Shown piece after piece: positions 1 through 64,000 of a stretch of DNA of 64,000 nt. The stretch lies in the NCBI GenBank assembly GCA_038321865.1, contig JBBQFH010000014.1, positions 1 to 64,000 of the forward strand, written 5' to 3'. This stretch comes from Gemmatimonadales bacterium. GTDB lineage: Bacteria; Gemmatimonadota; Gemmatimonadetes; Gemmatimonadales; GWC2-71-9. Positions within the stretch are counted from its first letter, which is position 1; each line of letters begins with the position of its first letter. The notes under the pieces were generated by a model. The model did no database searches. It was not told the DNA's origin and worked only from the letters and a program-made list of their open reading frames with translations. A program made the position numbers and the translations under genes.

Positions 1-2
1 TG

Positions 3-626
3 GAGAACACGTTTCGCAGCGTGAACATCGGGCTCGTGAACGAGATGGCGATCGTGTGTGACAAGCTCGGTGTCGACGTGTGGGAGGTGATCGAGGCCGC
101 GGCGACCAAGCCGTTCGGCTTCATGAAGTTCCTCCCCGGTCCCGGGCTGGGCGGCCACTGCATTCCCATCGATCCGCATTACCTCGCGTGGAAGATGCGC
201 GGGCTCAACTACAAGACCCGGTTCATCGACCTCGCCGGAGAGCTCAACACGGAGATGCCGCTGTTCTGGGTGCGGAAAGTCGTGGCGGCGCTCAATAGCC
301 ATTCCAAGGCGATGCGGGGCTCCCGCGTGCTCGTCCTCGGTGTCGCCTACAAGCGCGACATCGACGACATCCGGGAGAGCCCCGCCCTCGACATCATCAA
401 GCTGCTCGAGGCGGAGGGCGCGGAGGTGACCTACCACGATCCGTATGTGCCGCACTTCCGCGAGGACGGGCACGCATTCTCCTCGGTGCCGCTCAGCGCC
501 GAATCGCTGGCGGCCGCGGACTGCGTGGTGGTCGTGACGGATCATTCGTCCATTGACTACCACCTGGTGAAGCGCGCGGCGCGCCTCGTGGTGGACACGC
601 GGCACGCCCTTCCGCGCGACGGCTGA
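3..626 (+). CDS. Nucleotide-sugar (UDP-GlcNAc/ManNAc-type) dehydrogenase, 5' truncated by window edge
   Basis: Frame open from the window start (ENTFRSVNIGLVNE). Catalytic GPGLGGHCIPIDP and GVAYKRDIDDIRESP motifs. Confidence 0.9.
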   Translation, partial: ENTFRSVNIGLVNEMAIVCDKLGVDVWEVIEAAATKPFGFMKFLPGPGLGGHCIPIDPHYLAWKMRGLNYKTRFIDLAGELNTEMPLFWVRKVVAALNSHSKAMRGSRVLVLGVAYKRDIDDIRESPALDIIKLLEAEGAEVTYHDPYVPHFREDGHAFSSVPLSAESLAAADCVVVVTDHSSIDYHLVKRAARLVVDTRHALPRDG

Positions 627-627
627 T

Positions 628-1953
628 GTGCGGGTAGCCGTTGTGGGGAGCGGGTATGTCGGCCTGGTGGCCGGCGCCTGCCTGGCGGAGACCGGCAACG
701 ACGTCATGAGTGTGGACGTGGATGCGGCCAAGATCGAACGGCTGAAGCGCAACGAGCTTCCGATCTACGAGCCGGGGCTCGAGACGCTGGTCGCGCGGAA
801 CCAGGCGGACGGGCGGCTGACGTTCACCACGGACCTCGGCGCGGCGGTCGAGCCCGCCCGGGTCGTCTTCATCGCCGTCGGCACCCCGCCCGGCGAGGAC
901 GGCTCGGCCGACCTCTCGCATGTGCTCGAGGCGGCGGGCGCCATCGGCGAGCACATGGTGGATTCCAAGGTCATCGCCACCAAGTCGACCGTGCCGGTAG
1001 GCACCGCCGAGCGCGTCCGGACCGCGATCCGCGCGAAGACCGATACGCCGTTCTTCATCTGCTCCAATCCCGAGTTTCTGAAGGAAGGGGCGGCGGTCGA
1101 GGATTTCATGAAGCCCGATCGCGTCGTCATCGGCGTCGACAGCGACGAGGCGGCCGAAACGATGGCCGAGCTGTACGCCCCGTTCACGCGACAGGGAGGG
1201 GAGCGCATTCTGTTCATGGACATCGCCTCAGCCGAGGTCACCAAGTACGCCGCGAACGCCATGCTGGCGACCCGCATCTCGTTCATGAACGAGATGGCGA
1301 TGTTCTGCGAGGGCGTGGGTGCCGATATCGACCAGGTCCGTTACGGTATCGGGTCCGACCGCCGGATCGGCCGGGCGTTCCTGTACCCGGGCCCGGGATA
1401 CGGCGGCTCCTGTTTCCCGAAGGACGTGAAGGCCGTCATTGGAACCGCCGCGCGCATGGGGCTGTCGCTGGACCTCCTTCGCGCCGTGGAGGCGGTGAAC
1501 GACCGCCAGAAGCAAGTGCTGCTCGAGAAGGCGCACCGCTACCTCGGCGCCGGTCTCGCCGGCCGCACGGTTGCGGTCTGGGGCCTTGCCTTCAAGGCCG
1601 AGACGGACGACATCCGGGAGAGCCCGGCGATCGCGCTGGTGGAAGGGCTGCTGGCCTCCGGCGCCCAGGTGCGGGTCCACGATCCGAAGGCGATGGACGC
1701 GGCGCGCACGGTGCTGGGTGCCCGAGTCACGTACGCCACCGATCCCTATTCGGCCGTCGATCAGGCCGACGCGCTGATCGTCGCCACCGAATGGCTCGTG
1801 TATCGCACACCCGACTTTGCCCGCGTCAGGCGATCGATGCGCCGGCCGCTCGTCATCGACGGCCGCAACCTGTACGAGCCCGATCGGATGCGAGCGGCCG
1901 GCTTCGAGTACGAGGGCATTGGCCGCCGGCGGGCGACATGTCCCGCGTCCTGA
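628..1953 (+). CDS. ugd: UDP-glucose 6-dehydrogenase
   Basis: GSGYVG Rossmann motif, NPEFLKEG, GYGGSCFPKD, FKAETDDIRESP. Confidence 0.93.
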   Translation: MRVAVVGSGYVGLVAGACLAETGNDVMSVDVDAAKIERLKRNELPIYEPGLETLVARNQADGRLTFTTDLGAAVEPARVVFIAVGTPPGEDGSADLSHVLEAAGAIGEHMVDSKVIATKSTVPVGTAERVRTAIRAKTDTPFFICSNPEFLKEGAAVEDFMKPDRVVIGVDSDEAAETMAELYAPFTRQGGERILFMDIASAEVTKYAANAMLATRISFMNEMAMFCEGVGADIDQVRYGIGSDRRIGRAFLYPGPGYGGSCFPKDVKAVIGTAARMGLSLDLLRAVEAVNDRQKQVLLEKAHRYLGAGLAGRTVAVWGLAFKAETDDIRESPAIALVEGLLASGAQVRVHDPKAMDAARTVLGARVTYATDPYSAVDQADALIVATEWLVYRTPDFARVRRSMRRPLVIDGRNLYEPDRMRAAGFEYEGIGRRRATCPAS

Positions 1954-2909
1954 TCACCGGCGTGGCCGGCTTCCTCGGCTCACATCTCGCCGACACGCTG
2001 CTGGCGCGCGGCGACGATGTCGTCGGCATCGATAATTTCGATGCGTTCTACGATCGCCACACAAAGGAGCAGAACCTCGCGAGCGCCCGCACGGAGCGGC
2101 GATTCCGGTTCGTCGAATGCGACATCCACGATGCCGCCGGCATGCGCGAGCTGTTGACGCCGGATACCGCGGTCGTCCACCTGGCCGCGAAGGCGGGCGT
2201 GCGGCCCTCGCTGGCCGACCCGGCCGGCTATGCGCACGCCAACGTGGAGGGTACGGCGGCGGTCATCATGGCCATGCGAAGCGTCGGTGCCACCCGTCTC
2301 GTCTTCGCGTCATCGTCGTCGGTGTATGGCGATGACACCCCGGCGCCGTTCCGGGAAGACGCTCCGGCGCTGCAGCCCGTCTCGCCCTATGCCGCGACCA
2401 AACGCGCCGCGGAGCTGCTGCTGCTTGCCTGCGCCGGTGACGCGGGCCTCCGTGCGATCGTGTTGCGGCTTTTCACGGTGTACGGGCCCCGCCAACGCCC
2501 CGATCTGGCGATTCACGCCTTCGCCAACCGGATGGTTGCGGGCCGCGCGGTCACGCTGTTCGGCGATGGGACATCCGCCCGCGACTACACCTTCGTCGCC
2601 GATGCGATGGCCGGCATGCTGGCCGCGCTGGGGCGGACGGCGACGCGCCCCCGCGGCTCGGTGGAGACGATCAACATCGGCGGTAACCATCAGGTGATGC
2701 TCGACGTACTGGTGCTGGAGCTGGCGGCGGCACTCGGCGTGGAGCCGGTGACCGAGCGGCAGGCTCCTCAGCCGGGCGACGTCCGTCGAACCTGGGCCGA
2801 TCTGACGCGGGCCCGTTCGGCCCTGGGTTACGAGCCTCGTACGACATTGCCGGACGGGCTCCGGGCCTTCGTCGCCTGGTTCAGGAAGTCCCATGCACTC
2901 GCCAACTGA
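1938..2909 (+). CDS. NAD-dependent epimerase/dehydratase (UDP-glucuronate epimerase-like)
   Basis: ATG 1938 gives MSRVLITGVAGFLG. HLAAKAGVRPS, ASSSSVYG, YAATK, YGPRQRPDLA. Confidence 0.88.
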   Translation: MSRVLITGVAGFLGSHLADTLLARGDDVVGIDNFDAFYDRHTKEQNLASARTERRFRFVECDIHDAAGMRELLTPDTAVVHLAAKAGVRPSLADPAGYAHANVEGTAAVIMAMRSVGATRLVFASSSSVYGDDTPAPFREDAPALQPVSPYAATKRAAELLLLACAGDAGLRAIVLRLFTVYGPRQRPDLAIHAFANRMVAGRAVTLFGDGTSARDYTFVADAMAGMLAALGRTATRPRGSVETINIGGNHQVMLDVLVLELAAALGVEPVTERQAPQPGDVRRTWADLTRARSALGYEPRTTLPDGLRAFVAWFRKSHALAN

Positions 2910-3597
2910 TCTGCTGCTGGCTCGCGCCCGCGAGCGGTTCTCGCTGCAGGACTATTACGGCGCGGTCCACATGCTGGAGGAAGTTTTGTCGCAGGGGCAC
3001 GCCTTTGCCGACGTCCATCACCTGCTCGGCGTCTCACTGTCGCTGCTCTCGCAACCCGAGCGGGCGCTGGCCGAGTTCGACCGCGCCCTGGCGCTCAATC
3101 CGCGCTACATCGAGGCCCTGATTCACCGCGGCCTCGTGCTCAACGAAATGGGCCGGACCGAGGACGCGCAGGAGACGTTCGGGCGCGCCGCGGCAATCGA
3201 TGCCGGTACGATCGCCGGGTTTCCGGCCCCTGTCGCCGCGCAGCTGGCCAACCGCCACGCCGAGCTGGCGCAGGCCTATGCCGACGTCGGTGCGCTCACT
3301 AATGCCATCGAGCAGTACGAACGGGCGCTCGAGCTCGGGCCAACGTTTCACGATCTGCGTTATCGCATGTGCCGCCTGCTGCTCGAGGCCGGCCGCGCGC
3401 TCGAGGCACGGCAGGAGCTGGAGATCGTCGTGGCCGCGCGCCCGAATTTCGTCGATGCGGAGGCGGCGCTCGGGCTGGCGCGCTATCTGTCGGGGGACGC
3501 AGCCGGGGCGCGTGAAGTGTGGGCATCGTGCCTGGCCCGGCGGCCGGAGAATACGCGTGTCGAGGCATACCTGGCGATGGTGGATCGCGCCGAGTGA
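2893..3597 (+). CDS. Tetratricopeptide repeat protein (cytoplasmic)
   Basis: Repeated TPR helices (ALALNPRYIEA, ALELGPTFHDL, ARPNFVDA). No signal peptide. Confidence 0.8.
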   Translation: MHSPTDLLLARARERFSLQDYYGAVHMLEEVLSQGHAFADVHHLLGVSLSLLSQPERALAEFDRALALNPRYIEALIHRGLVLNEMGRTEDAQETFGRAAAIDAGTIAGFPAPVAAQLANRHAELAQAYADVGALTNAIEQYERALELGPTFHDLRYRMCRLLLEAGRALEARQELEIVVAARPNFVDAEAALGLARYLSGDAAGAREVWASCLARRPENTRVEAYLAMVDRAE

Positions 3598-4508
3598 ACC
3601 GCCGCTTCCTGTTGCTGCCGGTGCTGGCCGGGTGTGCCGGCGGCGGTGCCCCGGATTCGGAGCTGCTCGGCGATCGGGCGTATGCGGCCGGCCGCTTCCC
3701 GGAAGCCGTCATTCACTATGACGCGGGCATCGCGGCGCGGCCCGATGGGCGTCTATGGGCCAAGCTGGGCGCCGCCGCGCTGCACGCCGGCGCGCTGCAA
3801 CGGGCCGGCGAAGCGTACACCCGTCTTGGCACTGAAGACCCGACGCGGACCGATGAGGCCGCCGACGGGCTCGAGCAGGTGGTGCACGCCGCGAGCTTGG
3901 GCGCCGATGGCGCGGCGCTCCGGCCGTCACTGCTGGCGCTGCGGCGGATCGCGCCGGGGCGGCCGGTGCTCCGCTACGCACTCGCAGTGGCACGGGATCC
4001 CTCGCTTGGTCCGGCCGACGCCATCACCGTACTGCCTCAGGCGCTCGCCGCGGCGGACGAGCCGCGGACCGTGGACTCGCTGCTCGCCCAGTATGGGCGA
4101 GCGCTGGAACAGACAGCGTCGTGCGAGGCGGCGGCGCTGGCGTTCGGGGCCGCGTTGCGGCGCTCGGCGGATTCGGGGCTGCGGTCGGCTGCGCGCAGCG
4201 GCTTGGCCGCCTGTTCGATGCGCCTCGGGACGGGTGCGCTGGCGTCCGGGCGCCCGGCCGACGCCGAGCGCTGGTTTTCGACCGTCACCGCGACCGACTC
4301 CACGTCGCCGCTCGGGCGCCGGGCACTCGTCGGCCTCGGCGACGCGCGCCGCGCCCGTGCCGACACGGCGGGAGCCATTTCGGCCTACACCGCGACTGTC
4401 GCGCTCGGCGGCGGGGCGGACTCCTTAAGCCAGCTGGCGGCGGCGCGGCTCAGCGCGCTCCGTCCGCAACAGACCGCGGGGGATTCCTCCCGCACGGGCA
4501 TACCATGA
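3594..4508 (+). CDS. Hypothetical TPR-like lipoprotein
   Basis: GTG 3594 overlaps the upstream stop (GTGA). Lipobox VLAGC. Ala-rich helical repeats. Confidence 0.65.
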   Translation: MNRRFLLLPVLAGCAGGGAPDSELLGDRAYAAGRFPEAVIHYDAGIAARPDGRLWAKLGAAALHAGALQRAGEAYTRLGTEDPTRTDEAADGLEQVVHAASLGADGAALRPSLLALRRIAPGRPVLRYALAVARDPSLGPADAITVLPQALAAADEPRTVDSLLAQYGRALEQTASCEAAALAFGAALRRSADSGLRSAARSGLAACSMRLGTGALASGRPADAERWFSTVTATDSTSPLGRRALVGLGDARRARADTAGAISAYTATVALGGGADSLSQLAAARLSALRPQQTAGDSSRTGIP

Positions 4509-5311
4509 TTCGTCGCTGTATCGCGCTTTCCGCTGTGCTGCTGGTCGGCTGCGCCCACGGCGTGCGTCGGGAGACGCCCACGCCCGGTCCGGCGCTCATC
4601 GCCGAGGCCCGCGGCGCGACGCCGGGGCAGCTGGATTCGCTCTGGGCCGCGGCGGAGACCGCGCACCAGCGCGAAAAATGGGATGATGTCGTGAAGGTGG
4701 TGCAGCGGTTCATGCTCGAGCTCCCCGCCGGGGACGCGCGCGCCTCGAAGGCACGCCTGTATCTCGGTGACGCCTACATCGGCAAGCACGAGTATCTCGA
4801 CGCGGCGCGCGAGTTTCGTCGCGTATCCGATGAGAATCCGCTCGATCCGCTGGCGCCGGATGGCCTGCTGCGTGTCGGGGATGCCTACGCCAAGCTGTGG
4901 CGGCGCCCGGAGCTGGACGCCACGTATGGCCAGACGGCACTCGCGACCTACCAGGAGCTCCTCAGCCGGTACCCGGGCACCGAGGCGGCCAAGCAGGCGC
5001 AGCTGCGGATCGGTGCGCTCGACAATCTTTTCGCCCAAAAGCAGTTCAAGTCCGCGCAGTATTACATGCGGCTCAAGGCATACGACTCGGCGATCCTCTA
5101 CCTGAAGGATCTGGTCGTCAGCTATCCTCGCGCGGCCCTTGTGCCCGAAGCGCTCGTCAGGCTGATCCGGGCGTACCGCGGCCTGAGTTACGTGGAGGAC
5201 GTCCAGGAGACCTGCGAATATCTCAGGAAATACCACCCCACCTACGCGCCAGGCACCGCGACCTGCGCCGGCGTCGCGCCGCCGGCCGCGCCGGCTGCGC
5301 CGGCGTCGTGA
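4505..5311 (+). CDS. bamD: Outer membrane protein assembly factor BamD
   Basis: Lipobox LVGC, TPR helices, ELDATYGQTALATYQELLSRYPG, AQYYMRLKAYDSAILY. The bamD-nadD adjacency is typical. Confidence 0.8.
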   Translation: MIRRCIALSAVLLVGCAHGVRRETPTPGPALIAEARGATPGQLDSLWAAAETAHQREKWDDVVKVVQRFMLELPAGDARASKARLYLGDAYIGKHEYLDAAREFRRVSDENPLDPLAPDGLLRVGDAYAKLWRRPELDATYGQTALATYQELLSRYPGTEAAKQAQLRIGALDNLFAQKQFKSAQYYMRLKAYDSAILYLKDLVVSYPRAALVPEALVRLIRAYRGLSYVEDVQETCEYLRKYHPTYAPGTATCAGVAPPAAPAAPAS

Positions 5312-5882
5312 GCCTGGTTGGCCTGCTGGGTGGGTCGTTCGACCCCATCCATCACGGGCACCTGATCGCCGCGACCGCCGCGGCGGAGGCGCTGGGGCTG
5401 GACGAGCTCCGCCTTGTCCCTGCGGTCGAACAGCCGCTGAAGGCCGGCCGGCACGCCGCCTCCGCCGGGCAGCGGGCCGACATGGTCGCGCTGGCCATCG
5501 GGGGTCGGGATGGGTTCACGCTGGAGCGGTGTGAGCTCGATCGACCCGGTCCCTCATACACCGTCGACACGCTTCGCCTGCTGCACGAGCGGGACCCTGG
5601 TGCCGACTTCGTCGTGCTGCTGGGCGCGGATGCGGCGGCGGAGCTTCCGCACTGGCGGGAGCCGGACGAGGTGCTGCGGCTGGCGCGGGTAGCCGTATTC
5701 GGGCGGCCCGGAGCCCCGCAGGTGGACGACCCGGCCGTGTGGCGCCGGTTCGCCGTACCCGCGCTGGAGATTTCGGCAACCGCCATCCGGGAGCGGGTCG
5801 CGACGGGCCGGTCGATTCGCTACTGGGTGCCCGACGCCGTCTCCGACTATATCGCCAGGCACAGCTTATATTTGAGTCACGT

Positions 5883-5886
<4 letters not shown>
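5308..5886 (+). CDS. nadD: Nicotinate-nucleotide adenylyltransferase
   Basis: GGSFDPIHHGH, SYTVDTL, LLGAD, ISATAIRER. Confidence 0.93.
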
Positions 5887-9020
<3,134 letters not shown>

Positions 9021-9063
9021 GACCTCTCGGGCCTGCCGGTCGGTTCATCTCAACGCAACTGGC

Positions 9064-10476
9064 TCACCGTGCGGGTCCGACTGTCGGATCGTACAACGAC
9101 ATGATTCGCGTTGCGCGGAACACGTAGCCGACGCTGCCGGTCAGGTGCCAGACGACCGCGCCTGAGGCATCGTATTCCTCCACCCGCCGTCCACTGCCAA
9201 GGGAGGCGAGCACCCGACCGTTGGCCAGCTGCTGCACGCTTCCGCCCAGCAATCCCACCACTGACGGCATCGAGTTGAACGCGCCTACCTGGCGTGCCGA
9301 ACGCGTCGCCTCATCGAGCTGATACCGCTCGACGCGGGAGCCGGTGACTTCCCCACGGTTGTCGATCAGCAGCAGCGTCCCGGGGCCGGTGATCCGGAGG
9401 CCGTGCTGTCCCACAAAGGCCGGCGCGGCCGTACCCTCGAAGGTGAACTGGTTGGCCCGCCCGCCGAGCCGCCAGATCACCGCGCCGGTGCTGGTCGAGA
9501 GCTTGGTGATCTCGTTCAGGCTCCGGAAGGAGACGAGCAGATTGCCGTCCGTGTCGAGTGCCAGCGCGTTGCCATGAGTCCAGTTGACGATTGGGCCGCC
9601 ACGATCCGCGGGGTCCAGATCAGAGATGGCGAAGTGATCGAACGGGCTCCACTGAAACAGGAGCCCTCCCGACGCGCTGATATGCTGCACGACCGTTCCC
9701 GTGACCAGCGCGGCCGCCTGCCCCCCATCCGACGTGAGATCCATAATCCGGGTGTCGTCGCACATGACCCAGTACCCGCCATCCGGGTCGCGGATATAAT
9801 CGTGGAACCGCGGCAGAAGGTTCAGCGCGCAGCCAAACGTCCGGGTGAGATTACCCATCGGGTCGAGCTCGACCCAGGGGTCGAGGTCGCTGGTGCTGGG
9901 TGTCATCGGTCGTGCCGCGTAATGACCCCCCGCTGGCATGAAGTTGAGTCCTGGGCCGTCCGGAAACGCCCGGTACCACACGACCCGGCCCGCATTGTCG
10001 ATGACCAGCCCGTAGTTGCCGGCGGCAAATACCACGTAACCCGGCGATGGATCGGAGCCGCTCACCGTGAACTCGGGGAGGTCGGACGGCAGCGCGCCGG
10101 TGGTGAAAGTGACGGAGTCGCCGATCGTGATTCCTCCCGCGCCATGAGCGATGGGCCGGAAGCTGTACTGATGTTCTGGCCGCAGCCCAAGAACCGGAAT
10201 GGCGGCAAAGTCTCCGGGGGCGGGGATGGATGGGGTGACGAGTTCACCAGCGCCAGGATCGCTGCCGTCGAGGATCTGCACGGACACGCTGTCGGCATTC
10301 CGGACGTGCACCCCTACGGTGACACTGAGCACGTTGTACGGATTGGGCGCCAGCCCGCTCGCCTTGATCGACGGCGGCGGTGTCGACGTGGGCGTGGTCG
10401 ACTCACCCGTACAGGCGGCGATGACCGCCGCGCCGACGACTGACGACGTCAAGCCGCGAGCCAGGCGAAAACTCAT
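9064..10476 (-). CDS. Arylsulfotransferase (ASST)-family beta-propeller lipoprotein
   Basis: ATG 10476 with lipobox IAAC. His motifs RFHD, WTHGNAL, LVSFRSLNEITKL...WRLGG and GQHGLR resemble the ASST family. Confidence 0.72.
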   Translation of the reverse strand: MSFRLARGLTSSVVGAAVIAACTGESTTPTSTPPPSIKASGLAPNPYNVLSVTVGVHVRNADSVSVQILDGSDPGAGELVTPSIPAPGDFAAIPVLGLRPEHQYSFRPIAHGAGGITIGDSVTFTTGALPSDLPEFTVSGSDPSPGYVVFAAGNYGLVIDNAGRVVWYRAFPDGPGLNFMPAGGHYAARPMTPSTSDLDPWVELDPMGNLTRTFGCALNLLPRFHDYIRDPDGGYWVMCDDTRIMDLTSDGGQAAALVTGTVVQHISASGGLLFQWSPFDHFAISDLDPADRGGPIVNWTHGNALALDTDGNLLVSFRSLNEITKLSTSTGAVIWRLGGRANQFTFEGTAAPAFVGQHGLRITGPGTLLLIDNRGEVTGSRVERYQLDEATRSARQVGAFNSMPSVVGLLGGSVQQLANGRVLASLGSGRRVEEYDASGAVVWHLTGSVGYVFRATRIMSLYDPTVGPAR

Positions 10477-10589
10477 GGGCTCCAGGCGGGGTCGGAGTGA
10501 AACGAGATCCAGCACACAATTCTGCCGTTGTGACACGGATCGGCGGGAGGATATTGCTCGGCCACATTCAGTCGCATCAGCTCGATATC

Positions 10590-10790
10590 TCAATCCGCCG
10601 GTTCGAGCTCGAAGATCGCCTCGACAGTCTGGTGGAAGATCCGGCTCAATTTCATGGCGAGCGGCAGGCTGGGGTCGGACCGGCCGGCCTCGATCGCGTT
10701 GATCGCCTGGCGGGAGACTCCTGCGCGACGCCCAAGCTCGCCCTGTGACCACCCGCGCTCAGCCCGGAGCACCCGCAGCCGGTTCTTCAC
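10590..10790 (-). CDS. XRE-family helix-turn-helix transcriptional regulator (66 aa)
   Basis: MKNRLRVLRAERGWSQGELGRRAGVSRQAINAIEAGRSDPSLPLAMKLSRIF...VEAIF is a classic small XRE sequence. Confidence 0.92.
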   Translation of the reverse strand: MKNRLRVLRAERGWSQGELGRRAGVSRQAINAIEAGRSDPSLPLAMKLSRIFHQTVEAIFELEPAD

Positions 10791-10840
10791 CCGCGACCAG
10801 GTCCCACCAACAGTCCAGGCACCCCGCGAGGCGTCGTCAT
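10787..10840 (-). other. 17-aa upstream ORF or gene remnant (MTTPRGVPGLLVGPGRG) coupled to the XRE gene
   Basis: GGAG ribosome-binding site upstream of ATG 10840. Its TGA overlaps the XRE GTG start (GTGA). Confidence 0.5.
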
Positions 10841-10855
10841 CGTGGCGTCTCCGAA

Positions 10856-10894
10856 TGTAAGGTTGACCTGACCACGTGTAATGTAAGCATTACA
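10856..10894. promoter_or_regulatory. Tandem inverted-repeat operators, probably bound by the XRE regulator
   Basis: TGTAAGG-N4-CCTGACC (10856-10873) and perfect TGTAATG-N4-CATTACA (10877-10894), 21 bp apart, just upstream of the XRE unit. Confidence 0.7.
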
Positions 10895-10991
10895 TTGCCT
10901 CAAGCGGAGGGGCTCACGCCGTCCGCAATGGCAGGGAACGCGCCGACCGATTTGGGCACCGGCAGCCGGGAATAACCGCCTATGCTGCTGG

Positions 10992-11669
10992 ATGCCGAAC
11001 TGCCTGCGAGCTTCCTCCGAACTTCCGCGGGAACGCCTCTGGTCGCTCGGTCCGGCCGCGTTGACGACAGCCGAACTCGTCGCCATCCTCTTGGGAACCG
11101 GCTCGCCCGGCTGTACCGTTCTCGAAACGGCGGGAGCCCTGCTCGCTCCGGGCGACGGCTCCCTGCGGCGCCTGGCTGCGCGACCGACGGCCGAGCTGCT
11201 GCGGGCGGCGGGGGTCGGACCTGGAAAGGCCGCCCGCCTGATCGCGGCCTTCGAGTTGGGTGGGCGGCTCAGCCGGGAAGGTCGTCCGGCGCTCCCGCGC
11301 ATCCGCGAGCCGGAGGATGTCGTCCGGCTCTTCGACGGGCGACTGCGCGACCTGCAGGTCGAGGAATTCCGCCTGCTGGCGCTCGACAGCCAGAGCCAGG
11401 TGCTGCGGGAAGTGCTGGTCACGAGAGGGTTGCTCAACAGCTCGCTGGTCCATCCGCGGGAGGTGTTCCGGCCGGCCATCGCGGAGGCCGCCGCCGGGAT
11501 CATCGTGGTGCACAACCATCCGAGCGGGGACCCGACGCCGTCGGCCGAAGACCGGGCCGTCACCCGGCAGCTGGTGTCGGCCGGGCAGCTGCTCGACCTG
11601 CCACTGTATGATCATGTCATCATTGCGGGAGACCGTTTCGTGAGCTTTGCCGCCGCGGGGCTGCTGTGA
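10992..11669 (+). CDS. radC: RadC/JAB domain protein (full-length chromosomal type)
   Basis: PRERL...ELVAILLGTG, HhH GVGPGKA, VHPREVF, JAMM motif HNHPSGDPTPSAED, DHVII. Confidence 0.93.
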   Translation: MPNCLRASSELPRERLWSLGPAALTTAELVAILLGTGSPGCTVLETAGALLAPGDGSLRRLAARPTAELLRAAGVGPGKAARLIAAFELGGRLSREGRPALPRIREPEDVVRLFDGRLRDLQVEEFRLLALDSQSQVLREVLVTRGLLNSSLVHPREVFRPAIAEAAAGIIVVHNHPSGDPTPSAEDRAVTRQLVSAGQLLDLPLYDHVIIAGDRFVSFAAAGLL

Positions 11670-13822
11670 CCGTACTCGCCGACATGGCGCCCGACCTGCG
11701 CGCCGTCCTCGAGCGCCATGGGGACCGGCTCGACCTCGATCTGATCGAGCGGGCGTTCCGCTTCAGCGCGCTCGCGCACCGCGGCCAGAAGCGGATGTCC
11801 GGCGAGGATTTCGTTTCCCACAGCATCGGCGTGGCCCTCATCCTCGCGGAGCAGCTGCTCGACAGCACTTCCATCGCGGCCGCGCTGCTGCACGACGTGG
11901 TCGAGGACTCCGATGTCGCGATGGACGACATCCAGCGCGAGTTCGGTCCCGAGATCGCAGGCATCGTCGACGGGCTCACCAAGATCTCCCACCTGACCTT
12001 CCGCTCGTCGGCGGAAGAGCAGGCCGAAAACTATCGGAAACTGCTGCTCTCGATCGCCCGGGATGCGCGGGTGATCATCATCAAGCTGGGTGACCGTCTG
12101 CACAACATGCGGACGCTCGAGCACCTCTCGCCGGAGCGGCGGACCCGCATCGCGCTGGAGACTCGCGAGATCTATGCGCCGCTGGCCCACCGATTCGGCA
12201 TGGCCGGCATGAAGGCGGAGCTGGAGGATCTGGCGTTCAAGTTCCTCGAGCCGGAGGAGTATCGGGAGCTGGCGCAGCAGGTGGCGGCGAAACGTGCGGC
12301 GCGGGAGCAGATGATTCTCCGGCTGAAAGGCCCGCTCGAAGAGGAGCTCAAGCGCGCCGGTATCGACTGGTTCGACGTCACTGGACGGCCGAAACACCTC
12401 TGGTCGATCTATCAGAAGATGCGCCGCCGGCAGAAGACGTTCGACGAGATATATGACCTCATGGCGATCCGCGTCCTGGTCCGATCGGTGCCCGACTGCT
12501 ATCACGTCCTGGGCATCATCCACCACAACTGGACGCCGTTGCAGGAGCGGATCAAGGACTACATCGCGAGCCCGAAATCGAACGCGTACCAGTCGCTGCA
12601 CACCACGATCTTCGGACCGGGCGGCCAGCTGTTCGAGGTCCAGATCCGCACGCGCGAGATGCACCGCACGGCGGAGTACGGCATCGCGGCGCACTGGGTG
12701 TACAAGAGCGACCGCCCGGACGAGCTCGACGCGCAGCTCAGCTGGTTCCGCCAGCTGCTCGAGCTGCAGCAGGATACGCACAGTCCGGAGGAATTTCTCG
12801 AGTTCCTGAAGATCAATCTCTATCAGGACGAGATCTTCGTGTTCACGCCGCAGGGCGATGTGAAGCGGCTGCCCAAGGGCGCGACCGCGATCGACTTCGC
12901 CTTCGTCGTGCACACGGAGGTCGGTCTCAAGTGCCAGGGCGCCAAGGTGAACGGCCGCATCGCCCCGCTCCACCGCGAGCTGAAGAACGGCGACGCCGTG
13001 GAAATCCTGACCGGCCCCAATGCCCGGCCGAGCCGTGACTGGCTCAATCACGTGCACACGGCGCGTGCGCGCCACAAGATCAAGCAGTGGATCAAGCACG
13101 AGGAGGAGACGGTCAGCCTCGCGCTCGGGCGTGAGATCCTCGCGCGCGAGGTGCGCCGCCGACGGCTGGCGCCGCCCGACGATGCCCAGCTCGAGCAGGC
13201 GGCGGCGACGCTGTCGCTTGCCGATGGCCGGGGGCTGGAGATCGCCGTCGGGCGGGGTGACGTCCCGATCGGGCAGGTGATCCGGGCGCTCTACGCCGAT
13301 CTGCCGGCCGACGAGCTTCAGGAGCCGAAGCCGACGGTGTTCGGGCGGGTGATCGATCGGATCCGGCTCGGGCGCGGGATCAAGATTCAGGGTGTGGACG
13401 GGCTCATGGTCCGGTACGCCCAGTGCTGCCAGCCGGTGCCGGGGGATCCCGTCGTCGGCTACGTGACGCAGGGACGTGGCATCTCCATCCATCGCGCCGA
13501 CTGCCCCAACCTGCTCACCCTCTCGGCGGACGAGCGACGGGTGGACATCGACTGGCAGGAAACTGCGGGCGAGGCATTCGCGGTGCGGCTCGCCCTGAGC
13601 GCGGAGGACCGGCGAGGACTGTATGCCGATATCATGGAGGCCATCAGCCAGACCGGCACCAACATCCGCGGCGCCGACCTGCACTCCAAGGACGGCACGG
13701 TGTTCGGGACCATCTTCGTCGAAGTGGACAACCTCCCGCACCTCGCGAAGGTGCTCAAGGCGGTCCGCAAGGTGAAGGGCGTGAGCACTGTCGAGCGCCG
13801 GGAAGCGCCGGTCAACAACTGA
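11666..13822 (+). CDS. relA: Bifunctional (p)ppGpp synthetase/hydrolase Rel/SpoT
   Basis: HD motif LHDVVED, DRLHNMRTL, RIKDYI, YQSLHTT, TGS domain, CC motif and ACT domain. Confidence 0.96.
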   Translation: MTVLADMAPDLRAVLERHGDRLDLDLIERAFRFSALAHRGQKRMSGEDFVSHSIGVALILAEQLLDSTSIAAALLHDVVEDSDVAMDDIQREFGPEIAGIVDGLTKISHLTFRSSAEEQAENYRKLLLSIARDARVIIIKLGDRLHNMRTLEHLSPERRTRIALETREIYAPLAHRFGMAGMKAELEDLAFKFLEPEEYRELAQQVAAKRAAREQMILRLKGPLEEELKRAGIDWFDVTGRPKHLWSIYQKMRRRQKTFDEIYDLMAIRVLVRSVPDCYHVLGIIHHNWTPLQERIKDYIASPKSNAYQSLHTTIFGPGGQLFEVQIRTREMHRTAEYGIAAHWVYKSDRPDELDAQLSWFRQLLELQQDTHSPEEFLEFLKINLYQDEIFVFTPQGDVKRLPKGATAIDFAFVVHTEVGLKCQGAKVNGRIAPLHRELKNGDAVEILTGPNARPSRDWLNHVHTARARHKIKQWIKHEEETVSLALGREILAREVRRRRLAPPDDAQLEQAAATLSLADGRGLEIAVGRGDVPIGQVIRALYADLPADELQEPKPTVFGRVIDRIRLGRGIKIQGVDGLMVRYAQCCQPVPGDPVVGYVTQGRGISIHRADCPNLLTLSADERRVDIDWQETAGEAFAVRLALSAEDRRGLYADIMEAISQTGTNIRGADLHSKDGTVFGTIFVEVDNLPHLAKVLKAVRKVKGVSTVERREAPVNN

Positions 13823-14235
13823 TGGCGCATCACTGGATCGTGAAGTCCGAACCTTCAGTCTACTCGTTCACGCAGCTGCAGGGAGACGGGCGCGCGGTCT
13901 GGGATGGCGTGCGTAACGCGCAGGCGCTCATCCACCTCCGCGCGATGTCCGTCGGTGACCCAGTGATGGTCTATCACTCGGGCGCCGACAAAGCGGTGGT
14001 CGGCCTGGCGAGGGTCGCAACGGGCCCCTATCCGGATCCGACCGCGGGCGATCCGAAACTCGTCGTGGTGGATCTGGTGCCCGAGCGCGCGCTCGCTCGC
14101 CCTGTCACGCTGGCCGAGATCAAGGCGAGCGGCGAGTTCGCCGACCTCGGTCTCGTCCGACAGTCGAGGCTGTCCGTCGGACCGGTATCGGCCAGCCACT
14201 GGCGCCGGCTGCTAGCCATGTCGGCCCGCCCCTGA
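13822..14235 (+). CDS. EVE domain protein
   Basis: HWIVKSEP, WDGVRNAQA, YHSG, RQSRLSV. Confidence 0.9.
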   Translation: MAHHWIVKSEPSVYSFTQLQGDGRAVWDGVRNAQALIHLRAMSVGDPVMVYHSGADKAVVGLARVATGPYPDPTAGDPKLVVVDLVPERALARPVTLAEIKASGEFADLGLVRQSRLSVGPVSASHWRRLLAMSARP

Positions 14236-14260
14236 ATAAATCCCGAAAGCGCGTTATATT
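14232..14260 (+). promoter_or_regulatory. Putative sigma70 promoter of uvrB (leaderless) with overlapping direct repeat
   Basis: CTGAAT-17-TATATT, with the -10 ending 5 nt before ATG. Contains CTGAA-N6-CCGAA. Confidence 0.55.
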
Positions 14261-14265
14261 CCCCC

Positions 14266-16302
14266 ATGAGCGCGAAATTCGAGGTCGTCGCCCCGTTCGA
14301 GCCTGCCGGAGACCAGCCCAGGGCCATCGTCGAGCTCGTGTCCGGCCTGACGCGTGGCGACCGGTATCAGACGCTGCTGGGTGTCACCGGGTCCGGCAAG
14401 ACGATGACCTTGGCCCATACGATCGCCCAGTACGGCAAGCCGACGCTGGTGCTCTCCCACAACAAGACCCTGGCGGCGCAGCTTTACGGCGAGCTTCGGC
14501 AGTTTCTGCCCCGCAACGCGGTCGAGTACTTCGTTTCGTACTACGACTATTACCAGCCGGAAGCCTACGTCCCGTCGACCGACGTCTACATCGAGAAGGA
14601 CGCGTCGATCAATCAGGATATCGAAAGCCTGCGGCTCCGCGCGACATCAAGTCTGGTCGAGCGACAGGACGTCGTCATCGTGGCGACGGTGAGCGCCATC
14701 TACGGCCTCGGCGACCCGGTCGAATACCGGAAGCTGATGGTGCAGATCCAGCGCGGCGAGCAGCGGGGAAGGGACTCGATCCTGTCCGAGCTGGTACGAA
14801 TCCAGTACGGGCGCAACGACGTCTCATTCGAGCAGGGCAGCTTCCGGGTCCGCGGCGATTCGATCGAAATTTTCCCCGCGTACGCCGAGCAGGCGATCCG
14901 GGTCGAGCTCTGGGGTGACGAGGTCGAGCGGATCAGCAAGATCCACCCGGTGACGGGCGAGACGATCGCGGTGCTGGATCAGTGCGCCATCTACCCGGCC
15001 AAGCATTTCGTCACGCAGCGCCCGACGATCGAGCGCGCGGTCAAGGTCATTCGCGAGGAGCTGGCTGAGCGCCTGGCTGAGCTCAAGGGGGCGGGCAAGC
15101 TGCTCGAGGCCCAGCGGCTCGAGTCGCGCACCAGCTTCGACATCGAGATGATGATGGAGGTGGGCACCTGCGCCGGAATCGAGAACTACTCGCGGCCGCT
15201 CACCGGGCGGCTTCCCGGCGAGCGGCCGGCTTGCCTGTTCGATTACTTCCCGGCCGATTTCCTCGTCGTGGCCGACGAGTCGCACGTGACCCTGCCCCAG
15301 ATCGGCGGCATGTTCAACGGTGACCGCGCCCGCAAGACCACCCTCGTCGAGTATGGATTCCGGCTGCCTTCCGCGCTGGACAACCGGCCCCTGATGTTCG
15401 ACGAATTCATGGCGCTCGTTCCGCAGCTGATCAGCGTCTCGGCGACGCCGGGCGATTTCGAGCTTGGGCTCTCGGGCGGTGTGATCGTCGAGCAGATCAT
15501 CCGGCCGACCGGCCTGGTCGATCCCGAAGTGGATATCCGCCCGGTGCGGGGACAGGTTGACGATCTGCTCAACGAAATCCGGATCCGGGAGCAGCGAAAG
15601 GAACGGGTACTCGTCACCACGCTGACGAAGCGGATGTCGGAGGACCTGACCGACTACCTCCAGCAGGCCGGCGTGCGGGTGCGCTATCTGCATTCCGACA
15701 TCGACGCGATCGAGCGGATGGAAATCCTCCGCGGGCTGCGGCTCGGCGACTTCGACGTGCTGGTCGGTATCAATCTGCTGCGGGAGGGGCTGGATCTGCC
15801 GGAGGTCTCGCTGGTGGCCATCCTCGACGCGGACCAGGAAGGATTTCTCCGATCGGACCGGTCGCTCGTCCAGACGATCGGGCGGGCCGCCCGGCACGTC
15901 AACGGCCGCGCCATCATGTATGCCGATCGCGTGACCGGGTCGATGCGGCGCGCGCTCGACGAGATGGACCGCCGGCGTGGGATCCAGCAGGCCCACAATA
16001 TCGAGCATGGCATCACGCCGATGTCGATCGTCAAGTCGTTCGAGGAGGTCCGGCTCTCGACCCACGTCGCGGACGCGCGGACCGAGAAGCCGGAGCCGAA
16101 GAAGCCGCCGGAGCAGCCTGTCGATCTCCGCGATTCCGCGAAGCGCGCGGCGGTGATTCAGAAGCTGGAGCGCCAGATGCGCGAAGCGGCCGCGAATCTC
16201 GAGTTTGAGCGCGCGGCGATGCTCCGCGACCAGCTCAACGAGCTCAAGGCCCAGCATGCACCGGACGTCCAGAGGGGTCCGCGCGCCCGGCGCCACGCGT
16301 GA
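14266..16302 (+). CDS. uvrB: Excinuclease ABC subunit B
   Basis: [43 protein letters not shown]-terminal UVR domain. Confidence 0.98.
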
Positions 16303-16709
16303 GGCGCGAGCTGACCGAAGGAGAGCTGGTGGCGGAGGGCGAGACCCTGGGCCGGTCGCTCCCGCCGCGCTCGGTCCTGCTGTTCGAAGGCGAGCTGGGT
16401 GCCGGGAAGACGACGCTCGTGCAGGCGATCGCGCGGGGCCTTGGCGTCGGGGTGCCGGCGACGAGCCCGACGTACGCGCTCGTGCATCACTATCAGGGCC
16501 GGCGCGGACCGGTGTACCATCTCGACTGCTTCCGGCTTCGGAGCCCCGCTGAGGCGGCCGATCTCGATTGGGAGACACTGCTGCGTGATGGAGATGCCCT
16601 GTTGATCGAATGGCCGGAGCGTGCCGCCGAGTGGCTACCGGCGGCGACGCGCCGGTTCCGGCTCAGCCACCTCGCCGATCCCCAACGGCGAGGCATCGAG
16701 ATCGTATGA
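16299..16709 (+). CDS. tsaE: tRNA threonylcarbamoyladenosine biosynthesis ATPase TsaE
   Basis: [28 protein letters not shown]. Confidence 0.94.
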
Positions 16710-17407
16710 CATGGCTGGCGCTCGACACCGCCACATCCACCGCCTCGGTGGCACTGGGCCGGGGCGCCAGCGATGCAGTGGAAGAGCGCCTGGTCGGCGC
16801 GCGGCAGCACGCCGGGGCATTGATTCCGATGGTCGACCGGCTGCTCGCCCAGCGGGGCCAGACGTTGGGGGACATCGCAGGGCTGCTCCTGTCCGATGGT
16901 CCGGGGAGTTTTACCGGGCTCCGCGTCGGCGCGGCGTTTGCCAAGGGGCTGTGGGACACGCGGGGCGTGGCGCTTCGGACGGCGCCCTCGCTGCTGGTCC
17001 GCGCCATGGCGGTCGCCGAAGCTGGGGGTGTGGTGCTTGCGGCCACCGACGCGCTGCGCGGCGACGTGTACGCGGCCGTCTATCGCTTCGGGGCTGGTCC
17101 GATCGAGGTGCGGATGCCGCCCGGAGTGTTCCGAGCTGAAGAGTTCGCGGCGCTCGCGGAGGCGGCGGACCGCATCGTCGGCGATCTGACGCCGGACCAG
17201 CAGCGCCTTGCCGGCGTCAGGTATGCGGGGGCAGTCCCGCCCAGCGCGCGCGACTTGCTCGAGCTGCGCCATCATGAGGGGGCAACCACGCTGATCGCCG
17301 ACGTCCACACCTGGGAGCCCGTCTATGGTCGTCCCGCCGAAGCCCAGGCCAAGTGGGAGCGCGAGCACGGACGCGCACTACCACATTCGGCCGGCGCTCC
17401 CGGCTGA
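16706..17407 (+). CDS. tsaB: tRNA threonylcarbamoyladenosine biosynthesis protein TsaB
   Basis: LALDTAT, GPGSFTGLRVG, DALRGDVY, EPVYGR. Confidence 0.92.
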   Translation: MTWLALDTATSTASVALGRGASDAVEERLVGARQHAGALIPMVDRLLAQRGQTLGDIAGLLLSDGPGSFTGLRVGAAFAKGLWDTRGVALRTAPSLLVRAMAVAEAGGVVLAATDALRGDVYAAVYRFGAGPIEVRMPPGVFRAEEFAALAEAADRIVGDLTPDQQRLAGVRYAGAVPPSARDLLELRHHEGATTLIADVHTWEPVYGRPAEAQAKWEREHGRALPHSAGAPG

Positions 17408-17822
17408 TGTCGCCGGGCTGGTCGTGCTCGAGCGCCGCTGCTTCAGCGACCCGTGGAGCGTCGCGAGCTTTCGCGAGGCGATCGAGGCGCCGTGGAGCTT
17501 TGGTCTCGTGGCCGACGGGCCGGCCACGGTCGGCGGGTACCTCATTGCGCGCGATGCGGCCGGGAGCGGTGAAATCCTCAACCTGGCCGTGGCGCCGGAA
17601 CACCGCCGCCAGGGCCTTGCCCGGCGGCTGCTGGAGGCCGGTCTCGGCGAGCTGTCGGCGCGCGGAGTGTATGAAGTCTTTCTCGAGGTACGGCAATCCA
17701 ACGTGGCTGCGCAGATGCTCTATGGCGATGCCGGATTTCGCACGGTGGGCCAGCGCGCCGGCTACTACCGAAGCCCGCGGGAAGACGCCCTGGTCCTGCG
17801 CCGCGACCTGAGCGCCACCTGA
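17325..17822 (+). CDS. rimI: Ribosomal-protein-alanine N-acetyltransferase (start uncertain)
   Basis: ERRCFSDPWS, EILNLAVAPEHRRQGLA, FLEVRQSN, RAGYY...EDALVL. Follows tsaE-tsaB. Confidence 0.9.
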   Translation: MVVPPKPRPSGSASTDAHYHIRPALPADVAGLVVLERRCFSDPWSVASFREAIEAPWSFGLVADGPATVGGYLIARDAAGSGEILNLAVAPEHRRQGLARRLLEAGLGELSARGVYEVFLEVRQSNVAAQMLYGDAGFRTVGQRAGYYRSPREDALVLRRDLSAT

Positions 17823-17847
17823 ATCGGTGGGAGCGGCGGCATTTTGG

Positions 17848-17876
17848 TTGAAGAGAGGATTTGCGCCGTCTATATT
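17848..17876 (+). promoter_or_regulatory. Putative sigma70 promoter of ssb
   Basis: TTGAAG-17-TATATT. GGAGG RBS precedes GTG 17923. Confidence 0.6.
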
Positions 17877-17922
17877 CTGCGTGGGTCCGTGATTCCACGA
17901 CCCGAGAACCCCGGAGGTAACT

Positions 17923-18411
17923 GTGAGCCGCAGCCTGAACAAAGTGACCCTGATCGGCAATCTGGGCGCCGACCCCGAAGTGCGGAGCACCGCCAACGGC
18001 TCCCGCGTCGCCACACTGTCCATCGCGACCAGCCGCCAGTGGAAGAATCAGGGCGGTGAGAAGCAGGAGAAGACCGAGTGGCATCGCGTCGTCCTCTGGA
18101 ACAACAAGGCGTCGACCCTCGCCGACATTGCCGAGCGGTATTGCAAGAAGGGGGACAAGGTCTACGTCGAAGGCAGCATCGAATACCGTTCCTGGCAGGA
18201 TCGTGAGGGCCAGACGCGCTACACGACGGAAATCAACGGCCGGGAGCTGATCCTCCTCTCGGGCAAGGGAGACAGCTCCGAATCCTACACACCGGCCAAG
18301 GTTGGGGCGGGGGCCGGCGGCGGCGGCGGCGGTTCGGCGCCGCGTAAGGAGGAGTCGCTCGACGATTTCCCGGAGGCGCTCGACGCCGAGGACGACGATT
18401 TGCCGTTCTGA
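17923..18411 (+). CDS. ssb: Single-stranded DNA-binding protein
   Basis: SLNKVTLIGNLGADPEVR, TEWHRVV, Gly-rich linker, acidic tail DDDLPF. Confidence 0.97.
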   Translation: MSRSLNKVTLIGNLGADPEVRSTANGSRVATLSIATSRQWKNQGGEKQEKTEWHRVVLWNNKASTLADIAERYCKKGDKVYVEGSIEYRSWQDREGQTRYTTEINGRELILLSGKGDSSESYTPAKVGAGAGGGGGGSAPRKEESLDDFPEALDAEDDDLPF

Positions 18412-18426
18412 GCCGGCGAGCCACAG

Positions 18427-18456
18427 AAGGGGCGGCGCGAGGCGCCGCCCCTTTTT
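18427..18456 (+). terminator. Intrinsic terminator after ssb
   Basis: AAGGGGCGGCGC-GAG-GCGCCGCCCCTT stem running into a T-tract. Confidence 0.85.
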
Positions 18457-18587
18457 CGTGCCCGCCTCCGCCGCGCGGCGCCAGAATCTGCGCCGTTCGC
18501 AAGACCCCGGGGGAGCCCGGATCGTTGAATCGGTCCGTAAGTTCTTCCAAACATTGAGGATGCGATAGCTCGATGGTGGAACGACGG

Positions 18588-18604
18588 CTGGCGAGAAAAT
18601 TGCT
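18588..18604 (+). promoter_or_regulatory. Putative sigma54 (-24/-12) promoter upstream of the LysM gene
   Basis: CTGGCGAGAAAATTGCT fits TGGC-N7-TTGC(A/T). Confidence 0.5.
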
Positions 18605-18683
18605 TGCCAGCGTCCTGTCGTCGTACCGCTCGCTTGCCCAGCACCTCTCAGTATTGCCATCGCACCGTCGGCGGGAGACTCCA

Positions 18684-19832
18684 ATGGTTCGTACCACGTC
18701 TACGCACTCTATCGGCTGGACCCTGGCGCTTGCCCTGGTGCTCCCCGCCAGCGCGGCGGCGCAGGCCGCACGGCCACAGTCGGTCACCGTCAAGGCCGGC
18801 GACACCCTCTGGGGGCTCTCCCGCCAATATCTCGGCGACCCATTTCTGTGGCCCGAGATCTATCGGCTGAATACCCTGGTCGTCGAGGACCCGCACTGGA
18901 TCTATCCCGGTGAGCTGCTTCGGCTGGCATCATCGGATGCGGTCACGGCCGTGCCGACGACCGACACGCCGCCTCCGGTGGATCCAGGCGCGCCGGTGGC
19001 GCAGCAGTCCCCCGCCGCGCCGGTGCGGGTGCAGGCTGCCGCGGCGCCCGATTCCGACGGGGCCGACATGTCGGCGCTGTTCTCACAGGGCCGGCGCAAT
19101 GAACTGATGCGCGAGACGCTGCGGGCATACAGCGATCAGCCGTATCGTCCGCTCCGGCGGAGCGAATTCTTTTCGTCCGGGTTCCTGACCGAGGGGCGTT
19201 CGCTTCCGTTCGGTCGGCTGACAGGCCGGGTGACGCCGCCCCAGATCGCGATGATCAGCGACAAAGTCACGGCGAACCTCTACACCGAGGTCACCCTCGC
19301 TCCCCCCTCGGGCGGCAGCTACCAAGTCGGTGACTCGCTGCTCGTCGTCGATCTCGATCGTGACGTTGCCGACTTCGGTCGGCTGGTGCTTCCGACCGGC
19401 CTGGTGCGGGTGATCGACGTCCGGGCCGGCCAGTATGTGGGATCGGTCGTGGCCGTCTACGGGGACATGCACAACGGGCAGCGGATTCTGCCGACCGAGA
19501 AGTTCGGCGATGCCGGTACGGTGCGCGCCGTGGCAGTGGCGGACGGAGTGCAGTCCCGCCTGCTCGGTGGAGCCCGTAACCGTCCGCTCAAGAAGCCGCA
19601 GGACGTGATTTTTCTGGACAAGGGCCGCAAGGACGGCGTCGCCGCGGGCGACGTGTTCGAGGTGCGCCGCACCGTCACGCGTGACGGTGACAAGGCGGTT
19701 CCCGAGGTCATGGCGACGCTTCAGGTGGTGCACGTCAATGACCACAGCGCGACGACGCGGATCCTCTCGATCACCTCGCCCGATCTCCCGATCGGCTCCG
19801 AGGCGCGCCAGATCGCCAAGCTGCCGTCCTGA
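18684..19832 (+). CDS. Secreted LysM peptidoglycan-binding protein (TsaP-like architecture)
   Basis: Signal peptide, then LysM VKAGDTLWGLSRQYLGDPFLWPEIYRLN...DPHWIYPG. C-terminal IFLDKGRKDGVAAGDVF (FlgT-C-like). Confidence 0.8.
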   Translation: MVRTTSTHSIGWTLALALVLPASAAAQAARPQSVTVKAGDTLWGLSRQYLGDPFLWPEIYRLNTLVVEDPHWIYPGELLRLASSDAVTAVPTTDTPPPVDPGAPVAQQSPAAPVRVQAAAAPDSDGADMSALFSQGRRNELMRETLRAYSDQPYRPLRRSEFFSSGFLTEGRSLPFGRLTGRVTPPQIAMISDKVTANLYTEVTLAPPSGGSYQVGDSLLVVDLDRDVADFGRLVLPTGLVRVIDVRAGQYVGSVVAVYGDMHNGQRILPTEKFGDAGTVRAVAVADGVQSRLLGGARNRPLKKPQDVIFLDKGRKDGVAAGDVFEVRRTVTRDGDKAVPEVMATLQVVHVNDHSATTRILSITSPDLPIGSEARQIAKLPS

Positions 19833-19852
19833 CCTGCTGATCCGCTTCCGTG

Positions 19853-19883
19853 CAACGCCCCGGCCCTCGCGGCCGGGGCGTTG
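19853..19883 (+). terminator. Hairpin or terminator after the LysM gene
   Basis: CAACGCCCCGGCC-CTCGC-GGCCGGGGCGTTG, a perfect 13-bp stem. Confidence 0.75.
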
Positions 19884-20013
19884 TCATTTCCGGGATTCGC
19901 CTCGCCGCTGCGGTTCCCTCCGCCTGCGCCGCTTCTATATTGCGTGCGAGCCTCCCACCTCGGGCGGCGCCACTACACGGGAGGCGGGCGAGGATGAGGG
20001 AGAGCCGGATCGC

Positions 20014-20964
20014 ATGAGTGGACGGGTGCTGGTAGCGGGCGGCGCGGGATTCATCGGGTCGCATATCGCGGAAGCCTACCTGGCTGCGGGGTGGGAGGTC
20101 GTGGCGCTCGATGACCTGTCCCGCGGCAAAGCGTCGAATGTGCCGAAGGGTGTCGAGCTGATCCGGGCCGACGTGCGTTCGCTGGAGGCACGGCGCGCCG
20201 TCGCCGCCGGCGGCTTCAACGTGCTGAACCAGCAGGCCGCCCAGATCGACGTCCGCCACTCGGTCGATGATCCCGGCTACGACGCCGGCATCAACCTCCT
20301 CGGCCTCGTGAACATGCTCGAAGGTGCCGCCGAAGGCGGGGTCCGCCGGGTCGTGTTCGCCAGCAGCGGCGGCGTCCTGTACGGAGAAGCGACGGTGATT
20401 CCGACGCCGGAAACGGCGCCCAAGATGCCGGTGTCCCCCTATGGCGTCAGCAAGCTCGGCGGCGAGCATTATCTCCGGGTTCTCGCGGCACTCCGGAACT
20501 TCGAGGGCGTCGCGATGCGGTATGCCAACGTGTTCGGGCCGCGCCAGGATCCGAAATCGGAAGCCGGTGTCGTGTCCATCTTCGTTTCGCGGCTGCTGGC
20601 GGGTCAGGGCATCACGATCTTCGGCGATGGCACCCAGACGCGCGACTACGTATTCGTGAAGGATGTGGCGCGCGCGAACGTGCTGGCGAGCACCGTGCCG
20701 ATGCCGGCGGTGACCGATCATGACTCGCTGGCGTTCAATGTCGCGACCTCGGCGCAGATGAGCGTGCTCGAACTGGCGGATGCCGTGGGCCGGGCGCTGG
20801 GCCGGAAACCGGACATCGCGTTCGCCGATCCGCGCGCGGGCGAGCTCTCCCGCAGCTCGCTCGAAACATCCAAGGCGGAACGCGTGCTCGGCTGGTCACC
20901 GCAGGTGCAGTTCGCCGACGGCCTGGCCCAGCTCGCGGACTGGTTTCGCGCGGAGTGCCCATGA
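20014..20964 (+). CDS. UDP-glucose 4-epimerase-like NAD-dependent epimerase
   Basis: VAGGAGFIGSH, AAQIDVRHSV, ASSGG, YGVSK, RYANVFGPRQ, GTQTRDYV. Confidence 0.88.
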   Translation: MSGRVLVAGGAGFIGSHIAEAYLAAGWEVVALDDLSRGKASNVPKGVELIRADVRSLEARRAVAAGGFNVLNQQAAQIDVRHSVDDPGYDAGINLLGLVNMLEGAAEGGVRRVVFASSGGVLYGEATVIPTPETAPKMPVSPYGVSKLGGEHYLRVLAALRNFEGVAMRYANVFGPRQDPKSEAGVVSIFVSRLLAGQGITIFGDGTQTRDYVFVKDVARANVLASTVPMPAVTDHDSLAFNVATSAQMSVLELADAVGRALGRKPDIAFADPRAGELSRSSLETSKAERVLGWSPQVQFADGLAQLADWFRAECP

Positions 20965-21671
20965 TGCAAGTCGGCCGGGCAGTACCCACGTCGTCGTGGG
21001 AGCTGGTCACGACCTCGAGCACCGAGACCAAGGTGGTGCTGGTGGTCATCGCGGTGTTCTCGATCGTGTCGTGGTTCATCATCGTGCTGAAGTGGTGGCA
21101 GTTCCGCCGGCTCAACCGGCAGGCCGAGCGTTTCTTCCAGCGGATGGAGGAGACGACGCGGCTGGAGGAAGCCTACCAGGCGATTCTGAAGCAGCCGTCA
21201 TCGCCCTACAACCGGCTGTTCCGTGAGGCCATCAACTTCTACAACGAGCTGCGCCCTGGTGCGATCCACGAGTCGTTCGTCGGTACGCGTGAGATGCTGT
21301 CGGCCACCCAGCTCGAGGCATTCAAGATGGTGCTCGGCAAGGAAGTCTCCGCCGAGCGGGACCTCATGGGGCACCATATCCCGTGGCTCGCGACAATCGG
21401 GGCGGTCGGCCCGCTCCTCGGGCTGCTCGGCACCGTGCTCGGGGTGATGGACGCCTTCATCGGCATTGCCTCGAAGGGCTCCGGCAACATCGGTGCGGTC
21501 GCGCCGGGCGTCGCTGAGGCGCTGGTGACCACCGTCGCCGGCCTCGCGGCGGCGATCCCCGCGGTGATCGCCTACAATCTTTACGTGAATCGCGTCCGGC
21601 TCTTTGCCGGTGAGCTCGAGGGCTTCGCCAACCAGCTCGTCGGCACGATGGCGCGCGAGGGGCTGCTCTAG
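20955..21671 (+). CDS. tolQ: TolQ (MotA/TolQ/ExbB proton channel); start may be ATG 20961
   Basis: LATIGAVGPLLGLLGTVLGVM, VAPGVAEALVTTVAGLAAAIPAVIAYN. First gene of a tol-pal cluster. Confidence 0.9.
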   Translation: MPMMQVGRAVPTSSWELVTTSSTETKVVLVVIAVFSIVSWFIIVLKWWQFRRLNRQAERFFQRMEETTRLEEAYQAILKQPSSPYNRLFREAINFYNELRPGAIHESFVGTREMLSATQLEAFKMVLGKEVSAERDLMGHHIPWLATIGAVGPLLGLLGTVLGVMDAFIGIASKGSGNIGAVAPGVAEALVTTVAGLAAAIPAVIAYNLYVNRVRLFAGELEGFANQLVGTMAREGLL

Positions 21672-21672
21672 C

Positions 21673-22107
21673 ATGGCGGGCGGGCTGGGGAGCCTGGGCG
21701 GGCTCGGCGGGGGGAACGACCTTCCGCTGGTGGCCGATATCAACGTCACGTCGCTGGTAGACGTCGCGTTCGTGCTCCTGATCATCTTCATGATTACCGC
21801 GCCGATCATGCAGGGCGGAGTGGACGTGCAGCTGCCCCGGGCCGAGGCGCGGCCGCTGGCGGCGAAGGAGGGAATGGTTGTAACGGTGGACCGCGGCGGC
21901 CGGATCTTCATCGATGAAACGCCGATCACCTACAACGATTTCCGCATCACCTTCAAGTCGCTGGTCACCACCCGGAAGCCGACCGGCGTCTATCTCCGCG
22001 CCGACAGCCGGGTGGCCTATGGCGACGTGGTGCGGGCACTCGCCGTCATCCGCGCGTCGGGCATCCAGAACGTGGGGCTCGTGGCGGAGGACGAGAGCCA
22101 GAAGTAA
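21673..22107 (+). CDS. tolR: TolR/ExbD biopolymer transport protein
   Basis: DINVTSLVDVAFVLLIIFMITAP, LRADSRVAYG. Confidence 0.9.
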   Translation: MAGGLGSLGGLGGGNDLPLVADINVTSLVDVAFVLLIIFMITAPIMQGGVDVQLPRAEARPLAAKEGMVVTVDRGGRIFIDETPITYNDFRITFKSLVTTRKPTGVYLRADSRVAYGDVVRALAVIRASGIQNVGLVAEDESQK

Positions 22108-22805
22108 TGAAAGTCCGCAGCGACGCGCGCGCCGGCTCGGGCAAGGCGGCCGGGCTCCTGGGCACGGCGACGGTGCATGCGGCGGCCGCGTATTTCCTGC
22201 TCGCGGTGGTGAAGGCGCCGGCGGCATCGCCACCGGTGTACGCGGTCAATCTCGTCGCGGCTCCCGCGCCGGCTCCGAAGCAGCGCCTGGCGCCTGAAGC
22301 GACCCCCACGCCGCCCGCCCCCGAGCCGCCGGCGCCGGTGAAGAGCTCGGCAAAGGTGCCTCTCGCCAAGATTCCGACGCCCAGGCCCCGCGAGAACGTC
22401 GAACCCACGCCGCGCCACGACCCGACGCCCAAAACGTCCGCGCCCGAGGCGCCGGCCCCCGGCGAAACCCCGAGCACCGGCCGCGATGCGACGACGGTGA
22501 AGACGCCGGGACTTGATTTTCCGTATCCGGAATATCTGCGCAATGTCGAGAATCAGATCTACCGGCGCTGGGCCCGCCCGGTCGGCAACGCGGCGCTCCG
22601 CGCCGAAATCAGCTTCATGATCGCGCGCGACGGTACCGTTCGAAACATCCAGTTCGTCACGCGGTCCGGCAGCTTCTCCTACGATCTCGAGGCGCAGGGG
22701 GCCATCGAGTCGGCCGCGACCTCACGCGCGTTCGGACCGCTGCCCGATGGCTGGCAGGCGGACGTGCTGCCGATCAGCTTCTACTTCGAACCAAGGCCAC
22801 AGTGA
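22107..22805 (+). CDS. TolA/TonB-family energy transducer (short, Pro-rich)
   Basis: N-terminal TM with His, Pro-rich linker, YLRNVENQIYRRW...SGSFSYD...FGPLP TonB-C domain. Sits in the tolA position. Confidence 0.8.
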   Translation: MKVRSDARAGSGKAAGLLGTATVHAAAAYFLLAVVKAPAASPPVYAVNLVAAPAPAPKQRLAPEATPTPPAPEPPAPVKSSAKVPLAKIPTPRPRENVEPTPRHDPTPKTSAPEAPAPGETPSTGRDATTVKTPGLDFPYPEYLRNVENQIYRRWARPVGNAALRAEISFMIARDGTVRNIQFVTRSGSFSYDLEAQGAIESAATSRAFGPLPDGWQADVLPISFYFEPRPQ

Positions 22806-24106
22806 TGCGACGTGCTCTACTGCTTGGTGCCGCGACGCTCGCACTGGCGGGCGTGGCGCGTGCGCAGGACGCGGGCAAGGCGAGTGATGCGATCCGCATC
22901 GGGATCACCTACCGCCCCGGCACGCGGCCCGGTCTCGTCGTGGTGCCAGGACCCGGCCTCGACTCGGTCCGGGCGATCGTCGCCCGCGATCTCGACTTCA
23001 GCGACCGGTTCCAGATGGTCGCGGTCGGTCCCGACGCGATGGCATCAGCCCGGGCGGGCGCGGGACCGCTGAACTACGGCCTGTTTCGCACCTTCGGGGC
23101 CGATCATGCCGTCGAGATCGTGCCCGCTGCCGGCGGGGTCACCGTCCGCCTGCACGATCTCGGCACGTCCCGCGTCCGCAACCAGCAGACCTTCTCGCTG
23201 CCGGGCGAGACCGAGAGCGGCTTCCGCCTCGCGGCGCACCGGATCGCCGACGAAGTGACCCGTTGGGCCTCAGGTGCCGACGGGTATGCCGCGAGCCGCC
23301 TCCTGTACCTCGCCGGTGGCCGGGTATATCGGGTGGACAGCGACGGCGCCGACGGCGCCGGCGTGACGCCCTCCGGCGAGTCGGTGTTCTCGCCGGCCTG
23401 GTCGCCCGACGGGTCAAGGATCGCGTACACGAGGCTCGACCGCTGGAGCATTTCAATCCTTGATCTCGCGACGCGCGCGGTCACCACGGTGCCCGGCACC
23501 GAGAACGGGCAGAACATCACGCCGGCGTTCTCGCCTGACGGCCGCCTGCTGGCATACGCGCACATGGACGCCAGCGGCACCAACATCTATGCGGCGGATA
23601 TCGCGCAGCGCTGCTGCGTGCAACGCTTGACCGTGGGACGCTTCGCGGACAACTTAAGCCCCACGTATTCACCCGACGGACGGCGCGTCGCGTTCGTGTC
23701 CACCCGTGCCGGGCCGCCGCAGATCTACGTCATGGGAGGCGACGGGACCGATCAGGAACTGCTCGCGTCCTTCGATTTCGGCAGCACCGGCCCGTCGAAC
23801 GCGCCTGAATGGTCTCCCGACGGTGCGAGTGTGGTGTTTCACCGCGAAGTCTCCCGCAGCCCGCAGATCTTCATCCTGGACGTGGCAAGCCAGCGGGTGA
23901 AGCAGCTGACTTCGGTCGGTCGCAACGAGGACCCGACGTGGGCCCCCGACGGGCGCCACGTCGCATTTATTTCCGATCGCACCGGACGTCGACAGGTCTG
24001 GATCGTCGACACCGATACCGGCCGGGTTCGCCAGCTGGGCACCGCCGGCGCCGCCCGCCTTCCCTCATGGTCCCGGCGTCTGCACGGTGCCGGGCCCAAT
24101 CCCTGA
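22802..24106 (+). CDS. tolB: Tol-Pal beta-propeller protein TolB
   Basis: Signal peptide, ARDLDFSDRF, AHRIADEV, multiple P(A/T)WSPDG PD40 repeats. Confidence 0.9.
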   Translation: MMRRALLLGAATLALAGVARAQDAGKASDAIRIGITYRPGTRPGLVVVPGPGLDSVRAIVARDLDFSDRFQMVAVGPDAMASARAGAGPLNYGLFRTFGADHAVEIVPAAGGVTVRLHDLGTSRVRNQQTFSLPGETESGFRLAAHRIADEVTRWASGADGYAASRLLYLAGGRVYRVDSDGADGAGVTPSGESVFSPAWSPDGSRIAYTRLDRWSISILDLATRAVTTVPGTENGQNITPAFSPDGRLLAYAHMDASGTNIYAADIAQRCCVQRLTVGRFADNLSPTYSPDGRRVAFVSTRAGPPQIYVMGGDGTDQELLASFDFGSTGPSNAPEWSPDGASVVFHREVSRSPQIFILDVASQRVKQLTSVGRNEDPTWAPDGRHVAFISDRTGRRQVWIVDTDTGRVRQLGTAGAARLPSWSRRLHGAGPNP

Positions 24107-24123
24107 TCGCTGGAGTGTCTGTC

Positions 24124-24723
24124 ATGCGTGTTCCCGTCCTCTTCGCCCTCGCAGCCGCCACGACGATCGCCGCGTGCGGCGGCAAGCCCGACCCGGAGCA
24201 GCCTGCGCCGATCGTCGCCACCACCACTCCGTCGGCCGACAGCATCGCGCGCGCGGCGCGAGCCCGGCAGGATTCGATCGATGCAGAGAACCGGCGCCGG
24301 GCGGATGAAGAGGCGCGCCGCCGCGCGGCCGATCTGGCCGGCCGCTCCTCGCAGGTCCTGGCCGATTTGAAGGCGATGATCAACTTCGACTACAACGAGG
24401 CCGCCGTTCGGGCCGCCGACCAGGCGATCCTCGACCGCAAGGCAGCGATCATGCAGGCGAATCCGGGACTTCGCATCCGCATCAGCGGGCACGCCGATGA
24501 GCGTGGGTCGGACGAATACAATCTCGCGCTGGGCAACCGCCGTGCGGCGGCGGCGCAGCGGTACCTGCAGAACAAGGGGATCGATGCCGCGCGGGTCGAC
24601 GTGATCTCCTATGGTGAAGAGCGCCCGCTCGATCCGTCCGGCAGCGAGGACGCCTACGCCAAGAACCGGCGCGATGAGTTCGACGTGACCGGCGGCGGCG
24701 ACAGCCTGGTCGCGCCACAGTGA
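24124..24723 (+). CDS. pal: Peptidoglycan-associated lipoprotein Pal
   Basis: Lipobox IAAC, INFDYN, GHADERGSDEYNLALGNRRA, ISYGEERP, KNRRDEF. Confidence 0.94.
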   Translation: MRVPVLFALAAATTIAACGGKPDPEQPAPIVATTTPSADSIARAARARQDSIDAENRRRADEEARRRAADLAGRSSQVLADLKAMINFDYNEAAVRAADQAILDRKAAIMQANPGLRIRISGHADERGSDEYNLALGNRRAAAAQRYLQNKGIDAARVDVISYGEERPLDPSGSEDAYAKNRRDEFDVTGGGDSLVAPQ

Positions 24724-25517
24724 GTTCGCGCGTCCTCGCGCTCGCCGCCATCGGACTCCTCGGCGGCTGCGCCATGAAGAGCGATGTCGTCCGGGTGCAG
24801 AACGAGGTCGCGTTCCTGCGCGAGGAGAGCGCGCGCCAGGACTCGTCCCGCGCCCGCCAGCTGACCGAAGTGATCCGGCTGCAGCAGCGCCTGTTCGATT
24901 CGCTGGCCACCACCCGTGAGACGATCCGGACGCTGCGGGGCGACGTCGCCAACGACCTCTACGGCGTGCAGCAGCAGCTGGTCCAGCTCCAGGAGCTGAC
25001 CGGTCAGAGCCAGCGGCGGCTTACCGAGCTCCGGACCCAGCTCGAGGCCCGCGCCGAGCAGCTGGGAGCGACCGGGTCACCGGCGGCGGGGACTGCGCCG
25101 CACGGCGACAGCGCGGTGCCAGCGCCACCCGCGGCCGGCAACGCGTCGGCCGACCAGATGTACGAGGCCTCGCTGGCCCAACTGCGCCGGGGCAGCGCCG
25201 CCACCGCGCGGCTCGGCTTCCGGGAGATGCTCCGCGCCTATCCCGGCAGCGACAAGGCACCCGACGCACTCTACTTCATCGGCGAGAGCTTCCGCACCGA
25301 GAACGCGGACTCGGCCGCCGCCTACTACGATCAGGTAGCGCGAACGTACCCGCAGTCGCCGCGCGCCGCATCCGCCCTGTACAATCTCGGCCTGCTCAAT
25401 GAACGCGCGAAGCGGAATCCCGCGGCGCGGGACGCCTACCAGCGTGTCGTGCAGACCTATCCGAACTCGGACGAAGCCGCGCTCGCGCGTGACCGCCTGA
25501 AGGCGCTCGGGCGTTAA
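24720..25517 (+). CDS. cpoB: Tol-Pal associated protein CpoB/YbgF (lipoprotein)
   Basis: Lipobox LGGC, coiled coil, then TPRs (YPGSDKAPDALYFIGE). Directly after pal. Confidence 0.82.
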   Translation: MSSRVLALAAIGLLGGCAMKSDVVRVQNEVAFLREESARQDSSRARQLTEVIRLQQRLFDSLATTRETIRTLRGDVANDLYGVQQQLVQLQELTGQSQRRLTELRTQLEARAEQLGATGSPAAGTAPHGDSAVPAPPAAGNASADQMYEASLAQLRRGSAATARLGFREMLRAYPGSDKAPDALYFIGESFRTENADSAAAYYDQVARTYPQSPRAASALYNLGLLNERAKRNPAARDAYQRVVQTYPNSDEAALARDRLKALGR

Positions 25518-25535
25518 GCCCGGCGCCATGTCGCC

Positions 25536-28500
25536 ATGACCGGTCCCGCCGGAGAAATGCCCTTCCTCGATCACCTCGAGGAGCTCCGCATGCGGATCAT
25601 CTGGTCGCTGGTGGCCCTCGTCGTCGGCATTGGCGTGGGCTTCTGGGTGGTTCAGCATTTCCAGCTCGTTTCCCTCCTCAAGACGCCCATTGCTCCCTAC
25701 CTCGCCAACGGGGGCAAGCTCACCGTGCTCAGCCCGACCGAGCCGGTGATGATCGTCTTCAGGCTGAGCCTGGTGGTGGGTCTGGTGCTGGCTTCGCCGG
25801 TCGTCTTCTGGCAGCTCTGGGCGTTTCTGGCGCCGGCGCTGTACGGCAAGGAAAAGCGGGTGCTGGTGCCCGCGCTCTTCGCCGGTGCGCTGCTCTTCAT
25901 GACGGGCGGCGTGCTGGCGTGGATCTTCGTGGTGCCGAAGACGCTGGAGGTGCTGTTCAGCTTTCAGTCGGAAGCCATCGCCCCGATGATCACCTACGAT
26001 GCCTATTTCGATTTCATCGTGCAGATCGTCGTGGCCCTCGGCATCTCGTTCGAGCTGCCGCTGGTGATGATCATCCTGGCGTGGCTGGGCATCGTGACGC
26101 CGCAGTGGCTCAACCGGTTCCGGCGCTACGCCGTCGTGCTGGCGTGCATCGCGGGTGCGGTGCTCTCACCCGGCACCGACGTCCTGTCGATGATCATGAT
26201 GACGCTGCCGCTGCTGGTGCTGTACGAGGTGGGTGTGGCCGGAGCCGCGCTGGTCCACCGGCGGAAGCGGAAGGCGGCGGCCGCGGCGCTTCCGCTTCTG
26301 CTCCTCCTGGTGCTCGCCGCCGGCCGCAGCGCCGAGGCACAGGATCCGTTCGCGCGGCGTCCGCCAGCGAGCCTGCTGCCGCAGGGCCAGACCACCCGGC
26401 CCACGAACGGGCCGATCGACACCGCCAAGGCGCGCCGCGCCGGCATCCCCACCGCACCGACGCAGACGTTCCCGGAACCCGATTCGGCGATGCGAAGCCT
26501 GCTCGACCGGCCGGGTTATGCCGCGACCCATTTCGTCGCCGACTCCATCACCCTGTTCGCCGGGGAGAAGCGCGTCGAGATGGGTGGGTCGGCGCTGACC
26601 GAGCGTCAGGGCGTGAAGCTCGAGGCAGGGACGGTTCGCTACCGCCAGGAGGACTGCCTGCTCGAGGCCTCCGGCAAGCCCCATCTGTTCGACAAGGATC
26701 AGGTGATGCTGGGCGAGGGGATCAGCTACAACACCTGCACGCATCGAGGGGTGATCCGCGGCGCGTTCACCAACTTCACGGAGCAGGGCGCCGTCTGGTT
26801 CCTGCGCGGCAACGTCGCGTCCGATTCGAGCTCGACCAGGCTGTATGCCGCCTCGAGCGAAATCACCAGCTGCGATCTGCCGATCCCGCACTATCACTTC
26901 GCGGCCCGCGAGGTGAAATGGGTGTCGAACAGCGTGATCGTGGCCCGGCCGGTGGTGCTGTACGTGCGCGACGTGCCGATCCTCTGGCTGCCGTTCATCT
27001 TCCAGGACACGCGTCCGGGGCGCCACTCGGGAATTCTGACGCCGCAATTTGGCCTCAACGACATCGTTCGCACCTCGAGCAGCTACCAGCGCCAGCTCAC
27101 CAACCTGGGCTACTACTGGGTGATGAGCGACTACGCCGACGCCACCTTCCGGGTGGACTGGTACTCCGGCCGTTACCTGCAGGCCAACGTGGGGCTCAAC
27201 TATCGGGTGCTGAACCGCTTCATGAGCGGGGCGCTCAGCCTGAACCGCCAGTGGCAGAACGGCGGCGGGTCGGGCAATGGCGTGCACTGGACGCACCAGC
27301 AGAGCTTCAGCCTGAGCACCAGCCTCAACTTTGATCTCAACTATCTGAGCAACTCCGCCATCGTACGGCAGAACGCGCTCGATCCGCTGCTCAACACCCA
27401 GCAGATCACCAGTTCCCTCAACCTGCAGAAGCGCTACAGCTGGGGCACGATCGCGCTGGGCGGCAATCGCCGGCAGAATCTGGGCGATAACAGCTCGACG
27501 ACGCAGCTGCCCTCGCTGACCGTATCGCCCAAGCCGCTCGATTTCGGACGCAACATCACGTGGTCGCCCGGGCTGAGCCTCACCAACGACCTCGCTCGCG
27601 GTACCGCCCTGCCGCGCCTGCTGTTCACGCGGCCGGACGGCTCGCTCGACAGCATCGCGCAGACCGGCACCAGCCGGATCACCGCAGTGAACTTTGACAC
27701 GCCGATCCGGTTCGGGTCGTTCAGCTGGCGGAACAGCCTGCGTGTCATCGACGGCGATTCCGTGGGCCGGCAGACGTTTCGGCAGCCGGATCTCACCACG
27801 CCTGACCCGACCGACTCGGTGAGCCGCACCGTCGCCGGGGGCTTCGGCAGCTCGGTCGACTGGGATACCGGAATCAACCTGCCGCTCCTCTTCCGGAGCA
27901 CCTGGAAGCTGCAGCCGACGGTCGCGATCCAGAACTCGTCTCCCCTGGCTCCGTTCGCAGTCCGCAATCGCAATACCGATGGCCGCTTCGTCCGGCAGGG
28001 CAAGCGGCCCTCGCTCAGTCTGAGCCTCACGCCGACGTTCTACCGGCGCTTCGGCGGGCTGGGGCCGCTGGCCGCCATCCGCCACAGCATCTCGCCCCAG
28101 CTCCTCTTCAACTACCAGCCGGCCGCGACCATTTCGGACGAGTTCGCCCAGGCGATCTCGCGGCCGGGCTTTCTGGTGCCGACCCGCAGCGAGCCGCTGC
28201 AAACCGTCTCCCTCAACCTCACCCAGACGTTCGAGGGAAAGGCGCGCCCCCGTCCGGGGGACACCCTCGCCGGGATCGAGCCGCGGAAATACCGGCTGCT
28301 GAGCATCTCGACCAGCCAGCTCACTTACGACTTCGAGCAGGCCAAGAAGGAGGGCCGCACCGGCTGGACGACGCAGTTCATCACCAACTCCCTGCTGAGC
28401 GATCTGCTGCCGGGGTTCAGCGTGAGCCTCACGCACGACCTCTGGCGCGGTGCGGTCGGAACGGATACGGCCCATTTTTCCCCGTACCTGACCCAGGCGA

Positions 28501-29030
28501 GCGCGGGTTTTTCGCTCTCCTCGCGCACCTTCCGGTCGATTGGTTCGTTCTTCGGACTGCTCGGGCGGCGCGAACGGGAGCCAGGCGAACCGGACGATGC
28601 TCGCATTCCCGGCTACTCGCCGCAGCGGAACCGGCCAGGGAGCCCGGGCGCGTTCTACAACACCGATCAGATTCCGCTCTCGACGCAGGGCCGCGGCTTC
28701 AATGCGCAGGTCAACTATTCACTCACGCGCACTCGGCCGCTCCCCAACAGCACGGTGGACAATCCGAGCAACGAGCGCCAGAGTCTCGGCTTGAGCACGG
28801 TCTTCTCTCCGACGCCATTCTGGGCCATTTCCTGGCAGACTCAGTACAACCTGACCGACAAGCGGTTCGAATCGCACGTGGTGCGGCTGGAACGCGACCT
28901 GCATGAGTGGCGCGCGGCGTTCAACTTCGTCCGGAACGCGAACGGCAACGTCGCCTTCTACTTCTCGATCTATCTGACCGACCTGCCGCAGCTCAAGTTC
29001 GACTACGACCAGACCAAGCTCAGCCCCTGA
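25536..29030 (+). CDS. tatC: Fusion: twin-arginine translocase TatC (about aa 1-245), internal signal peptide, LptD-like outer-membrane protein
   Basis: TatC motifs EMPFLDHLEELRMR, WQLWAFLAPALY, GISFELP, RRYAVV, LLVLYEVG. Then HRRKRK-hydrophobic-AEA/Q. Then LptD-like TSCDLPIPHYHF, VPILWLPF, SGILTPQFG, RDLHEW. No stop codon in between. Confidence 0.85.
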   Translation: MTGPAGEMPFLDHLEELRMRIIWSLVALVVGIGVGFWVVQHFQLVSLLKTPIAPYLANGGKLTVLSPTEPVMIVFRLSLVVGLVLASPVVFWQLWAFLAPALYGKEKRVLVPALFAGALLFMTGGVLAWIFVVPKTLEVLFSFQSEAIAPMITYDAYFDFIVQIVVALGISFELPLVMIILAWLGIVTPQWLNRFRRYAVVLACIAGAVLSPGTDVLSMIMMTLPLLVLYEVGVAGAALVHRRKRKAAAAALPLLLLLVLAAGRSAEAQDPFARRPPASLLPQGQTTRPTNGPIDTAKARRAGIPTAPTQTFPEPDSAMRSLLDRPGYAATHFVADSITLFAGEKRVEMGGSALTERQGVKLEAGTVRYRQEDCLLEASGKPHLFDKDQVMLGEGISYNTCTHRGVIRGAFTNFTEQGAVWFLRGNVASDSSSTRLYAASSEITSCDLPIPHYHFAAREVKWVSNSVIVARPVVLYVRDVPILWLPFIFQDTRPGRHSGILTPQFGLNDIVRTSSSYQRQLTNLGYYWVMSDYADATFRVDWYSGRYLQANVGLNYRVLNRFMSGALSLNRQWQNGGGSGNGVHWTHQQSFSLSTSLNFDLNYLSNSAIVRQNALDPLLNTQQITSSLNLQKRYSWGTIALGGNRRQNLGDNSSTTQLPSLTVSPKPLDFGRNITWSPGLSLTNDLARGTALPRLLFTRPDGSLDSIAQTGTSRITAVNFDTPIRFGSFSWRNSLRVIDGDSVGRQTFRQPDLTTPDPTDSVSRTVAGGFGSSVDWDTGINLPLLFRSTWKLQPTVAIQNSSPLAPFAVRNRNTDGRFVRQGKRPSLSLSLTPTFYRRFGGLGPLAAIRHSISPQLLFNYQPAATISDEFAQAISRPGFLVPTRSEPLQTVSLNLTQTFEGKARPRPGDTLAGIEPRKYRLLSISTSQLTYDFEQAKKEGRTGWTTQFITNSLLSDLLPGFSVSLTHDLWRGAVGTDTAHFSPYLTQASAGFSLSSRTFRSIGSFFGLLGRREREPGEPDDARIPGYSPQRNRPGSPGAFYNTDQIPLSTQGRGFNAQVNYSLTRTRPLPNSTVDNPSNERQSLGLSTVFSPTPFWAISWQTQYNLTDKRFESHVVRLERDLHEWRAAFNFVRNANGNVAFYFSIYLTDLPQLKFDYDQTKLSP

Positions 29031-29055
29031 GCGTGCCCCGCTGTATATTCTCGCC

Positions 29056-30591
29056 ATGCCCAGCATAACCGTCACCCTCGACGGCCGCAGCCTCACGGTC
29101 GCGGACGTGGTCCGCGCCGCGCGCGAGCCTGCCGCAACGCTTGCCGTCGACCCGGCGGCCCGCCGGGCGTTGCAGGAGAGCCGCGTCCTGGTCGACCGCG
29201 CGGTGGGCGGTGGACAGACGATCTACGGTGTGAATACCGGCTTCGGAAAGCTCGCGAACGTGCGCGTGCCGACCGATCAATTGGACCGGCTGCAGCTCAA
29301 CCTGATCCGGAGTCACGCAGCCGGCGTCGGGCGTTCGCTCCCCGCCGACGTCGTCCGGGGCGTGATGCTGCTGCGCGCCAACGTCCTGCTGCGGCCGACG
29401 AGCGGCGTCCGGCCGGAGCTGGTGGATGCCCTGGTGGCACTCTTCAACGCCGGCCTGGTGCCGCTGGTGCCGGAGCAGGGGAGCGTCGGTGCCAGCGGCG
29501 ACCTCGCACCGCTGAGCCATATCGGCATGGCGCTCATCGGCGAGGGCGACCTGATGGGGGCCGATGGGCGGGTGGAACCGGCCGCCGCCGGCCTCGCGCG
29601 GGCCGGGCTCCAGCCGTTCCGCTTCGCGCCCAAGGAAGGGATCTCGTTCATCAACGGCACCCAGGCGCAGACCGCGCTGCTGGCGCTGCTGGTGCACGAT
29701 GCGGAGGTCGTCTGGCGGACGTCCGTCGCGGCGGCCGCCATGAGTCTCGAAGCCCTCCGCGGGACGCCGACGCCGCTGGACGAACGGATTCATGCGGCGC
29801 GGCCGCATCCGGGTCAGGTTCGCGCCGCACGGCTCATGCGTGCGCTCGTCGCCGGGAGCGAAATCCGCGAGTCGCACCGCGAGCACGATCCGCGGGTACA
29901 GGATGCCTACAGTCTCCGGTGCGCGCCCCAGGTGCTGGGCGCCGTTGCCGACGCGATCCGCTTTGCCGCCGACGCGGTCGCGATCGAGCTCAACGCTTCC
30001 ACCGACAATCCGCTGGTCTTCGACAACGGCGACATCCTCTCGGGAGGCAACTTTCACGGGCAGCCGGTGGCACAGGCACTCGACGTGCTGGCGATCGGTC
30101 TGACGACCCTGCAGGCCATCGCCGAGCGCCGCGTCGAGCGTCTGGTCAATCCGGATCTGTCGCAGGGCCTGCCGGCCTTTCTGACCGCGGACCCGGGGCT
30201 CTCGTCCGGTTACATGATGGTGCAGATCACCGCCGCATCGCTCGTCGCCGAGTCGCGATCGATCGCGATGCCCGCCAGTATCGGTTCGATTCCGACCGAC
30301 GCCAACCAGGAGGACTTCGTCCCGATGGGCATGGCCGCCGCGTTCAAGGCGGGCCGGATCCTGGCCAACGCGCGCCTGGTCCTGGCGGCCGAGCTGCTGT
30401 GTGGCGCGCAGGGTCTCGATCTGCTCCGCCCGCTGGCCCCGGGGGCAGGCGTGGGGGAGCTGCATCGACGGATCCGGGCTGCCGGCGTGGCACCCCTCGC
30501 GGCGGACCGCCCGCCCGCCCCCGACCTCGAGCGGCTGAGCGCGCTGATCGCTGCCGGATCGCTCGATCCGGCGGGCTGGCAGGCCGGGTGA
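29056..30591 (+). CDS. hutH: Histidine ammonia-lyase
   Basis: IYGVNTGFG, MIO-forming GSVGASGDLAPLSH, VQDAYSLRC, GGNFHG, NQEDFVPMG. Confidence 0.93.
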   Translation: MPSITVTLDGRSLTVADVVRAAREPAATLAVDPAARRALQESRVLVDRAVGGGQTIYGVNTGFGKLANVRVPTDQLDRLQLNLIRSHAAGVGRSLPADVVRGVMLLRANVLLRPTSGVRPELVDALVALFNAGLVPLVPEQGSVGASGDLAPLSHIGMALIGEGDLMGADGRVEPAAAGLARAGLQPFRFAPKEGISFINGTQAQTALLALLVHDAEVVWRTSVAAAAMSLEALRGTPTPLDERIHAARPHPGQVRAARLMRALVAGSEIRESHREHDPRVQDAYSLRCAPQVLGAVADAIRFAADAVAIELNASTDNPLVFDNGDILSGGNFHGQPVAQALDVLAIGLTTLQAIAERRVERLVNPDLSQGLPAFLTADPGLSSGYMMVQITAASLVAESRSIAMPASIGSIPTDANQEDFVPMGMAAAFKAGRILANARLVLAAELLCGAQGLDLLRPLAPGAGVGELHRRIRAAGVAPLAADRPPAPDLERLSALIAAGSLDPAGWQAG

Positions 30592-30601
30592 CGCCGTTGC
30601 C

Positions 30602-30630
30602 TTGCTCGCGTCCGACCGGCTCCCTATCTT
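30602..30630 (+). promoter_or_regulatory. Putative sigma70 promoter
   Basis: TTGCTC-17-TATCTT upstream of ATG 30681. Confidence 0.5.
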
Positions 30631-30680
30631 TCGTAAACCCAAGCGCCACCGCCCTTTCCCCCTTTGCCACGCCGAGCCGA

Positions 30681-33089
30681 ATGAATCTCGAAAAGCTCAA
30701 GGATACGGCGCGCAAATTCGAGCAGAAGGAGGATTGGCGAAGGGCGATCGACGTCTACGTCAAAGCCATCCAGGAGTTCGAGTCCGGGCGGGAATCCGCA
30801 CCTGACCTCTCGCTCTACAATCGTGTCGGTGACCTCCATCTCAAGCTGAACGACCCCGCCGCGGCGCTGCGCTCCTACGAGCGTGCCGCCGATCTGTACG
30901 CGGACCAGGGGTTCCTCAACAACGCCATCGCGCTCTGCGGGAAGATTTTGCGGGTGAATCCCGGACGGGTGCAGACCTATCTCAAGCTGGCGCAGCTGCA
31001 CGCCCGGAAGAATGTTGTCATCGAGGCGAAGCGGAATCTGATCGAGTTCATCGAGCGCATGAACGCGCTGAACCAGCTCGATGACGCCTTCCGCTCGGTC
31101 AAGAGTTTTGCCGACCAGTTTTCGGGCAACCAGGATATTCGACTGATGCTGGTCGAGCTTCTGCGGGCGGCGTCCCGCGACGACGAGGCGCGAGAACAGC
31201 TCGAGAAGATGGCGGCCGATCTGGAGTCGCACGGCGACCGCGACGGGGCCCGGGCCACGCGCGAGCGGCTGCACGCGATCGACCTGGAGCTGCCCGACGA
31301 CATGCCCGCTCCGGCCGCGCGGGTGAAGAACGATCTGGTCTTCCTCGACACCGCGCCGGTGCCGGCCGCCGCCCGCGACGTCGCCCCCGCTCCCGGCCTG
31401 GAGCTGCCGCCCGAGCCGGAACCGGAGGTGCCGATCACCCCGGCTGAGGGATTCGTCCCGGCCGAGATGCTGGTGCTGGATGAGCCGGTGCAGCCGCTCG
31501 ACGTGATGGACGATGGCCTGATGGATCCGGAAGAGCTGGCGGACGACGCAGACATCGCGCCGATGGAGGATCTCGAGTCGGCGATCACGGCGCGCATCAC
31601 CGCAGAGGCCGCTCGCCCGCTTGACGGGCTCGTCCTCGATTCCGCGGCGGAGCTCGACTCGAGCGGCAGCGGTCTGGACGGGATGCTCCTGGCCGACGAA
31701 GACCTGGCGCTCGAGCAGGCCGCCCCCGGCGACCTCGAATTCGATCCCGCCCCCGGCCAGCGGATCGAGCTCGATGAACCGGCGAGCGGAGGCGACTTCG
31801 CGCTGGACTACTCCGGCCTCGGCGCGGAGTATCTGCCCGAAGGGGATGCGGCGATTCCGCTGGACGAATCGTTCGCCGCAGCCGAGCCCGAGGACGCCCT
31901 CTGGCACAGTCAGGCGGTGGAGGCCGACGCATCGGTGGAGCAGCCATCGGTCTCGTCCGAGCTCTCCTTCATCCAGGGTACCGGTCCCGATGAGCTCGCC
32001 GCGCCGACCGACGGCGCCGCGGCGTCGATCGAGGCGGCCGAGCCGGGCCCGAGCATTATCGACCTCGAAGAGGCGGTGCTCGACGATCCGCAGAACCCCG
32101 ATCACCACCGGGCGCTCGCCGACGCCCTCCTGACCAACGACGAAGCCGAGCGTGCGCGCGAGGAGTACGAGCTCGCCCTCGAAGGGTACGCGGCGGCGGA
32201 GGCGTGGGCAGACGCACTGGACGCGGTGGACGCCCTGATCTGGCTCGATCCGGAGAGCGTGCGCTATCACCAGAAGCGGGTCGAAATGGTCTTCCGGAGC
32301 GGAGACCGCACCCGGCTCGTCGAAGCCTACATCAGTCTGGGTGACACGCTCGCGCGCGAGGGTGCGGTGGATAAGGCGCTGGCCGTGTACGGGCGCGTCA
32401 TCGAGCATGAGCCGTCCAATGCGCACGCAGTCGCCGCGATGTCGGCGCTGCGGTCCGCGCCGCCGGAGGCTGCCGCTCCGTCCTCGCTCGCGCCACCCGC
32501 CGCGCCCCGCCGCGCCCCGCCAATCGACCGGCCAGCCGTAGCCGATCCGGCAGCGGCGGGCTTCGTTGACTTCGGCTCCATGGTGCTCGATCGTGGCGTC
32601 ACCCGCGACACCCGCATGCGGGTGGAATCCGAGCGGCCGACCGGGGACGAGCAGCGCGATTTCGAGCAGACGCTGGCGCAGTTCAAGCGCGGGATCGAGC
32701 AGAACATCGAAACCGACGACTTCCAGTCGCACTACGATCTCGGCGTCGCGTTCCGGGAGATGGGACTGCTCGACGAGGCGATCGCCGAGTTCCAGAAGGC
32801 GCTGCGGGCCCCCGAGGGGCGCCTGCGGACGTCCGAGGCGCTGGGCCTGACCTTCTTCGACAAGGGACAGTTCGCCATCGCCGAAACGATTCTGCGGCGG
32901 GCGGTCGATGCAGCAGACGGAGCGGAGGACGACAAGATCGGAGCCCTCTACTGGCTCGGCCGCTCCTGCGAGGCACAGGACAAGGCGGCGGAGGCGACCG
33001 CCAGCTACGAGCGCGCGCTGGCGGTAGACATCCGATTCCGCGATCTCGGTGAGCGCGTCCGGCGCCTCGGGGCGGCGCGACCGAAATGA
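30681..33089 (+). CDS. Large TPR protein with acidic low-complexity linker (SgmX/FimV-like architecture)
   Basis: N-terminal TPRs, Asp/Glu/Pro-rich middle, C-terminal SHYDLGVAFREMGLLDEAIAEFQKA TPR block. Confidence 0.75.
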   Translation: MNLEKLKDTARKFEQKEDWRRAIDVYVKAIQEFESGRESAPDLSLYNRVGDLHLKLNDPAAALRSYERAADLYADQGFLNNAIALCGKILRVNPGRVQTYLKLAQLHARKNVVIEAKRNLIEFIERMNALNQLDDAFRSVKSFADQFSGNQDIRLMLVELLRAASRDDEAREQLEKMAADLESHGDRDGARATRERLHAIDLELPDDMPAPAARVKNDLVFLDTAPVPAAARDVAPAPGLELPPEPEPEVPITPAEGFVPAEMLVLDEPVQPLDVMDDGLMDPEELADDADIAPMEDLESAITARITAEAARPLDGLVLDSAAELDSSGSGLDGMLLADEDLALEQAAPGDLEFDPAPGQRIELDEPASGGDFALDYSGLGAEYLPEGDAAIPLDESFAAAEPEDALWHSQAVEADASVEQPSVSSELSFIQGTGPDELAAPTDGAAASIEAAEPGPSIIDLEEAVLDDPQNPDHHRALADALLTNDEAERAREEYELALEGYAAAEAWADALDAVDALIWLDPESVRYHQKRVEMVFRSGDRTRLVEAYISLGDTLAREGAVDKALAVYGRVIEHEPSNAHAVAAMSALRSAPPEAAAPSSLAPPAAPRRAPPIDRPAVADPAAAGFVDFGSMVLDRGVTRDTRMRVESERPTGDEQRDFEQTLAQFKRGIEQNIETDDFQSHYDLGVAFREMGLLDEAIAEFQKALRAPEGRLRTSEALGLTFFDKGQFAIAETILRRAVDAADGAEDDKIGALYWLGRSCEAQDKAAEATASYERALAVDIRFRDLGERVRRLGAARPK

Positions 33090-34075
33090 GCTTCCAGACC
33101 GCGCCGGTGAACCTTGCCGATCTGCAGGCGCCGTTGCGGCACCGTCTCGAGCGTGCGCAGGCTGAGCTTCGGCGGATCGTGGACGCGGACTTCGGGCTCA
33201 TCACCGAGGTCAACGCCCATCTGTTCCAGATGCAGGGCAAGATGTTCCGCCCGACGCTGGTGCTCCTGGCTGACGAAGCCACCGGGGGGCCCGAGGCGCG
33301 CGCGGTCACGCTCGCGGCGGTGGTGGAGCTGATCCACCTGGCGACGCTGGTGCACGACGACTCGGTGGACCACTCGGTGCTCCGCCGCGGCATGCCGACG
33401 ATCAACTCGCTGTTCAGCCATCAGGTGTCGGTCATCATGGGCGACTACCTGTACTCGCGCGCGGTGATCGAGCTGGTCGGGCTGAACGACCTCGAGCCGC
33501 TGCGCGTGCTGAGCCGCGTGACGAACGAGATGACCGTCGGCGAGATGCGCCAGCTGCTGTCACACGACCCGCTGGCCTTCTCCGAGGAGCAGTATGACCT
33601 GCTGATCCGCTCGAAGACGGCGTCGCTCATCTCCGGGGCCTGCGAGGTCGGCGCCCTGCGGGCGGAACCGTCCGCGCGCGGCGCGGTGCGGCGCTACGGG
33701 GATGCGCTGGGCATGGTGTTTCAGATCGTGGACGACCTGCTGGACTACACCGAGGACGAGGCCGTCACCGGCAAGCCGTCCGGCCTCGATTTGCGGGAGC
33801 ACAAGGTGACGCTGCCGCTCATCGCCGCACTGCCCCGGATGAGTGAGGCGGGGCGGCGCGAGGTCGCGCGACTGATGCATGCGGAAGCGCCGAGCGAGGA
33901 TCAGATCGCCCGGGTGGTGACGCTGGTGGACGATGCCGGCGGGCTGGCCTACGCGCGGGAACGCGCCCAGAGCTTTGCCCAGCTGGCCGAAGCCGAACTG
34001 GACTCCCTCCCCCCCTCACCCGCGCGGGACGCGTTGCGGGCGAGTGTCACCTACGTCCTGGAGCGGCGGCGCTGA
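33086..34075 (+). CDS. ispB: Polyprenyl (octaprenyl) diphosphate synthase
   Basis: GKMFRP, LVHDDSVD...RRG, GDYL, KTA, FQIVDDLLD, DLREHKVTLP. Confidence 0.9.
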   Translation: MSFQTAPVNLADLQAPLRHRLERAQAELRRIVDADFGLITEVNAHLFQMQGKMFRPTLVLLADEATGGPEARAVTLAAVVELIHLATLVHDDSVDHSVLRRGMPTINSLFSHQVSVIMGDYLYSRAVIELVGLNDLEPLRVLSRVTNEMTVGEMRQLLSHDPLAFSEEQYDLLIRSKTASLISGACEVGALRAEPSARGAVRRYGDALGMVFQIVDDLLDYTEDEAVTGKPSGLDLREHKVTLPLIAALPRMSEAGRREVARLMHAEAPSEDQIARVVTLVDDAGGLAYARERAQSFAQLAEAELDSLPPSPARDALRASVTYVLERRR

Positions 34076-34347
34076 TGGCCAGCGGACCTCATCGACCCGG
34101 GTTCTACGCCGGCGTCCTCATCGTCGGCTTCATTGCCGGCGGCTTCCTGACCTTCTTCCTGCGCCAGTGGTTGCCGGACAGCGCGGCGAAGACCTTCTTC
34201 ACCAGTACATGGACCCCGACCTTCGGCCCTGTCTCCGCCGACCTGCTGGTGCTAAACTTCACCCTCGGCCCGGTCGGGCTGCACGTCTCGCTCCTGAGCC
34301 TCATCGGAGTGGTGCTGGCCTACCTGATCGCGCGTTCGCTCTTCTAG
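34075..34347 (+). CDS. Small membrane protein (DUF4321-like)
   Basis: Two hydrophobic segments with PVSADLLVLNFTLG...VSLLSLIGVVLA. Confidence 0.6.
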   Translation: MASGPHRPGFYAGVLIVGFIAGGFLTFFLRQWLPDSAAKTFFTSTWTPTFGPVSADLLVLNFTLGPVGLHVSLLSLIGVVLAYLIARSLF

Positions 34348-34356
34348 GAGGCATTT

Positions 34357-34617
34357 GTGGGCAACCTCGGGGTGTGGGAAATCCTGCTGATCATGGTGGT
34401 GGTGCTGCTCGTCTTCGGCGCCAAGCGGCTGCCGGAAGTCGGCGGCTCGATCGGCAAGGGAATTCGCGAATTCAAGCGCAGTCTCACCGACACGTCCGAC
34501 GCCATCATGAATCCGGACGACCAGCACCGCAGCCAGCTGCCGCCGCGGCAGGTGGATCAGATGTCGCAGCAGCCCTCTCCGCCGACCTCCGGCGAGCCGA
34601 AGCGGCTGTCACAGTAG
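34357..34617 (+). CDS. tatA: Twin-arginine translocase subunit TatA
   Basis: AGGAGG RBS. WEILLIMVVVLLVFGAKRLPEVGGSIGKGIREFK. Confidence 0.95.
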   Translation: MGNLGVWEILLIMVVVLLVFGAKRLPEVGGSIGKGIREFKRSLTDTSDAIMNPDDQHRSQLPPRQVDQMSQQPSPPTSGEPKRLSQ

Positions 34618-34635
34618 CGGCAGCGCAGCAACAGC

Positions 34636-34663
34636 AAACGGGCGCCCTCGCGGGCGCCCGTTT
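34636..34663. terminator. Bidirectional terminator between convergent tatA and surA/ppiD
   Basis: AAACGGGCGCCC-TCGC-GGGCGCCCGTTT. Confidence 0.85.
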
Positions 34664-34684
34664 CGTGTATGGTGCGCGGTTGGC

Positions 34685-36526
34685 TCAGGTGCGGACCGGT
34701 TGCTGCTGCTGGGCGCTCTGGGTGGTGCCCTGCCGCAGCACCTTGTCGCGGTTGTCCACGATCTTGGCCTGTGAGCGGAGTGCGGCGAGGTAGTTCCGGA
34801 TCCGCTCGTCGCGCATGTCCCGCACCGTCTTGGCGCGGAACTCGTCGAGGCCCTTCACGAACGCCGCCGAATCCGCCTTCACGTGTTCGAGGCTCTCGAC
34901 CACGTACAGCCCGTCCTTGGTCTCCAGGACGCCGCTCCGCTGGCCCTGCTGCAGCCCGAACGCGGTGCCGACCAGGAGCGGGATGTCGAGCGGTGGCGAG
35001 ATCCGCGAGAAGGGTCCGAATTCCTTGTGCGCGAGCCGCAGCGCCGTCGCCGCCTGGGCCGGCGTGCTCCCCTCCTTTACCCGCTTCAGATACTCCTCGG
35101 CGACGCCGCGTGCCCGGCTGCGCTTCTTCTGGTCGCGGACGGTGAACTCGACGGCCGGGCGGATCCGCGACAGCTCGGGCACGCCGGCGGGCTGCAGGCT
35201 GTCGAGGCGGAAGACGTATAGCGCTTCGGGCGTCTCGATCACCGGGCTCAGCTCCCCCGGCTTGGCCCGGAAGGCCCACACCCCGGCGTCGGGCACGACT
35301 GAGGTCCCGACCTGCGCCCGACTCCCCTTCAGCACGGGCGCCGTGCGGCCGATCGGCAACTTGAGCACGCGGGCCGCGCTGTCGAGCGCCGCACCGTCCG
35401 TCTGCGCGGAAGTGATCCGATCCAGGCTGTCGGTCAGGGCGTCGAGGGTGTCGCGATGGGCGCCGGCCACCTCGATCGGGATCAGGATGTGACGCCCCTT
35501 CGCCTTGTCGCCGGTGCGACTCGTCACCTCGATCAGGTGGTAGCCGAATTCAGTGCGTACCGGGGCCGACAGGGTGTTGAGCGGCATCGTAAAGGCGGCG
35601 GAATCGAACGCCGCGGCGAACTGCCCCTTGGTCCACTCGCCGAGATCGCCGCCGCGATTGCCCGAGACGGTGTCGGCGGATTCACGCTTGGCGACTTCGG
35701 CGAACGGCGCTCCACCCGAGATTTCCTGACGAATCCTGAGCGCGCGGTCGAGCGCCGCGGCGCTGTCGGCGGAATTGGCCGCGTGCGCCAGCCGCACGAA
35801 GCTCAGGTAGGCCGTTTCCGGGCGCTTGAACTCGTCCTGGTGAGCGCGGTAGTACGCATCGACTTCCTGCGGCGTGATGGTCACGCCGCTGTCGGGAATG
35901 ACGTTGCGCGGCACGATGGCGGTCAGGTCGATCTTCACCTGCTCGTGCTCGTCGCGGTAACGCTCCCAGAGCGCGGCGTCCGAGAGCACGACATCCGCGG
36001 TGACGATGCGCAGGAGCTTGTTACGCAGGATGACGTCGCGGTATTGCGCGCCGATGGCATCCACGTACGGGGTGGCGGCGCTCGACGTCAGCCACCGCTG
36101 ATACTTCGCCATGTCGAACTTGCCATCGGTCTGGAAATCCGGGGCCTGCTGGAACTGTTCCGGGGGATTGTTCTTCACCGCGTCGGCGAGCTCGTCCTTC
36201 GAGACCGACAGGTCGCGGCGTTTGAACTGGGACTCGAGGATGTTGGTCGCGAGAAACTCTTCCCAGGCCTGATCCCGGATCTGGTTCTGCTCCTCGAGCG
36301 TCAGTGCCGCCGGAGATGCCTTCTGCGCCTGCTCGGTAAGCTGGCTGACGCGTGTCTCGTAGGCTCTGGTCGTGATCTCCTGTCCGTTGATCTTCCCCAC
36401 CGTCCGGCCGCCGGACAGCCCCATGCTGTCACTGAGCCCGCTGACGGAGCCCAGCAGCCATACCAGGAGGATCACGGCAAAGAAAACCGCGACGACTTTC
36501 GTGCTGTTGCGGAACGCTTGCATCAT
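34685..36526 (-). CDS. PpiD/SurA-family peptidyl-prolyl isomerase chaperone
   Basis: N-terminal anchor, SurA_N (VGKINGQEI, FQTDGKFD), parvulin FAEVAKRESAD...GGDLG...VRTEFGYHLI. Confidence 0.88.
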   Translation of the reverse strand: MMQAFRNSTKVVAVFFAVILLVWLLGSVSGLSDSMGLSGGRTVGKINGQEITTRAYETRVSQLTEQAQKASPAALTLEEQNQIRDQAWEEFLATNILESQFKRRDLSVSKDELADAVKNNPPEQFQQAPDFQTDGKFDMAKYQRWLTSSAATPYVDAIGAQYRDVILRNKLLRIVTADVVLSDAALWERYRDEHEQVKIDLTAIVPRNVIPDSGVTITPQEVDAYYRAHQDEFKRPETAYLSFVRLAHAANSADSAAALDRALRIRQEISGGAPFAEVAKRESADTVSGNRGGDLGEWTKGQFAAAFDSAAFTMPLNTLSAPVRTEFGYHLIEVTSRTGDKAKGRHILIPIEVAGAHRDTLDALTDSLDRITSAQTDGAALDSAARVLKLPIGRTAPVLKGSRAQVGTSVVPDAGVWAFRAKPGELSPVIETPEALYVFRLDSLQPAGVPELSRIRPAVEFTVRDQKKRSRARGVAEEYLKRVKEGSTPAQAATALRLAHKEFGPFSRISPPLDIPLLVGTAFGLQQGQRSGVLETKDGLYVVESLEHVKADSAAFVKGLDEFRAKTVRDMRDERIRNYLAALRSQAKIVDNRDKVLRQGTTQSAQQQQPVRT

Positions 36527-36571
36527 ATGCGGGGCCCGAGACTCCGAAGCGATGGGGAAAAGCGAGTCGTA

Positions 36572-36600
36572 AGCTTAAGCGGGACAACAGGCAACCTCAA
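36572..36600 (-). promoter_or_regulatory. Putative sigma70 promoter of ppiD/surA
   Basis: Minus strand TTGAGG-17-TAAGCT. Confidence 0.5.
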
Positions 36601-36621
36601 GTCCGCCAGCGTATTCCGGAG

Positions 36622-36650
36622 TTGACACCGGGTGGCGGGCTCGCTAGTCT
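36622..36650 (+). promoter_or_regulatory. Putative sigma70 promoter of the TPR-aroQ-efp-acc operon
   Basis: TTGACA-17-TAGTCT. Confidence 0.65.
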
Positions 36651-36717
36651 GGGTGCACACGCCGCACCAATTCGGACCCCCGACTTGCTAACCGTTCTGA
36701 CCAGCACCGGGAACGCG

Positions 36718-38682
36718 ATGTCCACCAGCGAAATCGCCAAACTCGAGAGTCGTTGGCGGGAGAACCGGCAGGGGCTCACCTTTGCCCCGCTGGCCGAGGC
36801 GTACCGCAAGATGAAGGAGCCGCAGCGCGCCCTCGAGATCCTGGGCGAAGGACTCGCGCTTCATCCCGAGTATATCCCGGCGAGCATCGTGCTGGGCCGG
36901 TGCCATCTGGATCTCGGAGACGACGTGGCCGCCGAGACCGCGTTTCTGCGCGTCCTGACACTCGACGCGGAAAACGTGATCGCCCTCAAGGCGCTCGCCG
37001 AGATCACCGAGCGCAATGCGCGTTTCGGCGAGGCGGAGAACTGGCTCAGGCAACTCCTCACGATCGATCGGAGCAACGACGAGGCTCGCGGTCAGCTGGC
37101 CCGCGTGGACGAAGGCCGCCGCCGGGCCGAAGCCGACACGGTTGCCGGCGTCCCGGACGGCGAACCTCCGGAGCCGCTGCATGCCAGCGATGCCGAAGCT
37201 TCCGGCAGCACCGACGACGAAGTCGAGCTCGCCGAACTACCCGCAGCGCACCCGCAGCACGTGCAGCCGGAGCCCGTCGACGAACCGGTTGCCGAGCACG
37301 AGCCGCTCGGCTCGTTCGACGTGGCGGCACCGAATCTCGCGGCGGAACAGTCCACGGCACATCACGAGGACCCACTGCCGACCGGGGCGGACCGGTGGAC
37401 CGGCAACGAGGCCGTCGACGCGTCCCTGCTCGATGTGGCGACTCCCGTGGCCCCCGGCCTGGACGTCCATCAGTTCGAGGTCGGTGATATCAGCCCAACC
37501 GACGACCGCAGCGCGATCGGACTTGAGATCGTCCATGAGGACGAGGCGGCTGCTCCCATCGCCGATGCCGAGCTCCGGTCGGCCGGGGTGAGTGAATTCC
37601 AGATACTGAGCGACGCCGACGAGCTCGGGCTCGGGGCGCTGGAGGCCCGGTCCGAGGCATCCGATTACCAGAGTCCCGACGCCGCCGCCGATCTCGCGCT
37701 GCAGGCGCAGGAGGGACCGCGCACGTCGGAGTATCAGGGTGCCGATGCGGCAGCCGATCTCGCGGGCGGCACGTATGGCTTTGGCTCCGCGTCGGACCCG
37801 GAAGTGACTGAGGAGTATCCGCTGCGCGGTGAGGCCGACAGCGCAGGCCAGAACTCGGAGCCCGAGGCCGATGCGGGCACCGACGAGGACTCCGACATCA
37901 CGCAGGAAATGGCGACATCGCTCGGCGCCTATGCGGCCTGGACCGAGCCTGTGGCCGAGCGTGAATCGATCGCGATGGAGCAGACCGGCCTGGACCCGTC
38001 ACCCGCATCGGTGCCCACGACCGAACCGCCAGCCGTGGTCGCGGGCGAGGAGAGTGACGCCGATGAGCCGAGCGCCGAGACTGCCGGAACGGTGGAGCCG
38101 CATCTGGTCGTCACGGAGTCGATGGCAGAGCTCTATCTGCGCCAGGGACATCATTCGGAAGCCCTCACCATCTACCGCGAGTTGTATCTCCGCCGGCCCG
38201 ATGATCTGCGCCTTCGGGAAAAGGTCGACCAGCTCGAAACCGCGGAAGCAGCTGCTGAATCGGGCGAGGCCGAGCCGGCTGGTTACTCTGCCGCCGACAC
38301 GGGTGGCCAGTCGGTGACGACACTGTTCCAGCAGCTGCTGGCCGGCCGTCCGGCACCTGCGGGCGGACGGGCAGTGCCCCATCCGGCCGGCGCACAGCCG
38401 TCGGCGAGCCGTAACACCTCCGCGGCACCGGCCGGCGCCGGGGAGCCGACACGGCCGGCTGATGACCGGTTGTCGCTCAGCTCGGTGTTCGGCGACGACA
38501 CCTCACCGGTGCCGCCGGCCGTTCCGGGCGGACCAGTCGGCCCGGCGCCGACCGACGGTATCTCGTTCGACGACTTCTTCGAGGCACCAGCGACCGCGGA
38601 GCCGACCACCCGCCGCCCGTCCGCACGTCAGGATGACGACCTCGACCAATTTCACGCCTGGCTGCAGAATCTGAAACGCTGA
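36718..38682 (+). CDS. TPR protein with long acidic disordered region
   Basis: FAPLAEAYRK N-terminal TPRs, acidic linker, VVTESMAELYLRQGH TPR, terminal DDDLDQFHAWLQNLKR. Confidence 0.75.
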   Translation: MSTSEIAKLESRWRENRQGLTFAPLAEAYRKMKEPQRALEILGEGLALHPEYIPASIVLGRCHLDLGDDVAAETAFLRVLTLDAENVIALKALAEITERNARFGEAENWLRQLLTIDRSNDEARGQLARVDEGRRRAEADTVAGVPDGEPPEPLHASDAEASGSTDDEVELAELPAAHPQHVQPEPVDEPVAEHEPLGSFDVAAPNLAAEQSTAHHEDPLPTGADRWTGNEAVDASLLDVATPVAPGLDVHQFEVGDISPTDDRSAIGLEIVHEDEAAAPIADAELRSAGVSEFQILSDADELGLGALEARSEASDYQSPDAAADLALQAQEGPRTSEYQGADAAADLAGGTYGFGSASDPEVTEEYPLRGEADSAGQNSEPEADAGTDEDSDITQEMATSLGAYAAWTEPVAERESIAMEQTGLDPSPASVPTTEPPAVVAGEESDADEPSAETAGTVEPHLVVTESMAELYLRQGHHSEALTIYRELYLRRPDDLRLREKVDQLETAEAAAESGEAEPAGYSAADTGGQSVTTLFQQLLAGRPAPAGGRAVPHPAGAQPSASRNTSAAPAGAGEPTRPADDRLSLSSVFGDDTSPVPPAVPGGPVGPAPTDGISFDDFFEAPATAEPTTRRPSARQDDDLDQFHAWLQNLKR

Positions 38683-39120
38683 ATGCGGATCGCCGTCCTG
38701 AACGGCCCCAATCTCGATCTGCTCGGCCAGCGGGAGCCCGCCGTATACGGCCGCGCCACCCTGGCAGACATCGAAGCCAGCGTGCGCGCTGCCGCCGCCG
38801 CACACGACGCCGAGATCGAGTGGTTTCAGTCCAATCATGAAGGTGAGTTGATCGAAGCGGTTCACCAGATGCCCGGGCGGGTCGACGGCGCGCTCATCAA
38901 CGCCGCCGCCTTCACCCATACGAGCCTGGCGCTCCGTGACGCGCTGATGGCGGCGCCGACGCCATTCATCGAAGTGCATCTGTCCAACATCTTTGCGCGG
39001 GAGCCGGCGAGGCGGCACTCACTGCTGGCGGATCTTGCGCTCGGGGTCGTGTGCGGGTTCGGCGCCCGGAGCTACCTGCTGGCGCTCGAGGCACTCGTCG
39101 CCGGCCTTCGTGACGCCTGA
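38683..39120 (+). CDS. aroQ: Type II 3-dehydroquinate dehydratase
   Basis: LNGPNLDLLGQREPAVYG, QSNHEG, HTSLALRDA, EVHLSNIFAREP. Confidence 0.96.
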   Translation: MRIAVLNGPNLDLLGQREPAVYGRATLADIEASVRAAAAAHDAEIEWFQSNHEGELIEAVHQMPGRVDGALINAAAFTHTSLALRDALMAAPTPFIEVHLSNIFAREPARRHSLLADLALGVVCGFGARSYLLALEALVAGLRDA

Positions 39121-40198
39121 CCGGCGGCCCGACCGCCAGGCCGCGGTCCGGGTCGCGCTCGAACAGGAGGGCCTCGATGCCCTCCTGGTGACGCACCTGC
39201 CCAATATCCGGTACCTGACCGGTTTCACCGGCACCGCCGCCTTGCTGCTCGTGGCCCGCGATCAGACGTATTTCGTTTCCGACTTCCGCTACGCCGCGCA
39301 GGCGATGCAGGAGATCGGTAATTCCGCCGCGGTCGAAATCGACCCGACGAGTGTCTGGACCCGCCTCGGCCGAATCATCGCCTCGGCCGCGGTGACCGTG
39401 GTCGGCGTCGAATCTCACGTGCTCACCCTGCGGGATGCCGAGCGCCTCGGCGGGTTTCCGCGGGTTCGTGTCGCCGGCACCAGTGATATCGTCGAACGCC
39501 TGCGGGCGATCAAGGTGCCGGAAGAGGTCGCGGCGATCCGGTCCGCCGCGGAGCTGGGGCAGGACGCCCTGAACGAGATTCTGGCGGGTGTCGCCGTCGG
39601 GCAGACGGAGCAGGCGGTGGGCGCCCGGCTCGAGGAGGCGCTCAGGCGCCGCGGCAGTGAATGGCACCCGTTCCCGACCATCGTCGCGTCGGGCGCCCGC
39701 GCCGCGCTGCCCCACGCGCACACGAGCGCGCGGGCCATCGGCCGCGGCGAGTGGCTGCTGCTTGACTTCGGGGCGCAGGTGGACGGATACTGCGCCGATC
39801 TGACCCGAACGGTCGTGGTCGGCGCCCGGGCGGACAGCCGCCAGCGGCTGGTGTACGACACTGTCCGCTCGGCCCAGAGCCGCGCCATCGCGGGGATCCG
39901 CGCCGGCATGAGTGGGCGTGACGCCGACGCACTGGCCCGCGAAGTCATTGCGGGGCAGGGCTATGGAGATGCCTTCGGGCATTCGCTGGGGCACGGCCTG
40001 GGCCTGGAGGTGCATGAGGCACCGCGGCTGTCCCAGACGGCGGACGCCCTCCTGCCGGCCCATGCGGTAGTCACAGTCGAGCCGGGCATCTATCTTCCGG
40101 GCTGGGGCGGCGTTCGCCTCGAGGACGACGTCTACCTCGGGCCGGACGCCCCCGTGTGCCTGTCCGACAATCGGACCGAGCTGATCGAACTCTTGTAG
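39110..40198 (+). CDS. Xaa-Pro aminopeptidase (M24 family)
   Basis: NIRYLTGFTG, LLDFGA, YCADLTRT, HSLGHGLGLEVHE, VEPGIY, GVRLEDD. Confidence 0.93.
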   Translation: MTPDRRPDRQAAVRVALEQEGLDALLVTHLPNIRYLTGFTGTAALLLVARDQTYFVSDFRYAAQAMQEIGNSAAVEIDPTSVWTRLGRIIASAAVTVVGVESHVLTLRDAERLGGFPRVRVAGTSDIVERLRAIKVPEEVAAIRSAAELGQDALNEILAGVAVGQTEQAVGARLEEALRRRGSEWHPFPTIVASGARAALPHAHTSARAIGRGEWLLLDFGAQVDGYCADLTRTVVVGARADSRQRLVYDTVRSAQSRAIAGIRAGMSGRDADALAREVIAGQGYGDAFGHSLGHGLGLEVHEAPRLSQTADALLPAHAVVTVEPGIYLPGWGGVRLEDDVYLGPDAPVCLSDNRTELIELL

Positions 40199-40206
40199 GA
40201 GCGACT

Positions 40207-40767
40207 GTGGCGTCAACGGCGGACTTCCGGAACGGCCTGGTGGTGGACTTCGAAGGAGCCCTCTACCAGATGGTCTACTTTCAGCACGTGAAGCCAGGGA
40301 AGGGCGGCGCGTTCGTTCGGACCAAGTTGAAGAATATCCGCACCGGCGCGGTCATCGATCGCACCTTCAACGCCGGCGAACGGATCCAGGACGTGCGGCT
40401 CGAGCGCCGCAAGATCCAGTATTCCTACGCCGACGGCCACTTCCACCATTTCATGGATCAGCAGACGTTCGACGACATTCCGCTCACGGACGAGATCATC
40501 GGCGCCGATCAGCTCAAGTATCTCAAGGAAGGGATGGAGTGCGAGGGGCTGGTGCACAACGACACGGTCATCCTGCTCGAGCTGCCCGTGTTCGTGGAGC
40601 TCAAGGTGACGCGAACCGATCCGGGCGTCCGGGGCGATACCGCGACCGGCGGCACCAAGCCGGCGCAACTCGAGACCGGTGCGACCGTCCAGGTGCCACT
40701 CTTCATCGAGGAGGGCGAAGTGATCCGGGTGGACCGCCGCGAAGACAAGTACCTGACCCGCGTATGA
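40207..40767 (+). CDS. efp: Elongation factor P
   Basis: HVKPGKGGAFVRTKLKN, PGVRGDTATGGTKPAQLETG, VPLFI. Confidence 0.97.
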   Translation: MASTADFRNGLVVDFEGALYQMVYFQHVKPGKGGAFVRTKLKNIRTGAVIDRTFNAGERIQDVRLERRKIQYSYADGHFHHFMDQQTFDDIPLTDEIIGADQLKYLKEGMECEGLVHNDTVILLELPVFVELKVTRTDPGVRGDTATGGTKPAQLETGATVQVPLFIEEGEVIRVDRREDKYLTRV

Positions 40768-41318
40768 GCGATCCGCACATGAATCCCGACGAGATGCGCC
40801 GGCTGGCCGAGCTGCTGCAGGCGATGCCCGGCATCAAGTCGGTGGACATGAAGGACGTCAAGCGTCTCGCCGAGCTGTTGCGGGATGCCCCGGAGATCGG
40901 GTCCATCGAGCTCAAGGGGTGGTTCGGGACCGGCGTCGTGATCACGCGCACCTCGCAGGCGGTGCCCGGCATGAGCATGCCGATGCAGGCAATGCAGCCG
41001 ATGGCCATGATGCCCGCGGCGGCTGGTTCGGCCGCCGGCCCACCGCGCACGGACGCACTGGCGCCGGCGGCGCATCTCAAGGACATCAAGTCGCCGATGG
41101 TCGGGACGTTCTACAAGTCACCGGAGCCCGGCGCCGACGCCTATGTGAAGGTGGGCAGCCGGGTATCGCCGGGCCAGACGGTCTGCATCATCGAAGCGAT
41201 GAAGATCATGAACGAGATCGAGGCCGAGCTCGCGGGAGTCATCCGGGAGGTGCTCGCGGATGACGCGCAGCCGGTCGAATACGGCCAGGTCCTCTACCGC
41301 GTCGATCCCAATGGCTGA
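40764..41318 (+). CDS. accB: Acetyl-CoA carboxylase biotin carboxyl carrier protein
   Basis: SPMVGTFY, biotinyl motif EAMKIMNEI, VEYGQ. Confidence 0.95.
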   Translation: MSDPHMNPDEMRRLAELLQAMPGIKSVDMKDVKRLAELLRDAPEIGSIELKGWFGTGVVITRTSQAVPGMSMPMQAMQPMAMMPAAAGSAAGPPRTDALAPAAHLKDIKSPMVGTFYKSPEPGADAYVKVGSRVSPGQTVCIIEAMKIMNEIEAELAGVIREVLADDAQPVEYGQVLYRVDPNG

Positions 41319-42498
41319 ACCCGCAAGCGCACCGGCGCCCGCCCCGGCCGGCCAGCCGTTCAACTTCAAGCAGGCTATCTCGCAGCTGGTGCAGCGGGGC
41401 GGCTCCGACCTGCTGCTGAAGGTCGGTCGCGCCCCGACCGTGCGGCTCAACGGCGAGCTGGCGGCGCTGGACATGCACCCGCTCAAGCCGGAGGACCTCA
41501 AGCTCCTCGCCGAGCAGATCATGACGCCGCGGCAGGTGAAAGAGTTTTCCGAGAAGAAGGAAGCCGACTTCGCCATCGGTGTGCCGGGCGTCGGCCGCTT
41601 CCGGACCAACATCTACCAGCAGCGGGGGACGCTGGCGTTCGCCTTCCGGGCGATTCCGTACGAGGTCCGCACCGTGCGGGAGCTGCAGCTGCCGGTCGTC
41701 CTGGAGGAGATTGCGCTGCGCCCGCGCGGCCTGGTGCTCGTCACGGGCATCACCGGTTCGGGCAAGTCCACCGCGCTGGCCGCGCTGATCGACCACATCA
41801 ATCATCACCGTCGCGTGAACGTGATCACGATCGAGGATCCGATCGAGTTCCTCCATCGCGACCAGATGTCGAACATCTCGCAGCGCGAGGTGGGCAGCGA
41901 CACGCTCTCGTTCGCTGCCGCGCTCCGGCACGTGCTGCGCCAGGATCCTGACGTCATCCTGCTGGGCGAAATCCGCGACATGGAAACGCTCGACACCGCC
42001 CTCAAGGCGGCCGACACGGGCCACCTCGTGTTCTCGACGCTGCACACGACCGACGCCACTCAGTCCATCGCCCGGGTGATCTCCTTCTACCCGCCGCACC
42101 AGCACCAGGAGATCCGGTCGCTCCTGTCCACCGCCCTGCAGGCGATCATCTCGCTGCGCCTCGTGCCGCGGAAGGACGGGCGCGGCCGGGTGCCGGCCGC
42201 CGAAATCCTGATCAACTCCGCGGCCGTAGCGGACAACATCCGCGATATCGAGAAGGCGCTCAACATCCCCGATCTGATCGCCGAAGGCACGGTGTCCTAC
42301 GGCATGCAGTCGTTCGACCAGTCGCTGATGCAGTGGTTCAAGGATGGCATCGTGTCGTATGAGAGCGCGCTCTTCTACGCCAGCAATCCGAGCGAATTCG
42401 CGCTGCGGGCCTCCGGGATCAACTCGGCGTCCGATCGCACGTTCACCGAGATCACCGGAAACCAGGCGGCCGGGCGCTCCGGGGACTTCACGCCCTGA
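41311..42498 (+). CDS. PilT/PilU family type IV pilus retraction ATPase
   Basis: [11 protein letters not shown], Walker [10 protein letters not shown], Asp box TIEDPIE, Walker B LLGEIRD, His box [19 protein letters not shown]. Confidence 0.93.
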
Positions 42499-43856
42499 TG
42501 TTCAAGAAGGTCCTGATCGCGAACCGCGGCGAGATCGCCCTGCGGGTCATCCGGGCGTGCCGCGAGCTTGGCGTCCAGACGGTCGCCGTCTACAGCGAGG
42601 CCGATCGGGAATCGCTGCACGTGCGCTTCGCCGATGACGACGTGTGCATCGGCCCGCCGCCCAGCCGCCTGTCCTACCTCAGGATCCCCGCCCTCATCGC
42701 CGCCGCCGAGATCACCGGTGCGGACGCGATTCATCCGGGTTACGGCTTCCTGGCCGAAAACGCGGAATTCGCGGATACCTGCAAGGCGTCGAACATCACG
42801 TTCATCGGCCCCACCGGCGATCAGATCCGCCAGATGGGCGACAAGGCCACCGCCCGGCGCCTGGCGCAGGAGGCCGGCGTTCCCACCGTGCCCGGATCGC
42901 CGGGGACGATCGAGGACGTCGACGAGGCCCTGGCCTTCGCCGAGTCGATCGGCTTTCCCGTCATCATCAAGGCGACCGCCGGCGGAGGCGGGAAGGGGAT
43001 GCGGATCTCCACCGACCGCGACCAGGTCGCCCAGCTGTTCGGGCTGGCGCAGAACGAGGCATTGAGCGCGTTCGGGAACGGGGCCGTCTACGTGGAGAAG
43101 TACCTGGAGCGTCCCCGTCACGTCGAGATTCAGGTCCTCGGTGACGAACACGGCCGGGTCGTGCACCTCGGCGAGCGGGACTGCTCCGTGCAGCGCCGGC
43201 ACCAGAAGCTCATCGAGGAGAGTCCGAGTCCCGCCCTGGATACCGCGCTGCGCGAGCGGATGGGCAACGCCGCCGTCGCGCTCGCGTCGAACATCGGCTA
43301 CGTCGGGGCCGGCACCGTCGAATTTCTGCTGGACACCGACGGCAGCTTCTATTTCATGGAGATGAATACCCGGATCCAGGTCGAGCATCCGGTGACCGAA
43401 ATGGTCACCAGCTTCGATCTGGTCAAGGACCAGATCCGTGTCGCGGCGGGCGAGCCGCTGAGCTTCAACGGCGACGGCCGCCGCCTTCGCGGTCACGCCA
43501 TCGAGTGCCGCATCAATGCGGAGGATCCGTACCGCAACTTCCAGCCGTCGCCCGGGCTCATCACGGCCTACCATCCGCCCGGCGGGCCCGGTGTGCGCGT
43601 GGACACCCACGTCTACGCCGGCTACACCGTGCCGCCCTACTACGATTCGCTGCTGGCCAAGGTCATCGTCCACGGGAACGACCGTGCCGAAGCGCTCAGC
43701 CGCATGGGCCAGGCGCTCGACAGCTTCATCCTCGAAGGCGTGACGACCACGATTCCGTTTCTCGCGCGCGTCATCCGGCATCCCGACTTCGCCGCCGGAC
43801 ACGTCGACACCCGCTTTCTGGAGCGCGAGCCGCAGCTGCTGAAGCCGGAAGCATGA
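42498..43856 (+). CDS. accC: Acetyl-CoA carboxylase biotin carboxylase subunit
   Basis: [56 protein letters not shown]. Confidence 0.97.
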
Positions 43857-44596
43857 GGCTCGACGTCGTCTTCAGTCCCCAGGGCCTGCTCCCCGCCGAG
43901 GTGGCCGGGCGCACCGTCTTCGTCATCGACATTCTCCGCGCCACTACCGCGATGTGCGCCGCGCTGGCCCATGGGGCAAAGGCGGTCATCCCGGTCGCGT
44001 CGAGCGAGGAGGCTGTCCGGATGGCGCAGAACATCGGCAGCGATGACGTGCTTTTGGCGGGCGAGCGGAACTGCGTCCGGATTCCGGGATTCGCGCTCGG
44101 CAACAGCCCGCTGGAAATGACCGGCGACGCCGTTCGCGGCAAGACGATCATCATGACCACGACGAACGGCACTCAGGCCATGCTGGGCACCCAGGGCGCC
44201 GCCGCGGTCTACGCGGCGGCGGCGGTCAACCTGTCGCTGGCCGGCGCTGCGGCACACGCCGCCCTGCTGGACCAGCGCGACATCCTCATCGTCTGCGCCG
44301 GCCGGGACGGTGCCTTCTCCCTCGACGATGCCTATGCCGCCGGCCGTCTCGCCGTCGCCGCACTTGGCGGCCGGAAGCCGCGCAAAGGACTCAACGACGC
44401 CGCGCTCGCGTCGCTCGACCTGGTCCGCCGCTATGGCGAGCACTGGCTCCGCCCGCTGACGTACAGCCGTGCCGGACGGGAGCTGATCCGCCTGGGCTTC
44501 CGGGCCGATGTCGAGGATGCGGCGCGGCTCGACGTGTATCCGATTCTGCCGCGGCTGCACGATCGCCGCGTCACCGCGATGCCCGCCGCCGCATGA
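43853..44596 (+). CDS. comB: 2-phosphosulfolactate phosphatase family protein
   Basis: [38 protein letters not shown]. Confidence 0.88.
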
Positions 44597-46863
44597 CCGG
44601 CGACTTCCGCCGCCGGCTCGGCGCGATCAGCGCGCTGGTCCTCGGCTTCTTCCTCGGGCTCACGCTCCTGCCCGGCGGATTCGCCGGGCCCTTTGGGGAG
44701 CGCGTCGGGACGACGCTCAAGTCCGCGCTGGGAATCGGCGCGCTGGGTTTCCCGCTGCTCGGGATCGGCGTGGCCCTCGCGGGCTTCGATCGGCTCCCGC
44801 GGCTCGACATGAAGCGCGCCGGCGTGCTGGTGGCGGGACTCTCGCTCCTGGTGCCCTGCTTCCTCGGGCTCCTCCTCGTGGCCCAGTTGGGCGATCACCG
44901 CTTTCCCCCGAATATCGAGACCGCCTCCGCCACCGCGCGCGCAGTCGGCTGGATTCCCGGTGGGATCAGCAGCACCCTCTACGACAGTATCGGACTCGGC
45001 GGGGGGCTGCTCGTGTGGTTTCTGGCACTGTCCGCGCTGACCCTCGGCACCTTCGCCTGGCATCCGCTCCAGCGCCTGGAGCGGCCCGGCGAGGCGGTGC
45101 CCGAGTTCGCCGAACCGGAGGAGCCCGGCCGTCCGCGTCGCCAGAAACGCCCGCCGCTGGTCGCGGCGCTGACCGAGCCGGACCGGGCCGAGGCGGAGAT
45201 GCAGAAGCCGGACAAGGCCGAGCGGGCCGGCAAGGAAAACGGCCGCAAGGCGCGAAAGGCGCCCGACGGGCGCAAGCCGGCGATCGTCGCGGAGCCGGAC
45301 CGGGACGCGGTCTGGGACGTGACGCTGCTGGAGCCGCCGAAGACGAAGGCCATCGACGCCGGCGAGGCCGAGCTGAATGCGCTCCAGGAGCGCCTGGCGG
45401 CCACGCTGAGCGAGTTCAAGGTCGAGGGTGACATCGCCGGGCGGACCACGGGTCCGGTGGTCACCCAGTACGGCGTGCGCCTGCGGCCCGGCGTCAAGAT
45501 GAACCGGCTGGTGGCGCTGGCGGACGATCTCGCGCTCAAGATGTCCGCCCGCTCGATCCGGGTGGCCCGCATTCCCGGCCGGGACATGGTCGGCGTCGAG
45601 ATCCCCAATCCGAAGGCGCGAGTGGTGGTGCTTCGCGAGCTGCTGGAGGCGCCCGACTGGGATGGCGAGGAGCGGCTGCTTCCGGTGGCGCTGGGGCTCG
45701 ATCTTGAAGGCCGGGCGATCGTCGCCGACCTGGCCAAGATGCCGCACCTGCTGATCGCCGGCGCGACGGGCACCGGCAAGTCGGTCGGGATCAACGCCAT
45801 CATCACGTCGCTGATCTACCGCTACCAGCACAAGGAGGATCTGCGCTTCCTGATGATCGACCCCAAGATGGTCGAGCTGTCGATGTACAAGGACCTGCCG
45901 CACCTGCGCCACCCGGTCGTCACCAACAACAAGGAAGCGGCGAAGGTGCTCAAGTGGGCGGTCGGCGAGATGGACCGCCGCTACACCCTGCTCGAGGCCA
46001 ACGGTGCCCGGAACCTGGCCGACTTCAACCGGAAGGTGTCGGACGCCAAGCCGCTGCGAAATCCCGGGCCGCGGAAGGTCACGCTGACCGAGATCAGCGC
46101 CGAGGAGACCAGCTCGCCGCCGCCGGCGCCGAGCGAGGAGGCGTACACCGGCGGACGCCTGCCGCTGATCGTCGTCATCGTGGACGAGCTTGCCGACCTG
46201 ATGATGACGGTGCAGGCGGAAGTCGAGACGCCACTGGCCCGGCTGGCGCAGAAGGCGCGTGCCATCGGCATTCACCTGATCCTCGCGACCCAGCGCCCGT
46301 CGGTGAATGTGATCACCGGCCTCATCAAGGCCAATTTCCCCAGCCGCGTCGCCTTCCGGGTGGCGTCCAAGGTGGACAGCCGCACGATCCTCGACGGCAA
46401 CGGCGCCGAAGCGCTGCTGGGCAAGGGCGACATGCTGTTCCTGGAGCCCGGCAAGAGCGAGCCGATCCGTCTGCAGGGCGCCTATATCTCCACGGAGGAG
46501 ACGGAGGCGATCATGGAGACCTATCGCCTGCGTCGGGAAAAACTCGACCGTGACGGCCTCGTGGAAGCCGCCGAGAGCGACATCCTGCTCGAAGTGCCGG
46601 ATGACGGCGAGGGAAGCGGCGCGCCCGGCGGGTCGGGCGATGCCGCCGACCGCGACGAGAAGCTCCGCGAAGCCGCCGAGGTCTGCATCCAGAATCAGGG
46701 CGGCTCCACGTCGCTACTGCAGCGGAAGCTCGGCATCGGCTATGGCCGTGCCGCCCGGATCATCGATCAGCTCGAGGATGCCGGCATCCTGGGCCCACCG
46801 CACGGGAGCAAGCCCCGGGATGTGCGGGTCGGGCTCGACATGCTCGACGAGTACATGAAGTAG
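44593..46863 (+). CDS. ftsK: DNA translocase FtsK
   Basis: N-terminal TMs, MPHLLIAGATGTGKS, IVDELADLM, ATQRPSV, GKGDMLF, gamma domain LQRKLGIGYGRAAR. Confidence 0.96.
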   Translation: MTGDFRRRLGAISALVLGFFLGLTLLPGGFAGPFGERVGTTLKSALGIGALGFPLLGIGVALAGFDRLPRLDMKRAGVLVAGLSLLVPCFLGLLLVAQLGDHRFPPNIETASATARAVGWIPGGISSTLYDSIGLGGGLLVWFLALSALTLGTFAWHPLQRLERPGEAVPEFAEPEEPGRPRRQKRPPLVAALTEPDRAEAEMQKPDKAERAGKENGRKARKAPDGRKPAIVAEPDRDAVWDVTLLEPPKTKAIDAGEAELNALQERLAATLSEFKVEGDIAGRTTGPVVTQYGVRLRPGVKMNRLVALADDLALKMSARSIRVARIPGRDMVGVEIPNPKARVVVLRELLEAPDWDGEERLLPVALGLDLEGRAIVADLAKMPHLLIAGATGTGKSVGINAIITSLIYRYQHKEDLRFLMIDPKMVELSMYKDLPHLRHPVVTNNKEAAKVLKWAVGEMDRRYTLLEANGARNLADFNRKVSDAKPLRNPGPRKVTLTEISAEETSSPPPAPSEEAYTGGRLPLIVVIVDELADLMMTVQAEVETPLARLAQKARAIGIHLILATQRPSVNVITGLIKANFPSRVAFRVASKVDSRTILDGNGAEALLGKGDMLFLEPGKSEPIRLQGAYISTEETEAIMETYRLRREKLDRDGLVEAAESDILLEVPDDGEGSGAPGGSGDAADRDEKLREAAEVCIQNQGGSTSLLQRKLGIGYGRAARIIDQLEDAGILGPPHGSKPRDVRVGLDMLDEYMK

Positions 46864-46933
46864 CCCGTCGTTCCGCTTCGCCCCGCATTTGTTCGATGCG
46901 GGCCCGCCGCTACCCAGTGCCTAGCTTCGCCTC

Positions 46934-47353
46934 ATGTCCGCCCCTCGTCACTTCATTCCGGCCGCCCAGTGGTCCGATCCCCGGCACGTCCGCGGGCTCC
47001 GCGGCGAGCGTGTGGCGCTCGCCTTTCTCACGGCCTGCGGCTGGCGGATCGAAGCGCACCGGTTCCGGCTGGGCCGCCACGACGTGGACCTGGTCGCGCG
47101 CCGGGGCGAGGTGATCGCCTTCGTCGAGGTGAAGACCCGGGTCGGTGCGGCGTTCGGGGTAGCTGCTGAAGCGGTGGGCTGGAGGAAGCGGCGGGCGATC
47201 GCGAAGGTGGCGGAGGTCTGGCGGCAGCGGCACGGCCGGCCAGCCGACGTCTACCGGTTCGACCTGGTTTCGGTGTACCAGCGGCCGGGCGTCGCCGATT
47301 CGGTGGATCATATACCGGATGCCTGGCGGCTTGGCGAGGCGTATCGCAGGTGA
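46934..47353 (+). CDS. YraN family (UPF0102) nuclease-like protein
   Basis: GLRGERVA, DVDLVA, FVEVKTR, RFDLVSV. Confidence 0.88.
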   Translation: MSAPRHFIPAAQWSDPRHVRGLRGERVALAFLTACGWRIEAHRFRLGRHDVDLVARRGEVIAFVEVKTRVGAAFGVAAEAVGWRKRRAIAKVAEVWRQRHGRPADVYRFDLVSVYQRPGVADSVDHIPDAWRLGEAYRR

Positions 47354-47378
47354 CTCAAAACGCTCCACAACTTGCCTA

Positions 47379-47407
47379 TTGCTTCGGTGTCACTTCGGTA
47401 TTAGCTT
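47379..47407 (+). promoter_or_regulatory. Putative recA promoter with overlapping direct-repeat operator
   Basis: TTGCTT-17-TAGCTT. CTTCGGT-N4-CTTCGGT (47382-47399) covers the -35 and spacer. Confidence 0.6.
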
Positions 47408-47458
47408 GCTGTATGTAACAAAGTGTCGCACAATCGGTCACTCTCACGTGAGGTTCGT

Positions 47459-48508
47459 ATGGCTGAAGAAACCCGTCTCGAAGCCGATCGCCGGAAAGCG
47501 CTCGGTCTGGCCATCTCCCAGATCGAGAAGCAGCTCGGCAAGGGCTCCATCATGCGCATGGGCGCCGACACCCCGCGTGTGAAGGTCGGGTGCATCCCCA
47601 CCGGGGCCATCAACCTCGATGCCGCCATCGGGATCGGCGGGGTGCCGCGCGGACGGATCACCGAGATCTACGGTCCGGAGTCCTCCGGCAAGACCACCCT
47701 CACCCTCCATCTCGCCGCCAACGTGCAGCGCCTCGGCGGTGTGGCCGCCTACGTGGACGCGGAGCATGCGCTCGACATCGAGTACGCCAAGAAGCTCGGC
47801 GTCAACATCGAGGACCTGCTGGTGTCGCAGCCCGATACCGGTGAGCAGGCGCTCGAGATCGTGGAGATCCTGGTGCGTTCGGGCGCGGTGGATCTCGTGG
47901 TGATCGATTCGGTGGCCGCGCTGGTCCCCAAGGCCGAAATCGAAGGCGAAATGGGCGACAGCCATGTCGGCCTCCAGGCGCGACTGATGAGCCAGGCACT
48001 CCGGAAGCTGGCCGGCGCCATCAACCGCTCCAACTGCTCGGTGGTGTTCATCAATCAGCTGCGCGAAAAGATCGGGGTCATGTTCGGCAATCCCGAGACC
48101 ACGACCGGCGGCAAGGCACTCAAGTTCTACGCGTCGATCCGGCTGGACATTCGCCGCATCGGGCCGGTGAAGGACAAGGAGGTCGTGGTCGGCAACCATG
48201 TGCGGGTGAAGGTGGTGAAGAACAAGGTCGCGCCGCCGTTCCGCCAGGCCGAGTTCGACATCATGTTCGACGAGGGCATCAGCCATTCGTCTCTCCTCGT
48301 CGATCTGGCGTCCGAGGCCAACATCATCCAGAAGTCGGGCGCCTGGTATTCCTACGGCGACCAGCGCATCGGGCAGGGCCGCGAGAACGCGAAGCTCTTC
48401 CTCAAGGACAATCCGGCGCTGATGGCCGAAGTCGAGGAGAAGGTGAAGGAGCTGCTGGGCATGAAGGCCGTGGTGGGGGCGGGCGTCGGCGAGGATGGCG
48501 ACGAGTAA
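47459..48508 (+). CDS. recA: Recombinase RecA
   Basis: [49 protein letters not shown]. Confidence 0.99.
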
Positions 48509-49160
48509 CCCCGAAGTTCTGCGTCCCGAGGGGCGGATCACGTCCCTCGAGACCGACCCCCGCCGGGGCGGCAGCATCCGGATCCATGTCGCCGGTCGGC
48601 CCTACTGCACCGTTCCGGCCGACATCGTGGCCGCAGAGCGGCTGCGCGAGGGCGAGACGATCTCCGAGGCCCAGCATGACCGGCTGAGTGCGGCAGCCGA
48701 TGCCGAGGCGGCGTTTCGGACGGCGCTCCGGTCGCTGGAGGCCCGCGCTCACGCTCGAACCGACCTGGCTCGGAAACTCGTGCGCAAGGGCCACCCGCGG
48801 CCGGCTGTGGACGCGGCGGTGGAGCGGGTCGCCGACCTCGGGCTCCTCGACGACGCCGTGTTCGCGGCTGACTTCGTGCGTACCCGCTCGTCGCGGGGCC
48901 GCGGCCCCGCGCGGCTGATGCGCGACCTGATGGTCATGGGTGTCGAACGGTCGCTGGTCGACGCGGCCATCGCGGCGCAGTGGCCGGAGGGCACCGACGA
49001 TTCCGAGGTGCCGTTCGCGCTCGCCACCCGGCGCGCCGGCCAGCTTGGCAACCTGCCGCGGCCGGTCAAGCGCCGGAGGCTGCTCGCGTTTCTGGCGCGC
49101 CGCGGATACAGCGGCCGCACGGTTAGCGCCGTCGTCTCCAGGGTGCTGAGCGACGCCTGA
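48495..49160 (+). CDS. recX: Regulatory protein RecX
   Basis: Follows rec[29 protein letters not shown]. Confidence 0.88.
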
Positions 49161-49200
49161 TCCGTTTGTCCTTCCGCCCGGGGCGCCTATATTTGGCCCC

Positions 49201-51815
<2,615 letters not shown>

Positions 51816-51819
<4 letters not shown>

Positions 51820-52115
51820 CCCTCGACGACGGCTGGCTCGCCGCCCACACGGCTGCGGCACCGCGAGTGCTTCGGGAGCGCGTTGCCGCGTACGCGGCGG
51901 CGGAGGGCGGCGACTGGCCGGCCCGGCTTGCGGCGGCCGGCCGGAGCGCGCTGGGCCATGTTCTCGCGCATCCGGGTGACCGATCCGTCGCGCTCGATCT
52001 GCTGGCGGCGGATGGCCTCATCACTCTGGCGCTGCTGGCGCAGGCCGAGTCCGGCCCGGCACAGCTCGGCGCGACGGCCGCGGCGCTGCTTGAAGCCGGG
52101 GCTCGGCGAGGGTGA
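51816..52115 (+). CDS. Hypothetical helical protein (about 99 aa)
   Basis: Fills the gap exactly, with GTGA overlaps to alaS and to the next gene. Contains ALDLLAADGLITLA. Confidence 0.6.
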
Positions 52116-52879
52116 TCGACCTCCACTCCCACCTGCTCCCCGGCGTGGACGATGGCTCGCGAACGGTCGGGCAGTCGGTCGGCGTTCTGCGGGAGCTCGC
52201 CGCCGCCGGACTGACAGACATCTGCCTGACGCCCCACCTGCTCGCCAGCGAAGCGGCGCAGGGTGTTCCAGCCGCGCACGACCGCGCCTTCGCCGCCCTC
52301 AGCTGCGTGGCACCGGCAGAGATTCGCCTCCACCGGGGCGCGGAGGTGATGCTGGACCGTCCGCTCTCGGCCGATGCGGCCGCCAATCCCGCCATCCGGA
52401 TTGCCGGGACCCGATATGTCCTGGTCGAATTCTCCCGCATCGTGCCGGTCCACACCGTGGAGGCCGCACTCCGCATGGTGGGAGGTCTGGAATTGATCCC
52501 GCTCCTCGCCCATCCGGAGCGGTACAGCTCCTGCTCGCCGGCCGCGGCGAGGCGCTGGCGAGCCGCGGGCGCGGTGCTGCAGCTCGATGCGACGACGCTG
52601 TTCGCGCAGCAGGCTCGCGGCGAGCGCGCCCGGGCGCTGCTGGCTGCGGGCCTGGGCGACATCGTGGCGGGAGACAACCACGGCGACGACCGGTCGCTTG
52701 CGGCGATCCGCGCGGCGTTGATCGAGCAGCACGCCGATGAGCAGGCCGCGCTGCTCACCGAGGGGAACCCGCGCGCCATTCTGGAAGGCCGTCCGACCGA
52801 GCAGGTCGAACCGGTCACCCTCCGGATCTCATGGGCCCGTCGTCTCCGCGGCCTCTTCGACGCCGGTGAGGGCGTATGA
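52112..52879 (+). CDS. CpsB/CapC-family PHP protein-tyrosine phosphatase
   Basis: IDLHSHLLPGVDDGS, LTPH, GAEV, LVEF, LAHPERY, GDNH. Confidence 0.88.
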   Translation: MIDLHSHLLPGVDDGSRTVGQSVGVLRELAAAGLTDICLTPHLLASEAAQGVPAAHDRAFAALSCVAPAEIRLHRGAEVMLDRPLSADAAANPAIRIAGTRYVLVEFSRIVPVHTVEAALRMVGGLELIPLLAHPERYSSCSPAAARRWRAAGAVLQLDATTLFAQQARGERARALLAAGLGDIVAGDNHGDDRSLAAIRAALIEQHADEQAALLTEGNPRAILEGRPTEQVEPVTLRISWARRLRGLFDAGEGV

Positions 52880-53628
52880 TCGATCTTTCGGGCCGAACGG
52901 CCCTCGTCACCGGCGGCTCGCGCGGCGTGGGGCGAGCCGCCGCCCTGCTGCTGGCTCGCGCCGGCGCCGACGTGGCCCTCACCTACAACACCCGCGCAGA
53001 CGAAGCCGAGTCCGCCGCCCGGCAGATTCGAGCAGCCGGCCGGCGAGCCTACGTCGCGGGCGGGGACCTCACCGACATCAAGGTGGTGGACCGCGTCTTC
53101 AGCGGCGTCCGCGGCGAATTCGGGCGACTCGACATCTTCGTTGCGAACGCCGGGGTGTGGCCCGCCGAAGAACTGCCGGTCTCGCGGATGCCGACCGCCC
53201 GGTGGCGCTCGACCATGTCGGCCAATCTGGACGCCGTGTTCACCACGGTACGGGCCGCGCTGCAGCTCATGAGTGACGGCGGCACCATCGTCCTGGTGTC
53301 GAGCACGGCCGCGCAACGGGGCGAGGCGCAGCATGCGGATTATGCGGCCACCAAGGGCGCGCTGATCGCGCTCACCAAGTCTCTCGCCATCGAGTGCGCC
53401 CCGGCGATCACCGTGAATTGTGTAGCGCCCGGCTGGGTGGACACGGAGATGACTGCGGCCGTGCTCACCGGCGGGCGGCGGGATGAGGTGGCGGCCAGCA
53501 TTCCACTCGGCCGCATCGCCACGGCGGACGACATCGCCGGGCCCATCCTGTTTCTCTGCAGCCCGCTGGCCCGACACCTGACGGGCGAGGTCCTGAACGT
53601 CAACGGTGGGAGCGTCCTCTGCGGATGA
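52876..53628 (+). CDS. SDR family oxidoreductase (FabG-like)
   Basis: TGGSRGVG, NAG, YAATK, NCVAPGWVDT, VNGG. Confidence 0.9.
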   Translation: MIDLSGRTALVTGGSRGVGRAAALLLARAGADVALTYNTRADEAESAARQIRAAGRRAYVAGGDLTDIKVVDRVFSGVRGEFGRLDIFVANAGVWPAEELPVSRMPTARWRSTMSANLDAVFTTVRAALQLMSDGGTIVLVSSTAAQRGEAQHADYAATKGALIALTKSLAIECAPAITVNCVAPGWVDTEMTAAVLTGGRRDEVAASIPLGRIATADDIAGPILFLCSPLARHLTGEVLNVNGGSVLCG

Positions 53629-53629
53629 A

Positions 53630-54577
53630 ATGATCCACGTCCTCTTCACCGGCGGCACCATCTCGATGCGCCACGACGCGGCGCGCGGCGGGAATATCCC
53701 GCGGCACGGCGGTGCCGACCTGGTCGCGCTGGCCGGCATACCGTCCGGGGTGCCTTACCTGGTGGAGGACTGGGCGCAGATGCCTGCCTGTCACCTCGAC
53801 GCCACTCGCCTGTGGGCGCTCAGGAACCGGGTCGCGGCGATCGCGGCCTCCGGCGAGGCCCAGGGAATCCTCATCACGCACGGCACCTACGTCCTCGAGG
53901 AGACGGCATACCTGCTGGGCCGGACGATCGCCGCCCAGGTGCCCATCGTCCTGACCGGCGCCATGCGGACCGCCGACCATCCCCAATGGGATGGCGGCCG
54001 CAATCTCCGTGATGCCATGCGTGTGGCGGCGGATGCCGGGAGTCGCGGCCACGGCGTCATGGTCGTGTTCGCTGGACAGGTGTTCGACGGCATGGAGGCG
54101 GTCAAGATGCACGCCAACGATCCCGAGGCGTTCGCCGCACCGCACGGCGCTCCGGTCGGTGACGTCACGCCCGACGGGGTTCGCTTCGCAGGCGCCGCAC
54201 GCGCGCGCCGCACGCTCGCGCCGGCGGCGCTGGACCGGCGCGTGCTCGAGGTGCCGGTCGTGGTCGGCGACGACGGTTCGTTGCTGGACGCGGCTCAGGA
54301 GCTCGGCGATGGCGTCGTGGTCGTCGGATTTGGGAGCGGCAACATCCCCCCCGGCGCGGTGCCCGCCGTCGAGCGGTGGGTGAGGGCCGGCAAGTCCGTC
54401 GTGCTGGCGAGCCGGTGCGCCTACGGCGTCGTCGAGCCACTGTATGCATTCGACGGGGGTGGCGCGGGGCTCGTGCGTGCCGGCGCGATCCCGGCCGGTC
54501 CGCGGTCGCCGGCGCAGGCCCGGATGGAGCTCCTGATTTCACTCTCCGCCGGCGTCGCATATGGAGCTGCGGCGTGA
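53630..54577 (+). CDS. L-asparaginase/glutaminase family protein (active-site Asp replaced)
   Basis: FTGGTISM, THGTYVLEETAY (canonical HGTD), VLTGAMR, DGGRNL, GFGSGN, SRC. Confidence 0.85.
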   Translation: MIHVLFTGGTISMRHDAARGGNIPRHGGADLVALAGIPSGVPYLVEDWAQMPACHLDATRLWALRNRVAAIAASGEAQGILITHGTYVLEETAYLLGRTIAAQVPIVLTGAMRTADHPQWDGGRNLRDAMRVAADAGSRGHGVMVVFAGQVFDGMEAVKMHANDPEAFAAPHGAPVGDVTPDGVRFAGAARARRTLAPAALDRRVLEVPVVVGDDGSLLDAAQELGDGVVVVGFGSGNIPPGAVPAVERWVRAGKSVVLASRCAYGVVEPLYAFDGGGAGLVRAGAIPAGPRSPAQARMELLISLSAGVAYGAAA

Positions 54578-54579
54578 CC

Positions 54580-55743
54580 ATGGAACGGCTTGTGGTGCCT
54601 CCGGAAGTCATCGCGCTCATCGAGACGCTGACGAGCTCGGGCCACGAGGCCTGGTGCGTCGGGGGCGCGCTCCGTGATGCGCTCCTCGGCGTCCCGCAGT
54701 CGGACTTCGACGTGGCCACGTCGGCCACGCCGGAGGAAGTGAAGCGGCTGTTCCCACGCACCGTCGGCGTCGGGGAACAGTACGGGACGATCGGGGTGCT
54801 CGATCGAAACCGTGTGCTGCACGAGGTCACGACGTTCCGGCGTGACGTGTCCACCGATGGGCGGCGCGCAGTCGTTGCGTACGGCGTTTCGCTGGATGAG
54901 GACCTCGCCCGGCGCGATTTCACGATCAACGCGATCGCGTACCAGCCGGTGACCGGCGAGTGGCGCGATCCCTTCAATGGCTCGGACGATCTGGCGGCCC
55001 GCGTGATCCGGGCCGTGGGAAATCCGCTCGAACGGTTTCGGGAAGACTATCTCCGGATCCTCCGCGCGCTGCGGTTCGCCGCCCGTTACGATCTCTCGAT
55101 CGAACCGGCGACGTGGTCGGCCGCGAAGGAATCGGCCGGCGGCCTTTCCACGCTGTCCGCCGAGCGGGTGCGGGATGAATGGTTCAAGGGCCTGCGCACG
55201 GCGTGCCGCGTGCCGCAGCTGGCGGCGCTGTGGCGCGACGTCGGGGCGGCGGAGCTCTGGCTTCCCGGCCTTTCGCCCGACTTGCCGGACTCGCTGTCCG
55301 CCCAGCCGCGGGATCCGGTGCTGCTGACCACCCTGCTGGTGTCGGACCCGGTGGAGCTGCTCCGTCGGCTCAAGTCATCGAATGCCGAGCTCGCCCGGGC
55401 CGCGGCAATCACGGCCGCGCCAGGGGAGCCGGCGCAGCCCGACCCGGTGGCGGTGCGCCGCTGGCTGGCCGCGGCCGCCGGCGCGGCCGACGATCTGCTC
55501 GTTCGCTGGGAGCTGAGGCACGGATCTGCCGCGCCGTGGGCCGCGGAGGTGGCCGGCGTGCGGGCACGCGGGGAAGCGACTACGAGGAAGCAGCTCGCGG
55601 TGAGCGGGTCAGACCTGCTCGCTGCCGGGCTCGCCGGACCGGCGGTGGGGCAGGCACTCGATCGGCTGCTCGAGCGCGTGCTCGAGGAACCGGCCCTGAA
55701 CCACCGGGACACGCTGCTCGCGCTGCCGGAAGTCCGGCCATGA
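54580..55743 (+). CDS. cca: CCA tRNA nucleotidyltransferase (class II)
   Basis: VGGALRDALLG, DFDVAT, EVTTFRRD, DLARRDFTINA, EDYLRILRALRF, LSAERV. Confidence 0.88.
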   Translation: MERLVVPPEVIALIETLTSSGHEAWCVGGALRDALLGVPQSDFDVATSATPEEVKRLFPRTVGVGEQYGTIGVLDRNRVLHEVTTFRRDVSTDGRRAVVAYGVSLDEDLARRDFTINAIAYQPVTGEWRDPFNGSDDLAARVIRAVGNPLERFREDYLRILRALRFAARYDLSIEPATWSAAKESAGGLSTLSAERVRDEWFKGLRTACRVPQLAALWRDVGAAELWLPGLSPDLPDSLSAQPRDPVLLTTLLVSDPVELLRRLKSSNAELARAAAITAAPGEPAQPDPVAVRRWLAAAAGAADDLLVRWELRHGSAAPWAAEVAGVRARGEATTRKQLAVSGSDLLAAGLAGPAVGQALDRLLERVLEEPALNHRDTLLALPEVRP

Positions 55744-56453
55744 GCCCTCTCGCCTTCGCCATTCTGGCGGCGCTGGGGAACCTGGCCGGTGCCTTCATCG
55801 TCGTGCGGCATCAGCGCCGCGAGCTCCGCGTCGTCGAGGCGTTCATCGCATTCGGCGCCGGGTTCATGGTTGCGACCGTGGTACTCGGCATGCTGCCCGA
55901 GGCGTTCGGCAGCGCCGATGCGGCGTGGTACGTGCTCGGCGGGTACCTCGCCGTGCACCTGGCCCAGCACGTCCTGACGCCTCACTTCCACTTCGGCGAG
56001 GAAACGCACCGCGTGAGCTCGCGCGCGGGCGTATCCGCTCTGGCCGGGCTCTCACTGCACACCTTCTTCGATGGGGTCGCGATCGCCAGCGGGTTTTTGG
56101 TGTCAGGCCGGCTGGGGATCCTGTTGTTCCTGGCGGTCTTCCTGCACAAGCTGCCGGAGGGCGTGACCATCGCCAGCGTCATGCTGGCGGGCGGGAGCAG
56201 CCGGCGGACCGCGGTCGCCGCCGCTGCCCTGCTTGGCCTCGCGACGATCCTCGGTGTCGCGATCACCGAGGTCGCCGCCCCGCTCGTCCGGCACGGTCTC
56301 GCGATCTCGGCCGGTGTGACGCTGTACGTCGCCGCCTCCAACCTGGTCCCCGAGTTCCAGGCCAAGCGCGGCTGGTACACCCCGCTCGCCTTTTTCGGCG
56401 GCGCGGCGATCTTTCTGGTGACGCAGCAGCTGCTGACACGCTGGGTGGGATAG
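55740..56453 (+). CDS. ZIP family metal transporter
   Basis: FGAGFM, MLPEA, HFHFGEETH, LHTFFDG, LHKLPEG, LVPE. Confidence 0.9.
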   Translation: MSPLAFAILAALGNLAGAFIVVRHQRRELRVVEAFIAFGAGFMVATVVLGMLPEAFGSADAAWYVLGGYLAVHLAQHVLTPHFHFGEETHRVSSRAGVSALAGLSLHTFFDGVAIASGFLVSGRLGILLFLAVFLHKLPEGVTIASVMLAGGSSRRTAVAAAALLGLATILGVAITEVAAPLVRHGLAISAGVTLYVAASNLVPEFQAKRGWYTPLAFFGGAAIFLVTQQLLTRWVG

Positions 56454-56471
56454 CCGCCTGAAGGTGACCTG

Positions 56472-57827
56472 ATGCCACGCCGCTCCGCCTCGTCCGCCGA
56501 CGAGGAATCGCTCTTCAGCACCGCCGCACAGGCCCAGCCACTGGCGGCGCGCATGCGGCCCGGCTCACTGGACGAGTTCGTCGGCCAGCAGCACCTGCTC
56601 GCGCCGGGAAAGCCACTCCGCGACGCCGTCGAGAAGGGGACGCCGGGCTCGGTGATCTTCTGGGGACCCCCCGGCTCCGGCAAGACCACTCTCGCCCATC
56701 TCATCGCCGGCACCACCGGCCGCGTCTTCGTCCCCTTCAGCGCCGTGACCGAGGGCGTGCCGCGCATTCGCGAAATCGTGAACGAGGCCCGCGCCCGCCT
56801 CGCGTCCGGCGGCCGCCAGACGATTCTGTTCGTGGACGAGATCCACCGGCTCAACAAGGCGCAACAGGACAGCCTGCTGCCGCCGACGGAGCAGGGTGTC
56901 GTCACGCTGATCGGCGCCACCACCGAGAATCCCAGCTTCGAGATCAACGGGGCGCTCCTCTCCCGTACCCGTGTCTTCGTGCTGCAGCCGCTGTCGGCGG
57001 ACGACGTCGCCTCGGTGGTGCGCCGGGCCCTGGGTGATACCGAACGCGGGCTGGGGGAGCTTTCGCTGTCGGTGGACGACGATGCGGTCGGCCTGCTGGC
57101 CGCGGAAGCGGATGGCGACGCGCGGCGCGCTCTCACGGTACTCGAGGCCGCGGCTGCCCACGTCGGTCCCAACGGGACGATTACGGCGGACGTGGCGCGG
57201 GAGGCGATGCAGAAGCGATTCGCTCGGTATGACAAGGCCGGGGAGGAGCACTTCAATCTCCTCTCTGCCTATCACAAGTCCCTGCGCGGCAGCGATCCCC
57301 AGGGCGCGCTCTACTGGATGGCGCGCATGCTGGACGGGGGCGAGGACCCGATGACGCTGTTCCGGCGGGCGATCGCGATGGCGGCGGAGGATATCGGGCT
57401 GGCCGATCCCAACGCGCTGCCGATGGCCGTCGCCGCCCGCGACGCATTCCACATGCTGGGCCCGCCCGAAGGCTATCTGCCGCTGGCCGAAATGACGATC
57501 TACCTGGCGACGGCGCCCAAATCCAACAGCACCAAGCGCGCGCTCGACGCGGCTCTGAGTGCGGCGCGCGACACGCCAGCGGCACCGGTGCCGCTGCACA
57601 TCCGGAATGCGCCGACGGCCCTCATGAAGGAGCTGGGCTATCATGCCGGCTACCGCTACGCCCACGACGCGCCCGAGGCCTACATCCCGCAGGAATACCT
57701 GCCGGATGAGCTCCGGGGCCGGCTGCTCTACGAGCCGGGTGTGTTCGGCTATGAAAAGAAGATCGCGGAGCGCCTCGAGTGGTGGGCCAAGCTCAAGGCG
57801 CGGGAGGCGAGCGGCCCGGAGGCGTGA
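56472..57827 (+). CDS. rarA: Replication-associated recombination protein RarA/MgsA
   Basis: PLAARMRP, GPPGSGKTT, VDEIHR, GATTENPSF, SAYHKSLRGSD, VPLHIRNAPT, YRYAHD. Confidence 0.95.
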   Translation: MPRRSASSADEESLFSTAAQAQPLAARMRPGSLDEFVGQQHLLAPGKPLRDAVEKGTPGSVIFWGPPGSGKTTLAHLIAGTTGRVFVPFSAVTEGVPRIREIVNEARARLASGGRQTILFVDEIHRLNKAQQDSLLPPTEQGVVTLIGATTENPSFEINGALLSRTRVFVLQPLSADDVASVVRRALGDTERGLGELSLSVDDDAVGLLAAEADGDARRALTVLEAAAAHVGPNGTITADVAREAMQKRFARYDKAGEEHFNLLSAYHKSLRGSDPQGALYWMARMLDGGEDPMTLFRRAIAMAAEDIGLADPNALPMAVAARDAFHMLGPPEGYLPLAEMTIYLATAPKSNSTKRALDAALSAARDTPAAPVPLHIRNAPTALMKELGYHAGYRYAHDAPEAYIPQEYLPDELRGRLLYEPGVFGYEKKIAERLEWWAKLKAREASGPEA

Positions 57828-57969
57828 TGGGGGCCACGGTTTTTTCCGCTCGATTCCCCGATGCTGAGGCCCGGAGCTTGCATAGCGTGCCTGGAGCGCG
57901 CACATGTCCCCTGTTCCGCCGCGCTATATTTCCCCTGCGGGGACGTTACCTGACGGAAGGATGGACCTC

Positions 57970-58479
57970 ATGAAGGCCAAGCTCGCTGCCCTGTTGCTGC
58001 TCGCACCGGCCGCTGTTTTGCTCGGCTGCAGCGGCATCCCCAACAACTTCCGGGACCCCGAAATCCAGCTGTCGCAGGTTGTGGTTCGCGGTGCCGGGCT
58101 CACCGGCGGGACCATGGATCTGGTCGTCAACGTGCGGAATCCCAACGATTTCGACCTGCGCGGCACGAAGCTGCAGGTGGGCTTCGACGTGGAGCACTCG
58201 CACGTGGGCGACATCACGTATCAGGACGAGTTCCAGGTGAGGAAGAACGAGGTCACCACCCTTACCCTGCCGGTGCGTTTCAACTGGATTGGCGTCGGCG
58301 CGGCGGTGCGCTCGGCGATCGGCTACGGGGACATCCCCTACACGATGCGGGGCCAGGCGACGGTTCACACGCCCTGGGGTGACCGCGTCATCCCGTTCAC
58401 GCGCGAGGGCCGCGCGCCCCTGACCCGCGGGCCGAGCGATGGCTCGACCGGCGCCAGCTCACTCCCCCCTTCACGCTAG
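57970..58479 (+). CDS. LEA type 2 / WHy domain lipoprotein
   Basis: Lipobox LLGC and VNVRNPNDFDL (NPN motif). Confidence 0.8.
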   Translation: MKAKLAALLLLAPAAVLLGCSGIPNNFRDPEIQLSQVVVRGAGLTGGTMDLVVNVRNPNDFDLRGTKLQVGFDVEHSHVGDITYQDEFQVRKNEVTTLTLPVRFNWIGVGAAVRSAIGYGDIPYTMRGQATVHTPWGDRVIPFTREGRAPLTRGPSDGSTGASSLPPSR

Positions 58480-58490
58480 GATAGCGAGAC

Positions 58491-59810
58491 ATCAGAGACT
58501 CCATTCCGGTCCGGGATCCGATCGAGCGAGCCGTCCTCGTCGCGGCGCCCCGCAAGGGGTCGCCGGACGGGCGGCATGTGGCCGAGCATCTCGAAGAGCT
58601 GACCCGGCTGGTCGATACGGCCGGCGCTGAGGTGGTCGGCCGGGTGACCCAGCAGATCGCATCGGCCAGCGCCGCCACCCTCATCGGCGAGGGAAAGGTC
58701 GAGGAAGTGCGCCAGCTCGTCGAGGAGGTCGGCGCCACGCTGGTGATCTTCGACGAAGAGCTTTCTCCCGCCCAGGGAAGCAATCTCGAGCGGGACCTCA
58801 AGGTCCGCGTGATGGACCGCGCCGAGATCATCCTCGACATCTTCTCGACGCGCGCGCGATCCCACGAAGCCAAGCTGCAGGTCGAGCTGGCCCAGCTCGA
58901 GTACATGCTGCCCCGCCTGACCCGGATGTGGACCCACCTGTCCCGGATTCGGGGCGGCATCGGCCTGCGCGGTCCCGGCGAAACCCAGCTGGAGACCGAC
59001 CGGCGCATGATCCGGAAGCGGATCCAGCTGCTGCGGGGGAAGCTCAGGGACGTCGAGCGTCACCGGGAAAACCTGCGGGCGGGGCGGGACCCGATGCTCA
59101 GCGTCGCCCTCGTGGGGTACACCAACGCGGGCAAGTCGAGCGTGCTTCGCGCGCTGTCGGGCGAACACGAGATCCTGGTGGAGGACCGTCTCTTCGCCAC
59201 CCTGGACACGTTGACGCGGGAAGTGGACCTCGGCGAGGGGATGCGGGCGCGGGTGACCGACACCGTGGGGTTCATCCGGAAGCTTCCGCACCATCTGGTC
59301 GCCAGCTTTCGCGCCACGCTGGAAGAAGCCCGCGAGGGCGATGTGCTCCTGCACGTGGTGGACGCGAGCCATCACGATTGGGAAGGGCAAATGCGGGTGG
59401 TGGACAAGGTGCTGGCCGAGCTGAACCTGGCTGACCGGCCGACGATTCCCGTCTTCAACAAGATCGACGCCGTCGCCGACCCGGCCGCCTTTGCGGCGCG
59501 GGCGCGTGAGCTCTTCCCCGACGGCGTCATGGCGACCACGATGCGCACCGACGGGCTCGGCGCGCTCAAGGCCGCACTCAGACTGCGGGAGCGCGGCGAC
59601 CGGCCAAGCGTGACGATCCGCCTGCCGCTGAGCGACGGCGCCCGCGCCGCGTCGATGTACCGGCTGGGCGAGGTGGTATCACGGGCGCAGAGCGGGGCGG
59701 GGTACGAGATGGTAGTGCGGCTCGACCGGTGGCAGGTCGAGCGATTGCGGGCCCAGGGCGTGGATGTGGAGGAGACAAAAGTGACGCCCTCCCGTCGCGC
59801 GGCCGGCTAG
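58491..59810 (+). CDS. hflX: GTPase HflX (start uncertain, probably upstream of the called GTG 58578)
   Basis: ERAVLV N-terminus upstream of 58578, IGEGKVEE, RGPGETQLETDRR, GYTNAGKS, LFATLD, DTVGF, NKID. Confidence 0.95.
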   Translation: MRDSIPVRDPIERAVLVAAPRKGSPDGRHVAEHLEELTRLVDTAGAEVVGRVTQQIASASAATLIGEGKVEEVRQLVEEVGATLVIFDEELSPAQGSNLERDLKVRVMDRAEIILDIFSTRARSHEAKLQVELAQLEYMLPRLTRMWTHLSRIRGGIGLRGPGETQLETDRRMIRKRIQLLRGKLRDVERHRENLRAGRDPMLSVALVGYTNAGKSSVLRALSGEHEILVEDRLFATLDTLTREVDLGEGMRARVTDTVGFIRKLPHHLVASFRATLEEAREGDVLLHVVDASHHDWEGQMRVVDKVLAELNLADRPTIPVFNKIDAVADPAAFAARARELFPDGVMATTMRTDGLGALKAALRLRERGDRPSVTIRLPLSDGARAASMYRLGEVVSRAQSGAGYEMVVRLDRWQVERLRAQGVDVEETKVTPSRRAAG

Positions 59811-59820
59811 ATTGGCCGCG

Positions 59821-62409
59821 CTAGAGCTGGCGCGCCAGCACGATCACCGTCAGCAGACTCCCCAACAGCTGGGCGGCGGTTCCCAGAATCGCTGACGCGC
59901 TGTTGGCGCCGGGGGCGCCCTCGGGCACCGTCACCACCGCACCCGGCAGCGGGTACGGGTTGTCGTCCGGCAGAAGGAACTTCCGGTTGACCGCCTGCTT
60001 CTGGCCATTGGGCTGCACCACGAACGCACGGTTGCGATCGCCCTTCGTCGAATAGCCGCCGGCGCTCCGCACATACCAGTCGATCGATTTGCCGGGCTGA
60101 TAGGCCACTGCGCCCGGCGAATTCACGCCGCCCCTCACCAGCACCACCGGATCGAATTCGGGGATATTGACCGAGTCGCCGGCGGCGAGAATCAGATTAT
60201 CGCGGTTGCGAGGGTCGCGGAGGACGCGCGGCAGGTCCAGCCCGATGCGGCCCGCGCTGTCCTGCATCCGGAAGAACTCGACCCCGTTGGGATACGCTTC
60301 CTTCGTGAGTCCGCCAGCGCGCTGGATGATGTCCATCAACCGCTCGGTCTTGGTGCGCAGCGTGTAGGGACCGGGATACTTCACCTGGCCGGTCACCTTC
60401 ACGATGCGCGGGAGCTCCCAGTCGGGTTGGCGCAGGATGAGCAGGTTGTCGTACGGCTGCAGAGGCACCTCGCCGGCGCCGCTGGCCAGGGCTGGGATGC
60501 CCGGCGGGCCGACATATTCGCCGGCCGCTCCCCGTGCGAAGAGATAGGTCGAATCGAGCGGCACATGAATCGTCGTGGCGAGCGCGCCCTGTGACCGGTC
60601 CTCCGGCACCCGCGCGATCTCCGCTTCCTTGAGATAGGCGTCTTCGCTCAAACCGTCGGCCAGGAGGATGGCGTCGCGAACGGTCATGCCCTCGCGATAG
60701 CGAATCCGGCCCGGCTTTCGCACCGCACCGGTGACGGCCACATACCGCTCGGGGCGGAACGTGGTCCGCGAGAAGACGACGATCTCGTCCTCCTCTTCCA
60801 GCGGAAGGTCAGTGGTGACACGGCCGGTCGAATCGGCGAAGGCGGAGCGAAGCTGCACGCGGGTCGAGTCGCTCCGGAGCCGCGAGATCAGGATCTGTCC
60901 GAGATAGACATCCGGCTTCACTCCGCCGGCGAGTCGCAGCGCGTCGCTCAGGCGCATCCCGGGCGACCAGCCGGTCGGCCCCTCGACCCATACGTCGCCA
61001 TGCAAGGTGACGAAGTTTCGCACCCGCTCGTCCACCCCGAATACGCTGACCGAGTCGCCCGGAAACATCGGTACCGCCGGCACGATGCCGCCGGCGAACT
61101 GCTCCGGCCCCACCTCGACGACCACGCGCGCCCGCCCCTGCTGCTGCGACTCGGGTGGGAGAATCCGATGGATCTGCACCCGCTGCCGCGACGCCGACGC
61201 CGTGAAGCCGCCCGCGTCCCGCAGGGCGTCCCGCAGGGTCTCCTGCGGCTTCATTTCGTAGATGGCCGGACGATTGACCTGACCGGTGACCTTCACCCGG
61301 GCCCCGTGCACCGGGACGAAGACCACGTCGCCGCTCCGGAGTGGCACGTCCGTCCGATTGATGCCGTTGAGCAGGTAGCCGTACAGGTCCACGCTATCCA
61401 CCAGCGACCCGCCTCGGCGCACCTGTACACCGCGGAAATTTCCGTTCGCCGTCGGCCCGCCGGCGGCGTAGAGCGCGCTCAGGACCGTGCCCGCCGCGGA
61501 CACCTGATATGCACCCGGCCGGGCCACCTCCCCCGCCACGAAGATCTGGATGTTTCGCAGCTTGCTGACGGTGGCTTCGAACTGGGTCGTGCCACCCGCC
61601 CCGCGGCGAACGCCGGAATAGGACCGGGCGAGCCGGGCGTACAGCAGGTCGTCGAGCTGTGCCATGGTGAGGTTGGCGACGTAGAGCTGCCCAACGCGGG
61701 GAATGACGATGAAGCCGTCCCGGCTGACGTCGAGCGAGTAGGCCGCCTGCACGTCACCGGTCAGGATGAGCGCGATGCGGTCGCCCGGGCCGAGCCGGTA
61801 GTTTGCATCCACCGGGCCGGCCTGCGTGGCCTGGAACTGGGTGGTGCCGCGGCGGCTGAAGACGTCGAGCCCGAAGAGACGCAGCGGCCGGGTCCACGGA
61901 AGGTGCAGCGAATCGGCGCGCAGAGAGTCACGGACGATCCGGTCTTCGTCACTCAGCTGGTAGGATTCGCCGCGCGGGCGCAGGAGGCGCAGCGAATCGG
62001 CTTCGGCGTCCCCCACGAGCCCGAGCGCCCGCACGACATCGATGTCTCGCGTCGGATCGCCGCCGGACGTGAGACCCGTGCCTCCGGAAAGCAGGCCGTT
62101 GGCGGCATCGGCGCCGCCGGTGGTGCCGCTGGTCGAGCCGTTGAGGTACTGGTCGAGCGAGTTGTCGGGATAGCCCGCGGCGCGGAGGCGATCGCGGATC
62201 TGGTCGGGGGTGAGGCCGGACTGCTCGATCCGCTGCCGGAGCTGCTGCTGCAGATCGGGGTTGTTCTGCAGCAGCTCGCGCGCCTGCGCCGGCGTCATGC
62301 CGTTGAGGGGATCCTGCGCCTCGAGCTCCCGGGCGAAGCCGGCGGCGAGGGAGACCGTCAGCCCGGCGATGACTGCGAGTGAGCGCGCGCGAAGACTGGG
62401 CAGTCGCAT
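59821..62409 (-). CDS. Polysaccharide export protein with multiple SLBB domains (Wza/KpsD-like OPX)
   Basis: YRLGPGD, DGFIVIPRVG, repeated GxVxxPG and AGG SLBB units, C-terminal amphipathic helix. Confidence 0.88.
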   Translation of the reverse strand: MRLPSLRARSLAVIAGLTVSLAAGFARELEAQDPLNGMTPAQARELLQNNPDLQQQLRQRIEQSGLTPDQIRDRLRAAGYPDNSLDQYLNGSTSGTTGGADAANGLLSGGTGLTSGGDPTRDIDVVRALGLVGDAEADSLRLLRPRGESYQLSDEDRIVRDSLRADSLHLPWTRPLRLFGLDVFSRRGTTQFQATQAGPVDANYRLGPGDRIALILTGDVQAAYSLDVSRDGFIVIPRVGQLYVANLTMAQLDDLLYARLARSYSGVRRGAGGTTQFEATVSKLRNIQIFVAGEVARPGAYQVSAAGTVLSALYAAGGPTANGNFRGVQVRRGGSLVDSVDLYGYLLNGINRTDVPLRSGDVVFVPVHGARVKVTGQVNRPAIYEMKPQETLRDALRDAGGFTASASRQRVQIHRILPPESQQQGRARVVVEVGPEQFAGGIVPAVPMFPGDSVSVFGVDERVRNFVTLHGDVWVEGPTGWSPGMRLSDALRLAGGVKPDVYLGQILISRLRSDSTRVQLRSAFADSTGRVTTDLPLEEEDEIVVFSRTTFRPERYVAVTGAVRKPGRIRYREGMTVRDAILLADGLSEDAYLKEAEIARVPEDRSQGALATTIHVPLDSTYLFARGAAGEYVGPPGIPALASGAGEVPLQPYDNLLILRQPDWELPRIVKVTGQVKYPGPYTLRTKTERLMDIIQRAGGLTKEAYPNGVEFFRMQDSAGRIGLDLPRVLRDPRNRDNLILAAGDSVNIPEFDPVVLVRGGVNSPGAVAYQPGKSIDWYVRSAGGYSTKGDRNRAFVVQPNGQKQAVNRKFLLPDDNPYPLPGAVVTVPEGAPGANSASAILGTAAQLLGSLLTVIVLARQL

Positions 62410-62475
62410 GAAGGCCGAAGATCGTTCCTAAGTAATTAGAAAGTCAATGGCTTGCGGGCGTCCTGGCGACCCGCG

Positions 62476-63573
62476 TCAGGGGCTGAGCGTCCGCCAGAAC
62501 TCCAGCTGTCGGCGGGCCACCGCCTCATTGGTGAACTGCGCCATCACGCGGCGCCGCCCTTCCGCGCCGAGGGCCGCCCGGTCCGTTGGATCGTCGACCA
62601 GCCGCTGGAGCGCGGCGCTCAGCGCACCCACATCGTCCTCCGGCACCACGAGGCCGCCATCCTCGACGATGTCGCGGAGTGCCCCGGTGTCAGCCGCGAC
62701 GACGGGGATCCCGTGCGCCATGGCCTCGACCGCGGCGAGTCCCTGCGTGTCGACCCACGCGCGCGTGGCGCGGGACGGCACCGCGACGCAGTTCAGCCGA
62801 TCCCATACGCGGACCAGCTCGTCTCTCGGCAGTGCGCCGTGCCACGTGATTCGGGCGGCGACGCCGAGGCGCTCTGCGAGTGCCTCGAGCTCGATCTGGG
62901 CGGGCCCGCTGCCGACGACGTGGAGGCTCCAGTCGCCCAGCACCTTCACGCAGGCGCGGAGGAGCACGTCGAGGCCGCGCTCGGGCACCAGCCGCCCGAA
63001 GAAGCCGATCACGAGCGGCCCGCCGACGTCGGTTCCGGCCGGCGGGAGTGCGACGCCCAACTGTGGCATGGTGGCGCGCCGAACCTCGGGCCGCGAGACT
63101 GACGCCAGCGCGTCGGCCAGACGGTTCCCGCTGATGACGCCGGTCACCGACTTGTAGACGCGGGCCCGCCGCATTCGCTCCGCGATGGCGAGGGACGGTG
63201 GCAGGCTGGCCCAGGTGAACACGATCGACGGAATCCGGAGCCGCCGCGCCTCCGACGTCGCGCCGGCGGCGGCCCGGGACCACGGCTCCTCCTCGATCTG
63301 CAGCAGATCGGGGCGAAAATCCTTGAGCAGGCGTCTGAGTGCCTTGGGATCCCAGCGCAGATTGGCGGGGTCGCCAGGGTCGCCCTTCACCGGAATCGGA
63401 ACGACCCGGATTCCGGCGTCCTCTTCCCACTGGGTCTCGATCTCCTCGCCCCGGCCTTCGAGCCAGCGGTCCGGAACCGCCACGGCGACGCTGCAGCCGA
63501 GGCCCGCCAGCGCGCGCAGCTTACCGCGATTCTGTCGCGTGGCGTAGGCGTGGGAAAGGAGGACGGCGCGCAT
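62476..63573 (-). CDS. Glycosyltransferase family 4 (GT-B)
   Basis: GFFGRLVPERG, VPSR, EAMAHGIPVVAADTGAL. ATG 63573 with AGG/GGAC upstream. Confidence 0.85.
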   Translation of the reverse strand: MRAVLLSHAYATRQNRGKLRALAGLGCSVAVAVPDRWLEGRGEEIETQWEEDAGIRVVPIPVKGDPGDPANLRWDPKALRRLLKDFRPDLLQIEEEPWSRAAAGATSEARRLRIPSIVFTWASLPPSLAIAERMRRARVYKSVTGVISGNRLADALASVSRPEVRRATMPQLGVALPPAGTDVGGPLVIGFFGRLVPERGLDVLLRACVKVLGDWSLHVVGSGPAQIELEALAERLGVAARITWHGALPRDELVRVWDRLNCVAVPSRATRAWVDTQGLAAVEAMAHGIPVVAADTGALRDIVEDGGLVVPEDDVGALSAALQRLVDDPTDRAALGAEGRRRVMAQFTNEAVARRQLEFWRTLSP

Positions 63574-63688
63574 GAGGTCCCCAAACATGGTGGCCACGGG
63601 CAGCGCCTCCAAGCCCCCTGCGGTTGACACCGTTCCCGCGTTGCGCTCAACTTGGCGGCACTCACGGCGGGCGAAGGACCCGCGATTC

Positions 63689-64000
63689 ATGCGAATTCTG
63701 CACCTGGCGAAATACTACTGGCCGCGTTCCGGCGGAATGGAGCGCGTGGTCCAGGACCTGGCCGAAGGCGCCTCGCTGCTCGGGCACCAGGTCGAGGTCG
63801 TCGCCGTGCAGAGCGTCGGCCGACAGGGGGCAAGCGCGCGGCAGCGGTCGTCGGTCACGCGCGCCTTCTCGTTCGGCGCACTGGGAACGCAGGAGTTCGC
63901 GCCGGGGTACATCGCCGCCGCCTGGAAACGGGCCGACGTCATCCACGTGCACCACCCGCACTCGCTGGCGGACATCGCCTGTCTCCTTCGGGCGGGACGC
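63689..64000 (+). CDS. Glycosyltransferase family 4, N-terminal part (runs off window)
   Basis: ATG 63689 gives MRILHLAKYYWPRSGGMERVVQDLAEG...GHQVEVV...ADVIHVHHP. Open to the window end. Confidence 0.8.
   Translation, partial: MRILHLAKYYWPRSGGMERVVQDLAEGASLLGHQVEVVAVQSVGRQGASARQRSSVTRAFSFGALGTQEFAPGYIAAAWKRADVIHVHHPHSLADIACLLRAGR

Follow-up and report, generated by a model that had tools for sequence, protein, structure and literature searches.

One reading frame joins TatC to LptD in a bacterium of the order Gemmatimonadales, and comparison with its relatives indicates that the fusion is real, conserved and most likely a cleaved polyprotein, a rare known kind in a new form. LptD is destined for the outer membrane and TatC for the inner, and to judge from the sequences the one chain is most likely cut into two proteins. 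Polyproteins cut by signal peptidase are familiar in viruses and rare in bacteria. The window analyzed here is a stretch of 64,000 nucleotides (contig JBBQFH010000014.1, positions 1 to 64,000) of a genome assembled in 139 contigs (G000), in which our own script called 2,825 genes.

The TatC and LptD halves

A sequence-only reading of the window had described an uninterrupted 1,164-codon frame holding a complete TatC and then some 900 aa with LptD-like jellyroll and barrel motifs, and the profiles, alignments and models below bear out each element. The frame (25536–29030, plus strand) contains no internal stop. It ends a tolQ-tolR-tolA/tonB-like-tolB-pal-cpoB run, 18 bases beyond cpoB, and its 3' neighbor is a gene of the histidine-ammonia-lyase type. 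One copy each of tatC and of LptD_2 was found in the window genome (completeness 89.85%), both being the fusion itself. The features are as follows.

20955–25517, plus strand: tolQ, tolR/exbD, tolA/tonB-like, tolB, pal and cpoB, context 5' of the fusion
25536–29030, plus strand: tatC::lptD fusion frame, 1,164 aa, single frame with both profile halves
25569–26210, plus strand: TatC core, aa 12–225 (profile, solved-structure alignment, key residues)
26235–26237, plus strand: GTG with upstream GAGGT, proposed as an internal start, not conserved and probably incidental
26259–26276, plus strand: basic patch HRRKRK, TatC cytoplasmic tail and n-region of the internal signal (sequence)
26277–26324, plus strand: h-region AAAAALPLLLLLVLAA (hydropathy window 247–265; low model confidence)
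26325–26342, plus strand: c-region GRSAEA with Gln269 at +1, predicted signal peptidase I site, then pyroglutamate
26343–26420, plus strand: Pro/Arg-rich disordered N-terminal linker of mature LptD (pLDDT, residue profile)
26520–26990, plus strand: LptD beta-jellyroll, about aa 330–485 (profile hits, model, Foldseek)
27090–29027, plus strand: LptD beta-barrel, about aa 520–1164 (PF19838, model, Foldseek)
34366–34497, plus strand: tatA/B-family gene, context, sole copy found in the genome

The N-terminal half matches PF00902 over all 208 model positions (aa 12–225, E 3.7e-61) and scores 206 bits against TIGR00945, where the cut-off is 132.7. Residues 7–235 align with few gaps to the solved Aquifex-type TatC (4b4a/4hts); this alignment and the helices of the predicted model give the six helices of TatC, five of which were recovered as windows in our own hydropathy scan. 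TatC helices end in the cytoplasm, and sidedness here is taken from that established topology. Among the 80 aligned fusions H13, E16, F97 and E106 are invariant, D215 is present in 79, and E173 in 71, with Q in the other 9; we take the roles of these signal-binding and polar residues to be those of E. coli TatC. By its profile, helices and residues, the TatC half is a predicted Tat translocase core, accompanied by the one tatA/B gene.

The C-terminal half scores 119 bits against PF19838 (LptD_2; cut-off 22.5), with the best stretch at aa 468–665, and a profile search with it matches LptD and LptA. A model of aa 269–1164 built from 81 aligned sequences (mean pLDDT 80.8) shows a jellyroll and a large barrel behind a disordered start; in the full-length model pLDDT is below 50 across aa 262–292. 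Foldseek returned LptD-type entries only among the matches listed (ranks to 37), the best at E 3.5e-26, TM 0.53 and 12% identity. By its predicted fold the C-terminal part is LptD. It falls far under the cut-offs of the proteobacterial NCBIfam LptD equivalogs (PRK04423, 21 vs 944 bits; PRK03761, 19 vs 683 bits), which by profile score places it outside the subfamily of PRK04423 and PRK03761. The window genome carries lptF/G. Pfam made no call of LptE (PF04390) in it, with calls in 17 of the 31 genomes searched, and contig C47 encodes a lipoprotein homologous to those that score as LptE in relatives.

The junction and its internal signal

The two halves meet in HRRKRK-AAAAALPLLLLLVLAA-GRSAEA/Q, with Q269 at nucleotide 26340, the layout of basic n-region, h-region and signal peptidase I-type site that the sequence-only reading had described correctly. 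As judged by our own rules, the basic n-region, hydrophobic h-region and small residues at –3 and –1 are those of a signal peptidase I substrate, and the join of the fusion is predicted to be LptD's signal peptide with the basic tail of TatC as its n-region. In the full-length model helix 6 runs on into the signal as a single helix of low confidence, which says nothing about topology. We compared 106 of the 130 fusions then known, a set free of unpublished genomes. All 106 carry two to nine Lys or Arg residues past helix 6, followed by a hydrophobic stretch; separate TatCs have a comparable basic patch past TM6.

The cleavage site was placed by a blind rule, which takes the last Ala with Ala, Leu or Val at –3 past the h-region and ignores +1. 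Gln occupies +1 in 87 of the 96 fused proteins with such a site (10 of the 106 lack a strict one), against 11 of 356 hydrophobic segments internal to proteins of the genome, a control that includes the fusion itself. In the N-terminal signal-like segments of the same genome, delimited by home-made signal rules, Gln follows the site in 125 of 253, while Gln makes up 2.9% of the proteome. A relaxed rule finds site and Gln in 105/106 fused proteins vs 46/824 controls. A second set, of 120 protein-database fusions among the matches listed, gives 103/116 by the blind and 117/120 by the relaxed rule, although it may overlap the first set and relatives are not independent. Position +2 varies (commonest residue 27/105) while the Gln is kept, in a stretch that is disordered; –3, –1 and +1 are conserved among proteins about 45% identical, and the flanking residues vary. 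The 80/80 Gln269 count in alignment A2, whose rows were picked for that residue, is circular and is excluded as evidence. The site type is also present ahead of Gln in all 24 separate LptDs tested. The AxA site of the sequence-only reading thus survives as a small-residue site before Gln, but strict AxA occurs in just 43/106 (here the site was set by the first Gln after the h-region, mis-set in 11/106); from these alignments we read the consensus as (A/L/V)-x-(A/G/S)/Q.

In Bacteroidetes, signal peptidase I is documented to cut ahead of a Gln that is then capped, and the residue counts once the cut exposes it (PMC5837995, PMC10653852, in the parts covered). The counts above indicate that the window genome has a Gln +1 habit like this Q-rule, with the internal site stricter than the genome average. 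It shares with the Bacteroidetes rule and its PgQC the Gln at +1 and a gene for an M28-type cyclase-like lipoprotein (PMC5837995, PMC10653852). Its description concerns Bacteroidetes (the string 'gemmati' has 0 hits in the portion of PMC5837995 covered), whereas the fusion would extend it to an internal site. The best solved match of the lipoprotein is 6qro, a bacterial glutamine cyclotransferase (E 3e-53), and it matches entries named 'aminopeptidase' about equally well. Plant-type glutaminyl cyclase (PF05096) gave a weak match under the cut-off only, the candidate being of the M28 type. The genome also has two signal peptidase I genes in tandem, as well as M50 proteases.

The control scan turned up a second protein of similar build. 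A BatD-domain protein on contig C20 carries a TPR/SH3 end, which we take to be BatE-like, joined through RR, a hydrophobic stretch and LRA/Q; the site with its Gln is kept, by eye, in 15 of 16 family loci and in neither of two loci of the sister family f2. This suggests, on sequence grounds, that internal signals are tolerated more widely in the family. Two further control hits, on C21 and C5, look like over-long gene calls.

Distribution and history in the phylum

Rather than all keeping separate genes, the close relatives mostly share the fusion, with an open junction in 127 of the 151 genomes of the family: 122 have one stop-free match across it and 5 proved fused on inspection. The remainder comprise 12 genomes with adjacent separate genes, 5 with a stand-alone tatC, 1 with a tatC frameshift, 3 with a contig end and 3 with no match. 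The 151 include three unpublished genomes (G019, G087, G144), without which the count is 125/148. PF00902 and PF19838 are both found in all 120 database proteins among the matches listed. One genome reported to have an in-frame TAG (G021) was fused on checking.

Outside the family, 77 of 78 genomes of the phylum have a tatC match. A frame longer than 1,000 aa occurs in G035 and G215 only, among the matches listed (two matches are unlisted, and G219 and the family member G191, both unpublished, affect only this tally). At 16 non-family loci lptD follows tatC in every case, separately in 15 and fused in G215. The stop and start of separate pairs commonly overlap, in GTGA or ATGA, and in G040 an in-frame TAG is followed directly by GTG, one change short of fusion. 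Gene order, folds and a signal ending before Gln are alike in the separate pairs of other Gemmatimonadota and in the fusion; they differ in that the pair has a stop and restart, while in the fusion there is one frame and the basic tail of TatC is the n-region.

The history was read from a 152-row concatenated tree, with other classes as outgroup, and from a 36-row IQ-TREE subset; both are quick trees (LG+G4). Separate genes are nested among fused ones in six places (G001, of the same genus as the window; G253; G015/G103; G006/G097; G055/G117/G063/G124/G167; G105), and joining G035 and G215 to the family is rejected (p-AU 1e-04). The simplest reading of these trees would be one old fusion, six re-splits and two more origins in f2; family f3, with separate genes, may have re-split as a seventh case or be a sister group. 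After re-splitting, the genes have regained a start and kept the same site type ahead of Gln.

Fate of the fused chain

Cleavage by signal peptidase I is, in our judgment, the best reading of the fusion and a probable one, chiefly on the indirect argument that the conserved Gln at +1 matters as a free N-terminus. Of the outcomes that the sequence-only reading had entertained, the tests favor this processed polyprotein: Gln +1 is conserved, and both the GTG start and an uncut tether fare badly. The motif was inherited from a separate ancestor, so that its persistence signals continued selection and not directly the cut. An ancestral, translationally coupled tatC-lptD pair would have lost its stop and restart, the basic tail of TatC becoming the n-region of the LptD signal. 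Following established Sec, signal peptidase and BAM biology, the ribosome would insert the six TatC helices at Sec, and the seventh hydrophobic stretch would then insert N-in, C-out, setting off export of the 896 aa that follow. One of the two tandem signal peptidase I enzymes would cut past Ala268, and the new N-terminal Gln269 would be capped to pyroglutamate by the lipoprotein glutaminyl cyclase. LptD would travel via chaperones to BAM and LptE in the outer membrane, and the 7-helix TatC left behind in the inner membrane would retain the used signal as its last helix, which may be trimmed further, perhaps by a protease of the RseP type.

We think it quite unlikely that LptD is instead translated on its own from a start codon within the 3' end of tatC, with the fused chain a by-product. 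The GTG that had been proposed for this role, at 26235, is present in the window genome with GAGGT four bases 5', Shine-Dalgarno-like words accompany 37.5% of predicted ATG starts vs 10.6% of internal ATG/GTG in that genome, and such a start would yield the identical Gln terminus. The role assigned to it does not hold up, however: the codon is GTC in two of four congeners (G003 and G005), and just 17 of 106 fused genes have a start codon at this position, 6 of them with a Shine-Dalgarno-like word. Between the last TatC Glu and the h-region, a start with such a word occurs in 19/106 fused genes vs 4/33 separate tatC, 16 of the 106 have no ATG, GTG or TTG there at all, and GTG makes up 0.56 of Val codons vs 0.54 elsewhere in tatC. 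Moreover, even then the TatC produced would carry LptD and would have to be cut off from it. That cutting falls to another protease or another place, the motif being a relic, is very unlikely in our view; M50 proteases are present and our literature searches turned up no experimental precedent for cleavage past six upstream helices, but –3, –1 and +1 are kept at about 45% identity while their neighbors vary.

The other proposal had been a trans-envelope tether, in which the uncleaved chain, by way of helix 7 and a flexible linker, connects TatC with an LptD sited in the outer membrane. The continuous chain is kept in 127/151 family genomes, the linker is disordered, the gene sits after the tol-pal cluster, and the fusion arose three times. 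Against it, six separate re-splits are nested in fused lineages (fused monophyly is rejected, p-AU 9e-05), Gln lies scarcely farther from the first jellyroll anchor in fused (median 72.5 aa, n=104) than in separate proteins (70 aa, n=24), and a cleavage motif expected to decay has been kept. In G012 and G017, moreover, lptD comes directly after cpoB, and the tatC of these genomes is a different one at another locus; this second kind of tatC accompanies the fusion in G104. We therefore hold a permanent tether highly unlikely, and it is equally a long shot that TatC is covalently tied to LptD while LptD folds or works in the outer membrane, the chain being uncut or cut late and spanning both membranes at the tol-pal end. 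Likelier, and less extreme, is that signal peptidase I serves the family more generally to process polyproteins, a proposal that TatC::LptD and BatD::BatE together make somewhat more credible than its denial. We give virtually no credence to the idea that the fusion is recent and dead or stems from an error of assembly or sequencing. The assembly is in 139 contigs and one relative (G130) has a frameshift inside tatC, but no stop or frameshift appeared at the junction: the frame is open family-wide, PF00902 and PF19838 co-occur in the database matches, and a Logan contig from run X1 covers 25918–26441 with 0 differences, read support that may not be independent since X1 is perhaps the source sample. 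Runs X2–X4 gave small shares and, among the matches listed, no piece bridging the junction. Besides, no other tatC or lptD_2 was found in the genome, key TatC residues are intact in the fusion, and the family-wide open frame refutes the artefact.

Two routes involving Tat were also set aside. With the twin-arginine patterns applied, a strict match occurs in 0/106 junctions and a loose one in 4/106, despite RR in 92/106, so the internal signal is not of the Tat type. Export of LptD by its own TatC likewise finds no twin-arginine consensus, and in the part of PMC13721041 covered LptD figures as a Sec substrate whose signal is cleaved.

A polyprotein of comparable design is reportedly the FbcH cytochrome b-c1 precursor of Bradyrhizobium japonicum, described by Thony-Meyer and colleagues, in which a polytopic protein and a protein exported via an internal signal are said to be cut in two, both products staying in one inner-membrane complex. 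Of the features that would define this type, one reading frame and an internal signal are present in the fusion, and two mature products are predicted. FbcH reportedly serves one complex, whereas TatC and LptD have unrelated functions and different membranes. The Streptomyces Rieske protein has an internal Tat signal (PMC13186574, in part); its signal is of the Tat type, whereas the fusion has a cleavage site and no twin-arginine consensus. Halobacterium TatC2 consists of two fused TatC (PMC13186574); it too is a natural TatC fusion, but TatC-TatC, in one membrane and with no exported partner. Our literature searches, for which subscription journals and supplements were beyond scope, found no paper on a TatC-LptD fusion; in the part of PMC3827258 covered, 'fusion', 'fused' and 'LptD' have 0 hits, and the first 300,000 of 525,587 characters of PMC13721041 hold no description of one either.

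Named database entries label these proteins of 1,100–1,200 aa just TatC, which hides the LptD of the family. With the fusion one can test whether Sec and signal peptidase I cope with a signal that lies 240 residues and six helices into the chain, and whether beta-barrel biogenesis can begin co-translationally. Its history appears to comprise three separate origins and six reversions. If the chain is cleaved, two different membranes would each receive a core envelope protein from it, in most members of a large uncultured family.

Interrupted, separate and additional tatC genes

At locus L049 (G040) tatC stops at TAG, and the next codon in the same frame is the GTG where lptD starts. At L100 (G130) tatC is interrupted by a frameshift with the lptD junction intact in the other frame; the frameshift is either an assembly error or a sign of a broken gene. 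One distinct group of tatC genes stands alone (L042, L043, L090, L095, L098 and L099); its members come from G012, G017, G094, G142, G146 and G104, the last of which has the gene in addition to another tatC. Both G012 and G017 carry an lptD without a TatC half in front. G035, in which one tatC has fused with lptD independently, carries a second tatC (L034) with tatA directly behind it.

Neighboring genes in the window include:
34685-36526 (-), SurA/PpiD-like peptidyl-prolyl isomerase with an N-terminal anchor, adjoining tatA
30720-33089 (+), large TPR protein whose central part is a long stretch of acidic low-complexity sequence
36622-38682, protein resembling this TPR protein

Gln at +1, candidate processing enzymes and an LptE-like lipoprotein

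Among the signal-like N-termini of the whole genome that holds the window (G000), 125/253 have Gln directly after the predicted signal peptidase I site, as counted with our own rules and gene calls. Two window proteins with Ala/Gln sites, and other genes of note in G000, are:
window 18684-19832, LysM protein, Ala/Gln site
window 22802-24106, TolB, Ala/Gln site
G000:C52:9865-11180 (-), two signal peptidase I genes in tandem
G000:C4:102698-103693 (+), M28 family lipoprotein (L194)
G000:C47, locus L195:341-898 (-), LptE-like lipoprotein

The best match to the M28 family lipoprotein among solved structures is the bacterial glutamine cyclotransferase 6qro; the lipoprotein gene is separated from lptF/G by ~6 kb. 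The LptE-like lipoprotein was not picked up by Pfam, and the Pfam LptE family (PF04390) was called in none of the five other genomes searched in genus g1.

A BatD::BatE fusion

G000 encodes another fusion:
G000:C20:23297-25621 (-), protein with a BatD domain followed by a BatE-like region of TPR/SH3 type (L197)

Its halves are joined by an internal stretch that resembles a signal peptide and has LRA/Q at its end. Both the site and the Gln are kept at this join in 15 of 16 loci of the family and in 0 of 2 loci from the sister family (f2). The BatD::BatE protein is a candidate second polyprotein in this genome.
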